Below are positions 1 to 47,798 of a stretch of DNA of 47,798 bases, piece after piece; positions within the stretch are counted from its first letter, which is position 1, and each line of letters opens with the position of its first letter. A program made the translations under genes and the position numbers. Source of the stretch: a virus (lineage: Duplodnaviria; Caudoviricetes); IMG/VR virus record IMGVR_UViG_3300048591_000612, positions 1 through 47,798 of that record. One strand, 5' to 3'. Under the pieces are notes generated by a model. That model was not told where the DNA came from and did not search any database. It saw only the letters and a program-made list of their open reading frames with translations.

Positions 1-30
1 AACTACTTACCTCACTTGGTTTTCGTGCTG

Positions 31-290
<260 letters not shown>

Positions 291-327
291 CACAACAACC
301 ACACGATAACGTAACAACACAATACAC

Positions 328-633
328 ATGAACAACACGACACACATACCAACAACCGCCATTGCATCCAATGTTGCGAAACGTATCGTGGCAACATTTC
401 CCGACGTTGTTGGATCGTTCACGATACGTGCGCATCAACCAACACGCAACAACATCGGATCAACACATCATGTTGGATCACATGAATTGGTTCTACATTT
501 CATGCGTCAACATTCGGGCGCAACAATGTACACATTCCACATTGATAACAACGACGTTACGTCGATGGTTGTTGGGATGTTATCAACGGCATTGTTGGCA
601 TCACAACAACAATCACCATCAAACAACGCATGA
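328..633 (+). CDS. hypothetical early protein encoded almost without AG/CT
   Basis: 101 aa ATG ORF downstream of the promoter; only one CT (in CTAC) and no AG in the gene. Confidence 0.6.
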   Translation: MNNTTHIPTTAIASNVAKRIVATFPDVVGSFTIRAHQPTRNNIGSTHHVGSHELVLHFMRQHSGATMYTFHIDNNDVTSMVVGMLSTALLASQQQSPSNNA

Positions 634-733
634 TTATGTTAAAACTACTTCAAACCACACATAAACAATTACGCCATCACCATGCACGCATTTGAAGTTG
701 ATCCACGTAAATAAAACAACGTCATACACAGAC

Positions 734-760
734 ACCTACTGGACATCATGTCCGGTAGGC
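734..760. promoter_or_regulatory. dispersed palindrome copy 1 (GGACA-N3-TGTCC family)
   Basis: ACCTACT-GGACATCATGTCC-GGTAGGC. Confidence 0.85.
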
Positions 761-844
761 GTGTGTGTATCACAACAACGTGGTGCATACGTGACAACAG
801 GCAACCACATGGCCTTGCACATAAACAAAACAACACATACACAT

Positions 845-1219
845 ATGAAAACTTCAATCGTCGCCATGACAGTATTAAATGGCACAACAACAACGCACAT
901 TGTATGCACAGATATGCATATGGAACCATTCTCCATCGTCATGCACACAACAATGGGCATCATCAAACGACTAACGATCGTACCAATTGGAGATGAGGCA
1001 TACACAATACCTTTCACATCAAACGTGGAAGAACACATCATGATGAATGAAATCTTCGGACCACTCATGGCAAGGGATATGATGTGCGCATTATCTACAC
1101 TCATGGAACATGAGCTCATCGACGTTGATGTGGATAGTTTCCTCGAATGGTACAACATATTCATGATCATTGATGAGTATACGCAAAACAATCTATATAC
1201 GTCACACAACAACTCATAA
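845..1219 (+). CDS. hypothetical protein
   Basis: ORF 692..1219; ATG 845 (MKTSIV) preferred over TTG 692, start uncertain. Confidence 0.55.
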   Translation: MKTSIVAMTVLNGTTTTHIVCTDMHMEPFSIVMHTTMGIIKRLTIVPIGDEAYTIPFTSNVEEHIMMNEIFGPLMARDMMCALSTLMEHELIDVDVDSFLEWYNIFMIIDEYTQNNLYTSHNNS

Positions 1220-1230
1220 AACACACCACC

Positions 1231-1638
1231 ATGTACAACATTCTTAGCCACAAGATCAATTCATACACATCACCTTCAACGAACATCACAGTTCCAATGT
1301 CAATCGACATCACGAATGACTGGGAGTCGTATGATGCACAAACACTTTACAAAATACACAAAGACATGATGAGAGAGTATATCTCATGTGCTGAATCCCA
1401 GGAGATACTCCGCACACTCCACTACGTGATGTACTACAACGCACGAGTGATGCGCCTTCGAGATGGATGCGTACTCACAATGCATGACATTAATCTCCCG
1501 TCGTATAAAGCAGATGAGTCAATGGCAACACAAGAAGCCGCAGAGAAATATCTTGCCGCAGAATCTGAAGACATATCGTACTGCATGACTCGTCACGTAC
1601 TCGAACAGCACAACATCACATACATTGAGGAGGAATAA
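1231..1638 (+). CDS. hypothetical protein
   Basis: 135 aa ORF in a tightly packed early operon. Confidence 0.7.
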   Translation: MYNILSHKINSYTSPSTNITVPMSIDITNDWESYDAQTLYKIHKDMMREYISCAESQEILRTLHYVMYYNARVMRLRDGCVLTMHDINLPSYKADESMATQEAAEKYLAAESEDISYCMTRHVLEQHNITYIEEE

Positions 1639-1639
1639 C

Positions 1640-1828
1640 ATGGGACGACTTATGTTGATCATACTCATACTACTATGTGCATTCGTAACTTTCTTTCTCT
1701 ACAAGATAGTAACCATCGGCAATGGAGGTATATTGGATTCATTCGCCCTTTGGTTATTCATCATGTTAGACATGATACTGATTCACACACTATACACCGA
1801 ACACATCGCATCTAAGGAGCAATCATGA
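1640..1828 (+). CDS. small two-TM membrane protein
   Basis: GAGGAGG RBS then ATG 1640; two hydrophobic stretches. Confidence 0.65.
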   Translation: MGRLMLIILILLCAFVTFFLYKIVTIGNGGILDSFALWLFIMLDMILIHTLYTEHIASKEQS

Positions 1829-2079
1829 AAACTACAGTAACATACAAAGGACCGGAAAGTGAGAAACTTCATCGTGCCATTAACGATGTTAAATCGTATA
1901 TCAGTGAAGATCATTTCAATCGCATTATAGATGAGATGCGTAAAGTACCTCTCGATAAACGATCATTCTCCTCATTCCAATTCATGATGAGTTTTGCCGG
2001 AGTGCAAGGTTATCCATGTATTGCAATCTGGTGGTACGCATACAATGAACTTCCAACCATAACAACAGAGGAAGTATGA
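1825..2079 (+). CDS. hypothetical protein
   Basis: AAGGAG RBS, ATGA overlap with upstream gene. Confidence 0.7.
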   Translation: MKTTVTYKGPESEKLHRAINDVKSYISEDHFNRIIDEMRKVPLDKRSFSSFQFMMSFAGVQGYPCIAIWWYAYNELPTITTEEV

Positions 2080-2381
2080 ATCCACATAAACACCTATACG
2101 CCATAGAAAGACGTAATGCACGACTCCAAGTACGCGCACTCGAAATACAGATCCATGCGTATGAACGAGGTTGGAAAACAGAACAACAGTTTCAAAAACT
2201 CCTAAAGATGGAAGAGATGCACAAAGGTATCATACGTGCATACAATCTCAATGGTGAGATTCAACCTGTCACAACATTCGATAGATGGATCAACTTTAAG
2301 ACACCAGGCATATACCTACGCATACCGCGTAGGCGTACACGTAACACAATCCTACGCGTAACACAAAGGCATCAACAATGA
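2076..2381 (+). CDS. hypothetical basic protein
   Basis: ATGA-coupled ORF, 101 aa. Confidence 0.6.
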   Translation: MNPHKHLYAIERRNARLQVRALEIQIHAYERGWKTEQQFQKLLKMEEMHKGIIRAYNLNGEIQPVTTFDRWINFKTPGIYLRIPRRRTRNTILRVTQRHQQ

Positions 2382-2695
2382 TCACAGTCATTAAGACACC
2401 ACCTCCCGGACATCATGTCCATTACATGGTTGTGGAGTATGTAGACGCATATAATAAACGTCACTTATATTCATACCCAACAACAAACCTGCCAGTACAG
2501 CAACTCCCAACACTGTTGGCAGAGGCTACATCAACATATAAAGTGAAGGGGTATATATCCTTCTACATTGAGACGGAACCAAAGGGTGCGGTGTTCACAA
2601 TACCTCATAGCATTGAGGAAGTGCCTTCAATGACCCTCTTCCGTATCATCACAAACGCACTATCAATCGCAACCAACTTAGATCGAATACCATGA
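2378..2695 (+). CDS. hypothetical protein
   Basis: ATGA-coupled ORF, 105 aa. Confidence 0.6.
   Translation: MITVIKTPPPGHHVHYMVVEYVDAYNKRHLYSYPTTNLPVQQLPTLLAEATSTYKVKGYISFYIETEPKGAVFTIPHSIEEVPSMTLFRIITNALSIATNLDRIP
2401..2427. promoter_or_regulatory. dispersed palindrome copy 2 (intragenic)
   Basis: ACCTCCC-GGACATCATGTCC-ATTACAT. Confidence 0.7.
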
Positions 2696-2880
2696 ACTTA
2701 ATCATTCAAACTATCATGCGTCGTGATAACCTCACACACGATGAAGCACAGGATATGTTCGACGACTTCATATCTGAAATAGAAGACATGACATCACTCG
2801 ATGAGATAGAGGATGCACTCATGTCTACATTCGGACTCGAACCTGATTACATTGACGAAGTCTTGGAGTACCTATCATGA
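2692..2880 (+). CDS. small acidic hypothetical protein
   Basis: 62 aa, D/E-rich, ATGA-coupled. Confidence 0.7.
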   Translation: MNLIIQTIMRRDNLTHDEAQDMFDDFISEIEDMTSLDEIEDALMSTFGLEPDYIDEVLEYLS

Positions 2881-3053
2881 GCACATTCAAACTCGACACC
2901 TCACAACCCATCCGAACAACATCCGTTAAGAAAATAACTCGTCACGGTACACGAGTCCGGGGAATTGAGAAGAAGAATCCATATTGGTACCTCCCCACAA
3001 CACACCGAGTACCTGAAGACCCTCCTTCATACAGAGAGGAGGTGGAAAAATAA
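2877..3053 (+). CDS. small hypothetical protein (58 aa, not in the ORF track)
   Basis: ATGA overlap at 2877; translated by hand as MSTFKLDTSQPIRTTS...YREEVEK, TAA at 3051-3053. Confidence 0.45.
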   Translation: MSTFKLDTSQPIRTTSVKKITRHGTRVRGIEKKNPYWYLPTTHRVPEDPPSYREEVEK

Positions 3054-3095
3054 TTTTACAACTACCTTGCATATGTGGTATATTGTGCATATATT
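3047..3095 (+). promoter_or_regulatory. sigma70-like promoter with conserved upstream element
   Basis: AAAATAATTTTACAACTACC, TTGCAT (3067-3072), 17 bp, TATATT (3090-3095); upstream block near-identical to the one before 8326. Confidence 0.7.
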
Positions 3096-3153
3096 GCCAT
3101 ATCATGCAAACCGAACACACACCTCAACTACCACAACATAATAGGGCAAACAT

Positions 3154-3576
3154 ATGAGAAAGTACAAAAACGGTATGACAAACTTTGATACATACCACGC
3201 AGACATTGAAGATCACAATTCCGTTATTGATGTGTTAGATCAGCTCATCAAGAAAGCGGTTGAGTTCAAATCCTTCCTTGAGAAGAGAGATAAAGATGAG
3301 ATCAACAAGATCGACCCAATCCATTACAACTTCATAATCGCTGTACCTAACCTCGATCATGACAGTATGATAGTTGGATCCTTCGGTCACCTGGGGGCTG
3401 TCGCAAAGACAGTGTGTCATGCGATAGAGGATATCGGTATATCATCTATGTTTGTACGAGCCGAAGCAGACCTCTTACTGGATAAACACTTCACACCCGA
3501 TGATGAAGATGAGGATGTTATCCCCACACCTTTTGATGTAGATAAATCCTTCAACACACAAAACAACGAGACATAA
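3154..3576 (+). CDS. hypothetical acidic protein
   Basis: 140 aa ORF after the promoter. Confidence 0.7.
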   Translation: MRKYKNGMTNFDTYHADIEDHNSVIDVLDQLIKKAVEFKSFLEKRDKDEINKIDPIHYNFIIAVPNLDHDSMIVGSFGHLGAVAKTVCHAIEDIGISSMFVRAEADLLLDKHFTPDDEDEDVIPTPFDVDKSFNTQNNET

Positions 3577-3577
3577 T

Positions 3578-4126
3578 ATGACAAACATTGAAGTTCAAAT
3601 CATGAACCAACACCAAGATGTAATGGACTCGGAAGAGTTCAACGAATACATCGCCTTATGCGAAAAGCATGGGATCACTGCACGTGACACAGTACCTTCA
3701 GGATACTGGGAGCCTGACGCATACGAGCGTAGGGTGATCGGTACAATCTTCAGTCGTGTGATTGAACTCACGGCGTATAAGGAGAGTATCCCTCTCCGTG
3801 TCCTGACAGAGTTGGACAAGGTGAAGAAGGATGATAAGTATTACTACATCCTCACACCTGAAAGTGACCCCGATCCATTCCTTGTGGAGTCGGATTATCA
3901 GTACAGTTGGGGAGTCCTCACTCGTCCATTCACCGTGATAGCACGATGGGGTACACACCTTCCGGATATGCCGGAGATGGAGAAGCGTGCAGTGGAGTTG
4001 ACAAAAGTCAAACTCTTTGAGTACGTGCAGAAGCTACAAACTGCACTCCATCATGTTAATTCTGACCTCGATGCGCAGGCACGGGCTGTACTATATGGTA
4101 ATGAGCCACAGTCAATTACATTCTGA
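3578..4126 (+). CDS. hypothetical protein
   Basis: 182 aa ORF; DPDPFLV...ARWG segment. Confidence 0.75.
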   Translation: MTNIEVQIMNQHQDVMDSEEFNEYIALCEKHGITARDTVPSGYWEPDAYERRVIGTIFSRVIELTAYKESIPLRVLTELDKVKKDDKYYYILTPESDPDPFLVESDYQYSWGVLTRPFTVIARWGTHLPDMPEMEKRAVELTKVKLFEYVQKLQTALHHVNSDLDAQARAVLYGNEPQSITF

Positions 4127-4283
4127 TTTATTGGTTAACAGAATGTATGCTCTGCATCACCTTGACCAGTGGTGCAGTCTTTTGTTTCCATGTGTATAGT
4201 TGTGGTGTATGTGTAACACAACTCTTCCTGCGTGCTGTGATAGGTGCGCAGGTATTCTCTCCCTTAACTAAAACCATAACAAG

Positions 4284-4457
4284 ATGTACCTAACATACAT
4301 AGGTGTACTATCGTTAGTCGTAATCGCAATCATCCTTCTCCTTGTCGCAGAAAGTCATATACGCAAAGGGGAAGATGCAATGGGATACGTACTTGCGAGT
4401 ATCATCACCTTATCAACTGCAATAATCACCCTCATTATAACAATCCTATGGACTTAA
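4284..4457 (+). CDS. small two-TM membrane protein (57 aa, not in the ORF track)
   Basis: Hand translation MYLTYIGVLSLVVIAIILLLVAESHIRKGEDAMGYVLASIITLSTAIITLIITILWT. Confidence 0.55.
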   Translation: MYLTYIGVLSLVVIAIILLLVAESHIRKGEDAMGYVLASIITLSTAIITLIITILWT

Positions 4458-4678
4458 CAATCACCAATAGTATTCCTGCAAGTGAGAGGAATAAATACCC
4501 CGCTGACTTCCATGTCATACTGGAAGAAGCAGTACGTGTCGCACGATCTGGTCGTGTGGCTTGCATCTCTGGGGAAGTACATGAGCTCATGCGCTTTCGT
4601 GCCTTCCTCTACAACGTAGGACCAATGGATATACAAACTCGCCTCGGCTTTGAAGGGACGGTGCTGTATGTATTCTGA
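4448..4678 (+). CDS. hypothetical protein
   Basis: 76 aa ORF in operon. Confidence 0.6.
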   Translation: MDLTITNSIPASERNKYPADFHVILEEAVRVARSGRVACISGEVHELMRFRAFLYNVGPMDIQTRLGFEGTVLYVF

Positions 4679-4958
4679 TCCAATTTCCGAAATACCTAAT
4701 GTGAATGAATCAAAGATCATTAGTGAGATAACTAAATTACGAAGTCAAGTAGATCAAGTACATGACATCTTATTGCAGATACGCATGAAGTTAAAACCTG
4801 TGTTAAAGAACCTACCAAAAGGACCTACTGGTGAGTCAGGTCCTAGTGTACATCCAAAAGTAGGTGCACCAGTGTATGAGAAGATACGTTCTGTATCATC
4901 TGACATCAATCTCTTAAGAGGCTACGCAGTAACACTAATGGAGGATATTGACTTATGA
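4668..4958 (+). CDS. hypothetical coiled-coil protein
   Basis: ATG 4668 in frame with ORF 4650..4958. Confidence 0.6.
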   Translation: MYSDPISEIPNVNESKIISEITKLRSQVDQVHDILLQIRMKLKPVLKNLPKGPTGESGPSVHPKVGAPVYEKIRSVSSDINLLRGYAVTLMEDIDL

Positions 4959-5305
4959 AATACTACATTGGCGCACATGAGGGTAACCTCGAAGAGAAGA
5001 TTGCTGAGGATGCCTATACGTATTACAGTGAAGGCGGTGATCGCTTTTACAACTTCACCGGTACTGCGTGGGAAGAGATCACAGACACGCTCGCCTCACA
5101 TGGTTTCACTGAAGTTGAGAGAGAAGTGTATGAGGCAATACGTGAAGCGAATCCATCTTTACGCATCGCTCTTAGTAACTATCTGATATATTCAGGTGAC
5201 ACACCATTCCCACAGGATGCGTATAATGATAAGTACATATCGTACTTTCAAGAGCTGACAAATACCATACATCATATACTAACCATTAAAAATAAGTTAC
5301 CATAA
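4955..5305 (+). CDS. hypothetical protein
   Basis: GGAGG RBS, ATGA overlap. Confidence 0.7.
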   Translation: MKYYIGAHEGNLEEKIAEDAYTYYSEGGDRFYNFTGTAWEEITDTLASHGFTEVEREVYEAIREANPSLRIALSNYLIYSGDTPFPQDAYNDKYISYFQELTNTIHHILTIKNKLP

Positions 5306-5868
5306 TGGACACAACACTACCCTGCGTAAAACCTCGTGTCGGTTTCCGATACAAGACGAGGATTGGTATTACTACACTTCCAATGAGGTTGAATACAGAT
5401 CTGTCTACTGCTAAGTACAAATTCACAGCTCAGCTATCAGATGGAGACTACGCTTCGTGGAAAGAGAATGGTCACTTCAAATCTGATGACGAAGTGTGGA
5501 AGTGGGACCTTGTACAAGAGCTCCCGATTGATTGGTGTGACTTTACTGTTGAGGCTGAGACACCGTATGGTAAGGGAATGACTTTCCGTTTTCTTGACAC
5601 TATCATATACCAAACAATCTCATCGCAGAGATTAAAGTTTGTATATACAGTCAGTCTCCCACGTGATTCATCTCAGCCTCGTGAAACAGAGTGGTATAGC
5701 CCACAAGAAGCTCTTGCTATTGTGAGGAAGCATTATGCGGAGAGCAGTCCTTCAATTACTGCCCAACTATCTTTGCTCGACACAAAGACACGTGTGATGA
5801 TGGATGAACTTCTCATTATGCGGAAGAAGATTCAAGACATGATGGAATGTTCTAATCACATAAGATGA
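5305..5868 (+). CDS. hypothetical protein
   Basis: 187 aa, TAATG coupling. Confidence 0.7.
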   Translation: MDTTLPCVKPRVGFRYKTRIGITTLPMRLNTDLSTAKYKFTAQLSDGDYASWKENGHFKSDDEVWKWDLVQELPIDWCDFTVEAETPYGKGMTFRFLDTIIYQTISSQRLKFVYTVSLPRDSSQPRETEWYSPQEALAIVRKHYAESSPSITAQLSLLDTKTRVMMDELLIMRKKIQDMMECSNHIR

Positions 5869-5889
5869 ACACCCTTTAAGCTATCAACA

Positions 5890-5988
5890 ATGATAATACC
5901 TGAAGGTATCCTAATAACCTGGGGTGCACTACTCCTAACTGCTATCATCATCATAGTATGGAACACAATAAAGTGCATGAGGAAGTGA
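5890..5988 (+). CDS. single-TM micropeptide (32 aa)
   Basis: Hand translation MIIPEGILITWGALLLTAIIIIVWNTIKCMRK. Confidence 0.45.
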   Translation: MIIPEGILITWGALLLTAIIIIVWNTIKCMRK

Positions 5989-6212
5989 GAGCAACTCCAG
6001 CAATCGACGACTACGTATTCAATCAATTTAAGATTGGTATCGTTACCGATGTAGATATAGAGAACGATATCGTCTGGGTTGAGTACGTACCTCTTCGATT
6101 ATCCAAATTCCTACAAGTGCGTAAGCCAGTACCTGGGCCTACGGACACAACACTTTGTTGGATTCACTACGACCAGATTAAACGAAAACGTAAGATGGAT
6201 AAAAGAAAATGA
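5958..6212 (+). CDS. hypothetical protein
   Basis: 84 aa ORF; start may be GTG 5985. Confidence 0.55.
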   Translation: MEHNKVHEEVRATPAIDDYVFNQFKIGIVTDVDIENDIVWVEYVPLRLSKFLQVRKPVPGPTDTTLCWIHYDQIKRKRKMDKRK

Positions 6213-6577
6213 ACTATGTTGAGATAGATGGTAAGGAATACCTACCTCTTCCCGAGTATGGGGAACTCATGGGTCTAACAAGTAAGACAGTCAACCACTA
6301 CGCATGGAGTGGTAAGGTTGAAACAATCAAAGTCGGACATTACCGTTACGTGCCTAAAGATGTGGTTGAAGCTAACTTGAAGAAGTCTACATATAAGCCA
6401 ATCAGGACAGTGGATACGTTCAGACGTGATCTGATCGCACAGATTTATGTGGCGATGGTAGTGTCTTCTGAACAAGAATATAAGGATAAAGGGGAAGCAT
6501 TGTTGGCTGAGTGCGCTATATCCATTGCCGACACTCTCATCAAAGCGATGGAGGGGGGTAGTGAGCATGGTAACTAA
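6209..6577 (+). CDS. excisionase/MerR-like winged-HTH DNA-binding protein
   Basis: YLPLPEYGELMGLTSKTVNHYAWSGKVETIKVGHYRYVP fits the HTH_17/Xis-like pattern. Confidence 0.65.
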   Translation: MNYVEIDGKEYLPLPEYGELMGLTSKTVNHYAWSGKVETIKVGHYRYVPKDVVEANLKKSTYKPIRTVDTFRRDLIAQIYVAMVVSSEQEYKDKGEALLAECAISIADTLIKAMEGGSEHGN

Positions 6578-6755
6578 GAAGCCATCTCAACGGTGTGGTA
6601 AAGGGGCATGCCCTTTCTACGATAAGCACAACAAGATAAGCGGTTGCGTAAAGTTTGATGATCGACGCAACTGTTCGATAAGTATGAAGCAACGGAGAAA
6701 ATCCGCATACAAGTCAAGAAAACGTGCAGATGAAAACGATATGAAAGGGTGGTGA
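6567..6755 (+). CDS. small Cys-rich basic protein
   Basis: Four Cys (CGKGACPF...C...C); ATG 6567 after GGAGGGGG. Confidence 0.5.
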   Translation: MVTKKPSQRCGKGACPFYDKHNKISGCVKFDDRRNCSISMKQRRKSAYKSRKRADENDMKGW

Positions 6756-6805
6756 TGATAATGCGCCGCCTTAACCAAGAACGACAAACTAACAAAGGGC
6801 ACATT

Positions 6806-7084
6806 ATGACTGATTTCAAAAAATATCGTCGCACCCAGATAGCGGAGATGCGGCCCGTAACCGAAGCTGATATTCGTGCCTTTGAGCAAGACCAACATCT
6901 ACACGTTATGAAAGATCACGAGTTTAAGGTCTCTATATCAGACGCAGACCTCTCGAAGGGTTCGCCAAAGCTGGGCGACATGATCGCACGAAATCCAAAG
7001 AGCCACAACGACCAATGGCTTGTGGCGGAGCAATACTTCAAGGATAACTTTGAAGCGATCGGTGCGGGGGAGGAGCAACCATGA
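6806..7084 (+). CDS. phage hypothetical protein
   Basis: MTDFKKYRRTQIAEMRP...GDMIARNP...DQWLV pattern typical of small phage proteins. Confidence 0.65.
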   Translation: MTDFKKYRRTQIAEMRPVTEADIRAFEQDQHLHVMKDHEFKVSISDADLSKGSPKLGDMIARNPKSHNDQWLVAEQYFKDNFEAIGAGEEQP

Positions 7085-7437
7085 ACATCAATGACCTATT
7101 CTGCACACCCAAACAAGGGCGACGGCTTGCCGAGCTTGTGCCTGAACTGACGAGTGTATATATGCACGTTCATATGCACGAGAAGAACTCCCAAACGGTG
7201 TATTGGACGATAATGGAGACCCGCCTCTACAAATACTCGTGGCAACATAGGTTATCTTACCCCGCCCTCACGCTCCAAGAGTTGAGGGATGTGGCGAGCG
7301 AACACCACATGCACCGCCGATTCCGTCTCATGGGAGCTGAACGACTCGAAACGTGGCAAAAGGCTACGGCATCCATGACCGCCCCCGAACTCGCCGCTTG
7401 GGTGATCGAAAGATTGGAGGAACATAAAGATGGTTGA
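7081..7437 (+). CDS. hypothetical protein
   Basis: GGAGGAG RBS, ATGA overlap. Confidence 0.65.
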   Translation: MNINDLFCTPKQGRRLAELVPELTSVYMHVHMHEKNSQTVYWTIMETRLYKYSWQHRLSYPALTLQELRDVASEHHMHRRFRLMGAERLETWQKATASMTAPELAAWVIERLEEHKDG

Positions 7438-7567
7438 CTTCACCTCCCCCTTCACAGATGAGCACCTACAAACCCTCATGGGTGTAGGTATGATTGTATG
7501 GATCCTCCTGGGAATGATCCGTATAGTACAAACAATAATCCCTAACCATAAACGTAAAGACCTATGA
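7430..7567 (+). CDS. single-TM micropeptide (45 aa)
   Basis: GGAGG RBS; MVDFTSPFTDEHLQTLMGVGMIVWILLGMIRIVQTIIPNHKRKDL; ATGA overlap with the next gene. Confidence 0.5.
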   Translation: MVDFTSPFTDEHLQTLMGVGMIVWILLGMIRIVQTIIPNHKRKDL

Positions 7568-7941
7568 ACCTATACGACCGCATCACGAAAGATGTTGTAC
7601 TCCGATCGGAGCTGGATGATATGGCAACACGCCTTTTGAAAGCAACGAAGGAAGCACAGACATACAAAGCACGCAGTGAGGAGTTAAGAGAATCACTGCA
7701 TGACTCTGACGTCACACTACATAGGCTTACAACCTATGTAGATAACAACCCAGATAAGGATAGTGTCACACTACAGCACTTCCCTTTGAAGAGGTATGTT
7801 GTAGTACATAAGAAGACAAAAGAGATTGTCGCTAACCTAATGGCGACAAGACCTATCAACACACCTCATCTATTCTGTGTGGAAGTCGGCTTGAATGATG
7901 CATACACAGTTGGTGAGAAATATGAAGAGCTCCCAATATAA
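7564..7941 (+). CDS. hypothetical protein
   Basis: 125 aa ORF. Confidence 0.65.
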   Translation: MNLYDRITKDVVLRSELDDMATRLLKATKEAQTYKARSEELRESLHDSDVTLHRLTTYVDNNPDKDSVTLQHFPLKRYVVVHKKTKEIVANLMATRPINTPHLFCVEVGLNDAYTVGEKYEELPI

Positions 7942-8312
7942 TGGCACTTGTACCTATTGAAGCACGAGTCGACTCAACAGAGTTGGCACAGATCCTTCTA
8001 TATTTTGACGAGAGAGGGATCATAATAGATACGAAGTCTGAACTCCTTCGCATGGTCACAACCTTACTTGCAACCTTGTTAATGGATAATGGTAAGATTA
8101 AACCTATCACAGAGGAAGATGGACTTCGCATAATTAAAAGTCGTTTTGTAATAAGTGATCGTGGTAAACGATCTATTCAAAGAGCACTACAAGGGATTCA
8201 CATTAGTGAAGATTCCCTCGACGTGGTGGACCTTCCTACTATGCCCGCTAGTAAGAAGATGATGGATGATGCAATGGAGGCATTACGCAGATTCAACGAG
8301 GATGAAAAATAA
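7941..8312 (+). CDS. hypothetical protein, possibly DNA-binding
   Basis: 123 aa, TAATG coupling; RHH-like N-terminus. Confidence 0.65.
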   Translation: MALVPIEARVDSTELAQILLYFDERGIIIDTKSELLRMVTTLLATLLMDNGKIKPITEEDGLRIIKSRFVISDRGKRSIQRALQGIHISEDSLDVVDLPTMPASKKMMDDAMEALRRFNEDEK

Positions 8313-8354
8313 TTTTTCAACTACCTTGACAATGGCGTATAAATGTGTTAAATT
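8307..8354 (+). promoter_or_regulatory. strong sigma70-like promoter
   Basis: Perfect TTGACA (8326-8331), 17 bp, TAAATT (8349-8354) preceded by TG; AT-rich upstream element shared with the 3067 promoter. Confidence 0.75.
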
Positions 8355-8381
8355 GTATTATTCCACAATAGGGAACCAGTC

Positions 8382-8408
8382 ACCTTCTGGACACAATGTC
8401 CGATAGGT
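8382..8408. promoter_or_regulatory. dispersed palindrome copy 3
   Basis: ACCTTCT-GGACACAATGTCC-GATAGGT. Confidence 0.85.
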
Positions 8409-8441
8409 GATAATATCACAACTCAAATAACAGGAGATAAG

Positions 8442-8792
8442 ATGGAAAATGTACAAACCAGTAAGGTTATTGACGGTAACAAAGTTGAAGTCGTAACCGA
8501 GTACAATTTTGGTGCGGATCTGAACGAAGCAGTATCTTTGTTTGGTGAGTCACTTGTGTATGAATACTTCAAAGCCAATGCAACAGTTCGCCTTCAGGCG
8601 TTCGTTCGCACAAGGATTGAAGCAGGGAAGTCAGCTGACGAGATCCAAGAGGAAGCAAACCAGTGGAAGCCTGGTGAAGTCAAGCGTTCTTCCAAAGATC
8701 CGAAAGAGGAAATCGCAAAGCAGTTCGCCAAGCTATCTCCAGAGCAGCAAGCTGCCTACCTGGAATCGCTTCGTGCGCAGTTGGGGGTGTGA
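8442..8792 (+). CDS. hypothetical protein in its own promoter-terminator unit
   Basis: CAGGAG RBS; 116 aa; C-terminal KQFAKLSPEQQAAYL helix. Confidence 0.85.
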   Translation: MENVQTSKVIDGNKVEVVTEYNFGADLNEAVSLFGESLVYEYFKANATVRLQAFVRTRIEAGKSADEIQEEANQWKPGEVKRSSKDPKEEIAKQFAKLSPEQQAAYLESLRAQLGV

Positions 8793-8804
8793 TATCCTCA
8801 TTGT

Positions 8805-8842
8805 GGAGGGGCGGAGGTGTAAAAGCCTTCGCCTCTTTTTTT
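8805..8842 (+). terminator. intrinsic terminator
   Basis: GAGGGGCGGAGG-TGTAAAAG-CCTTCGCCTCTT hairpin followed by a T run. Confidence 0.8.
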
Positions 8843-8869
8843 ACTAATAGATACACAAATTTGAGGCAT

Positions 8870-9112
8870 ATGAAATCTTACACAACTACCGCTTATGTCA
8901 CGTTGCGGTTAACTAAAGAGGTGACAGCGTCTGATGTTGATGAAGCAGACGCAAGTGTACGAGAAGAACTCGAAGCACTTAAATCACAGATTGCTGACGG
9001 ATCTCCCTTCACTGTTGAATACTTTGAGGCTGATGATATCGAAGTAGTGGGCGGTGATGATGAACCTGAAGATGATCGTGACAGAGATGAGCGTAGGGGG
9101 TACTATGATTGA
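8870..9112 (+). CDS. acidic hypothetical protein
   Basis: GAGG RBS, ATG 8870. Confidence 0.65.
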   Translation: MKSYTTTAYVTLRLTKEVTASDVDEADASVREELEALKSQIADGSPFTVEYFEADDIEVVGGDDEPEDDRDRDERRGYYD

Positions 9113-9407
9113 GTATGATAAGAGAGTGGATAACCTCCTCTCAGTCCTACATCGTGAGGGTAACCTTGAAGAGTTAGTCGAATCGTATCTTGCGATTGAT
9201 GAAGTATTCTCTCAAGCTCATGTCGTTAAAGAGATCGAAGCGATTGCGAAAGAACGTATCGGTAATGTATCTGATGAAGAGTTATCTCGTATCATCAACG
9301 GCATTAAGGATATGCTTCGCACAGGTTCTGCCGTAGCGCAAACTATAACATCAATGGCTGCTATGCAGATCTTAAAGGAGAGCAACAATGCAGGAACCGT
9401 TAACTGA
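9105..9407 (+). CDS. hypothetical protein
   Basis: AGGGGG RBS, ATG 9105. Confidence 0.65.
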   Translation: MIEYDKRVDNLLSVLHREGNLEELVESYLAIDEVFSQAHVVKEIEAIAKERIGNVSDEELSRIINGIKDMLRTGSAVAQTITSMAAMQILKESNNAGTVN

Positions 9408-10479
9408 CGTAAACTTCCCAGTACCGAAACATAATAGTTGGTTCGTACTGGACAGTACAAAAGTGCAAGCCTTCATGGATTGCCCTCGTGGATTCTTCTT
9501 CAACTACATTATGGGATGGCGGAAGAAAGAATCATCTATTCACCTGATATTCGGAAGCGCCTGGCATGATGCTATGGAACACCTTCTTAATAATGGGTAT
9601 AGTGGGAAGAGTGTAGCTGAAGCGTTTGATAAATTCTGCGATACATATGGTGAGTACTACCCAATCGGCTCACCTATGGATGATCTCAACGCACCGAAGA
9701 ATAGTGCCAATGCTCTAACGGCTCTCATAAAATATGCAAAGACCTGGTCACATGATTCCTTTGAGACCTTATACACAGAGATCGCTGGCTCCGTTCCGAT
9801 CAGCCCAAGTCATATCATGTACTTCAAACTGGATGCACTCATTAAAGATACCGATGGTCGTTACTGGTCATTGGAGCATAAGACAACTGGTCGTCTTACA
9901 CAATCATGGAAAGATTCATGGGAGTTAAAGACGCAGGTTGGTACTTACAATCACGTCATTAACTGCCTTGTACAACCTGAGAATGTTGGTGGAGTTATCA
10001 TCAACGGTGCTGTGCTACGTAAGGGTGATAATGAGTTCCTTCGTATTCCAATAAGACGCAGTCATGACGCTATGTCTATGTGGTTGTGGGAGACTAAACA
10101 TTACGTGGATATGATAGAATGGAACCTGCGTGAGCTTGCGGAAGTGAAGGAGAGCGATCCAGTAATGACTTGCTTCCCTCGCAATGGTGAGTCATGCAGT
10201 AAGTTCGGCTGCCGTATGGGTGGCTTATGTAATATGTGGGCGAATCCTATCCGTATGCAGGATAGAAGACCCATTGAATATGGTCAAGACTTTTGGGATC
10301 CTACTCGTGCGGAATCAGTGAAGCACGTATTCGATCCAACAACTAACACAATACAAGATATCACAGATGAATCAGCCATCAACAACTCCGGCATCACCCC
10401 AACAGACAGGAAACTCCCCGACCCAGACGCAATCAAAGACGAGTCTACCTCCATCAGCATCAAGGGCTTCGAGTTCTAA
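9388..10479 (+). CDS. PD-(D/E)XK nuclease, Cas4/RecB-like exonuclease
   Basis: DCPR near the N-terminus, GSAWH, KLD...EHKT catalytic motif, C-terminal Cys cluster consistent with an Fe-S staple. Confidence 0.8.
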   Translation: MQEPLTDVNFPVPKHNSWFVLDSTKVQAFMDCPRGFFFNYIMGWRKKESSIHLIFGSAWHDAMEHLLNNGYSGKSVAEAFDKFCDTYGEYYPIGSPMDDLNAPKNSANALTALIKYAKTWSHDSFETLYTEIAGSVPISPSHIMYFKLDALIKDTDGRYWSLEHKTTGRLTQSWKDSWELKTQVGTYNHVINCLVQPENVGGVIINGAVLRKGDNEFLRIPIRRSHDAMSMWLWETKHYVDMIEWNLRELAEVKESDPVMTCFPRNGESCSKFGCRMGGLCNMWANPIRMQDRRPIEYGQDFWDPTRAESVKHVFDPTTNTIQDITDESAINNSGITPTDRKLPDPDAIKDESTSISIKGFEF

Positions 10480-11281
10480 TCCAGGTGAGCGCACCGTTAA
10501 ACGTACTCTGGATATCAATGCAGAGTTTGAGCGGATGCGTGCTATGTATGAAACCAACGCTAACGTGCGTGGGTTCAATGCCTTGATATATGGAGCAACA
10601 GGTACAGGTAAGACATACGGTCTTCGTAATGCGCCTGGTCCTGTGTTCATACATTCTTTCGATCCTGGGGGATCTCGATCTCTCACGGATAAGATAAAGG
10701 AAGGTCACGTCATTGTAGATAATACCTTTGAACAGGAAGATGGGAAGAAGCCGTCTGCATACAGGACGTGGGAGGTTGAGTTCCTACGTCTGCGTGATAG
10801 TAACTTCTTCGATAACATAGGTACATACGTCATTGACTCTATCACTCTATGGGGTGAGGCATTGATGAATGAGATCCTTAAGAAAGCAGGGCGTGCAGGT
10901 ACGCCACCGCAGATGCAAGATTATCTTGCACAAATGACTACCATTGGTCACGTCATTAAGGACTGCACTGCACTGCCTTGTAACTTCATTGCAATCGGTC
11001 ACATAGAGTACGAGAAGGATGATACCCTTGGGAAGATCATCGCAGGTCCTATGTTGACCGGGAAGTTGTCAACGAAACTCCCTATGCTCTTTGACGAAGT
11101 CTACGTGACGCAGACAAAGGATAGCAGTAAGGGTATTGAATATTTCTACCTAACACAACCTAGTGGTATGTTCACGGCTCGTAGTCGTATAGCAGCCAAT
11201 GGGAAGATTGAGAAGTTTGAGGAGCAGAACCTCAAGGCTATTCTGCAGAAAGGTGGATTTAGTTCGGACGACAAAAGATGA
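10367..11281 (+). CDS. Sak4-like/AAA_24 P-loop ATPase (recombinase)
   Basis: LIYGATGTGKT Walker A, YVIDSIT Walker B, IAIGH; lies between the nuclease and the SSB-like gene. Confidence 0.75.
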   Translation: MNQPSTTPASPQQTGNSPTQTQSKTSLPPSASRASSSNPGERTVKRTLDINAEFERMRAMYETNANVRGFNALIYGATGTGKTYGLRNAPGPVFIHSFDPGGSRSLTDKIKEGHVIVDNTFEQEDGKKPSAYRTWEVEFLRLRDSNFFDNIGTYVIDSITLWGEALMNEILKKAGRAGTPPQMQDYLAQMTTIGHVIKDCTALPCNFIAIGHIEYEKDDTLGKIIAGPMLTGKLSTKLPMLFDEVYVTQTKDSSKGIEYFYLTQPSGMFTARSRIAANGKIEKFEEQNLKAILQKGGFSSDDKR

Positions 11282-11343
11282 CGTTCGTAGCTATCATCCT
11301 TGCAATACTAATCTTAATGGCATTAGCGGAGGCTAAACGATGA
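11278..11343 (+). CDS. 21 aa hydrophobic micropeptide
   Basis: MTFVAIILAILILMALAEAKR with ATGA overlaps at both ends. Confidence 0.45.
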   Translation: MTFVAIILAILILMALAEAKR

Positions 11344-11945
11344 GGGAGAAAATTATCCTGTTAGATGTTGAAACGACTGGTCTCAATTCATACAACCATA
11401 GTATCCACCAACTATCAGGATACATTGGGGAGGAGTTAGATGATGTAATAAACATCAGACGATCCTTCGATGTTAGAATGAAACCCTTTCGTATGAACAC
11501 CATTCAAGATGAAGCGCTTGAAGTCGCAGGTATTACACTTGAGATCTTAAAAGGTTATCAAGATGCAAAAGTTGCACACGCACACTTCACGCACACACTT
11601 GATAACTTCGTTGACAAATTTAATAAGCAGGACAAATTCCACCTGCTTGCGTACAACGCTCCATTTGATACGGACTTCCTTCGTAAGTGGTTCCTTGATA
11701 ATGGAAACAAATTCTATGGATCGTACTTCTTTGCACCATCCATAGATGTAATGACCCTTGCTGCTTCATCATTGATGGAGACCAGGGGTGGTATGAGCAA
11801 CTTCAAACTGGCAACAGTTGCTACGACGATAGGCATTGAAGTTGACGAAAGTCGTCTCCACGATAGTATGTATGATATCCAACTAACACTTGAAATCTAC
11901 GCACATATCAAAAACAAAAAACTGTCCATAAACATTCAAAACTAG
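11340..11945 (+). CDS. DEDDh 3'-5' exonuclease (DnaQ-like)
   Basis: LDVETTG, YNAPFD and HDSMYD motifs. Confidence 0.85.
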   Translation: MREKIILLDVETTGLNSYNHSIHQLSGYIGEELDDVINIRRSFDVRMKPFRMNTIQDEALEVAGITLEILKGYQDAKVAHAHFTHTLDNFVDKFNKQDKFHLLAYNAPFDTDFLRKWFLDNGNKFYGSYFFAPSIDVMTLAASSLMETRGGMSNFKLATVATTIGIEVDESRLHDSMYDIQLTLEIYAHIKNKKLSINIQN

Positions 11946-11955
11946 GTAAAACAAA

Positions 11956-12363
11956 ATGAGCGAAAACACAGCATCCTACCTTGACTACAACCTCGAAGAT
12001 GTACCTGAATTATCAACCGTACCTGAGGGTGAGTACCGTGTAATCTGTAAGCGTGCCGAAGTACGCACATCCACAAACAGTGGTAATCAGTACGTATCAC
12101 TTCAGCTCGAAGTTGCAGATGAGCCGGCATCACCAGACATCAATCACGTTGTCATGCTCCCTGGAGATGGCGATGATGAGAAGCAGAAGATCCGTAAGCT
12201 GAATCGTCTTCGTGATATCTGCCGTGCGTTCAATGTCAGCACAAGTGGTCAGATAGACATGACCCACTTCCAAGGACAAGAAGCATGGGCTCTCATCACA
12301 GAGGAAGAGGATCCTACATACGGAACGCAGAATCGTGTGAAGAAGATTCACATTCCGGCATAG
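11956..12363 (+). CDS. single-stranded DNA-binding protein-like (DUF669-like)
   Basis: VPEGEYRV...NRVKK pattern; position after Sak4-like gene. Confidence 0.65.
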   Translation: MSENTASYLDYNLEDVPELSTVPEGEYRVICKRAEVRTSTNSGNQYVSLQLEVADEPASPDINHVVMLPGDGDDEKQKIRKLNRLRDICRAFNVSTSGQIDMTHFQGQEAWALITEEEDPTYGTQNRVKKIHIPA

Positions 12364-12379
12364 TCCGTCCACTAATCAC

Positions 12380-12415
12380 AGCTCCTCTCCCTGCGGGGAG
12401 GGGGGCTATTTTTTT
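12380..12415 (+). terminator. intrinsic terminator
   Basis: GC-rich hairpin AGCTCCTCTCCC...GGGAGGGGGGCT followed by ATTTTTTT. Confidence 0.75.
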
Positions 12416-12426
12416 ACCTTACAGAT

Positions 12427-12663
12427 ATGCAAAAAATACCTCGCAAAAAAAGACTGAGTGTTCCAATGGATGATGCGAAGTTTGAGAAGTTAAACCGCCT
12501 CATTCCATGGGGACTGAAGTATCATGTTATTGAAACCCTCATTGATGGGTTGATAGATATGATTGAGAAAGACAAGGATAACATGGTATTAAGTGCCATC
12601 CTTGCAAAACGTATCCCAACAGAAATTGTCCTCAAACAAGGATTGAAAGATGGCAACGATTGA
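12427..12663 (+). CDS. small putative DNA-binding protein
   Basis: RKKRLSVPMDDAKFEKL beta-alpha start, ribbon-helix-helix-like. Confidence 0.55.
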   Translation: MQKIPRKKRLSVPMDDAKFEKLNRLIPWGLKYHVIETLIDGLIDMIEKDKDNMVLSAILAKRIPTEIVLKQGLKDGND

Positions 12664-12889
12664 TGACCTTAAGAAAAGCATAAGCGAAATGAGTGATGAG
12701 GAACTAATGGAACAGATCCTCGAGTCACGTAAACGCAGACGTCAACCAAACCCTTCACGTAGGCAGAAGTCAGTAGCAGAGAAGAAAGTTAAGGAAGTGA
12801 CAAAGTCCCTCACTGACTTTCAAAAGATGCTCGCCATGATGCCGAAGGATCAGCAACTTGAAATACTAAAGAAACTTGAAACCTCATGA
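12650..12889 (+). CDS. small basic helical protein
   Basis: 79 aa, coupled to the ParB-MTase gene. Confidence 0.7.
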   Translation: MATIDDLKKSISEMSDEELMEQILESRKRRRQPNPSRRQKSVAEKKVKEVTKSLTDFQKMLAMMPKDQQLEILKKLETS

Positions 12890-14238
12890 ATGTACAAACA
12901 TTAGATATCAATTTGGTAGATGAAGGCAAGAGAAGTCGTGCAGACTATGGTGACATTGATGCACTTGTTCTCGATATTAAAGAGCATGGTTTATACCATC
13001 CTATTGTTGTGTATGAGAAGAAGGAAGGTGACGAGAATATCGAGGTGCCTTATCTACTCCTTGCAGGTGGTCGCCGCCTTAATGCGCTTCGCCGATTGGA
13101 GTTAACAGAGATACCTGCTCATATTGTCGAACGTGTCTTAACGGCAGAAGAGATCAAGGTGATCGAACTCCATGAAAACTTTGTGCGTAAGGATATGACA
13201 TGGCATGAGGAAGCCTCTCTCCGTAAAGAGATCTTCGATCTACAGGTGAAGATACATGGACCTATGCGCATGAAGGGTGGGGAGAAGATTGGTGTCTCTA
13301 CTGAGGACGTTGCAGATATGATGAACATAACTCGACGTCAGTTGACAAGGGATCTTGAACTCGCTGAGATGATTGAAAAGAATCCGGAGCTGAAGAATAG
13401 CGCATCAAAGGCTGAGGCTATTAAGAAGATTGAAGTAGCCAAAGAGGCAATGTTAAAAGAGGAACTCGCCAAGAGGCAGACTGCGAAGATGGCATCAAAG
13501 GGTACAGATCATGTACGTCGTAATCTCCTCAACGCATATATACACGGAGATGCCTTCGAGCACATGGAGCAATTCCCTGATAACTCATTCGACATCATTG
13601 AGATAGATCCACCGTATGCGATTGATCTCAAGGAGAAGAAGAAGTTGAAGGATGATAACCAAGAGCTCGACGACTACAATGAGGTGCCTATCAAAGAGTA
13701 CGTCGACTTCATGGATAGGACACTGACGCAAGCTGCTCGTTTGCTAAAGGACAGTGGTCACCTCATTGTGTGGTTTGCACCTGAACCTTGGTTCGAGGTT
13801 ATCAATAGACAGATTAGATCAAAGGGTCTTGACTGTACTCGCATACCTGGGATATGGAATAAAATCAAAGGGCAGACGATGCAACCTAACTATCGCCTCG
13901 GCAATGCTTATGAGATGTTCTTCTACGCACGTGGGGAGAGGGCTGTAATTGCAAAGGCAGGTACGAATAATGTCTTCACATTCCCTGGCGCTAATCCTGA
14001 TGATAAGATACACCCAACCGAACGTCCTATTGAAATGATACAAGCCGTACTTGAAACATTCGGCATGAAGGGTGCTCGTGTGCTTGTACCGTTTGCAGGT
14101 AGTGGGAATACAATCCTCGCTGCCCATAATGCAGGTATGACTGCTATTGGCTATGACCTCTCACAATCGTATAAGAAGTCATATGACCTACGTGTGCTGA
14201 CGAATGAGGCTCTTGCATTCTCATCGTATAAAAAGTAA
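12886..14238 (+). CDS. ParB-like domain + HTH + amino (N6A/N4C, class beta) DNA methyltransferase fusion
   Basis: ParB motifs GLYHPIVV, LLAGGRRL, ENFVRKD; HTH STEDVADMMNITRRQLTRDL; MTase IDPPY, HPTERP, VPFAGSG. Confidence 0.88.
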   Translation: MNVQTLDINLVDEGKRSRADYGDIDALVLDIKEHGLYHPIVVYEKKEGDENIEVPYLLLAGGRRLNALRRLELTEIPAHIVERVLTAEEIKVIELHENFVRKDMTWHEEASLRKEIFDLQVKIHGPMRMKGGEKIGVSTEDVADMMNITRRQLTRDLELAEMIEKNPELKNSASKAEAIKKIEVAKEAMLKEELAKRQTAKMASKGTDHVRRNLLNAYIHGDAFEHMEQFPDNSFDIIEIDPPYAIDLKEKKKLKDDNQELDDYNEVPIKEYVDFMDRTLTQAARLLKDSGHLIVWFAPEPWFEVINRQIRSKGLDCTRIPGIWNKIKGQTMQPNYRLGNAYEMFFYARGERAVIAKAGTNNVFTFPGANPDDKIHPTERPIEMIQAVLETFGMKGARVLVPFAGSGNTILAAHNAGMTAIGYDLSQSYKKSYDLRVLTNEALAFSSYKK

Positions 14239-14240
14239 CC

Positions 14241-14267
14241 ATCTACTGGACATTATGTCCGAAAGGC
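14241..14267. promoter_or_regulatory. dispersed palindrome copy 4, directly downstream of the ParB-MTase gene
   Basis: ATCTACT-GGACATTATGTCC-GAAAGGC. Confidence 0.85.
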
Positions 14268-14272
14268 AGGGT

Positions 14273-16711
14273 ATGATAACAACAGATAATGTTCCCAAAA
14301 GGATAGTAAATGGTGATGGTCCTTCCTCCGCAACGATCATGATTGTAGGGGATGCTCCTGGTTCTCAAGAAGAGATGAGAGGTAAACCATTCATCGGAGC
14401 TGCCGGTGATATCCTCAACGCTTGTCTTGAGAGAGCAGGTATCATCCGATCTAACTGTTACATAACAAACGTGGTTAAGGAACGACCACCTATGGGTAAC
14501 ATAGATACACTCATATCGTTCACAAAGGGTGTGAAGAAGTCAGCTGTTTATGAAACATATGAGAAGGCTTTGTATGCTGAGATAGATCGCATCAAACCTA
14601 ACGTGATAGTTGCAATGGGATCTGTCGCATTGTATGCAGTGACGAGGAAGACAAGTGTCATGAAGTATCGTGGATCAATCATGTCTTCATGTGAGGATAT
14701 CCCTGGATATAAGGTAATACCTGTGATACACCCAAGTGCTGCACTACGGCAGTACCTCTTACAACATATGATTGCGAATGATCTTAGGCGTGTACGTGAG
14801 CAGTCGAAGTTTCCGGAAGTTGTGTATAAACAACGTGAGTATATACTGAACCCATCCTTCGACGACTCACTCCGCTTCTTATCAGACTGCATGGGTTATA
14901 GTCGTGTTGCATTTGACATCGAGGTATCCAACATGGAAGTATCTTGCATATCATTTGCATATAGTGATAACCTCGCCATATCAATTCCCTTCATTCATAA
15001 TGGTCATGACTATTTCACACCATTACAAGAGGCAGAGATATGGAGGCGTATTGCTTTAATATTGGAGAATGAAAACATCGAAGCGCTTGGACAGAACACA
15101 ACCTTTGATACAACATTCCTCTTCAATAAGTACGGAATTAAGACAAAGAATATACAAGATACAATGGTGGCACAGGCTATCCTCTACCCTGATTATCCAA
15201 AGGGTCTTGATTTCATAACAAGTATGTACACTGACATCCCTTATTACAAGGATGAAGGTAAGCATCGTATCGTACATGGAGGTGGTTCGGATGAATCATT
15301 CTGGTTGTACAATGCGAAGGACTCTATTGTCCTAATTGAAGCATTCCCTAAACAACTCGCTGCCTTAACGGCACAAGGTAACCTTGACACATACCGTAAT
15401 CAGGTTAGGTTAATCGAACCCCTGTTGTACATGACACAGAGGGGAATGAAGATGGACTATGAGGGATTGGAGAAGGCAAGTAAGGATGCAGAGAAGCGCC
15501 TTGCTGAACTTGAGCTTGAGTTGGAGAAGATATGTGGGGAACGTATTAACCTTGCAAGTCCAAAACAACTCGGGGATTACTTCTATAAGAAGCTCGGTAT
15601 AAAGCCGTACCTGAAAGCTGGCAAGCCTACAACAGATGAAGGCGCATTGAAGCGTCTATCAAGACGAGGCTTCAAGGAAGCAGAAATCATAATGGAGCAT
15701 CGTACACTTGCCAAACTGAATGGTACATACTTCAAGATGAAACTGGATGAAGACAAGCGCCTTCGTACAGCCATGAATCCTGTTGGTACACGTACTGGTC
15801 GCCTGTCCTCAAGTCAAACAATATTCGGTACAGGAGCCAATGTGCAGAATCAACCTCCAATCATGAAGAAGTTCATGCTCTGTGATGAGGGGTATGTTGC
15901 ATATGAGGTTGATCTTGGGCAAGCGGAGAATCGTGTTGTTGCATACCTTGGGCCTGATTTGAAAATGATAGATGCGTTTGAAAGTGGCGCTGATATTCAC
16001 CGTCGTACAGCATCCCTCATATTCGGTACACCTGAAGATCAGATCAGTGATGAGGCTGGGTCAAGTGATATTGCAGGTGGGCAGTACAGTCAAAGGTTCT
16101 GGGGGAAGAAAGCTAATCACTCCCTTAACTACGGCATGGGATATAAGAAGTTTGCATATACCCTGGAGATTGCAGAGAATGAGGGTAAGTTTATTGTTGA
16201 CAGATATCATCAAGGTTACCCTGGTGTTCGGCAAATGCATTCTTGGATTGTCAACCAATTAAGGAAAGATCGCACCCTTACAAATCTATTCGGAAGGCGT
16301 TATGTATTCCTCGATAGATGGGACGACACCCTTATGACTGATGCATACGCCTTTATGCCACAGAGTAGTATTGCTGATAAAGTAAACAGGCATGGGCTCA
16401 TGTATGTATACTATAATCAAGACACATTCAAGCACGTGGAAATATTGAATCAGGTACACGATTCGATCCTCTTCCAAATCCCACTCACACAGAGTTGGGA
16501 GTATCATGCATCTTGCTTACTGGCTTTGAAGAATAGCCTTGAGCAACCAATGCACTTTCGTGGTCGTGACTTCAGTATCCCTGCAGATATGAAGATGCTT
16601 CCAAAGAATATGAAGGATGGGATTAACCTTAAGAAAGTCCCGGAAGATGTTAATGAATTTGCCACTATATTAAAGGAGTCTTATGAGTCATACTATAATA
16701 AAAAGGTGTGA
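14273..16711 (+). CDS. family A DNA polymerase with N-terminal uracil-DNA-glycosylase-like domain and 3'-5' exonuclease
   Basis: UDG-like GDAPG...PFIG, NVVKERPP, HPSA; exonuclease FDIE, NTTFD, YNAKD; polymerase TGRLSS, DLGQAE, KKANHSLNYG, QVHDS; ATG 14273 preferred over 14204. Confidence 0.92.
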   Translation: MITTDNVPKRIVNGDGPSSATIMIVGDAPGSQEEMRGKPFIGAAGDILNACLERAGIIRSNCYITNVVKERPPMGNIDTLISFTKGVKKSAVYETYEKALYAEIDRIKPNVIVAMGSVALYAVTRKTSVMKYRGSIMSSCEDIPGYKVIPVIHPSAALRQYLLQHMIANDLRRVREQSKFPEVVYKQREYILNPSFDDSLRFLSDCMGYSRVAFDIEVSNMEVSCISFAYSDNLAISIPFIHNGHDYFTPLQEAEIWRRIALILENENIEALGQNTTFDTTFLFNKYGIKTKNIQDTMVAQAILYPDYPKGLDFITSMYTDIPYYKDEGKHRIVHGGGSDESFWLYNAKDSIVLIEAFPKQLAALTAQGNLDTYRNQVRLIEPLLYMTQRGMKMDYEGLEKASKDAEKRLAELELELEKICGERINLASPKQLGDYFYKKLGIKPYLKAGKPTTDEGALKRLSRRGFKEAEIIMEHRTLAKLNGTYFKMKLDEDKRLRTAMNPVGTRTGRLSSSQTIFGTGANVQNQPPIMKKFMLCDEGYVAYEVDLGQAENRVVAYLGPDLKMIDAFESGADIHRRTASLIFGTPEDQISDEAGSSDIAGGQYSQRFWGKKANHSLNYGMGYKKFAYTLEIAENEGKFIVDRYHQGYPGVRQMHSWIVNQLRKDRTLTNLFGRRYVFLDRWDDTLMTDAYAFMPQSSIADKVNRHGLMYVYYNQDTFKHVEILNQVHDSILFQIPLTQSWEYHASCLLALKNSLEQPMHFRGRDFSIPADMKMLPKNMKDGINLKKVPEDVNEFATILKESYESYYNKKV

Positions 16712-16883
16712 GTGGTTACTTCCTCACATACAGATGTGGGTAGATAATCTATTCTCAGATAGTGGAAATCAATGTGAGATGTTTAACGCATACCTACTAT
16801 CTACTGGTGAGACACATTGGGATGTACAAGAGCCTGATGAGCCGTATGTAGCTGCAATCATCTTTAACTATCCACACCAATGA
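16683..16883 (+). CDS. hypothetical protein
   Basis: 66 aa ORF filling the gap between the polymerase and helicase-like genes. Confidence 0.35.
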   Translation: MSHTIIKRCEWLLPHIQMWVDNLFSDSGNQCEMFNAYLLSTGETHWDVQEPDEPYVAAIIFNYPHQ

Positions 16884-16886
16884 GGC

Positions 16887-18086
16887 ATGGCAAAATTATT
16901 AGATTGGGTAGATGGATTCCTTAAATATACAGACAACACTGAGCCACCTATCCTCTACAAAGAGTGGATAGCCTGTAGCGTAATTGCGAGTGCCCTTCGT
17001 CGGAAGTGTTACCTACCTTGGGGATCGGGTATAACATTTTACCCTAACCTCTACATTGTATTGGTTGGTCCTTCTGGTAAATGTAGAAAAGGTACCGCAA
17101 TGGGGATGGGAGCGCAATTCCTGCGGGAGCTCGGTGTTAAGATGGCTGCTGAGGCAATCACACGTGAGGCATTGATTAGGGAGCTTGCAGGTGCGAGTGA
17201 GACTAATGTGTCTCAGAAAAATGGGAAGGTATATCTTCACTCCTCCCTTACAATCTTCAGCCAGGAGTTAACAGTATTCCTGGGTTATAATAATCAAAAC
17301 CTTATTGCTGACCTAACAGATTGGTACGATTGTCGTGACCCTTGGATATACAGAACAAAGAGTCAGGGCACAGATGAGATCAATGGTGTGTGGGTTAACC
17401 TCATTGGGGCAACCACACCGGAGTTGATTCAGAGTGCCCTTCCTCGTGACGCAATCGGTGGAGGTCTTGCCTCTCGTATCATCTTCGTGTATGAGGATAA
17501 TAAAGCGAAGAATATTGCGATACCTTTTCAGAGTGAAGAGGAACTCGCAATGCGTGAGAAGTTAATTGATCGCTTGGATCAGATACAGCAACTCGATGGT
17601 CAGTTCACGATCACAAATGACTTCCTTGATATATACGTACCTTGGTATGAGAAACAACATAGGCATCCACCGTTTAAGCATAACCCAAACTTTGCGGGAT
17701 ATGTTGAACGAAGGCCGAATCACGTGATGAAGTTAAGCATGATCCTCTCTGCATCAAGCCGTACTGATATGGTTATTGATGGAGAGATATTAACTCGTGC
17801 TATTAATATGCTTGAAAGGACAGAAGTGAAAATGCCTCAGACCTTTAGTGGCTATGGTTCTGCGAAAACAAGTGATGTTATACATCGCCTCATGCAGTAC
17901 ATCGCAGCTACAAAGACACCAACACATCAGCAGATTATGTCAACATTCTACGCTGATGTAGCAAGTGAGCGTGAACTGAATGATATGCTTACTGTCCTAC
18001 AAAGGATGGGGTTCATATCACAGGTTGTAAAACAGACAGGGACGGAATATCATTATAAGAAGACGAAAGAGAATGACCTCCTATAA
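16887..18086 (+). CDS. DUF3987-like P-loop protein, putative replicative helicase
   Basis: PNLYIVLVGPSGKCRKGT Walker A-like, LIGATTP, GLASRIIFV arginine-finger-like motif, probable C-terminal wHTH. Confidence 0.65.
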   Translation: MAKLLDWVDGFLKYTDNTEPPILYKEWIACSVIASALRRKCYLPWGSGITFYPNLYIVLVGPSGKCRKGTAMGMGAQFLRELGVKMAAEAITREALIRELAGASETNVSQKNGKVYLHSSLTIFSQELTVFLGYNNQNLIADLTDWYDCRDPWIYRTKSQGTDEINGVWVNLIGATTPELIQSALPRDAIGGGLASRIIFVYEDNKAKNIAIPFQSEEELAMREKLIDRLDQIQQLDGQFTITNDFLDIYVPWYEKQHRHPPFKHNPNFAGYVERRPNHVMKLSMILSASSRTDMVIDGEILTRAINMLERTEVKMPQTFSGYGSAKTSDVIHRLMQYIAATKTPTHQQIMSTFYADVASERELNDMLTVLQRMGFISQVVKQTGTEYHYKKTKENDLL

Positions 18087-18092
18087 AGGGGG

Positions 18093-21000
18093 TCACTCTT
18101 CTTCATCAATCTCATCCTCGAAATTTGGAAGAAGCCCGAGGAACTTAATCATTTCACCGAACATCTGTTCAATGCGATCTTCCATCTTAACAACCTGACC
18201 GTTAGGATCTCTTAACTCTTTATAAGCAGCAGGGTCATACCATTCCTCTTCCATCTTCTGTATTGTCAAACCTTGCTTCCTCTGAAACTCTGCAATACGT
18301 GGCTTTGCTTGCTCTACCAACTCAGCTAACTGATCTGGGAATTGATACGCAGCACCTGTACGATACATATCTGCAATAGCAGTAAGCCCAAGATCACGCT
18401 CGAGATTATCCATCCTACGCTCAGCTGCTTTTGCCAATGATAACTTACGTGGGTCACGACTATATACAGTAAGGAACACTTGTGATAAAGCATACTTCAT
18501 GTTACCATACTCACGAATGAACGCCTCAGTTCCTTGTGGATTAAACTCATTCTGCGTGAAATTACTATACGCACCAATGATAGATGATATGAAGTGGTTT
18601 GTTATCTTCGCCGCTTTAATGTCTGCACTATCATGAGGACTATATATCGCTTGGTTATCTTTCTGTCCTTGGATAGACTCATACGTCACACGAAGCAGTG
18701 GTGTGATCTCCCACTTATTTAATTCCACAAACTTTGATAGTGCATTATCCACAGATGGATCAAGTGCTGTATCAATCCTATTGATATATTTCGTGAGGAG
18801 ATCATGCGGACCTGCGAAGACCATTACAATATCCTTCGGACCTGCGTGTGTCTGTCGACGCATGAGGTATCGTCTACCGAATTGATCCCTCTCCCATCCG
18901 AGTACACCTGTAAAGAAGAAGTCAACAGCGAGTACGAATCCTAATAGATTAACAGCAACCATCGCACTTGCCTGCTGAGCACTTGATGCAGTACCAGATA
19001 TAACACGTGGGATATTCCTAATACTCTCACCGAATAGTTTGAACATCGCAATCTTATACGTTGGTGTGTATAAGAATGTGTTAAGGGTATTCCTTGTGCC
19101 AATAGGAACATCAGCGTAATCGCCAAATATCTGTGATGCTAACGCAGCTGCATCTTTCTCCGACAGTCCATCATTTAATAGTTTCCTATATGCGATCTGT
19201 CTTGTGAGGTGATCAAAGCCCCATGCGAAATTATTAAGAGCTGCGTACACCTGCCTCAATGGAGTCACACCCATAGAGAGTAATGACTTACCAAGTGTTG
19301 AGTGTTTTGTTGCTGCTCTAATGTACGTCTTTAGTTTAGGAAAGGCAAGAGCCGCACCTGCACCCATACCAAGGAATGCACCTGCTCCACCTGTAACTGC
19401 AGCGGTTGCGAGTCCACCTGCTACCGCACCAATAGCAGCACGTGTGTATGATCTTTTCGCTCCACGCTTACCAAGACCGGCATCTTGCACATCCTCAACA
19501 ATAGATGAAAATGGGCTACGAAATGACTGTGATGTTACACCCAGTTCCTGTGCCCGTCTAAACTCATCCGATCGTGTTAGGTAATCTGACACACCCTGAT
19601 ACACAGCACGTGCGCCTTTGATTGGACTTGATACAGACATAGCTCCAACAAGTGCGAGCTGAATTACGTTGTATGAAGCAAGGAGAAACGGATCAGCGAA
19701 TGTGAAGAATTTAGCTGTGGATACCCACCTCTTAAATACGCCAACCTGATCTGTTCGAGCCATGACGTGAAGCCAGTTATTCAATACAGGGTGTACATCA
19801 TACTCTCTGAATAAACCAATAGGTGGCTCATCGTTATACCTCTTCTCATATGCACCATTAGGTCTCTTCAATCTCGCTGCAGCTCCTTCACGAACAGCTG
19901 CATCACGGATACGGCCGAAGGCTAAATCTTGACCTACCCTCTGCGCATATGATCCAAGCATTGCATCTGCATCAAGGTCTGATATTTCAAGCACACCATT
20001 TTCAATGAGGTCTGCTATCTTAGTTGTTGCCCTCTTCTTATCAGTAAGGAATGATAATGCGCGCTCAAACTTCTGTACATCATGCGTCTTAATATTATCA
20101 AACCACGCTTGGAGAGGTATGTGCACAAACTCAACATCGTATGCTTCAGCTAAACGTGTGAGGAGTTTATTCAACTTAGCAGCATCTGGAGGCTGTACGT
20201 TAGGATCTGATAGGAGATCTTTTATCTTCTGTGCTATCTTCTCCCTATGATAATCACCATGCCTCTGACTCAGCACGTTAGCATTTTGAAGTCGCTGCTT
20301 CCATGCGTACATATACTTTTTATATACAATAGCTGTATCATGGATAGCTTGCTCTCGGGTAGTTGCAGTACCTGCTTTAACTTTACCATCGAGTTCTGCG
20401 AACTTCAGTTTAGATTCAGCAACAAGGATCGCTTCTGACTTAATCTCTTTCGCTTGATCAGGAGATTTGAATCCCTTACTCTCTAAATTCCTCTGCACAG
20501 ATGACGCAGTGTCAGCTGCTTCTGATACAGCATAGTCGATTGTGGAATAATAGTTACGCACATTGTAACCAGTCTGCTCCATACCATATCGTCTGAACTC
20601 AGTCTTAACAGCAACGGAATCAAGTACCCTTGCTATCAATCCCTTTCTCATGACTTCCTTCTTACCTATCCCCTTACCGTCAATACCACTGAATACATTA
20701 TCCATGAAGTCGTATTGTGCCTTAGACAGAGGCATACCCGATGATAAGGTTGTGGTGAGGTGATCTGTTACAAATTCAAATAGTGTGGAGAATGATCCAG
20801 CTGCTTCGATATACTTCTTCGATGTTGACCTTGTAACCTTTCCGCTATACTCACTCGCAATATCTGGGTCAAAGTTACGCATGAGGTACTCTTTAAAAGC
20901 GTTGGAGAAGAAGTCAGACACCTCAAGCTTATCCTTCGCATCAACACCGAGGCGCTTACTTAATAGCTTAGCTTCCTTCTCTGTCATTGTCTCTGCAAGC

Positions 21001-23249
21001 ATATCAGACATTGCGTCTACGTACTCGCCAAATGTAGTGGCCTGATTAATACGCATAGTCATACGACCGAGTGCATCAGTAGCAACGCCTGATGCGACCG
21101 CATTAGGATCTTGTTTTATATCAAAGCCTGTCTTCTCATAAAACTCCATAAGAGACATACCAGTGGTACGAGCCCTTGCCTCAAGCACATTCACAAGAGC
21201 ATCAGCAGCTTCAGGTGTTATATCCTGAATATTATTCATGAAGCTTATCTTATACTGATCCCTCGCATATACGCCATCTCTCTTATACCCAGCGTCTACG
21301 ATCTCCTTATTCGTCATGATCTTACCATTATCAGGACCAAGCGCGAGTACACGGAACCTTGATACAATCTCACCATTCTCCATCTCCGTGCCAAGGTATT
21401 CCGTATCGGGTTGATTCCTGTTCAACATGGATGATGTGAGAGCACCAGCACTACCAACTGATAAACCGAGTGATGCACCTGCGTAGAAGTCGTTAAGTAT
21501 ACGCTTTGGTATATCATCTGGGATCTCATCTATCAGATACATTTCCCCAAGTGTGGAAGATATGCCTTGCAATGTCTCTTCAATACCGTTGTAAGGTACA
21601 GTCAGCATTGTCTTGAGAAGCTTCTGCTTAAGGCCTGGAGCTTTCATAGGATCCATCATCTTACCAAATCCCCACTTCTCAATTACAGCATTAGTCATAC
21701 CGACAACATTGGAGAGGATAAAGCGCTCCTCATCTGATACCTCAACACCTGCTTCCTTGAGGAACATGATCTCACGATCAAATGCTCCAGCTTCAAGTGA
21801 GAACATATAAGGCATTAACCCACGACCTTTTGTGGTGAGAGCAACAAGGATACCACCAAGTACAACAGGTAATCCCTCACCGACTGTTGTAGCAAAACGA
21901 AGTGCGGCTTGATCAGGCCTGTTTGCGATTTCATCAAGGACCTGACCAAATGCTTCAATCTCACCTATACGCCTCTGCTCATATGGTATGCTATTAGCAA
22001 AGTCAAAGATAGCACCAGCAAGTACCTGCTTACCGCCTTCTGCTAATGCTTTAGTTGCTCTACTCACACTAGCTATTCCTTGCACAACTTGATCATTACC
22101 TGCAGCTGCAAATGGAGCGGCTACTGCTTTTGCGACAATCTCAGATGCGTACTTAATTTCATCAGCTGCGAGCACAAGTATCTGCCCCATTGACGGAAGT
22201 ACTTGTTGAGCAAGACCTCTCTTCATTGATTCAACGAAGGCTGTGAAGAAGCTATCATCAGGTGCTTTACTTGGTGTAAGGCCTGCATACATTCCTTTTA
22301 CCCTAAAATCATCTTGTAATGCTTCATCCTCAAATTGATCGAAGAAGCCAGATATGACTGCCTTAATGCCTTCATTAGCCTGTGCTATGACTGGCGCTTC
22401 TTCAGCTCTCACTGCAAATGGAATACTGTTCTGCGTAGGTGCGAGTGTTTCAACATACCCACGTGTCTCAGATGGGAGTTTACTCATATCCTTACCACCT
22501 GCTACCCATTTATCAGCAGATCCTACACCCCAGTTATATGCTGCAAGTGCTGCCTCAGCATCACCATCATACCTATTAAGCATCGCCTCATAGTATGATT
22601 TAGCAAAAGCCCTTGCCTTATCTTCATCATACCTCTCATCAGTTGCAGGATCACCAGTTACAACAAGCGGCTTAACTCCAAAGCCTGGCTGTGATGCAGT
22701 CTCAGGCATGATTTGATAAGGACCTGCTGCACCTTTTGGTGACATAAGGAAATTAGGATCCCCAAAGTTAGACTCCTTCCACTTGATCGCATCAAGAGAC
22801 CAATCATCAACCTCATACCTTTGCGTGGTCGGATTGATAGTGGGTGGATTTGTCCTGCGTTTATCGGTATTAACAACTCTTGGTGCGATACCAGTATCAA
22901 TACCAACACTCTTGAGTTGTGCATCTTTCACATTGCCTCCTGATGGGAGATCAGCAATACGCACAATTCCAACAGGTGGTGTCTGTGCCGGCTCCTCAAT
23001 AGGTGAAGAAACCGAACCCGCAGGTAAGTCAGATATACGGACTACTCCGCTTATACCTTTAGTACTTACTGCATCAGCTGCAACAGGAGCAGCAGCTGGC
23101 AGGTCACTTATTTTAATGACTCCAGTTGGACCTTGACTCTGACTAGAAGTTATGGTTGTAGTTGGGAGATCACTAATTTTAATGACACCTGTTGGTCCAG
23201 TTTCTTCTTGTTCGAAGATCGTAGGTTTATTGAGTGTATTATTCAGCAT
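18093..23249 (-). CDS. large internal virion/ejection protein with lytic transglycosylase domain
   Basis: 1718 aa; SLT motifs KWKESNF, GAAGPYQIMPETA, ALAAYNWG; last gene of the structural operon. Confidence 0.8.
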   Translation of the reverse strand: MLNNTLNKPTIFEQEETGPTGVIKISDLPTTTITSSQSQGPTGVIKISDLPAAAPVAADAVSTKGISGVVRISDLPAGSVSSPIEEPAQTPPVGIVRIADLPSGGNVKDAQLKSVGIDTGIAPRVVNTDKRRTNPPTINPTTQRYEVDDWSLDAIKWKESNFGDPNFLMSPKGAAGPYQIMPETASQPGFGVKPLVVTGDPATDERYDEDKARAFAKSYYEAMLNRYDGDAEAALAAYNWGVGSADKWVAGGKDMSKLPSETRGYVETLAPTQNSIPFAVRAEEAPVIAQANEGIKAVISGFFDQFEDEALQDDFRVKGMYAGLTPSKAPDDSFFTAFVESMKRGLAQQVLPSMGQILVLAADEIKYASEIVAKAVAAPFAAAGNDQVVQGIASVSRATKALAEGGKQVLAGAIFDFANSIPYEQRRIGEIEAFGQVLDEIANRPDQAALRFATTVGEGLPVVLGGILVALTTKGRGLMPYMFSLEAGAFDREIMFLKEAGVEVSDEERFILSNVVGMTNAVIEKWGFGKMMDPMKAPGLKQKLLKTMLTVPYNGIEETLQGISSTLGEMYLIDEIPDDIPKRILNDFYAGASLGLSVGSAGALTSSMLNRNQPDTEYLGTEMENGEIVSRFRVLALGPDNGKIMTNKEIVDAGYKRDGVYARDQYKISFMNNIQDITPEAADALVNVLEARARTTGMSLMEFYEKTGFDIKQDPNAVASGVATDALGRMTMRINQATTFGEYVDAMSDMLAETMTEKEAKLLSKRLGVDAKDKLEVSDFFSNAFKEYLMRNFDPDIASEYSGKVTRSTSKKYIEAAGSFSTLFEFVTDHLTTTLSSGMPLSKAQYDFMDNVFSGIDGKGIGKKEVMRKGLIARVLDSVAVKTEFRRYGMEQTGYNVRNYYSTIDYAVSEAADTASSVQRNLESKGFKSPDQAKEIKSEAILVAESKLKFAELDGKVKAGTATTREQAIHDTAIVYKKYMYAWKQRLQNANVLSQRHGDYHREKIAQKIKDLLSDPNVQPPDAAKLNKLLTRLAEAYDVEFVHIPLQAWFDNIKTHDVQKFERALSFLTDKKRATTKIADLIENGVLEISDLDADAMLGSYAQRVGQDLAFGRIRDAAVREGAAARLKRPNGAYEKRYNDEPPIGLFREYDVHPVLNNWLHVMARTDQVGVFKRWVSTAKFFTFADPFLLASYNVIQLALVGAMSVSSPIKGARAVYQGVSDYLTRSDEFRRAQELGVTSQSFRSPFSSIVEDVQDAGLGKRGAKRSYTRAAIGAVAGGLATAAVTGGAGAFLGMGAGAALAFPKLKTYIRAATKHSTLGKSLLSMGVTPLRQVYAALNNFAWGFDHLTRQIAYRKLLNDGLSEKDAAALASQIFGDYADVPIGTRNTLNTFLYTPTYKIAMFKLFGESIRNIPRVISGTASSAQQASAMVAVNLLGFVLAVDFFFTGVLGWERDQFGRRYLMRRQTHAGPKDIVMVFAGPHDLLTKYINRIDTALDPSVDNALSKFVELNKWEITPLLRVTYESIQGQKDNQAIYSPHDSADIKAAKITNHFISSIIGAYSNFTQNEFNPQGTEAFIREYGNMKYALSQVFLTVYSRDPRKLSLAKAAERRMDNLERDLGLTAIADMYRTGAAYQFPDQLAELVEQAKPRIAEFQRKQGLTIQKMEEEWYDPAAYKELRDPNGQVVKMEDRIEQMFGEMIKFLGLLPNFEDEIDEEE

Positions 23250-24937
23250 TATTGTGCAGGTACGAGTGTGTCGCCTTGTTTAATCATCCTTTGCCCATTG
23301 TACATCACTTGCTCACCATCTTTAGTATCGGCAAGGTCAGCCTGTGTTGTCACCGTGCGGAGTTCTGCATTAGGTGCAGTCTGTGTCGTCTTTGCAGGAT
23401 CGGTACTATCCTTGATTTGCTGAACCGCTTCAGGAGTGATACCCCCAGCTTGATTGATTATCTTACCTATTGTTTCAACCTCAGCAGTAAAGTTGCTAGA
23501 GTTGGTGATTCTATTGAGTATGATGTTATAAGCATCCCTATCTTCAGGTGATAACTCTCCGTATATCGCAATAGGATCAAGCGACCCATCAGGACCTTTC
23601 ATTGCCTCCATGAAGGCGCCTATATCCTCAAGGCCAGCATCTGCCATTTTCCTTTGTATCATTGCCTGTGCGTTAGGGTACATTAACATAGCAGCAAATG
23701 TTCTTGCGCTATTGTATAGTGCTGGTGATTGCTCGCCAGATCCTTTACTTCCTGGGTTACGTATCTGGTCAGCAAGTGCAAGTTGATACTCAGTCATTGC
23801 TTTCTTATACGCAAGATCAATCGCTTTTGACACAGTCGTAGGCATCTCTGCACGGATCTTCTCCATACCAAGAATGTTGAGTGTCTTCTGTTGCTCACCA
23901 AGTTCCATCTTTAACTTGTTCTCAGATTCCTTCATGCGCATCTCTTTATCTGTATTAAACTTCTCCAACACAGAGTCAAGACCGCCAGGAGCAAGTGATG
24001 TACCACGACCTTTGATATCACCAATAGCTTCCCCACCGAGCATCCTCTCAAGTACGTTCTGCTCAATGTTTGCATTAGCAGCACCTTCACCAATCGCACC
24101 GAGTCGACCTCCAACAGAATCAGGTCCGCCAATAGCTTGTGCAAATTGACCAAGTGCTCGTGCAAATTCAGGAGAGGAGAGGAAGTCACCAATCTTACTA
24201 ATACGCCTACCAGGATCTGGTTGTTGTATATCAGTGCCAAGATCAACTGCTCCAGCCTGTGGCATATCCCACATCTCCTGTGGCATCAATGACCCAGTGA
24301 TAGGAATACCTGCTACACTTGATCCAGCATACAACTCATCAAACAATGTAGGATCTTGCGCTATCGCAGGTGCTACGGCAGATGGGTCAGGTGTTGTTAC
24401 AGTTGTGCGTCCAGGTGATCCAGTTGTACCGCTAATGTCAACTGGGTTCTTTGGTTTCACTAATTTTTGTGGGTCTATTGGGATACCCTTTTGAAGGATA
24501 TCACTTAATGAAGATCCTGGTACTGTGATAGGAGATGGGTTCCATGCTGGGTTACCTCCCATCGGTGCTCGAGGTGGTGTAGGCTGTATTGGTCGCGTTT
24601 GGCTTATGCCACCCTTCAGAAAGTCTACTACCTGACCAGCAAAATTAGTGACAGGAGCCATGTTAGTAGCAACATTATTTGCCACTCCTGCTACTCTACT
24701 ACCAGCTTGCGCAACAGCAGCTTTAGCTGGCGCCATATCTGGAGCAGGGGAAGGTGGTGCATTCTTACCTATTGGCGATACAAGTGCAGCTTGTGTCCTC
24801 TGATTCCTGCTTGCCTCTCGTTCAGCCCTCTGCTGCGCACGTCTTTGCTCAGCAGTAAGAACACCAGTCGGACCTTGTTGCAAAGCAATGCCAAGCGGAA
24901 AAGGGGATTTGTTTATTCGTCTCATTGTAATCTCCAC
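23249..24937 (-). CDS. internal virion/ejection protein
   Basis: 562 aa, Pro/Ala/Gly-rich, between other ejection-type genes. Confidence 0.6.
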   Translation of the reverse strand: MEITMRRINKSPFPLGIALQQGPTGVLTAEQRRAQQRAEREASRNQRTQAALVSPIGKNAPPSPAPDMAPAKAAVAQAGSRVAGVANNVATNMAPVTNFAGQVVDFLKGGISQTRPIQPTPPRAPMGGNPAWNPSPITVPGSSLSDILQKGIPIDPQKLVKPKNPVDISGTTGSPGRTTVTTPDPSAVAPAIAQDPTLFDELYAGSSVAGIPITGSLMPQEMWDMPQAGAVDLGTDIQQPDPGRRISKIGDFLSSPEFARALGQFAQAIGGPDSVGGRLGAIGEGAANANIEQNVLERMLGGEAIGDIKGRGTSLAPGGLDSVLEKFNTDKEMRMKESENKLKMELGEQQKTLNILGMEKIRAEMPTTVSKAIDLAYKKAMTEYQLALADQIRNPGSKGSGEQSPALYNSARTFAAMLMYPNAQAMIQRKMADAGLEDIGAFMEAMKGPDGSLDPIAIYGELSPEDRDAYNIILNRITNSSNFTAEVETIGKIINQAGGITPEAVQQIKDSTDPAKTTQTAPNAELRTVTTQADLADTKDGEQVMYNGQRMIKQGDTLVPAQ

Positions 24938-24962
24938 GTTTCGGACATCATGTCCAGAAGGT
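24936..24962. promoter_or_regulatory. dispersed palindrome copy 5
   Basis: ACGTTTC-GGACATCATGTCC-AGAAGGT; fills the whole intergenic gap. Confidence 0.85.
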
Positions 24963-24964
24963 TG

Positions 24965-27313
24965 TTATTTAATCATTCCGAGTAAGCCGCCAGCAACTGC
25001 TCCTACACCCATACCAACAGGACCAAATTGCGCACCTGCTGATGCACCACCAAGGGCACCTGATAATACAGATGCAGCACGACTTGGGCTATTCGGCACG
25101 AAGGCAGATCCACCTTGACCGGCTGATAATAGGTTTGCACCTTGTTGTAAGATCTCATATCCCCACATTTCATACTGCTTCCGTAAATCCATCTGTGCAC
25201 CCTCATGCTCTGACTTCGCAACGATACTCATACGTGTGAGGTCACCGAGGATCTTTGTCGCCTCAAGGTCATAGTTAATACGCATACGAAGCGTGTCTTG
25301 CATTATCTGTACAGCGCCTTTAATCATTTCCTCCCTTGACATCTTATTAGCAAGACGTGCACGGAACTCAATATCACTATTGGTCTGATACACTCCATTG
25401 TATATGTCAAGGAGTTTCATCTTAAAGGCTTCTCGATTGAACAGCATCTCTGATATGACACGTACGCCATCTTGGATAAGACCTGCCCTCACTTGATGCT
25501 CTTGCAGATCCCCACGGAGATGTGCTTCTGTCACACCTTGCTGTGCTTGTATATAATACGCAAGGAATGCTTTACGGAAGTCAACCTCTGTAAACATCAT
25601 CTGCGCCATTTGCTGAACAGCGGCTTGCACTGCACTATCTTGCGCACCTTTGTTCGCCTTCATTACATCAATGTTATCTCTCATGTACGATTGATAAACA
25701 CTGTTAAATGCACCGACGAGAGCCTGGTCAAGTCCAACCCTTGTCTGTATCATGTTATTCTGAAACTGCAATGACTGACTTAAGAGTGCGTCACGTGCGC
25801 TCTTATCAGATTGTGCGGAGTTCAACTCATACTGCGCTTGTGCAATCATTGCCTGATTATGTGCTCCAAGCTGTGCTTGCTCATATGATATACGAAGACG
25901 CATGATCTCAGTAATCTTCTCAATCGACATGAGGAGGAACTGATCTCTTGCACGCTTATCTTCAATAGCTGCTTGCAGGCTATATTGTACGTTATCCTTA
26001 AACAAGCCCATACGACTCGTTATGAGGTCACGGAATATGCTAAGGCGTACATCACTATTAAACTTTGCAATACTCTGAAGATGCTCCGCCTCAATCATTG
26101 CCATACCGAGGAGGAATGCACTACCCTCAACTGCATTGATCTCTGACATTGCACCAGCGAATCGACGCATGGCTTTTGCCTTGGCGTACTCAAGAGAGTT
26201 ACCAAACTCTGTTACTGTTCCTGCGATATCAGCAGATGACATAGCATCCATAACATCATCAAGGGCAGCAGCTATATCGGCTTGGGATAACTCTTGACTG
26301 ATGGTGACGATGTTATCAATGTCAACATTCCTCAATACGCCAGTTGCATCTGCTTTTGCTACAACAGCAGTCATGAATGAATCCCAATCTGTCAACTCTA
26401 CAATGTTCGTCACGATGGAGTCAAGTGCTTCAGTCATCTGAAGTGATGCACCTTCTCTCGCACGTAGCATAATCCCACTGACGTCAACCGTTGACAGTAC
26501 ACCAGTGGCACCTATTGCTCCAACGATATTTGTAAGGGCGTCAGTAAAGTCTGTGTCCTCTTCAACAGGAGTTGATAGCTTCGCAATGAGAGCATCAACC
26601 ACATTTTCCGCTTCTGTAATTGGTGTGAGGGATGATATGTTAATAGGTACAATAACACCCGATAGACCAGATACAGCTTGTGTTATGTAAGATTGCCAAT
26701 CAGCCTCTGGATCAATTTGATCAACCAGCTGACCAACAGCATTAGTTATAATCCCACTGGCTGCAGTCTGCGCAGCTGTTATGATCGCATCAACATCTAT
26801 ATTCTGCAATACACCAGATGCACCAACCTGCCCAACAACTGTATTAAACAGTGTTGGGAACAGTGATGCAGGGTCAATGCCTACACCTGAAGGGATAGCT
26901 GCAAATGCTCCACTTATTGCAGAGCCTGCCTCACCTCTTGATGCTGCGGATAATCCTGAAACGTCAATATCACGAAGCACCCCACTTGCATCAATCTGTG
27001 CGATTGCGCCAGTGAGATGCGTACCATGCTCTGTGACTGGATCAAGTCCAACAACAAGTGTATTGAATAAGCAAAACCTACCAATCGCATTATTCAACTG
27101 AGCCGTTGGATCAGTATATGCGAATGTAGGATCTGTGTAGTTAAGAGCGAAAGGATTACGGTCATTAGATATATGCTGGTTAAGCATATATATCATACCA
27201 CGAGAAACATTACTCGGGTTATCATTCCCCTGCGTACCCATGAGAGCCCTGTGAAAGGACTCCATGAATGCAGGTATCTGTACAGTTCCGGAAGATCCGC
27301 CACCACCACTCAT
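24965..27313 (-). CDS. internal virion/ejection protein with C-terminal glycine zipper
   Basis: MSGGGGSS start, internal helical repeats, C-terminal GALGGASAGAQFGPVGMGVGAVAGGLLG. Confidence 0.65.
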   Translation of the reverse strand: MSGGGGSSGTVQIPAFMESFHRALMGTQGNDNPSNVSRGMIYMLNQHISNDRNPFALNYTDPTFAYTDPTAQLNNAIGRFCLFNTLVVGLDPVTEHGTHLTGAIAQIDASGVLRDIDVSGLSAASRGEAGSAISGAFAAIPSGVGIDPASLFPTLFNTVVGQVGASGVLQNIDVDAIITAAQTAASGIITNAVGQLVDQIDPEADWQSYITQAVSGLSGVIVPINISSLTPITEAENVVDALIAKLSTPVEEDTDFTDALTNIVGAIGATGVLSTVDVSGIMLRAREGASLQMTEALDSIVTNIVELTDWDSFMTAVVAKADATGVLRNVDIDNIVTISQELSQADIAAALDDVMDAMSSADIAGTVTEFGNSLEYAKAKAMRRFAGAMSEINAVEGSAFLLGMAMIEAEHLQSIAKFNSDVRLSIFRDLITSRMGLFKDNVQYSLQAAIEDKRARDQFLLMSIEKITEIMRLRISYEQAQLGAHNQAMIAQAQYELNSAQSDKSARDALLSQSLQFQNNMIQTRVGLDQALVGAFNSVYQSYMRDNIDVMKANKGAQDSAVQAAVQQMAQMMFTEVDFRKAFLAYYIQAQQGVTEAHLRGDLQEHQVRAGLIQDGVRVISEMLFNREAFKMKLLDIYNGVYQTNSDIEFRARLANKMSREEMIKGAVQIMQDTLRMRINYDLEATKILGDLTRMSIVAKSEHEGAQMDLRKQYEMWGYEILQQGANLLSAGQGGSAFVPNSPSRAASVLSGALGGASAGAQFGPVGMGVGAVAGGLLGMIK

Positions 27314-27747
27314 ATGTCTACTCCCATAGTTAAGAGTGTATAAGAAATATCAGCACCATTCTTTTCAGCCATCTGCTTTACCCGATCAAACTGTGTGTAC
27401 GCAATTATAGATTTGCACCCACGAGCCTTTGCGAACTTACGCAGAGAGGTGAATCCATCATTCCACTTTTCATCATCAAGTGGAGTTATCCCATAAACAC
27501 TATATAAGACCATCATCTTAATTCGTGCAACAGGATCGAACATATAAGTAGTGAGAGCAACCGCACTATGGTCATGCCCACCATCTGTTAGTATCCAAAC
27601 ATCTGCCTCTTCAAGCATGATTGCTGTTATGACGTTAGCAAGCATGATTGGATTATTCGCTACTGTAGGTGGAAGTGACTGCACAATCATTGGTGCAAGT
27701 GTATCCCACCCATTTGCAACCTGCTCAGGTAACATCCTGATTAGCAT
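27310..27747 (-). CDS. GNAT-like virion assembly protein (T7 gp13-like position)
   Basis: FAKARGCKSIIAYT motif; located between nozzle and ejection genes. Confidence 0.5.
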   Translation of the reverse strand: MLIRMLPEQVANGWDTLAPMIVQSLPPTVANNPIMLANVITAIMLEEADVWILTDGGHDHSAVALTTYMFDPVARIKMMVLYSVYGITPLDDEKWNDGFTSLRKFAKARGCKSIIAYTQFDRVKQMAEKNGADISYTLLTMGVDI

Positions 27748-29296
27748 AAATACCCCTTATTGTTCGTTTATCGGAAGCCTGCCATTTCACCTGGATAGAG
27801 TCGAGTGTGAACTCTGTGTAGTCATCTGCCTTTATTATAACAATAAAGTCAACGCCTGATACACGAAGGGTTACATTACCTTCTTTATTTGTCTTCACAA
27901 ATCGACTCGTTATCCAATCCTCGCCAGGACCATACCGAGTTTTAATTGCTACATACACAGGTGTATCTGTCTGCATACCAAGGTTTACAGATGCGACTGT
28001 CTTAATACCTCGTATGCCCATATCAAACACTTGTGTCTGTATTTCAACCTCTTCATTAAACACAGGATTGAATACGCCAACACTTACACCACGATAAGGT
28101 ATAACAGATGTCGGCTTAATTGTTACTTCTGTGAGGCCTGATGTGTTTAATAAGAATGATGTAACACCATCTGATATGAAATACTGATTCTCTACACTGT
28201 CATATGTGATAACTGTTGATGCTCCGATAAGGCGAGACATATGCTCTTGATAATCAAGGCGCTCGATCTTACCTTCTGCCATGCTATACAGACGGTAATC
28301 ATTCCCGAGGAATATGTGCATCCTATCATCACCGGCAACACAAGCACGATTCATAACACCAACTCTACTCATATCCATAATGCCGAATGTTGGTGGGACA
28401 TCTTGTTGCAAATTGCCGTTAGTCATGAGGAGTATCGAGATACCATTATTCCCATACACTGCTACATTATTACCTATACTCTTAACACACAAAACTTCCC
28501 CATCCCAACGCATAGGCATCCAGCCGAGTTCATTCCTCTTCAACAATTCAAGAAAGAATGATTTCCCAAAGGTATCAGTAAACACACCTGACGCACCAAT
28601 AGGAAAACCTTCCATTATAATCTCTGGATATATGAATGCGAGAGGAAAATCAAATCCACCTATGCTCGACCAAAATACCCAGTTAGTATCAATCTCTGCA
28701 AATGGGTATTGTAGGTTGGATGGGAGTAAGTTATCCCACGTTGCAAATAATGTCTGCCACGCACTAATCCACTGAGGTGTCGGACGGAAGCCGCCCATTA
28801 CAATGCGACCTCTGTGTGATGTACCAGTTGTAATACGCACAACATCTTGCGTATATGTCCTCGGTGTGCTTCCACTTATGTAGTTATCACGACCATCACG
28901 GAAGACCATATCAATCCCATTGAAGAGGAAATATGTACTATCGAAGTCAGCCATGTGCCAATATCCTCCGCCGGTCAGTGCCTTGACGTTTGCTTTATTA
29001 AAAGCATCGTATGTTGTTAGCGGAGTATATGTGCCATTACCGAGGTTAAGGGTATTAATAGTATTTGCATTACAAAGGAATGTCTGCCCTCTTCCATCTA
29101 ACACTTGAGGAAATGGGTGTGATATAGTTGGTGCAACATTAGTAGCAAGTGATGGTAATGTAGGGATATCCATATACGGATCACCTGCCTTAACATTCAC
29201 AGCTTTTGTAAGGGTTTCAATGTTACGCCTACTCTTATCAGTCTGCCTAAGACCCTTATGAATATCCTTGGATAATATAAAAGTATATTCTTTCAT
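27725..29296 (-). CDS. tail nozzle / DNA stabilisation protein
   Basis: 523 aa beta-rich protein following the adaptor gene in podovirus order. Confidence 0.6.
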   Translation of the reverse strand: MKEYTFILSKDIHKGLRQTDKSRRNIETLTKAVNVKAGDPYMDIPTLPSLATNVAPTISHPFPQVLDGRGQTFLCNANTINTLNLGNGTYTPLTTYDAFNKANVKALTGGGYWHMADFDSTYFLFNGIDMVFRDGRDNYISGSTPRTYTQDVVRITTGTSHRGRIVMGGFRPTPQWISAWQTLFATWDNLLPSNLQYPFAEIDTNWVFWSSIGGFDFPLAFIYPEIIMEGFPIGASGVFTDTFGKSFFLELLKRNELGWMPMRWDGEVLCVKSIGNNVAVYGNNGISILLMTNGNLQQDVPPTFGIMDMSRVGVMNRACVAGDDRMHIFLGNDYRLYSMAEGKIERLDYQEHMSRLIGASTVITYDSVENQYFISDGVTSFLLNTSGLTEVTIKPTSVIPYRGVSVGVFNPVFNEEVEIQTQVFDMGIRGIKTVASVNLGMQTDTPVYVAIKTRYGPGEDWITSRFVKTNKEGNVTLRVSGVDFIVIIKADDYTEFTLDSIQVKWQASDKRTIRGIYANQDVT

Positions 29297-29997
29297 TACC
29301 AGCTATTCTCCATTTGATCTTTACCCGAAGCATCATCCTCAATAAAGTCATGGTACATACCCATGAGAGCCTCATCAATTACAGCAAGGTGATCATTTGC
29401 ACCTTCTGTGTTCCTATACGTCGCTTCGATCTTATACATCGCAGCTTGTATCAGCAGATCAGGATATACAATACTCCAAAAAGATTGTGATGTATCTGAC
29501 GTGAGTGGGCGAGAGAAGAATGTGCCATATACAACAACTTCATAGTTCATATCCGCAGCAGGGCCTATGAGCAATGTGCGTAGTATGTCCTGATCGTTAG
29601 AAAATTCATCTGCAACACGCCCAATGTTTGTCTCCCAGTATAAAGGTCTCCCGAGGTGCGGTGTACCTGTGTCATAAGAACCAAACTTATGTCGTATAAA
29701 TCCAGGGTTGGATTGCTTAAGGTAGTGTAATATCTCAGGATCATCTTCACTTGATCTTATTGCAACCTTATGGACTGCACGAGCGTGTGGTACTTCCACC
29801 AACTCATCACCCTCTCCGATACCAGTTATAATCTTCCCCTTCAATAAGACTGAATCAGGAAGACGTGACTCAAGAAACTTCTGCCCTTGCTTAATGAAGT
29901 AATCAGCAGAAATGTCAACGTAATCAGTTGTATCAACGACAAGGTCATAACGACCAGTCTGATCAACAAGCATTTTTCTAATCTCAAAGAGTGTCAT
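29296..29997 (-). CDS. head-tail adaptor (tail tubular protein A-like)
   Basis: MTLFEIR...YPDLLIQAAMY pattern, directly after the capsid gene. Confidence 0.6.
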   Translation of the reverse strand: MTLFEIRKMLVDQTGRYDLVVDTTDYVDISADYFIKQGQKFLESRLPDSVLLKGKIITGIGEGDELVEVPHARAVHKVAIRSSEDDPEILHYLKQSNPGFIRHKFGSYDTGTPHLGRPLYWETNIGRVADEFSNDQDILRTLLIGPAADMNYEVVVYGTFFSRPLTSDTSQSFWSIVYPDLLIQAAMYKIEATYRNTEGANDHLAVIDEALMGMYHDFIEDDASGKDQMENSW

Positions 29998-30000
29998 GGT

Positions 30001-30027
30001 ACCTGGTGGACATTATGTCCGATAGGT
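30001..30027. promoter_or_regulatory. dispersed palindrome copy 6
   Basis: ACCTGGT-GGACATTATGTCC-GATAGGT. Confidence 0.85.
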
Positions 30028-30069
30028 GGATATGCCCATACGTTAGGCATACCCACCCTTGGACGTTGT

Positions 30070-31377
30070 TTATGGTGTGAGTTCGTTGTCAAGACCGAAG
30101 CCTGTGAAGATACCGTAGCCCTCCAGGTGATCATACTCGAGTCCTGCCTCTGTGACAAACTCTTCGTATTTACCATCACGACTGCTATTGGTATTCTTCT
30201 TATCGCTCTCATCTGCCTTGAAAAAGGTATCGTCAATGAAACGAAACTTCATCTTGCTTGGAATAACTGCAACCATCGTGCTACGCATAGATGGGTCGTG
30301 ATTCCAGAGTGGGTTCGTTTTAATTGCGATTGGGCCTTGCGAGGTAATCCAATACGTCACAGCAAGACCATACTTTGTTTCACCTGGGGCAAGCTGAATG
30401 TTACCGTACAATTTAGCAAGGCGGTTCAATGTACGAAGCACATTGGATCCTGCAAAGAACATACGCTCACCTGTACCATAGCGATGGAGTTCCTCCATAC
30501 ACTTCTCCAGCCAATCCTCTGCACCCTGCTCCCAGGTCTTACCTGCGAACTCAGCGTCAGCATTGTAGCGGAAGATGTTGTTAGGATTCTCACGCTTGAT
30601 AGCGGTGATGATACCATCAGTTGTTGTTTCAGGCTCACCATTCTCAGCATTGATCGTCTCAGAACGAACGCTATGCCAGAAGGCACGCTCCATCTCAACA
30701 CTGTGAAGTTCAAGTGCCTCACGCTTTGCTTCCTGATATTGCTCAGGTGTACGAAGACGAGTCTTCATAGCCGTACGAGTCATCTGCAACGAGTTGCGGA
30801 AGATCTGCGTATGGTTGTAAAACTTCACTGGGTTGTAGGATACAGGCACTGGGATCAAACCACCTTGTGGGTTGATGTTACCAGACAACACTACCCAGTC
30901 ACAATCTTCGACCCCATTATCTGAACCAATTAGCTTCAGTACGAGATAGGAATTTGCACCTGATAAGGTGACATCAAGACACTTGAAGTTAGTGTCCTTG
31001 TTAATGTCCCCTGCGAGTTCGCGAAGAAGAACCTGCTTACCACGTGTGAAGTGCTTTGCTGTATCAGCAGCCACTTTAACGTAGATAACATCTCCTTCAG
31101 CAAGCGTACCAGATACTGCACTTGACAGTGCTTGGTCAGTATAGATACCTGTTGCTTCTCCAAACTGCTTAGGGAATCCTTTACCCCACCAGTTGAAGAT
31201 GTAATCATCTGTGGCCTCTGATGCAAGCAATGCAGTCATAGCCGTTAGGGGAGCATCTCCATCTGGATAGAGGAGATTGATCATCTCTCGCCAATTACCA
31301 GGACGTTGATCTGCTTCCCACTTAAACACACCGCGCTGACCTATAACGGCATTGTTTTGAAAGGGTCTTGTACTCAT
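30070..31377 (-). CDS. major capsid protein (SU10/DUF5309-like)
   Basis: 435 aa; NHTQIFRNS, EMERAFWHS, EFVTEAGLE; AGGAG RBS; downstream of the scaffold gene. Confidence 0.8.
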   Translation of the reverse strand: MSTRPFQNNAVIGQRGVFKWEADQRPGNWREMINLLYPDGDAPLTAMTALLASEATDDYIFNWWGKGFPKQFGEATGIYTDQALSSAVSGTLAEGDVIYVKVAADTAKHFTRGKQVLLRELAGDINKDTNFKCLDVTLSGANSYLVLKLIGSDNGVEDCDWVVLSGNINPQGGLIPVPVSYNPVKFYNHTQIFRNSLQMTRTAMKTRLRTPEQYQEAKREALELHSVEMERAFWHSVRSETINAENGEPETTTDGIITAIKRENPNNIFRYNADAEFAGKTWEQGAEDWLEKCMEELHRYGTGERMFFAGSNVLRTLNRLAKLYGNIQLAPGETKYGLAVTYWITSQGPIAIKTNPLWNHDPSMRSTMVAVIPSKMKFRFIDDTFFKADESDKKNTNSSRDGKYEEFVTEAGLEYDHLEGYGIFTGFGLDNELTP

Positions 31378-31389
31378 CTTTTACTCTCC

Positions 31390-31677
31390 TTAAGTTTCAA
31401 TAAATCCACGATTTCTCAGAACCGCCAACACGGAGTTCAGAGCAGTTGTTATGTTTGCTATGTTTGTGTTGACAGTTCCTAGCTGCGTGTTAACCCCACT
31501 CACATCACTGCTATTCACTGCTACACCAGTCACTGTAGGATTAGAAATCCCACTTGCAGCAGGACCGCCTGCTACCATTACACTACCTTGTTTGATACCT
31601 TTGGTCGCATCAAGAATTACAAGGTTACCATCCCTAATATCAAAACCAAAGCGGATAAGCATTCCAGGAAGGCTCAT
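31390..31677 (-). CDS. small virion protein (head fibre/decoration-like)
   Basis: AGGAGG RBS; C-terminal LNSVLAVLRNRGFI helix. Confidence 0.6.
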   Translation of the reverse strand: MSLPGMLIRFGFDIRDGNLVILDATKGIKQGSVMVAGGPAASGISNPTVTGVAVNSSDVSGVNTQLGTVNTNIANITTALNSVLAVLRNRGFIET

Positions 31678-31690
31678 ATATCACCTCCTT

Positions 31691-32035
31691 TTATGCTATA
31701 CCGTTAAGTAGGACTCTCCAACGACGACCATCGCTGTATAGTACTACGTGATCATTGTCTGTGTCAAGGGTGAGGTTACTCCATCCTGGAACAGTCCCAC
31801 GTGTCTTCAGCGTGATTGCTTTTGAGTTGGCAATCGTAGCGTGAACAACATACGTGAGACCCTCAGCCTCCTGCACGACAGGAAGGAACAGATCAAAACT
31901 GTCACTTGCTGTATTTGCCGTAGCGTAAACGGTGCGCTGATACACTGCGAGTTTGACAGCAGCACCAGCTGCAGACGTCACATCAGCAATTCCTGATACG
32001 ACCTGCCCCGATAGTTCTTGTTTTACGGATAACAT
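31691..32035 (-). CDS. small virion protein (decoration-like)
   Basis: Beta-rich 114 aa ending LYSDGRRW. Confidence 0.6.
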   Translation of the reverse strand: MLSVKQELSGQVVSGIADVTSAAGAAVKLAVYQRTVYATANTASDSFDLFLPVVQEAEGLTYVVHATIANSKAITLKTRGTVPGWSNLTLDTDNDHVVLYSDGRRWRVLLNGIA

Positions 32036-32044
32036 CTTTTACTC

Positions 32045-32800
32045 CTATTTAATTCCTAACATTGCGTCTAGTTCTTTCTGCTGTGCGGACCTTGTATCAG
32101 CACTCCTCCCGCTACGAGTGGAAGATCCTTTAGGTGCAGGAAAGGCAGGGGATTCCCTCTCCTCTTCTCTCTTTTGTGCCTGAGCGCCTATCTTCAACAC
32201 TTCCCTTGCGCGCTTGGCAGTTTCATTTAGAACACCCTGAACATCAAGGTCAGGTTGTTCGGCAGCTACTTGATTCGCTACCATCGCTACAGCCGCAGGA
32301 TATTCTGCCAAGTCTGGATTATCTTGGTAGAAACGGTTTGAGGCGGTTGTATATTCCGCTTGTCTCCGTGCTGTGGCTTCTACTACCGCAGGCACATCAC
32401 GAATTGCATCTTGACGTGCTCGGTCGTATACTCGGTTGAGGACTTCATTAAACTTATTAACATCAGTGATCGCTACCGCAAACTCCTCCTGCGAAATAAG
32501 CGCTTGAGGCTCAGGGGCAGGTTGACCCTTATCGTTACCACTTTTGGCTTTATCGCCATTTGTGATAAGATTGGTGAGCTGAGCGATTTGAGTCTTAAGC
32601 TCAGCGATCTCATCTTGCTTCGCCGGTACAGGTGGGTCGGCAGGTGGATCTTTTTCCTCTCCATCATCAACTTCATCTGTGTTAATAGGTTCAGGTGTTG
32701 GATCATTTCCTTCAGCCTGCTTCTTTGCTTCCTCAGGTGTTATGTTTAGCATCGCATTAAGATCATTCATCAATGCCTTTGCTGGATCTGTCCCGCTCAT
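32045..32800 (-). CDS. capsid scaffolding protein
   Basis: Acidic, Pro-rich and coiled-coil 251 aa between portal and capsid. Confidence 0.7.
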   Translation of the reverse strand: MSGTDPAKALMNDLNAMLNITPEEAKKQAEGNDPTPEPINTDEVDDGEEKDPPADPPVPAKQDEIAELKTQIAQLTNLITNGDKAKSGNDKGQPAPEPQALISQEEFAVAITDVNKFNEVLNRVYDRARQDAIRDVPAVVEATARRQAEYTTASNRFYQDNPDLAEYPAAVAMVANQVAAEQPDLDVQGVLNETAKRAREVLKIGAQAQKREEERESPAFPAPKGSSTRSGRSADTRSAQQKELDAMLGIK

Positions 32801-33063
32801 ACTATCTCCTTATCTTGGTTCATCTGTTCTTGTGCTTTTATATCCTCAACGAGTCCGTCGAAGAAATCAATAAAGTCCTGGCAGTTTTTAATTGCGCCTT
32901 GCATACGGTATATCTCTTGTATTTGTTCATCGTTAGAGAGTTTCTGTATAAGCGCCTCCATGCGGAGATCTGCGAAGACCTTAAAATCGTGATACACAGG
33001 TGATGCAAGGAAAGCCTTAACATCACGCTCTGTGCTTCTTATAATGCCATCATCTTGTGTCAT
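32797..33063 (-). CDS. hypothetical protein (post-portal)
   Basis: 88 aa, ATGA-coupled. Confidence 0.65.
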   Translation of the reverse strand: MTQDDGIIRSTERDVKAFLASPVYHDFKVFADLRMEALIQKLSNDEQIQEIYRMQGAIKNCQDFIDFFDGLVEDIKAQEQMNQDKEIV

Positions 33064-35045
33064 ACCATTGGTGTTATGTTACCAGCTTGTGCTTGTTGCA
33101 TTGCAACTTCATCAGGTACAACCTGTACGGCTCCACCCATTTCAGTTGTTTTGACAAAGTCATCTATATTCTTCGCACCCATCTGTCGTGCAAGATGTGT
33201 GAAGATTTTGTCAATATTAAACATAGGTGTGATAGTTGGATTCTGTGCGATCATTGTGAAGATGTCAACCCAGCTCTGTATATTCTCAGACCCTGGCATA
33301 CTACCATCATAGATGTTCACATCGAACGCTACAGTTATATCACTCATTGTGACACTTGTTCGCCCATTGCGCACAGGCTTACCTAAGTCATTACGTAGTT
33401 TTTCTTCCCATGTTCCTGTGAGTTGCACAAAGTGTTCCTCACTCATCATCTGCTGTGTATGGTACGCAAGCATTTCCCCAAGTGGTTGCATTGCTTGCAT
33501 ACTGATTATCTTTGCGGCTTTCTCCAGACGTGATAATGCAGACGACCTTGCCCCTTGCGCTTCGGCGCTACTGATTCGACTTGTTCGAGGGGCGATGATT
33601 CCTTGCACAAGGTCATTTGCTCCTGTGACTTGCTGCATAATTTGCTGGAGGAATGTTGTTTCTTGGATGTGTCCTTGTGTGACATCACGTACCTCAAGTT
33701 GTTTAATAGCTGCATCAATCTTCCCACCGCCCCACGCAGCACGCCTCATACGAATCAATTTCCCAGGCTTCGGATTATTCAAGTCATTGATATCCACAAG
33801 GGATGGATCAACAACTATCATATCGTTAATGCTCTTACGAATATTCTGCAGACGGCTTGTATATAAGAAATCAACAACCGACTGCATATCATTTACAAGC
33901 ATTAGGCGTGATACTGGGTTTGCGCTATACCCATCATAATCAGGTGCGGCTACAACAATCGGATACTTGTTATGATCAAGATTCATCCTCTTCGCACAGA
34001 TAACAACGGAATCACCAGCAACTGCGAAATACCACTTCTCTGGGTATTGCTTTGACCCAAGTCCCCACTCATTTGGTATGAGGTTTACATACATATGCAC
34101 TACATCAATACGCCTACTGAATTGTGAATAATCAGCAGTGCTGTCAATAGGACTACGTGCATTACCAGTTGAGATGGATGTCAACTTCCCTCCGTCAACA
34201 TGGGAGAGATAACGCACATTGACAATATCCTTATCATACTCTTCTCTCTCAAGAAGTGATATATAATTATCCTCATCAACCCAACCTACATACGATCCAC
34301 GCTGTACATCATGCGCAGGAACAGATGGATCTGGTAGGTAATTATAAGGGTCAATGTTATGAAGAACATTACCTTCATATATAAACCCACGCCTTTTCTC
34401 GGAGGAATAATCAGTTATAATCTGCTGATCTCCTAGGTCATACCCATAAGGACTGCGATCATAATACACACCCTTCTCCTTACACCACGATGCACCAATT
34501 ACGCCTATACCATAGGAAAAACTATCACGCCACATCGTATGAAGAGCAAGACCCATTCTCTTCTTATTAACCTGCTTCTGTATGAGGCGCTCTAATAAGT
34601 AAGCACCAACAGTATCCTCAGGACCTTCACCCTCATACTTAAACATTGGGTCCTGTATGAACGCAGCAGTCATATACGTCAACAGTGTCTCGAGGGTAGC
34701 ATAAGTCATAGGCATGATAATCTTTGCATCATCACTGACTTTATCCTTAGGCCCATTCTTCCTACGTGTATCTGTATCACCTGTGAACATACTCTCAGCA
34801 TGAGGAGTAAATGACTCACGTGTGAACACACGAAGGACCTCATCAATACGCCTCCACTCACTATGCCTTGTTGACATTGTGGTGTAAGATGTCACACCCC
34901 TCTGAAGCACCTCAGATAAAATATTATCATGAAGATCAGATCCAGGTGTTAGGTCAAGACCATTCTTATATGTGTACTCATAATCAGGAGCGTCAACGAC
35001 TTTCCTTGCAAATGAGTTTGGCGGTTTTGGTACTATATATGGCAT
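33060..35045 (-). CDS. portal protein
   Basis: 661 aa directly after TerL; YGIGV, IDPYNYLPDP, PGKLIR, QQVTGAND and Q-rich tail typical of podovirus portals. Confidence 0.85.
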   Translation of the reverse strand: MPYIVPKPPNSFARKVVDAPDYEYTYKNGLDLTPGSDLHDNILSEVLQRGVTSYTTMSTRHSEWRRIDEVLRVFTRESFTPHAESMFTGDTDTRRKNGPKDKVSDDAKIIMPMTYATLETLLTYMTAAFIQDPMFKYEGEGPEDTVGAYLLERLIQKQVNKKRMGLALHTMWRDSFSYGIGVIGASWCKEKGVYYDRSPYGYDLGDQQIITDYSSEKRRGFIYEGNVLHNIDPYNYLPDPSVPAHDVQRGSYVGWVDEDNYISLLEREEYDKDIVNVRYLSHVDGGKLTSISTGNARSPIDSTADYSQFSRRIDVVHMYVNLIPNEWGLGSKQYPEKWYFAVAGDSVVICAKRMNLDHNKYPIVVAAPDYDGYSANPVSRLMLVNDMQSVVDFLYTSRLQNIRKSINDMIVVDPSLVDINDLNNPKPGKLIRMRRAAWGGGKIDAAIKQLEVRDVTQGHIQETTFLQQIMQQVTGANDLVQGIIAPRTSRISSAEAQGARSSALSRLEKAAKIISMQAMQPLGEMLAYHTQQMMSEEHFVQLTGTWEEKLRNDLGKPVRNGRTSVTMSDITVAFDVNIYDGSMPGSENIQSWVDIFTMIAQNPTITPMFNIDKIFTHLARQMGAKNIDDFVKTTEMGGAVQVVPDEVAMQQAQAGNITPMV

Positions 35046-35049
35046 AATC

Positions 35050-35076
35050 GTCTGATGGACATAATGTCCGAAAGGT
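35050..35076. promoter_or_regulatory. dispersed palindrome copy 7
   Basis: GTCTGAT-GGACATAATGTCC-GAAAGGT; fills the TerL-portal gap. Confidence 0.85.
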
Positions 35077-35078
35077 GG

Positions 35079-36578
35079 TTAAATGATCCTGAAATCTTCA
35101 AGTGGCTCTCCGTACATATCATCAAGATCTGCATACTCGTCAGTTAAGACATCGTACTCATCATCTGTTGCAGTACCGTAACGCTCACCAATGGCAAGCA
35201 TTTCTGTAAGGTAACCAAGAGCATCCATAACGTCCCACAGTTTTGATCGTGGGAATGATAAGAGTTGTTGCTCAAGTTTACCTGTCACATTCTTATTGTG
35301 GAATATAATACCTTGTCGATATAGTGGGACAAGAGATCGGATACGTTCAATCTTCCCTTTCTCTTGCTTCCCACCTTTAGCGTGCAACGCTACAAATTCC
35401 ACATATATCTTCTTACGGATCAAGTAATCAACGATAGGGTATGAGATGTATTCTCCAATACCTGTAACCTCAACACCGAGCACACGGCAGTTATATCTCT
35501 TCACCATATCACCAACCTGCTCATATAGTTCATCGGGGTGAAACTTACCGGATACAATATCCCTTACATATATCCCACCGTTCTGATTATTGAATCCAAC
35601 GCAGACAATAGCGGAGTCCGCACTTTCCATCTTAGCCGTTTTAGCGGGGTCAACTATAACTAAGTTTTCAACATACGGACTCCTTGTTAAGTTAGCCTCA
35701 CCTTCATCGTAGTACTTAAAGTATTCTTGTTTGAATGCAGCATCTTCTTTCGAAATAGGAAGGTTCCTATATTCCCGCATGAAGACGTCAATCAAACCCT
35801 TTCGGCGATACGAGTCAGCAAGGGCTCTAACTTCCTCCGAAGACATCACGTTAGGTGCCTTCGTATTAAAATCATCATCACAAATTTCAAGACGAACTGA
35901 GTCCCAGTCAGGGTCTTCCAGTATCTCCTCAAGGAGAGCGTTCTCCGAGAGTATTGTCCCAAGGTATATAATCTTCCAATCCTTACGTCCACGATCTACA
36001 CAGCCCATAAGGTCAGCGTAGAACCACTGCTTTAATTTCCTTCTCTGCTCTTCTGATTGCACTTGCTCGGGATCTTCAAGGTCATCTATGATAATCAAAT
36101 CAGGACGACTATTGCGGAAGAGCATACCACGAATCTGTTGACCAGCACCACGAGGCATGATACAAGTTTCGTGAGATCCTACACTTACAACATACTGCTC
36201 CTTACTAAACACACTTGTTGAAATGTCACCATAGCGTGCAACAATCTCAGGGTTATTTGTGAGCTCATACTTAAGGTTCTCAGACTGCATTGTTGCAGCT
36301 GTCGCACTGGCTGATACAGGTACGATATATCTCTTATCTTGGAATAATGTACTCTTTGCAGGAAGAACAAGGTTATTAATCGATGTCTTGCCGATACCCC
36401 TTGGAGCCGCAATGGCAATTAGCTGACTTGTACTATTATCAATAAGATTAAATATCTCATGATGGATAGGATCAAAGTCACGATAAAAGCGCTCAGGGAA
36501 AAATACCTTCGCCATCACAGATGTGTCTGCGTAACACTCTGCAAGGAGTTGGCGATCAAGATCATTGATATCTACCAC
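35079..36578 (-). CDS. terL: terminase large subunit
   Basis: APRGIGKT Walker A, IIIDDLE Walker B, nuclease VDPA and DVMDAL. Confidence 0.9.
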   Translation of the reverse strand: MVDINDLDRQLLAECYADTSVMAKVFFPERFYRDFDPIHHEIFNLIDNSTSQLIAIAAPRGIGKTSINNLVLPAKSTLFQDKRYIVPVSASATAATMQSENLKYELTNNPEIVARYGDISTSVFSKEQYVVSVGSHETCIMPRGAGQQIRGMLFRNSRPDLIIIDDLEDPEQVQSEEQRRKLKQWFYADLMGCVDRGRKDWKIIYLGTILSENALLEEILEDPDWDSVRLEICDDDFNTKAPNVMSSEEVRALADSYRRKGLIDVFMREYRNLPISKEDAAFKQEYFKYYDEGEANLTRSPYVENLVIVDPAKTAKMESADSAIVCVGFNNQNGGIYVRDIVSGKFHPDELYEQVGDMVKRYNCRVLGVEVTGIGEYISYPIVDYLIRKKIYVEFVALHAKGGKQEKGKIERIRSLVPLYRQGIIFHNKNVTGKLEQQLLSFPRSKLWDVMDALGYLTEMLAIGERYGTATDDEYDVLTDEYADLDDMYGEPLEDFRII

Positions 36579-36967
36579 TCTCTTCTTGCTCCTACATCTA
36601 CGTGCGTGAATGATTGATAAGCATGAACACCACCCATGCCAAGCTCCACTGCAAATTTAGCAACCTCAGAAGGACGAATCCCTTGCGCTACAATATCAGC
36701 AGCAAGCCCACTCATATGGAGACTTTTCACAGCACCACCTATTGCCTTATTATGTACCTCAGTGCGGTATGCACTATTTATCGTAATAGGACCGAAGCGA
36801 TCACGAATGATCTGTAACGCGACAATAAGAGCAGGATGCACCAATATAAGAGGCGTACCATCTTTACATTGGAACTCACTTAACCTGAATGATCGGGAGA
36901 GTTTAATGTCCCCCATCGTCTCGATGTTAAATGTAATAGCATCGGCAGTGTTCATGTTTCTTAGCAT
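36572..36967 (-). CDS. peptidase M15 family endolysin
   Basis: FRLSEFQC, SAYR, SLHMSGLAAD and THVD zinc-binding motifs. Confidence 0.85.
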   Translation of the reverse strand: MLRNMNTADAITFNIETMGDIKLSRSFRLSEFQCKDGTPLILVHPALIVALQIIRDRFGPITINSAYRTEVHNKAIGGAVKSLHMSGLAADIVAQGIRPSEVAKFAVELGMGGVHAYQSFTHVDVGARREW

Positions 36968-36968
36968 A

Positions 36969-37427
36969 TTAAAATAGGTCCCCTAATAGAATCCCTATCC
37001 ATTCAGCAATCGTCTTGCCCGATACTTCATAAAGGGCATATGATGTAGTCATGAAGAAACCAATGGCACTAGCAATGAAAGTACCGAGTGCTGTTTTCTC
37101 TGGCTTACCATCAGTATAGATAATCTTCCCACTCTCGGGATCTCTACGATACATCCCAACGAGGGAGAAGATAACCTTCAACATTGATTTAAGGTACTTA
37201 ATAATCTGCCCGCTGAATAGTCGCAAGGACAGAGATTGCCACCATTTTAACTCCACTGGTGGCGGTGTTTTATCTGGTGTATTCGCCATAGGCGGATCCT
37301 CTGGTTGTGTTGTTGGTAGTTCAACCGTAGGAATGTCGCTGCCTTTCATTGCCTCAACCTTCCCGCTGATTGATTTAGGTACTTGAACCTTAACAGGCTC
37401 AATTCGTTGTGGCTTTTTAGTTCCCAT
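36969..37427 (-). CDS. membrane protein, holin-like
   Basis: Hydrophobic segments; adjacent to the endolysin. Confidence 0.45.
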   Translation of the reverse strand: MGTKKPQRIEPVKVQVPKSISGKVEAMKGSDIPTVELPTTQPEDPPMANTPDKTPPPVELKWWQSLSLRLFSGQIIKYLKSMLKVIFSLVGMYRRDPESGKIIYTDGKPEKTALGTFIASAIGFFMTTSYALYEVSGKTIAEWIGILLGDLF

Positions 37428-37773
37428 TCTGCCTCTCCTGCTTTTCTACAATCTTCTCAAACTTCTCTATGCTTTTCTCCAGACGGATGAGCTTCTCTTC
37501 GAGCACATCTTTCCGTACAAAGGTATCAGCATTATTCTGAGCATCCCGCTTTACACGAGCATCAACATCTTCGACGGCTTTAGAAAGACGGGATAATTCA
37601 AAATTAACTGTGGCATACCATAGCACAAGTGCAAGAAAGATCAATGCAATCTGTATGATGTTACCAGTCGTTATTTCCTTCTTAAACACCATTTTCCCTT
37701 TCTCGTCGTTATCGTTCTTGTTATTCTTTGGATAAAAGTCGCCCGCTCCGAATGCATCATCTAGATTAAACAT
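37417..37773 (-). CDS. single-TM coiled-coil lysis-associated protein
   Basis: IIQIALIFLALVLWY then a coiled coil. Confidence 0.5.
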   Translation of the reverse strand: MFNLDDAFGAGDFYPKNNKNDNDEKGKMVFKKEITTGNIIQIALIFLALVLWYATVNFELSRLSKAVEDVDARVKRDAQNNADTFVRKDVLEEKLIRLEKSIEKFEKIVEKQERQNGN

Positions 37774-37803
37774 AGGCGCCTTCGTAACAATTTGTTACAC
37801 AGA

Positions 37804-38901
37804 TCAACAACCAGTATACCAACCTCTTTTAGAGAGGTCAGCTATTCGCGTAAGTGCGTTGTCATACAACTCAGCACCTCTTTCAAGACTGTACTTCCGC
37901 CGAGCATTCTCAGCTATGATTCGCCTATCTACATCATTAAATGTGCGAACCTTCTGCACAGCCTCAATCCAATCTAACAACGTCTTACACCTGAAACCAT
38001 TCTGCCCATGCTCAACAGTTTCAGTGAAAGCACCGTAATCGACAGAGAGAAGTGGCGTACCACATAGCATACCTTCCACACCTGAGCCACCAAAAGGTTC
38101 GACGAAGAGTGTAGGCATTACTGTGCACATTGCACTTCCCAACAAACGTGATCTGTCACGACCATGTACAGGTGGGATATAACGCAACTTATCGTACTTA
38201 TCAAGGTATGGCTGAGGATCGCCTTGACCGCAGATATATACCTTATTATACACTCGCTGTGCTATCTCACCAACTGTATCAATTCCTTTATTCTGTGTGA
38301 TACGACCGAAGAAGAGGATACTATTATCATGCTCTGTCGATACATACCACTCACTTACATCAAACGTATTAGGTATGACGAAGTGGTAATTAGACCCATG
38401 CGCCTTCTCTTTGCCAGCATGGTAGTGCATCCATGCGTATGACTCATATATGCGATATGGGAGGAAGCACTCAGGATAACCAATGCCAGGCTCTACATGA
38501 TATGCGTCTGGAAATTCTTGCACAAGACGTGGGTGTGCAGGACCGAAGTGGTGGAGAATGATATCCCCTTTCTGCACCCGAGTCTTCATCGCACGAATGA
38601 GGCGATCTTCGAATAAGGTATGCTGAGGTGTTCCAACTGCACCATAGTTACCATGAAACCCCTTGTTATCACCAATCGGGCAGTGCTGTGCGATCTCTTC
38701 CTCTGATAACATTGGAACAATCTCAAACGATCCATCATGATACTTCGACCCAGCTCCATTGGTGTAGTCGATAAGAGGCCAATCCATCAACTGCGCTATA
38801 CGTACGAATCGTACAACTTTCTGTGTGAAGGCACAGTGGCTATATACGTCCGTTGGGAGTGTGTGGAATATCCCAATGCTATGTAATGTAGGCTTTCTCA
38901 T
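37804..38901 (-). CDS. glycosyltransferase (GT4 / GT-B fold)
   Basis: FFGRITQNKG and EPFGGSGVEGMLCGTP (E-X7-E), GAFTETV. Confidence 0.85.
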   Translation of the reverse strand: MRKPTLHSIGIFHTLPTDVYSHCAFTQKVVRFVRIAQLMDWPLIDYTNGAGSKYHDGSFEIVPMLSEEEIAQHCPIGDNKGFHGNYGAVGTPQHTLFEDRLIRAMKTRVQKGDIILHHFGPAHPRLVQEFPDAYHVEPGIGYPECFLPYRIYESYAWMHYHAGKEKAHGSNYHFVIPNTFDVSEWYVSTEHDNSILFFGRITQNKGIDTVGEIAQRVYNKVYICGQGDPQPYLDKYDKLRYIPPVHGRDRSRLLGSAMCTVMPTLFVEPFGGSGVEGMLCGTPLLSVDYGAFTETVEHGQNGFRCKTLLDWIEAVQKVRTFNDVDRRIIAENARRKYSLERGAELYDNALTRIADLSKRGWYTGC

Positions 38902-39521
38902 ACTCCACTCCTATCATAAATACCAGCAAAGAAAGGTCCGTGCATACACGTCTCGGCATTGTCATAGTTACCCCTTACAAGAAGGCGATTAACCATACCC
39001 TGCTCCTCAATGAATCGGTGCATATCAACTGCATTTAATGTGTGCAAGTGTCCAGTATATGTTGGGATATCTACCCATTCAAATATACGCAGACGCTTAC
39101 CATACGCACACGCTTTCTGTAGGATCAAATAAGGATCCATTACGTGTTGAAGGCAGTTATAGATCCACACTTCATCAAAGGCAAATGCCTGTGTGTCAAT
39201 GTCAGGAAGTTCCTCAGCAGGATGAATGATCCTACTGATACCTCTCTGCTTATATACGTCCTCATAGTGGTCGTACTCAATCGGATCAAGTGCTACACAC
39301 TGCGTAGGGTTCTTCGCATACGATAAGAGCATAGATGTAGGACCTGAACCTATATCAAGGATCATTCCATCTACGCCATTTGTAATATCAAGAAGACCAG
39401 CAACGACATCACCTTTACGCTTCTCAGCGCGGATGCCTTCGTCACCTATAGACAACCACCAGCCCTTTTCGAACTGTTGTGCGTCCTGCCATTCTTGTGT
39501 TCTATCTTTCATTTGTTCCAT
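38898..39521 (-). CDS. class I SAM-dependent methyltransferase (small molecule/glycan type)
   Basis: ILDIGSGP, ALDP, FDEVWIYNCLQHVMDP. Confidence 0.85.
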   Translation of the reverse strand: MEQMKDRTQEWQDAQQFEKGWWLSIGDEGIRAEKRKGDVVAGLLDITNGVDGMILDIGSGPTSMLLSYAKNPTQCVALDPIEYDHYEDVYKQRGISRIIHPAEELPDIDTQAFAFDEVWIYNCLQHVMDPYLILQKACAYGKRLRIFEWVDIPTYTGHLHTLNAVDMHRFIEEQGMVNRLLVRGNYDNAETCMHGPFFAGIYDRSGV

Positions 39522-39552
39522 ATAAAGTTCCCGCTTAGTTTATGGATTATAA

Positions 39553-42387
39553 TTAAACTTTAATTGCTATCATATGTGATCCTGCATAAACACTTATCTG
39601 GTTTGTACCAGAAGCACCTCTTGCTTGGAGTTTTATACTTCCACCACTACCACCAGTCTGTATTACCATAGAGCATGATAAGACCTGAGTAAAAGGATCA
39701 CCTGGTACGAAATCAACATTAGGACCAATATCACCGCTATCAGCTGCTATATAATTAGTGAAGGCACAGACATAATTACCAGATAACCTTCCCAGTATAG
39801 ATGTAATAGAAACCCCACCGCTCCTACCAGTCATTGAATAACCTAATAATGGATAAGAACTACCGCTTGTTATTCTATGGGCTACTTCAAACTTTATTAT
39901 ATAAGTAGAATTAGCAGCAAGTCCAGTTATCGCAAAGCCACTCACATCAGAATACCCACTGCTGTTTGTATTATACGTAGTAGAAATATTCCTATACATC
40001 AACGCATTAGGCCCTTGTGGGCCTGTAGCTCCCTCAGGGCCTGTTGCTCCCGTTTCACCTACTCCTGTTTCACCCTGTACCCCAGTTGCTCCTATGATAC
40101 CAGTCGCACCCACAACACCTGTTGCTCCGCTAACACCAGTAGCGCCAGTCACTCCTGTAGAACCGGTTGCCCCTACTCCAGTCGCACCTGTTGTACCTAC
40201 GCCTGTAGCTCCAGTAACACCAGTAGGACCTGTCTGACCGGTAGCTGATGCAATAATCTCAAATACTTGATCGCCTTCACTCCAAGAAGAGTCACCGCCG
40301 ACATACTCGACAGCCCAATAAAAGCCGCCAAATCCTGTCTGCGTGTTACCTGTGATGCGGAAAATAGATCCACGAAAACGAATCTGAGAACCAGCAAAAA
40401 TTGCACCTGGCACAAGGTTGATAAAGTCGGCATACCCTGACGCATCATTTGAATGGATGACTACAAACACAGTGTCGGCAGGCGTGTCGGCAAGCGACGA
40501 TCCGCCCGTCTCAAGGAACATACACTGACCGTTGCTGATCGGATTGGCATACGCTCCGACCTTATCCCTGACAAACGACCTCGTTCCCCTGTGCTCGTAG
40601 AGTGAGCGCTTGAGGATGTTCGGATTGATAGCATGGGTCGTGTTCGTGCCTTCTTTGGCATCGGTGAGCGTGGCAATATTGACAGGACCCGCAATACCAG
40701 TTGGACCTGTCTGACCGATAGGTCCAGTTGCCCCAGTCACACCTTGTGTACCAACCCCTGTGGCACCTGTTACACCAGATTCACCAATAACACCAGTGCC
40801 TCCAGTAATACCAGTCGCACCCGTTATACCTATACCGGTAGGTCCAGTCTCACCAACAGCTCCAGTTGCTCCCGTGATACCTATGCCAGTTGCCCCTTGT
40901 ATGCCGGTCGCCCCTGTGATGCCAATTCCCGTAGCTCCGGTTATCCCAATACCAGTCGCCCCCTGCGTACCAGTGGCGCCAGTTATACCAACCCCAGTAG
41001 CACCTGATACGCCAATAGGCCCAGTCTGACCTACAACACCCGTAGCACCAGTTATACCAATACCTGTTGAACCTGTTAATCCAGTTGCCCCAGTGACCCC
41101 AACTCCTGTTGCCCCAACTGTGCCTGTTGCCCCAGTTTGACCAATAGTCCCAGTGGCTCCAACAGTGCCAACTCCAGTCGCGCCTTGGATGCCTGTAGCA
41201 CCCGTTGTTCCAACTCCGGTCGCACCAACAGTCCCAACTCCCGTTGACCCTTGGATACCCGTTGCTCCGACTGTGCCAGTAGCACCTGTGATTCCGGTAG
41301 CCCCAGTTTCCCCATCGACTCCAGCACCTGTCGCTCCTTGCGTGCCTGTAGCTCCAACGACTCCAGTAGCCCCTGTAACTCCGACTCCCGTAGGACCAGT
41401 TTGCCCAATGCTACCTGTCGCTCCAACCGTACCAGTTGCTCCTGAAGTACCAATACCGGTAGCCCCTGTAAGTCCAGTAGCACCAGTTGTACCAGTCGCT
41501 CCAACGTCTCCCATGAGAGCAATGTACTGCCAGTTATCCTGCCAAGAAGCTCCAACACCTGGCTCATTCGAGGCTCCAGCTGTGTGAGCAAGGATACAAC
41601 GGTATGAAGATCCGTCATTTTGTACGGCATCGTCTATATCATATGATGTTGAACTTGTCCATGTACCAAGCCATGAGAGTGATCCACCTGGGATACCCGT
41701 TGCACCAAGAGGTCCAGTCGATCCAGTTAAACCTGTTGCACCTGTTATACCAACCCCCGTAGCACCGGTTTCACCCGCTCCTGTGGCTCCAGTAAGACCT
41801 GTTGCTCCACTTACTCCTATAGCACCCGTTGCACCTGTAATACCTACACCAGTGCTCCCTTGTATGCCTGACGCACCAGTTGCGCCCTGAACTCCTGTGG
41901 CTCCCGTTTGACCGATGCCTGTAGCGCCAACTGTACCAGATGCGCCTTGTAGACCTGTAGCCCCAATGACGCCTGTTGCACCTGTAGTGCCTTGTGTACC
42001 AATGCCAGTAGCTCCAGCTGATCCTGTCGCTCCCACTGATCCCGAAGGTCCAGTCGCTCCAGTAGATCCCACTCCCGTCGGTCCTGTTTGCCCTTGTACA
42101 CCTGTTGCTCCAGTTATGCCGATTCCAGTTGCTCCTGTTACACCAGCGCCTGTTGCGCCTATTGCTCCCGTAGCTCCTACAACACCACTCGGTCCTGTAG
42201 CGCCAGTTGTTCCTGCTCCTGTTGCCCCCGCAACACCAGTAGCACCAATCACCCCAGTTGCGCCGGTAGGACCTTGCGCCACATTCGTAAGGACATTAAC
42301 ACGAATAGTCGTCTCTGTGACGCCTACATTCGTGACCTCTGTCGATACATTGATAAGGGTATTATTTGGTGATACAGTTATAAGCAT
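39553..42387 (-). CDS. collagen-like fibre protein with G-X-T repeats and a CBM5/12-like insert
   Basis: Three GAT/GVT/GIT/GPT repeat blocks; [27 protein letters not shown]...W insert; non-repetitive C-terminus. Confidence 0.85.
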
Positions 42388-42390
42388 TGG

Positions 42391-42768
42391 TTAGAAATCT
42401 CCTGTGTTAGATCTGAACACTGCACGACCATACCAGTATGTTTTGTATATATCACCTGGGAGTTTGACACGAAGATCGTAGCGATATTTATTCCTACGTA
42501 CCTCTCCAATCAACTCATCGGTCTGCTTAATCACTTCAATATGCGTGGCATCAATCACTGTGATCTCACCATCTTCAGATGATGCGGATATAACAGGGAT
42601 ATCATCCTCTGTGCTCCTCTTAAACTCAAGTAGGAACTCCCAATTAGCAAAGCCTGTGATAGGATCACCTGCATCATCTGTGAACTCAAGCACGAAGTGT
42701 ATTGTATCACTCCTCATAAATGTGAGATTCACTTCTGCTGCACCCGATAAATCTACATCATATGCCAT
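42391..42768 (-). CDS. fibre-associated beta-sandwich protein
   Basis: RSDT...YRYDLRV...YWYG pattern typical of fibre-anchoring domains. Confidence 0.5.
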   Translation of the reverse strand: MAYDVDLSGAAEVNLTFMRSDTIHFVLEFTDDAGDPITGFANWEFLLEFKRSTEDDIPVISASSEDGEITVIDATHIEVIKQTDELIGEVRRNKYRYDLRVKLPGDIYKTYWYGRAVFRSNTGDF

Positions 42769-42774
42769 ATCATT

Positions 42775-42801
42775 ACCTTTCGGACATCGTGTCCATCAGA
42801 T
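42775..42801. promoter_or_regulatory. dispersed palindrome copy 8
   Basis: ACCTTTC-GGACATCGTGTCC-ATCAGAT; fills the intergenic gap. Confidence 0.85.
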
Positions 42802-42804
42802 GAG

Positions 42805-43251
42805 TTAAACAGTATCTATATCCCCAGAGACAATCTGTATGTCGAGAGAAAGCACTTTGAGTGTAAGACCCTCAACAATATCAACAACAGGTGCGACATC
42901 GCCCTCAGCAAACATGTGCCAGGTTCCAGACTCACTCGCTGTGTTATCATCACGATACTTTATCGTAAGCGCACGAATAGAGCCGAAGCCGCCACTCGGT
43001 GCGGTGAACTCAAGTATGTCAAGACCATCCTGGGAGAGTACCATTGTATCATCTCCATCAGCATAAGTCCACTCATACACTGTACCATTAGATGCAGCGT
43101 TACCCACATACTTAATACCATTCGCACTTGTTATCTCCACATTATTCGTATTACGAAGACCGAAGCGGAACACCCTATTTATAACATTAGCATCGAGATT
43201 GTCCCAATGAAACAGTACACTGATATATCCTGGAGATGCAAAATGTGCCAT
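42805..43251 (-). CDS. virion/fibre structural protein
   Basis: 148 aa beta-rich; weakly resembles the C-terminal domains of its upstream neighbours. Confidence 0.55.
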   Translation of the reverse strand: MAHFASPGYISVLFHWDNLDANVINRVFRFGLRNTNNVEITSANGIKYVGNAASNGTVYEWTYADGDDTMVLSQDGLDILEFTAPSGGFGSIRALTIKYRDDNTASESGTWHMFAEGDVAPVVDIVEGLTLKVLSLDIQIVSGDIDTV

Positions 43252-43252
43252 G

Positions 43253-44206
43253 TTATACGATCCTTACACCTGAGCCAACTTGGTCAACGTATGGTACGTC
43301 ACCTGTGTTGTATGTTCCGTAACTTGCTGCTGTAACCTGGAATGTTACATCACCTGTATTACCCCCAGGCACTGTTGTGTTGCCACTCGTACTATTCGTA
43401 TTGATCCGCACGAAGTATGGCTTAGCATACCCATTATCTGCAATATTGATCTGAGGGAATGTTACAGATGTTTGTAGGTAAACCTTAGAATCATATTGCC
43501 ACAGCTTCACTGGCTGACGTGCATAGCCTGTATAATTCAACTCAGCGCCAACATCATCATGAAGGGACATCCAATATACAGTGCCATCTGTCAGTGTATT
43601 CGCCAGTGACTGTGTGACAGTATCACCTGTAACAATATCAATAAGGGATGACGCAAGTGCAGCGTATGGGAAACCTCCAAAGAAGCGTACAATCAGATCT
43701 TGTATTTGAAATGTCTGATTTGGATCAATGTGCGGAACTGGATATAGCGGTATGCGAGCGAAGAGTAACCATGTAGGATCGTGTGCTGGACTAGTCTTCA
43801 CACGTGTATGAATCCTTACATTGTTAACATCTCCCCAATCAGCAGTCTTCGGATCAAAGATCATTGGACTTGTACTGTTGATATTGGCGAGGCGTATAAT
43901 ACTATTCGCCAGACCGAAGTCAGCACGTCTCCAGAGCCAAGGATCAGATGGACTCTCGTTCTCTATATCACTAAAGTCTACACAGTCATATGTGATTGTA
44001 TCAACAGATCCAGCAACACCACTCGTCTTCTGTGAATCATTATTCCAAAGGGTGAAGCGCCATTGACGCAGTGCCTCTCCTGGGCTGTCGGTAAGAACAT
44101 CCCTTGGCTTCGTCATGCCTTTATATATCAAAAGCGGGAGTCCGCTATTGTGGATGATAGGCATTGATGCGCTCCTTAAAGTCTTCCGTTGCAGGTTGCT
44201 TCCCAC
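43253..44206 (-). CDS. virion/fibre structural protein
   Basis: C-terminal TVYWMSL...ELNYTGYARQPV...VTFP domain; true start may be 44164 or 44116. Confidence 0.6.
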   Translation of the reverse strand: MGSNLQRKTLRSASMPIIHNSGLPLLIYKGMTKPRDVLTDSPGEALRQWRFTLWNNDSQKTSGVAGSVDTITYDCVDFSDIENESPSDPWLWRRADFGLANSIIRLANINSTSPMIFDPKTADWGDVNNVRIHTRVKTSPAHDPTWLLFARIPLYPVPHIDPNQTFQIQDLIVRFFGGFPYAALASSLIDIVTGDTVTQSLANTLTDGTVYWMSLHDDVGAELNYTGYARQPVKLWQYDSKVYLQTSVTFPQINIADNGYAKPYFVRINTNSTSGNTTVPGGNTGDVTFQVTAASYGTYNTGDVPYVDQVGSGVRIV

Positions 44207-44345
44207 TATTGATCAGATCCAAGAGCATTGGATGATGCCTCACTGGATCGGTCATGACCATATCTATTGCCTCACCATCCGCGTTCATGATAAACGCAGA
44301 GAAGTGTACAACTGCACCTGTGTTATGTTTCTGTTCACTTTGCAT
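44145..44345 (-). CDS. small hypothetical protein
   Basis: 66 aa, GAGG RBS, TAATG-coupled to the upstream gene. Confidence 0.5.
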   Translation of the reverse strand: MQSEQKHNTGAVVHFSAFIMNADGEAIDMVMTDPVRHHPMLLDLINSGKQPATEDFKERINAYHPQ

Positions 44346-45532
44346 TATATTGCCTCAACTTCCACGTCACCTGAATTAAATTGAAGTACGTAGTTCAGTG
44401 GCACATCAAACGTGGCTATGCTCATGGCTATATATTGTGTTCCACCTGTGGATGCACTGAATATACGTACTTCATCAATATCGTCCCACTGTGATGTAGC
44501 AAGCGGGAAGGTTGCATCTGTGTTACTATCGACTTTCTCACCACTTGTTATGTAAATGGCACCGAAGCCGATAGATGCACGAGCGTAACCATTCCCACTT
44601 ACTTCAACACCACTACTGTATAGTGCGAGATATACTGTATTATTCTCAATGTTTTGCATTGCAAGGTTTTCACCACTTCCAAGTCCGACGTCTTTGTAAA
44701 CTGCCTTATACATGAATGTGACTTCATCCTTATCAAATACGATACCATGATGTAACACAGCAATCCCAGCACCATCCTTTCTCACTTGAACAATCTTATC
44801 ACTTAGCGTAACAGCTATCATGTGAGAACCAATCTTAAAAGGTACTCCAGCTTCAATGAAGTACCAAATACCACTATGAAGAACAACAGATGCATCTGTA
44901 TTACGCAGAGCGTATATACCTTTTGTTGCGGCGGGAAGTGATATTATATGCCCACCTATACTGAATGTATGCACCACTGGTGTTTTATAAACAAGTCCAG
45001 CGTGCACAACGGTTTTCGCATCTACATTCCTACGTGCGACTATTTCACTTGTCACACTATCCTTCGATATAATGTGAGCGCCAATACTGTACAGTTTTCC
45101 TTTTTCAATATGTGACACTGTGCCACCATGTAATAAGGATATTCCTACAGCCTCACGCCCAACGTAGATAATCCGATCAATATCAATAGAGGAAAGAACA
45201 TTAGCCGTTAGGCTATAGACACGTCTTGGTGGTGTGAACCAGTGAGCGAAGGAGTGGATGATCGCTTTTGCGTGTATGTGATAACGACCTTTGATTCTCG
45301 GATAAGGATCCCAATAGGTGCACTCGTAGTCGTACAGACACTCAAATGGTTGGACACAAGTGAATGATTCGGATAACGTGTAAGGTGTAGCGCACGTGAA
45401 CGATTCATCGACTGTGTATGGGAGTGAGAGGGTATACGGTGTGTTACAGAGGTACGCCTCATTGCACGTGAAGGACGCGCTGCACGTAAAGGCTTGAGAA
45501 CAGGTGAAGAGGAAATCATTGCAGTTAAACAC
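44345..45532 (-). CDS. virion/fibre protein with Cys hexapeptide repeats
   Basis: N-terminal [FY]xCxxx repeats; C-terminal TVYLALY...EVSGNGYAR...TFPLATSQW...STGG domain. Confidence 0.65.
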   Translation of the reverse strand: MFNCNDFLFTCSQAFTCSASFTCNEAYLCNTPYTLSLPYTVDESFTCATPYTLSESFTCVQPFECLYDYECTYWDPYPRIKGRYHIHAKAIIHSFAHWFTPPRRVYSLTANVLSSIDIDRIIYVGREAVGISLLHGGTVSHIEKGKLYSIGAHIISKDSVTSEIVARRNVDAKTVVHAGLVYKTPVVHTFSIGGHIISLPAATKGIYALRNTDASVVLHSGIWYFIEAGVPFKIGSHMIAVTLSDKIVQVRKDGAGIAVLHHGIVFDKDEVTFMYKAVYKDVGLGSGENLAMQNIENNTVYLALYSSGVEVSGNGYARASIGFGAIYITSGEKVDSNTDATFPLATSQWDDIDEVRIFSASTGGTQYIAMSIATFDVPLNYVLQFNSGDVEVEAI

Positions 45533-45535
45533 ATC

Positions 45536-46096
45536 TTATTTCTCCCCTTCATCTGTCCATTGCATATTACCATCTCCATCCCACTGCTCTGATACAGGTG
45601 TTCCATCTGGTACGATAATAGCGTCAGCAAGGACACCTGCACGACGCATACGCTCAACTGCTGCCTCCTTAATCGCAGCAATTTTATCATCATCCATCTT
45701 CTTATGATCCACTTGCACACGTTTAACCGCAGCATGACCCGCACGATCGAGGATGTCACGAGCTGCCGTAACACGAGTTTCCGGCTTCACATTACCATCG
45801 AGCATTACTTCCTTCAACAACATTGCTGCGATTGGAGCAAGCTTCGTGATCTCAGATGCAACCTCCATTGTTTCAACATCCAGGGAGGCGTTCATATTCG
45901 CTAACTGCGACTGCACAATCGGACTGTACTTCGTATTCACAACCGTTGCTTCTGATACGCCCAGTTCAGCGGCAATATCCTTATTGCTCATCCCCAATAC
46001 GATGCGACGGATAATATCCTTATGAACCTGATTCATCTTCTTCAGCGAAAATGATCGGTCATTTGTGATAAGACTTTGCCCAGTTGCTGTTTCCAC
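45536..46096 (-). CDS. terminase small subunit-like HTH protein
   Basis: GMSNKDIAAELGVSEATV HTH and RVTAARDILDRAG motif; first gene of the late operon. Confidence 0.65.
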   Translation of the reverse strand: METATGQSLITNDRSFSLKKMNQVHKDIIRRIVLGMSNKDIAAELGVSEATVVNTKYSPIVQSQLANMNASLDVETMEVASEITKLAPIAAMLLKEVMLDGNVKPETRVTAARDILDRAGHAAVKRVQVDHKKMDDDKIAAIKEAAVERMRRAGVLADAIIVPDGTPVSEQWDGDGNMQWTDEGEK

Positions 46097-46160
46097 GTCT
46101 TCGTAGGTGAGAGGGTTTTATGCGCTGATAGGTGTGGCAAATGTGCATTTACCTAATACT

Positions 46161-46189
46161 AATATACAACAATCCATATATGGATGCAA
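46161..46189 (-). promoter_or_regulatory. sigma70-like promoter heading the structural operon
   Basis: Minus strand TTGCAT (46189-46184), 17 bp, TATATT (46166-46161). Confidence 0.65.
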
Positions 46190-46239
46190 CAACCGATGCA
46201 AAATAATTTACCACAATTACACGTAGAACAAACACACAA

Positions 46240-46266
46240 ACCTATCGGACATTATGTCCATTGCGT
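46240..46266. promoter_or_regulatory. dispersed palindrome copy 9
   Basis: ACCTATC-GGACATTATGTCC-ATTGCGT. Confidence 0.8.
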
Positions 46267-46404
46267 GCGTTGCGTTAAACGTGTGATGTATGTGAAAGGT
46301 ATGCCACGTGTGGCAAAATGTGGTATTTTATAAAAATCATCTGCACCAAAATTGTGCTTGTGTGGGTGTGGCGTGGATCGTTTTTCCCCAACGTCCCCCC
46401 CGTT

Positions 46405-46462
46405 GGTTAATTACGTTAACTAATCATTTTCACGCAACAACGGTTAATTACGTTAACTAACC
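46405..46462. repeat. pair of 21-bp palindromes GGTTAATTA-CGT-TAACTAAYC
   Basis: Copies at 46405-46425 and 46442-46462. Confidence 0.85.
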
Positions 46463-46521
46463 ATTTCGTGACCATCGCAACATTGCGGATAAAATACTCC
46501 TTAATCCGTAATATGTACAAC

Positions 46522-46555
46522 AAAAAACGGTTGTACGTTTTATCATACAACCGTT
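46522..46555 (-). terminator. intrinsic terminator of the AG-free gene
   Basis: Perfect 10-bp stem AACGGTTGTA/TACAACCGTT followed by a T run on the minus strand. Confidence 0.7.
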
Positions 46556-46577
46556 GTTGTTCAACCGTTCACGTTGT

Positions 46578-47192
46578 TTACGTTGTCGGTTTCCATGTTT
46601 GCATTATTGTTTCGATCATCGCATCGTTCATACCGTTTTTACGACACATATCAATAAAAATTTCGCGTTGTTGTTCGGGCGTCAATTTATCGTACATTTT
46701 ATCAATTTTGTTCATGGTTGCATATTGTGGTTTCGGAATTGCATCAACAACGTTTGTATTTACAACCGTTGGTAATTTTCCCGCCGTTTCACGCAAAACA
46801 CGTTGTTCACGTATATTTGTTGGTTTCGTTGATAATGTACATACACCACCAACCGTACATCCATCGAAACGATTGTTTATCGTTGTTGTTTGTTGTCGGG
46901 TTTCGTCCAACACGTTTTTTCCGTGTTTGTCCAATATGAATTTTCCGTCGTTGTCACGTTTATACGGTGTTGTGGTTGCGGTTGTGGATAACGTGCCGAT
47001 TAATTTGGCATCGTTTGCCGGGAAACGATGTTCAACGTTATCAATTGTGACAACAACGAATAAATCGTTATTGTTGTTGGTTGTGGTTGTTGCGTTGTTG
47101 TCGGTGGATGCGTTGGTTGTGTTCATGTTGTTGATTGTTTGGGCGTTGTTGTTGTTGTCGTTGGTTGCGTTGTTGGTTGTTGTCGTTTCCAT
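46578..47192 (-). CDS. hypothetical early protein (204 aa, Thr/Asn-rich N-terminus) encoded with no AG/CT
   Basis: ATG 47192 (METTTTNN) lies downstream of the 47310-47282 promoter; terminator follows the stop. Confidence 0.7.
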   Translation of the reverse strand: METTTTNNATNDNNNNAQTINNMNTTNASTDNNATTTTNNNNDLFVVVTIDNVEHRFPANDAKLIGTLSTTATTTPYKRDNDGKFILDKHGKNVLDETRQQTTTINNRFDGCTVGGVCTLSTKPTNIREQRVLRETAGKLPTVVNTNVVDAIPKPQYATMNKIDKMYDKLTPEQQREIFIDMCRKNGMNDAMIETIMQTWKPTT

Positions 47193-47281
47193 CGTTGTTT
47201 TTCCGTTGTGTTTTTGTTGTTGTTGTGGCGTACATATATTGCACATATACGCATTGTGCCGTTGTTTTTTGGGCACATTCC

Positions 47282-47310
47282 AATATACACAATTTTGTGT
47301 ATCCGCACAA
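47282..47310 (-). promoter_or_regulatory. sigma70-like early promoter
   Basis: Minus strand TTGTGC, 17 bp ending TGTG, TATATT. Confidence 0.55.
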
Positions 47311-47394
47311 CATATACCACAAACAAACAACATTTATTTTCAACCGTTGTTGTTGCGTACGTTGTTGTTGGATGCGCCACCGTACACGGAAAAT

Positions 47395-47459
47395 GATTAG
47401 TTACGTTAATTAACCATTTCACGCACATTGGGCCAAATGGTTAGTTACGTTAATTAACC
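47395..47459. repeat. pair of 21-bp palindromes GRTTAGTTA-CGT-TAATTAACC
   Basis: Copies at 47395-47415 and 47439-47459. Confidence 0.85.
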
Positions 47460-47572
47460 GTTATCGTTGTTGACCCAACGACCGCAACAACATTTATGTT
47501 CGCTAACTGCATGATGCCGGTGTAACAATGTGTTTGTTGGTGTAGTTGTTTGCATCGTATGTTGTGTATGTG

Positions 47573-47793
<221 letters not shown>

Positions 47794-47798
47794 CAAAA

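Follow-up and report, generated by a model that had tools for sequence, protein, structure and literature searches.

The window analysed here, 47,798 nt in length, holds the apparently complete 47.8 kb genome of a podophage in which a zone of about 2.5 kb, located beside a packaging gene, is depleted of the dinucleotide AG and its complement CT on both strands. This AG/CT desert is under selection: two genes within it have been recoded to dispense with these words, and the substitutions seen in a strain of different origin seldom restore them. The same genome encodes a fusion of a ParB-N domain, a helix-turn-helix (HTH) and an amino-methyltransferase, and carries nine dispersed copies of a palindrome that, judging from comparative evidence, are very probably the sites of this HTH. 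To the model that joins these elements, in which a site-loaded methylase would mark AG/CT on phage DNA and the zone entering the cell first would be kept free of targets, we assign an even chance. The original prediction for this genome, that the ParB-methyltransferase marks AG genome-wide and that the desert is a modification-free zone, is partly supported by the analysis, and we share its view that nothing in the sequence itself establishes a causal link between desert and methyltransferase.

Extent and composition of the AG/CT desert

Early and replication genes (exonuclease, Sak4, the ParB-methyltransferase fusion, UDG-PolA and primase) lie on the + strand of the phage genome, and structural genes (SU10-like portal and capsid, TerL and the terminase small subunit TerS) on the - strand. 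The assembly was opened at a poly(A) tract on the + strand (47741..47789, resuming at 36-76), and the desert extends to either side of this tract, with a left part at 46125..47740 and an early-side part at 77..960, beyond which a gradient extends to about 3.1 kb. Long A/T tracts were also seen in seven relatives, in six of which they lie 1.1-2.1 kb upstream of TerS. Across the two parts of the desert we counted 41 AG/CT sites where 302 were expected (O/E 0.14), as opposed to a ratio of 1.00 in the remainder of the genome, and a core of 899 nt (46501..47399) contains neither AG nor CT, the longest AG/CT-free run in 200 shuffles being 79 nt. The depleted zone that the original prediction had described is hence confirmed as a real feature of this genome. 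Its expectation of weak marking at TAG also holds as a description of the sequence, since TAG/CTA make up 22 of the 41 residual sites and 16% of the sites in the genome body.

The two edges of the desert differ. On the late side, next to the start of TerS (45536..46096, - strand), the transition is abrupt, with an AG/CT ratio of 0.88 outside and 0.27 inside, whereas the early side recovers gradually (0.31, 0.74, 0.79 and 0.92 out to 4.2 kb). This asymmetry, abrupt on one side and graded on the other, would agree with an effect of the time elapsed since entry, as might be expected if a host system read unmodified AG words on incoming DNA (through a NAG-type CRISPR PAM or a very short-site nuclease) before anti-defence is in place, the methyltransferase being incidental or otherwise targeted. 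We judge this reading, the main rival of the model favoured here, to be rather unlikely. It draws support from the low genome-wide ratio of AG, which is 1.00 here and mostly 1.1-1.4 in relatives. On the other hand, all four NAG contexts are missing from the 899-nt core, ATG, which is said to be a strong type I-E PAM in Escherichia coli, is enriched there (1.51), and no host system that recognises AG by itself is known to us.

The zero-AG core is tightly flanked by four copies of an 18-bp quasi-palindrome, two to the left of a gene that we designate geneX (46407..46461) and two inverted copies to its right (47397..47458), the latter containing tolerated TAG sites. A search of viral contigs for exact matches to the core quasi-palindrome gave none, a scan for sigma-70 promoters over 45900-47798 yielded matches at chance level only, and an Rfam scan of the whole 47,798-nt genome returned no match. 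The close fit between the quasi-palindromes and the core, together with the occurrence of long A/T tracts at the same place in relatives, would be in line with a replication or packaging element organised by the quasi-palindromes and the poly(A) tract, in which AG/CT is intrinsically harmful; DnaG-type primase start sites contain CT. We consider such an element improbable, for the purge covers two coding sequences, one to each side of the tract, and takes 3 kb to fade; such a gradient speaks against a compact element.

Selection against AG/CT in two recoded genes

The first of these coding sequences, geneX (46578..47195, - strand; 205 aa from the ATG taken, longer starts being possible), lies inside the 899-nt core and contains no AG/CT, compared with 56±5 sites expected if this protein were encoded with the codon usage of the genome. 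It has orthologues at the same position in relatives, on the strand opposite to the early genes (best E 3e-6), and one homologue at 40% identity (P0122), for which searches of metagenome and viral contigs did not recover the encoding DNA; part of geneX is of low complexity. An intrinsic-terminator-like hairpin (46526..46555, - strand) follows directly 3' of the gene. The second coding sequence, ORF328 (328..633, + strand, 101 aa), is the first early-strand ORF and has a single AG/CT where 30±4 are expected under genome codon usage. Profile searches assigned no family to either geneX or ORF328. In contrast to these two genes, the AG/CT counts of the ParB-methyltransferase fusion and PolA genes match the codon-usage expectation. 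The zone, treated in the original prediction as an early/origin region, is hence not merely non-coding.

The desert is also crossed by a contig of independent origin (run X1), which shares about 89% identity over 43010-46259 and bears on how the zone is maintained. Only one of the 40 substitutions examined (of 74 in total, contexts being assessed by hand) creates a CT, compared with an expectation of 10.7±2.6 and with a minimum of two AG/CT creations in 3000 simulated runs, and that sole CT falls in the terminator loop, outside the geneX ORF. It might be argued that the desert reflects an assembly artefact, low-complexity sequence or a local mutational bias, given the poly(A) run at which the contig breaks and the low complexity of part of geneX. 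This is scarcely credible: the zone is repeated in an independent sample in which substitutions shun AG/CT, geneX has both a homologue and positional orthologues, and no single substitution route explains the loss of AG/CT. For practical purposes, neither artefact nor chance remains as an explanation.

A ParB-HTH-methyltransferase fusion as a core gene of the clade

The fusion (12886..14238, + strand, 450 aa) combines ParB-N, an HTH, a long helix and a beta-class amino-methyltransferase. Pfam identifies ParB_N (PF02195, above cut-off) at residues 3-98 and N6_N4_Mtase (PF01555) at residues 236-431, and the catalytic motif DPPY (residues 241-244; 13606..13617, + strand) precedes PFAGSG (402-407), which is the beta order; the DPPY-type methyltransferase originally proposed is in this way borne out. 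In NCBIfam, all nine matches to the fusion fell under cut-off, the best being PRK13699 (69 bits against a cut-off of 244). The AlphaFold model has a mean pLDDT of 92.5 and an HTH-like helix pair at 139-165, and Foldseek relates it to CcrM (E 1e-15) and N4CMT (E 2e-15), with TM scores by target of up to 0.84. Comparison with CcrM, N4CMT and M1.HpyAVI characterises the fold as beta-class-like, a class assignment that does not split m6A from m4C enzymes. The ParB part resembles Noc and ParB in both sequence and fold. Over 107 homologues, G61, R63, R64, E94, E97, N98 and R101 are invariant in ParB-N, and D241 and G405-S406-G407 in the methyltransferase, while the Asp that usually precedes PFxGSG is mostly Val in this fusion family.

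The fusion behaves as a clade core gene. It is present in all 40 records chosen by their primase gene and visible at 74 of 79 primase loci, the remaining five ending too early upstream, and its homologues form 1087 clusters at E<=1e-20. In a quick and poorly resolved methyltransferase tree, this phage belongs to no starred group. One relative, G022, has a ParB-HTH protein in which the C-terminal domain lacks both DPPY and FxGxG, together with a separate Dam-like gene. Through the primase gene, the cultured relatives are distant ones (PaP2/119X-like, Microcystis, Vibrio, Caulobacter and Polaromonas phages), and the closest named record is Desulfofustis phage MD01, for which no SMRT data were found in the accessible parts of the text of PMC9296519 or in two of its supplementary files. 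A literature search on the genome termini of cultured relatives retrieved nothing relevant, and in a host search over genome contigs every full-length match lay on a contig that was either short or of phage size, the bins being taxonomically mixed. Most counts given below omit G006 (a duplicate of G005) and G002 (partial); the AG-dip and codon-corrected counts leave out genomes lacking a TerS call or with a truncated zone, and five divergent genomes (G022, MelJY34, ABTNL3, ctMlz233 and ctLwi270) were kept apart in the release, dip and flank tests.

No ParA family was detected among the 59 ORFs scanned, and no restriction-endonuclease family among the scanned ORFs, many of the small ones having no family at all. 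Two further genes for potential modifying enzymes, a glycosyltransferase (37804-38901) and a SAM-methyltransferase (38898-39521), sit in the late structural block. They adjoin a collagen-like fibre gene, a position that suggests virion glycosylation. Since neither has a homologue in 38 relatives, AG/CT could in principle be marked by another or an additional enzyme, for instance by these two giving a bulkier mark, and the deep desert would then be lineage-specific for that reason; the genome-wide lowering of AG in this phage, similar to that of GA in phage iggy, could be read likewise. We regard this as very improbable in view of the location of both genes beside the fibre gene; moreover, no base-hydroxymethylating gene was found in the phage genome and none of 79 gene families tracks the depth of the desert.

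Palindromes as candidate loading sites

The palindrome GGACAnnnTGTCC occurs in exactly nine copies in the genome (log10 p -18.8). Copy 1 (741..753) lies inside the early-side shoulder of the desert and is followed by copies 2 (2408..2420), 3 (8389..8401) and 4 (14248..14260), the last of these ten bases 3' of the fusion stop codon. Copies 5 to 8 are found at 24943..24955, 30008..30020, 35057..35069 and 42782..42794, and copy 9 (46247..46259) occupies the left shoulder of the desert, 151 nt upstream of TerS. Copies 9 and 1 had been described as bracketing the AG-depleted zone in opposite orientations. Their flanks do indicate opposite orientations, but the bracketing is approximate, for the two copies lie some 120-200 nt within the zone. 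It is common in the clade for a copy to be found no more than 700 nt upstream of TerS (17 of 32 rows, this phage being counted).

Dispersed palindrome families (log10 p <= -10) are present in 28 of 45 ParB-fusion genomes and in none of six fusion-less relatives, the best families of which reach -8.8 and -9.4; a wider scan recovered families in 34 of 47 genomes. In 23 genomes the palindromes are spaced more evenly than random (combined p 2e-11, uncorrected for kinship). Similarity between palindrome motifs covaries with that of the recognition helix (n=30; partial rho 0.32, with a permutation p of 0.003 that is uncorrected for kinship) and less so with that of the methyltransferase domain (rho 0.17), but other ParB segments covary with the palindrome nearly equally or better (0.19-0.36) and the helix is not singled out. 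The proposal that the palindromes are loading sites is in this respect sustained indirectly, by their distribution, spacing and covariation with the HTH. G022 keeps eight sites despite having lost the catalytic motifs, which implies that the palindromes go with the ParB part. Elsewhere, the extended palindrome had 19 matches, none of them with a tblastn match to 13 proteins of this phage.

Restriction-site avoidance and the putative target

A genome methylated at AG/CT need not avoid restriction sites that contain AG, and the release of such sites from avoidance thus provides a test for the target. When the 46 fusion genomes were pooled, none of the 16 AG-containing palindromic hexamers was among the 21 most avoided. 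AG sites were less avoided than others in 38 of 44 fusion genomes, as opposed to 14 of 57 unrelated viral loci (p 6e-8), 14 of 33 low-GC loci and three of six fusion-less relatives (p 0.012 against the fusion genomes), with the proviso that these avoidance statistics are uncorrected for kinship and may be confounded by host taxonomy, as the groups may differ in their hosts. AG is the top released word against the unrelated controls (p 7e-5), but not against the six fusion-less relatives (p 0.095). Release is weak in 14 further fusion loci (8 of 14, median 0.04), a set from which two loci had been removed as duplicates.

The phage under study shows no net release of AG sites (0.68 versus 0.70), even if none of its 13 AG palindromes is strongly avoided, compared with 12 of 40 others (p 0.02, uncorrected). 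It still avoids AGCT, CTNAG and AGNCT (0.79, 0.75 and 0.73), as a host system reading unmodified AG would lead one to expect; that same reading leaves the clade-wide release of AG-containing restriction sites unexplained.

The sequences flanking restriction sites add a hint as to the marked base. Sites ending in C and followed by T stand at 1.09 in the clade, compared with 0.84-0.86 in controls, and sites ending in A and followed by G at 0.98, compared with 0.91; in the 14 further loci the flank signal lies within its own null. These values hint at the C of CT, and hence at N4-methylcytosine, despite the DPPY motif. The enzyme had been predicted to be of the m6A type, and DPPY does favour N6-adenine. 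On balance, m6A would be slightly more likely than m4C as the product of the fusion.

Two controls with a known dinucleotide mark put the release test in perspective. The phages iggy and CAjan carry a sequence-specific dPreQ0 modification at GA, introduced by the enzyme DpdA, and iggy modifies 97% of its GA sites (PMC10484667). The release test missed this mark in both iggy (0.80 versus 0.78) and CAjan (0.73 versus 0.75), which leaves its sensitivity in doubt. In iggy, where GA stands at 0.79 genome-wide, the genome-wide minimum of GA falls at the early/late junction (ratio 0.20, z -5), in a partial trough of about 0.6 kb; CAjan has no GA trough at that junction. The accessible portion of PMC10484667 makes no mention of the iggy trough. 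A self-imposed mark can hence give rise to a trough but need not do so, and by analogy this contrast would match the uneven depth of the desert in the clade analysed here.

A milder dip upstream of TerS across relatives

In the 2.6 kb upstream of TerS, depletion is strongest for AG among the ten dinucleotides in 30 of 38 relatives, and in 34 of 40 cases the ORFs of this region remain poor in AG once codon usage is corrected for (median 0.88). The dip is deeper in genomes with the fusion (median 0.635, n=38) than in those without it (0.70-0.84, n=5; p 0.006, uncorrected for kinship). Ribosome-binding sites may confound the clade-wide dip, because its non-coding part is matched by GA (0.87). The main support for an AG/CT target is that two separate statistics, dip and site release, pick the same one of ten words, and on these grounds we incline, with some reserve, to the view that the target of the fusion contains AG/CT. 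The claim that the methyltransferase marks AG is to this extent favoured by the clade, this phage itself contributing no net release.

A desert of this kind is absent from all 52 other records, where the longest AG/CT-free run is 174 nt, and no comparable desert of another di- or trinucleotide appeared in the first 17 relatives; likewise, a metagenome scan for TerS covering 29 loci gave a TerS match in two and a desert in none. As regards the link between desert and methyltransferase, the original prediction is weakened: desert depth is unrelated to methyltransferase identity with this phage (rho -0.03), and the deep desert is confined to this lineage while the enzyme is clade-wide. Depth is also unrelated to restriction-site release (rho 0.05), and the best of the 79 gene families tested against it reached p 0.025, uncorrected. 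G022 shows a dip (z -3.8) and strong release of AG sites (0.86 versus 0.58) without catalytic motifs, and ctLwi270, in which the methyltransferase is differently ordered, presents both dip and release.

These observations bear on the alternatives in different ways. A depth that is lineage-specific and unrelated to methyltransferase sequence, and a dip in a relative that lacks the catalytic motifs, are both points in favour of a host system reading AG on incoming DNA. The same can be said of the leading regions of Murciavirus, which are free of motifs recognised by type I restriction-modification (PMC12455610), and of a relative whose host carries CRISPR directed against it (PMC10370329). A mild dip throughout the clade, G022 included, is also what a replication or packaging element would produce; an intrinsic need of that kind should nevertheless be clade-wide, and depth among relatives spans 0 to 0.98. 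If the desert does answer to the mark of the fusion, its restriction to one lineage in a clade that shares the fusion suggests that it is most likely the host that determines how costly the mark is.

A model for the desert and its implications

According to the model we favour, the ParB-HTH-methyltransferase would load on the nine palindromes around its own genome and methylate AG/CT on nearby DNA, weakly in TAG/CTA. If ParB biology is any guide, CTP-gated loading followed by sliding would confine a methylase with a two-letter target to phage DNA and spare the host chromosome. The zone at the early/late junction probably enters the cell first, or is read first, and selection would have purged it of AG/CT for it to arrive unmarked. 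The cost of the mark may reside in a host methyl-directed (type IV-like) nuclease, presumably active until early proteins neutralise it, or else in slower first-round transcription of marked DNA. Of these, the nuclease is the likeliest reason for the desert being extreme in this lineage. As to whether the desert is caused by the phage's own mark at all, we are evenly divided; the full version, with a sliding two-letter methylase addressed from parS-like sites and first-entering genes rewritten into an unmarked entry zone, is more tentative and falls somewhat short of that.

ParB-methyltransferase fusions are common in phages, and this genome yields a concrete prediction for one of them, namely that it acts on AG/CT, weakly in TAG/CTA and in a palindrome-dependent manner. 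If correct, a phage could use a near-nonspecific methylase without marking its host, a site-loaded and spreading methylase would become available as a tool, and dense self-marking would prove costly enough to recode genes. More generally, deserts might then reveal the targets of uncharacterised phage DNA-modifying enzymes from sequence alone. Should a host system reading AG be responsible instead, the desert would be the sign of an as yet unknown defence that recognises just two letters.

Comparison with known systems

Several components of this picture are already known: the domain fusion, which has been catalogued without being characterised, low-specificity phage methyltransferases, and site-free leading regions, as T5 and T7 reportedly have with respect to restriction sites. 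In a literature in which subscription papers were thinly covered, we found no description of a phage methylase loaded at palindromes, of AG/CT as a target or of an entry zone devoid of one dinucleotide, and no target or mechanism assigned in print to ParB-methyltransferase fusions. Fusions of a ParB-CTPase fold to an N6_N4 methyltransferase, the same domain pair as here, are reported as frequent in phages, with an anti-defence function that is only suggested (PMC12704722). The accessible part of that source gives no binding site, target or genome signature for them, whereas here an HTH, candidate sites and a candidate target can be put forward, and it notes that some ParB-fold fusions bind ATP or GTP rather than CTP.

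As in the ParB-parS and Noc-NBS clamps, the fusion has a ParB-N domain with GxRR and ENxxR residues, an HTH and several palindromes as candidate sites. It departs from them in the lack of a detectable ParA gene and in its C-terminal methyltransferase, and the palindromes, unlike parS or NBS, are distributed evenly over a phage genome of 48 kb and vary from phage to phage. With enzymes of the M.EcoGII and Hia5 type it shares the condition of a phage-borne orphan amino-methyltransferase. M.EcoGII is a low-specificity phage adenine methyltransferase of the beta class, with the same DPPY...FxGxG order as the fusion, and its unregulated expression slows host growth (PMC5778455, PMC7544214); Hia5, Hin1523 and Nma1821 are low-specificity phage adenine methyltransferases acting on AB or BA (PMC3299994), and Hia5 belongs to the alpha class (PMC5778455), as opposed to the beta-class fusion. 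Enzymes of both types shield DNA from many restriction enzymes, but they lack a ParB loader, and the available parts of these sources do not describe them as restricted in cis. A phage ParB-fold protein that activates thymine dioxygenases, and in which the NTP residues are dispensable, offers another instance of a ParB fold coupled to a DNA-modifying enzyme, with the difference that it is a separate activator with no obvious DNA-binding domain (PMC13229309).

As regards the desert, iggy and CAjan self-modify at a dinucleotide, as proposed here, and the trough of iggy lies likewise at the early/late junction; they differ in chemistry, in the use of DpdA and, for CAjan, in having no trough. In Murciavirus facing type I restriction-modification (PMC12455610), selection is focused, as would be the case here, on the first-entering end of the genome, but what is purged there is the longer site of a host enzyme, whereas in the phage described in this work it is a two-letter word, and genes have been recoded.

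Distribution of AG dips and architecture of the fusion

The deepest AG dips among the related genomes lie at 44.1 kb in G056, 28.6 kb in G042, 40.2 kb in G053 and 22.0 kb in G034, with ratios of 0.30-0.44 and, in G053, an AG-free run of 174 nt. In the methyltransferase tree, the carriers of these dips are scattered rather than grouped. The fusion itself also varies. In G022, which has eight palindromes, ParB-HTH is joined to a domain devoid of DPPY or FxGxG (L092 2857-4092); a separate Dam-like gene is present (L092 6901-7587) and GTAC is wholly absent (O/E 0.0). The divergent relative ctLwi270 encodes a ParB-N plus methyltransferase fusion (L317 561-1850) in the same place, before PolA, with the opposite motif order (motif I ahead of DPPY), probably an independent fusion. 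In the window, the DNA polymerase A gene (14204-16711, plus strand) carries an N-terminal family-4 uracil-DNA glycosylase domain.

Most genomes, the window included, display CT...AG (or AG...CT) at the outer positions of the palindromes, the inner letters differing between genomes. The palindromes may contain the candidate target of the fusion enzyme itself.

The geneX region and other window genes

The AG/CT-free gene of the desert core, geneX, is encoded on the late strand in the window (46578-47195, minus strand), but related genomes have the orthologous gene on the early strand. An 18-bp quasi-palindrome, present in the window as two inverted pairs, encloses geneX, and the gene's orientation is identical in the X1 strain. 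The strand difference suggests an inversion, either past or switchable. A distant geneX paralogue (8442-8792, plus strand) is carried by most relatives (blastp matches in 20 of 38, with more found by HMM), and its AG-poorness is inconsistent among them.

A long A/T homopolymer tract occupies 47741-47789 and 36-76 of the window. Similar tracts occur in MD01 (43246), G022 (39286), G042 (29474), G054 (17665) and G057 (23985), as well as at the contig ends of G048 and G010, and in six relatives the tract lies 1.1-2.1 kb upstream of TerS. Assemblies often break at such tracts, which may belong to the terminus or the origin.

A glycosyltransferase and a SAM-methyltransferase (37804-39521, minus strand), neither with a homologue in the 38 relatives, adjoin a collagen-like fibre gene (39553-42387, minus strand), and their likely role is virion glycosylation. 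Across window positions 1000-46100, CGCG, CTAG and GGCC are strongly avoided (O/E 0.21, 0.21 and 0.35) and AACGTT, CAATTG and GAATTC are absent, a pattern that suggests a fingerprint of host restriction enzymes.

Comparison with GA-modifying phages

GA modification has been proven in phage iggy (PMC10484667), and a search of passages from that paper found no mention of a GA/TC trough. CAjan, also a GA-modifying phage, has no trough of the iggy kind at its junction. In iggy, a GA/TC trough (ratio 0.20) spans L413 29900-30628, corresponding to about 60000-60628 of MN029011.1, and coincides with the early/late junction.

Follow-up and report, generated by a model that had tools for sequence, protein, structure and literature searches.

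Proteins that join a ParB-type CTPase fold to an N6_N4 methyltransferase are frequent in phages, where an anti-defense role has been suggested for them and where ParB folds differ in their use of nucleotides; the accessible text of the survey that describes them gives no target, loading site, or genome signature (PMC12704722). ParB-terminase large subunit (ParB-Tls) loci likewise combine a ParB fold with an N6-adenine methyltransferase and have been predicted to act as modifiers of phage DNA, and as far as the available description goes their genes are located at the terminase and have a link to packaging (PMC4738411). A functional precedent is provided by the non-specific enzyme M.EcoGII and by Mu Mom, which densely modify phage DNA and thereby give broad anti-restriction, and which are toxic on expression according to the accessible part of the report (PMC12707154). 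Phage self-methylation as such is already known; loading of the methylase in cis, as proposed here, is possibly new. To our knowledge, neither M.EcoGII nor Mom has a ParB clamp, loading sites, or a target-free zone. A precedent of another kind is the T7 leader and the T5 first-step transfer DNA, in which restriction sites are avoided in the DNA that is injected first. Our literature search, in which few subscription journals were covered, returned neither a dinucleotide desert at a phage end nor parS-like sites for a ParB-methyltransferase fusion. In their accessible parts, the pink-berry methylome study does not include the phage group treated here (PMC9296519) and a further paper contains nothing on the system (PMC10477858).

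The 47,798-bp DNA analyzed here is a caudoviricete genome from IMG/VR (IMGVR_UViG_3300048591_000612; "the window" refers to this whole stretch). It encodes a podophage gene set with a UDG-fused DNA polymerase A, a DUF3987 primase-helicase, Sak4, and an SU10-type portal and capsid. The nearest named record is Desulfofustis phage LS06-2018-MD01 (MD01; OP947158), at 38–43% identity (terL 42.6%, MCP 40.5%, primase 42.2%, ParB-methyltransferase fusion 38.4%), and more distant kin include Mel-JY34, Vibrio phage VS-ABTNL-3, Kuura, Tiera, and the PaMx41 group. PaMx41-like Jamesmcgillvirus phages have a like gene order at 22–28% identity (primase 27.7%, MCP 22%, terL 23%), and PaMx41 has no fusion, trough, or palindromes of the kind described below; a quick terL tree places the clade of the window far from PaMx41 and Tiera (the Fredfastierviridae comparison). 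In addition to the window, 31 IMG/VR records and 10 GenBank records were compared, and five matches in genome collections that proved to be contigs in MAG bins were excluded from host assignment.

The fusion gene of the window (12886–14238, plus strand) encodes a ParB/Noc-like N-terminus with a GGRR box, an HTH-like region, and a beta-class N6/N4 methyltransferase, the same Pfam pair (PF02195 and PF01555) that the available text reports for the surveyed phage fusions (PMC12704722). The ParB domain matches PF02195 at E 7.8e-8 and Noc/ParB structures at E 9e-8 to 5e-3, with the GGRR box inside the alignment. The methyltransferase domain matches PF01555 at E 5e-20, its best solved match is CcrM (E 1.7e-11), and N4-cytosine methylases are the next matches. 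A DPPY motif (residues 241–244) precedes FAGSG (403–407), which is the beta-class order, and the Asp usual before motif I is a Val. N6-adenine methylation at AG would be the activity, the target being read from the depletion alone. The gene immediately precedes that for UDG-DNA polymerase A, and in relatives it likewise belongs to the replication block ahead of Pol; its position about 21 kb from terL (35079–36578) differs from that given for the ParB-Tls genes (PMC4738411). The polymerase gene itself (14204–16711), with its N-terminal UDG-family domain, is common to most relatives including the fusion-less Kuura and vir526, and this UDG-bearing form was not detected in PaMx41, Tiera, P5, or VS-ABTNL-3. 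Just upstream of the fusion, a small gene conserved in relatives (12650–12889) encodes a C-terminal helix pattern like that of a family of junction genes described below, as judged by weak profile matches.

Dispersed along the window is the palindrome GGACA-N3-TGTCC, with copies at 741, 2408, 8389, 14248, 24943, 30008, 35057, 42782, and 46247 where 0.03 would be expected, spaced 1.7–10.7 kb apart. Other genomes with the fusion have dispersed palindromes of their own, such as GTTTAA-N3-TTAAAC and TGGTAA-N5-TTACCA. In 27 of 30 fusion-bearing genomes inside the clade, and in one of four distant ones, the palindrome score is above the highest obtained without a fusion. Among the arms listed, 25 of 26 lack AG and CT, compared with 45% of background hexamers, the arms not being independent of one another. 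One relative (G015, L174:2857-4092) encodes a ParB-HTH protein whose methylase-like domain is degenerate and lacks DPPY and FxGxG, and it has kept its palindromes, so the sites follow the DNA-binding part; we regard the palindromes as putative loading sites of the ParB-HTH region. With ParB/Noc and their parS/NBS sites the system shares N-terminal similarity, a GxRR box, an HTH-like region, and dispersed, lineage-specific palindromes of 13–17 bp. Unlike ParB/Noc, the window protein is fused to a methylase, no parA was seen (none among the 35 window proteins scanned, in which the sole AAA match is Sak4-like), and the sites occur genome-wide rather than clustered at the origin.

The dinucleotide that this enzyme is proposed to modify disappears from one part of the genome. 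The original prediction was that positions 46502–47398 contain no AG and no CT where roughly 100 would be expected at uniform frequencies, and the counts over these 897 bp are indeed 0 and 0, against 103.7 predicted from base composition. The nearest sites are a CT at 46500–46501 and an AG at 47399–47400. This run spans 106 expected occurrences, compared with 15.7 for the next dinucleotide class, and the longest AG/CT-free run among 414 other loci (4.76 Mb, overlapping) is 175 bp. AG and CT are common elsewhere in the genome, as had been noted, with 5,534 against 5,490 expected in 1501–46000; the depletion is thus local, and genome-wide deamination was rejected. Avoidance of UV-induced pyrimidine dimers was also rejected, since TT is abundant. 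GA and TC are present inside the desert, as the original prediction held, yet they are reduced to 0.45 and 0.77 of expectation.

The core stands as first delimited, but the depleted zone around it is wider. A left shoulder upstream of terS (46160–46501) holds 9 AG+CT against 40.8 expected, a right shoulder (47399–47740) holds 10 against 40.3, and depletion continues at the other end of the window (77–730), with 8 against 76.2. Altogether 27 AG+CT remain in 46160–47740 plus 77–730, where the summed expectation is about 260, and 15 of the 22 residual sites in 46358–47740 plus 77–700 are TAG. The zone is about 2.2 kb long and crosses a poly-A tract between the late operon, which starts with the terminase small subunit gene terS (45536–46096, minus strand, first late gene and our junction anchor), and the early genes. 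The non-coding flanks of the core are as empty as its gene, with 0 AG+CT against 8.8 expected in 46502–46577 and 0 against 24.5 in 47193–47398; an RNase target in mRNA was rejected, as both strands and non-coding DNA are affected.

The core encloses a gene of about 204 amino acids (46578–47192, minus strand; the frame is open from 47333, and the start is uncertain). Genome codon usage predicts 55.3 AG+CT in the ORF as read from 47192 to 46578, and the probability of zero is 10^-35.7, so that the depletion goes beyond codon usage. As the original prediction had it, Lys, Glu, and Gln are encoded only by AAA (13), GAA (8), and CAA (8), Leu only by TTR (9), and Arg only by CGN (9), and the ribosome-binding site avoids AGGAG, an RBS-like GGA standing at 47204–47202 on the minus strand with no AG. 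Codons for Lys, Glu, and Gln that must end in A bar a following codon that starts with G, and these residues precede Val, Ala, Asp, Glu, or Gly in none of 29 cases in the AG-free ORF, compared with 394 of 1,143 in 16 other genes. The rule imposed on the DNA has therefore changed the protein sequence.

A contig from an independent sequencing run (X1, 5,809 bp) is collinear with 41923–47726 at roughly 85–90% identity, and the segment has the same orientation in this one strain as in the window. Between 46470 and 47420 the two differ at 74 positions; the 40 listed differences were counted, the other 34 and a diverged part of 200 bp standing outside the counts. Sites that make AG or CT number three among these 40, against 12.2 expected (P = 3e-4), and they trace to two events that fall outside the ORF, one of them next to gaps in the alignment. 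Isolated sites make none in 20 (5.8 expected, P = 8e-4), and none of the 31 listed differences inside the ORF creates either dinucleotide. Because X1 is collinear and its differences avoid AG and CT, the desert is not chimeric and is under constraint. These data bear directly on the possibility that the desert is an artefact or by-product of a chimera, low complexity, protein composition, or local mutational bias, for which the GTT/AAC-rich sequence of the region, the Thr/Asn-rich N-terminus of its protein, the homopolymers at the window ends, and a single-sequence search that matched the ORF to no other database protein might be cited. With the collinear contig, the codon control (P about 1e-36), the empty non-coding DNA, and a trough that recurs across the family, this explanation is largely refuted, and we consider it extremely improbable.

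The junction bears out part of the architecture originally described. A promoter and a terminator had been placed inside the desert with the gene; a terminator-like hairpin with a T run is found at 46555–46526 on the minus strand, but the promoter was not confirmed, a consensus scan giving no minus-strand site upstream of the AG-free ORF and four sites against 5.2 in shuffled sequences. An Rfam search gave no matches. The gene is enclosed by inverted repeats, each arm consisting of two copies of a 28-bp repeat (46401–46466, in which TAG sites are kept, and 47389–47462, which is 89% complementary to the left copies). The TAG-retaining repeats could be a methylation-sensitive operator or the trace of an old inversion; no recombinase for inverting the segment was found among the 35 window proteins scanned. 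Searching viral and metagenome collections for the 15–19 nt core of the repeat gave 105 loci, and blastn related none of them to the window. Elsewhere in the window, two 44-bp repeats that are 82% alike (3039–3082 and 8298–8341) place sigma-70-like boxes ahead of early gene blocks, and these promoter-like repeats contain CT, so not all promoter-like sites are target-free.

Both ends of the window lie in poly-A (49 A at 47741–47789, plus strand, where the assembly breaks, and 41 A at 36–76), and the circular MD01 record has a single poly-A in the corresponding position, on which grounds we treated the ends as joined. An imperfect inverted repeat of 82 nt (47637–47718 with 96–177, 69.5%) flanks the poly-A. 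Tracts of 9–30 A occur at the junction in many relatives, with or without the methyltransferase, and often break assemblies. The poly-A and its inverted repeat are possibly an origin, an end, or an ejection signal.

The protein encoded in the desert was traced through its paralog and its relatives. A single-sequence search matched only itself (one of 446 candidates), and the ESM Atlas gave it no usable match. It has a weak profile match (E about 1e-3 prior to its own inclusion) to proteins encoded beside terS in relatives, a family whose profile recovers 1,556 representatives at E<=1e-3; its gene is inverted relative to 26 of 27 family matches and lies on the terS strand. The junction family is in turn related to the family of a window gene at 8442–8792 (plus strand; hhalign 96%, E 2e-9), a distant paralog with ordinary AG+CT (49 against 54 expected). 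In 22 of 27 genomes the junction copy is below the paralog in codon-corrected AG+CT (p = 0.001; four of the 27 rest on weak matches at E>0.01 that are probably wrong), and in two relatives, G008 and G007, no junction-copy profile match was found at E<0.05. The paralog matched only phage clusters in the ESM Atlas, and against Pfam the junction family had no match above the curated cut-off among 25 scanned of the best 150. Structure models of the two paralogs reached pLDDT values of 83.8 and 94.8; Foldseek returned nothing at E<=1e-3 for the model of the 8442–8792 product, and fold comparison of both by VIA gave best Z scores of 4.4 and 3.9, without a meaningful match. Judged from these models and searches, the AG-free protein appears to be without a known family or fold match, which does not establish a new fold.

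The original prediction had proposed a search for AG deserts in other phages together with their co-occurring genes, and that comparison found a weaker trough at the same junction, accompanying the ParB-methyltransferase fusion. The junction AG minimum of each genome is the lowest AG ratio, scaled to that genome, of any 1-kb window no more than 3 kb from terS; anchors in GenBank records were read manually from their annotation, and VS-ABTNL-3 was anchored on the first late gene. The median is 0.62 in 25 fusion-bearing genomes, the window included, compared with 0.79–0.88 in six without the fusion (Mann-Whitney p = 0.0011). This main test leaves aside eight genomes anchored only on terL (0.50–0.89), G015 with its degenerate methylase (a modest 0.73), MW202554 (0.67), and G007 (0.83; a contig without the Pol region). 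On a quick terL tree the fusion label switches about three times, so the p-value overstates independence, and of the six genomes without the fusion, five belong to distant lineages that have other hosts. The junction lies below all other blocks in 18 of 25 fusion-bearing genomes and in none of seven others, G007 being among the seven. On the same strand, AG is below 1 at 22 of 24 fusion-bearing junctions and CT at 23 of 24; since both drop, the effect is on DNA and not on mRNA. Junctions without the fusion are themselves somewhat short of CT (0.86; five of six below 1).

The best control lies within the clade: G008 (terL 46%) has neither a trough nor a palindrome set, and the 570 bp between its SSB and Pol genes hold no fusion-type gene; its sister G007 likewise has no trough and no palindromes. 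Fusion-bearing genomes with little or no trough are G034 (0.91), G041 (0.89), G042 (0.88), G012 (0.82), and G019 (0.80). MD01, with which the window shares gene order, the junction poly-A, and the trough, reaches 0.61, a partial depletion that is strongest for TAG and AGC. Relatives in general reach 0.4–0.9, and the window alone reaches zero. The AG-free stretch marks the far end of a depletion of AG that the family as a whole shows at the early/late junction. The desert is real, extreme, and under constraint, and it forms part of a pattern that runs across the family and is linked to one particular gene. Strong selection against one dinucleotide on both strands, as first proposed, thus stands on the codon control, the avoidance seen in X1, the forbidden dipeptides, and the family-wide trough. 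The original prediction left the enzyme responsible as one of phage or host; the comparative data favor the phage-encoded ParB-methyltransferase as the putative modifier of the dinucleotide. A different kind of gap in MD01 is a 581-bp GC-free stretch, with a long CG/CC-poor stretch, in the structural gene region (L003:31336-32275).

Selection by host defense without any phage methylase would require that the first-entering DNA shed CRISPR PAMs containing AG (AAG-type) or restriction sites. AAG is missing over 1,812 bp across the junction and GAG over 2,098 bp, the longest deserts, and MD01 is reported as a CRISPR target in the available part of the study of its community, in which orphan methyltransferases of unpredictable specificity are also described (PMC10370329). 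Every NAG context is nonetheless zero in the core, all four alike, and so is every AGN, whereas ATG/CAT (33 against 39.3 expected), TTC (28 against 30.2), and CCA (27 against 27.1) are close to normal. The type I-E PAM set includes ATG, which the core has not lost. Restriction-site avoidance fits no better, as the loss is not limited to sites of 4–8 bp. Depletion of the AG core is furthermore seen again in phages with Desulfofustis, Vibrio, and Microcystis assignments and is absent from G008 within the clade. We regard avoidance of host defense as quite unlikely.

The missing motif shifts with the fusion in more distant phages. Two deposited isolates, VS-ABTNL-3 and Mel-JY34, carry the fusion, and both have troughs. 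In VS-ABTNL-3, a cultured Vibrio phage with a divergent fusion, a 1,103-bp desert of CAG/CTG lies at the end of the record; PVS_51, inside it, contains no CAG/CTG, whereas its paralog PVS_50, just outside, contains 26. MW202489 carries a fusion 34% identical to the Vibrio one, and at its junction CAGC is missing over 1,100 bp. In G042 (L290-L292), CCA (11 against 37) and ACCA (0 against 13) are depleted about 1.2–2.2 kb upstream of terS, and AG is not; motif IV of its fusion shows no obvious change, and the depletion possibly reflects a specificity switch or host phosphorothioate pressure.

Triplet-specific losses of this kind could also arise if CT-containing triplets were removed so that no priming occurs near an origin or end marked by the poly-A and repeats. 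CTG or CTA are DnaG sites, the Vibrio desert is exactly CAG/CTG, MD01 and a partial relative, L104, lose TAG/CTA most, and poly-A with inverted repeats would fit an origin or end. (L104 has a 1,166-bp TAG/CTA desert upstream of terL, at L104:6269-7434.) Exclusion of primase sites is nevertheless improbable in our judgment, as the window lacks every CTN in its core and not one triplet. Moreover, the fusion-less G008, PaMx41, Kuura, Tiera, P5, and vir526 keep the primase-helicase and have no clear trough, a trough that is likewise missing from G008 and Kuura despite their A tracts.

The position of the zone can be related to a mapped terminus, a 606-bp terminal repeat having been reported for Kuura in the accessible text (PMC9959647). 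The Kuura record begins just upstream of terS. Taken with T7-like gene order, by which we placed the first-entering end, this analogy suggests that the depleted zone is the genome end that enters first. Loss of motifs limited to a probable entry end is what the T7 leader and the T5 first-step DNA also show; there the motifs are host sites of 4–8 bp, whereas in the window a two-base motif, apparently the phage's own target, is purged to zero.

We hypothesize, at slightly better than an even chance, that the fusion loads on the palindromes and methylates AG along the phage DNA, and that the target has been purged from the terminal, first-expressed region. Loading of the ParB-HTH part would take place at GGACA-N3-TGTCC sites every 2–11 kb and be followed by sliding, and the two together would confine a methylase of two-base specificity to phage DNA, sparing the host chromosome. 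At AG, of which there is about one site per 8 bp, the DPPY domain would produce m6A, and most host restriction sites would be masked. At the end entering first, host RNA polymerase would read the junction before any phage protein is present, or methyl-directed nucleases would strike there first, and AG would be purged from both strands even at the expense of amino-acid choice. Within this proposal, the link between the desert and the phage-encoded enzyme stands on firmer ground; loading, sliding, the modified base, its target, and why marking would be costly are predicted from the sequences, and the cost may come from host RNA polymerase, methyl-directed nucleases, or packaging. The toxicity of M.EcoGII and Mom on expression supplies a reason for restricting the methylase in cis, and the fusion is proposed to recognize a dinucleotide, in contrast to those low-specificity enzymes. 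With the fusions surveyed in PMC12704722 the difference, within what that source gives, is that the fusion here goes with dispersed palindromes and with a zone poor in AG (or in CAG).

The same co-occurrence with the fusion would be seen if AG methylation guarded the genome from a phage or host nuclease that cuts unmarked AG, and the terminal region escaped methylation (for example as a repeat copied during packaging) and so had to lack AG. The zone is placed where the Kuura terminal repeats are, and chloroviruses have nicking enzymes with R/AG specificity. The palindromes at 46247–46259 and 741–753, however, flank the zone and, if they are loading sites, would make it the best-covered part, and beyond generic PD-(D/E)XK and RNase T-like exonucleases no candidate AG nuclease was found among the 35 proteins scanned, many small early ORFs being without an assignment. 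We consider an unprotected end unlikely.

The remaining probability lies with a modification other than methyl. The window, which has the deepest desert, is also alone in encoding a group-1 glycosyltransferase (0 of 32 relatives have this family). That enzyme more likely modifies protein, given the neighboring fiber gene. It is encoded with a SAM methyltransferase (37804–39521) beside the collagen-like fiber gene, whose product is a 944-aa GxT protein (39553–42387).

Returning to the methylating fusion, its most specific form, which we put forward tentatively and at somewhat less than an even chance, is a parS-loaded, CTP-gated sliding methyltransferase with which a widespread podophage lineage would write m6A at dinucleotide density in cis. 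The gene in the methyl-free entry region, itself the paralog of a later gene, would be expressed before the marked DNA is readable, and the missing motif would read out the specificity of the enzyme, AG here and CAG in VS-ABTNL-3. Such a function and target, both testable, would give content to ParB-methyltransferase fusions, which have so far been a domain pairing, and would suggest a way to use a near-promiscuous methylase without poisoning the host, by loading it on the phage's own DNA. A methylase that is loaded at sites and spreads in cis could serve as a tool for regional DNA marking, and scanning generally for motif deserts next to the terminase gene may show what other DNA-modifying enzymes of unknown target recognize. 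For the phage itself, the locus is a case in which selection on a motif of two bases in DNA has prevailed over protein sequence.
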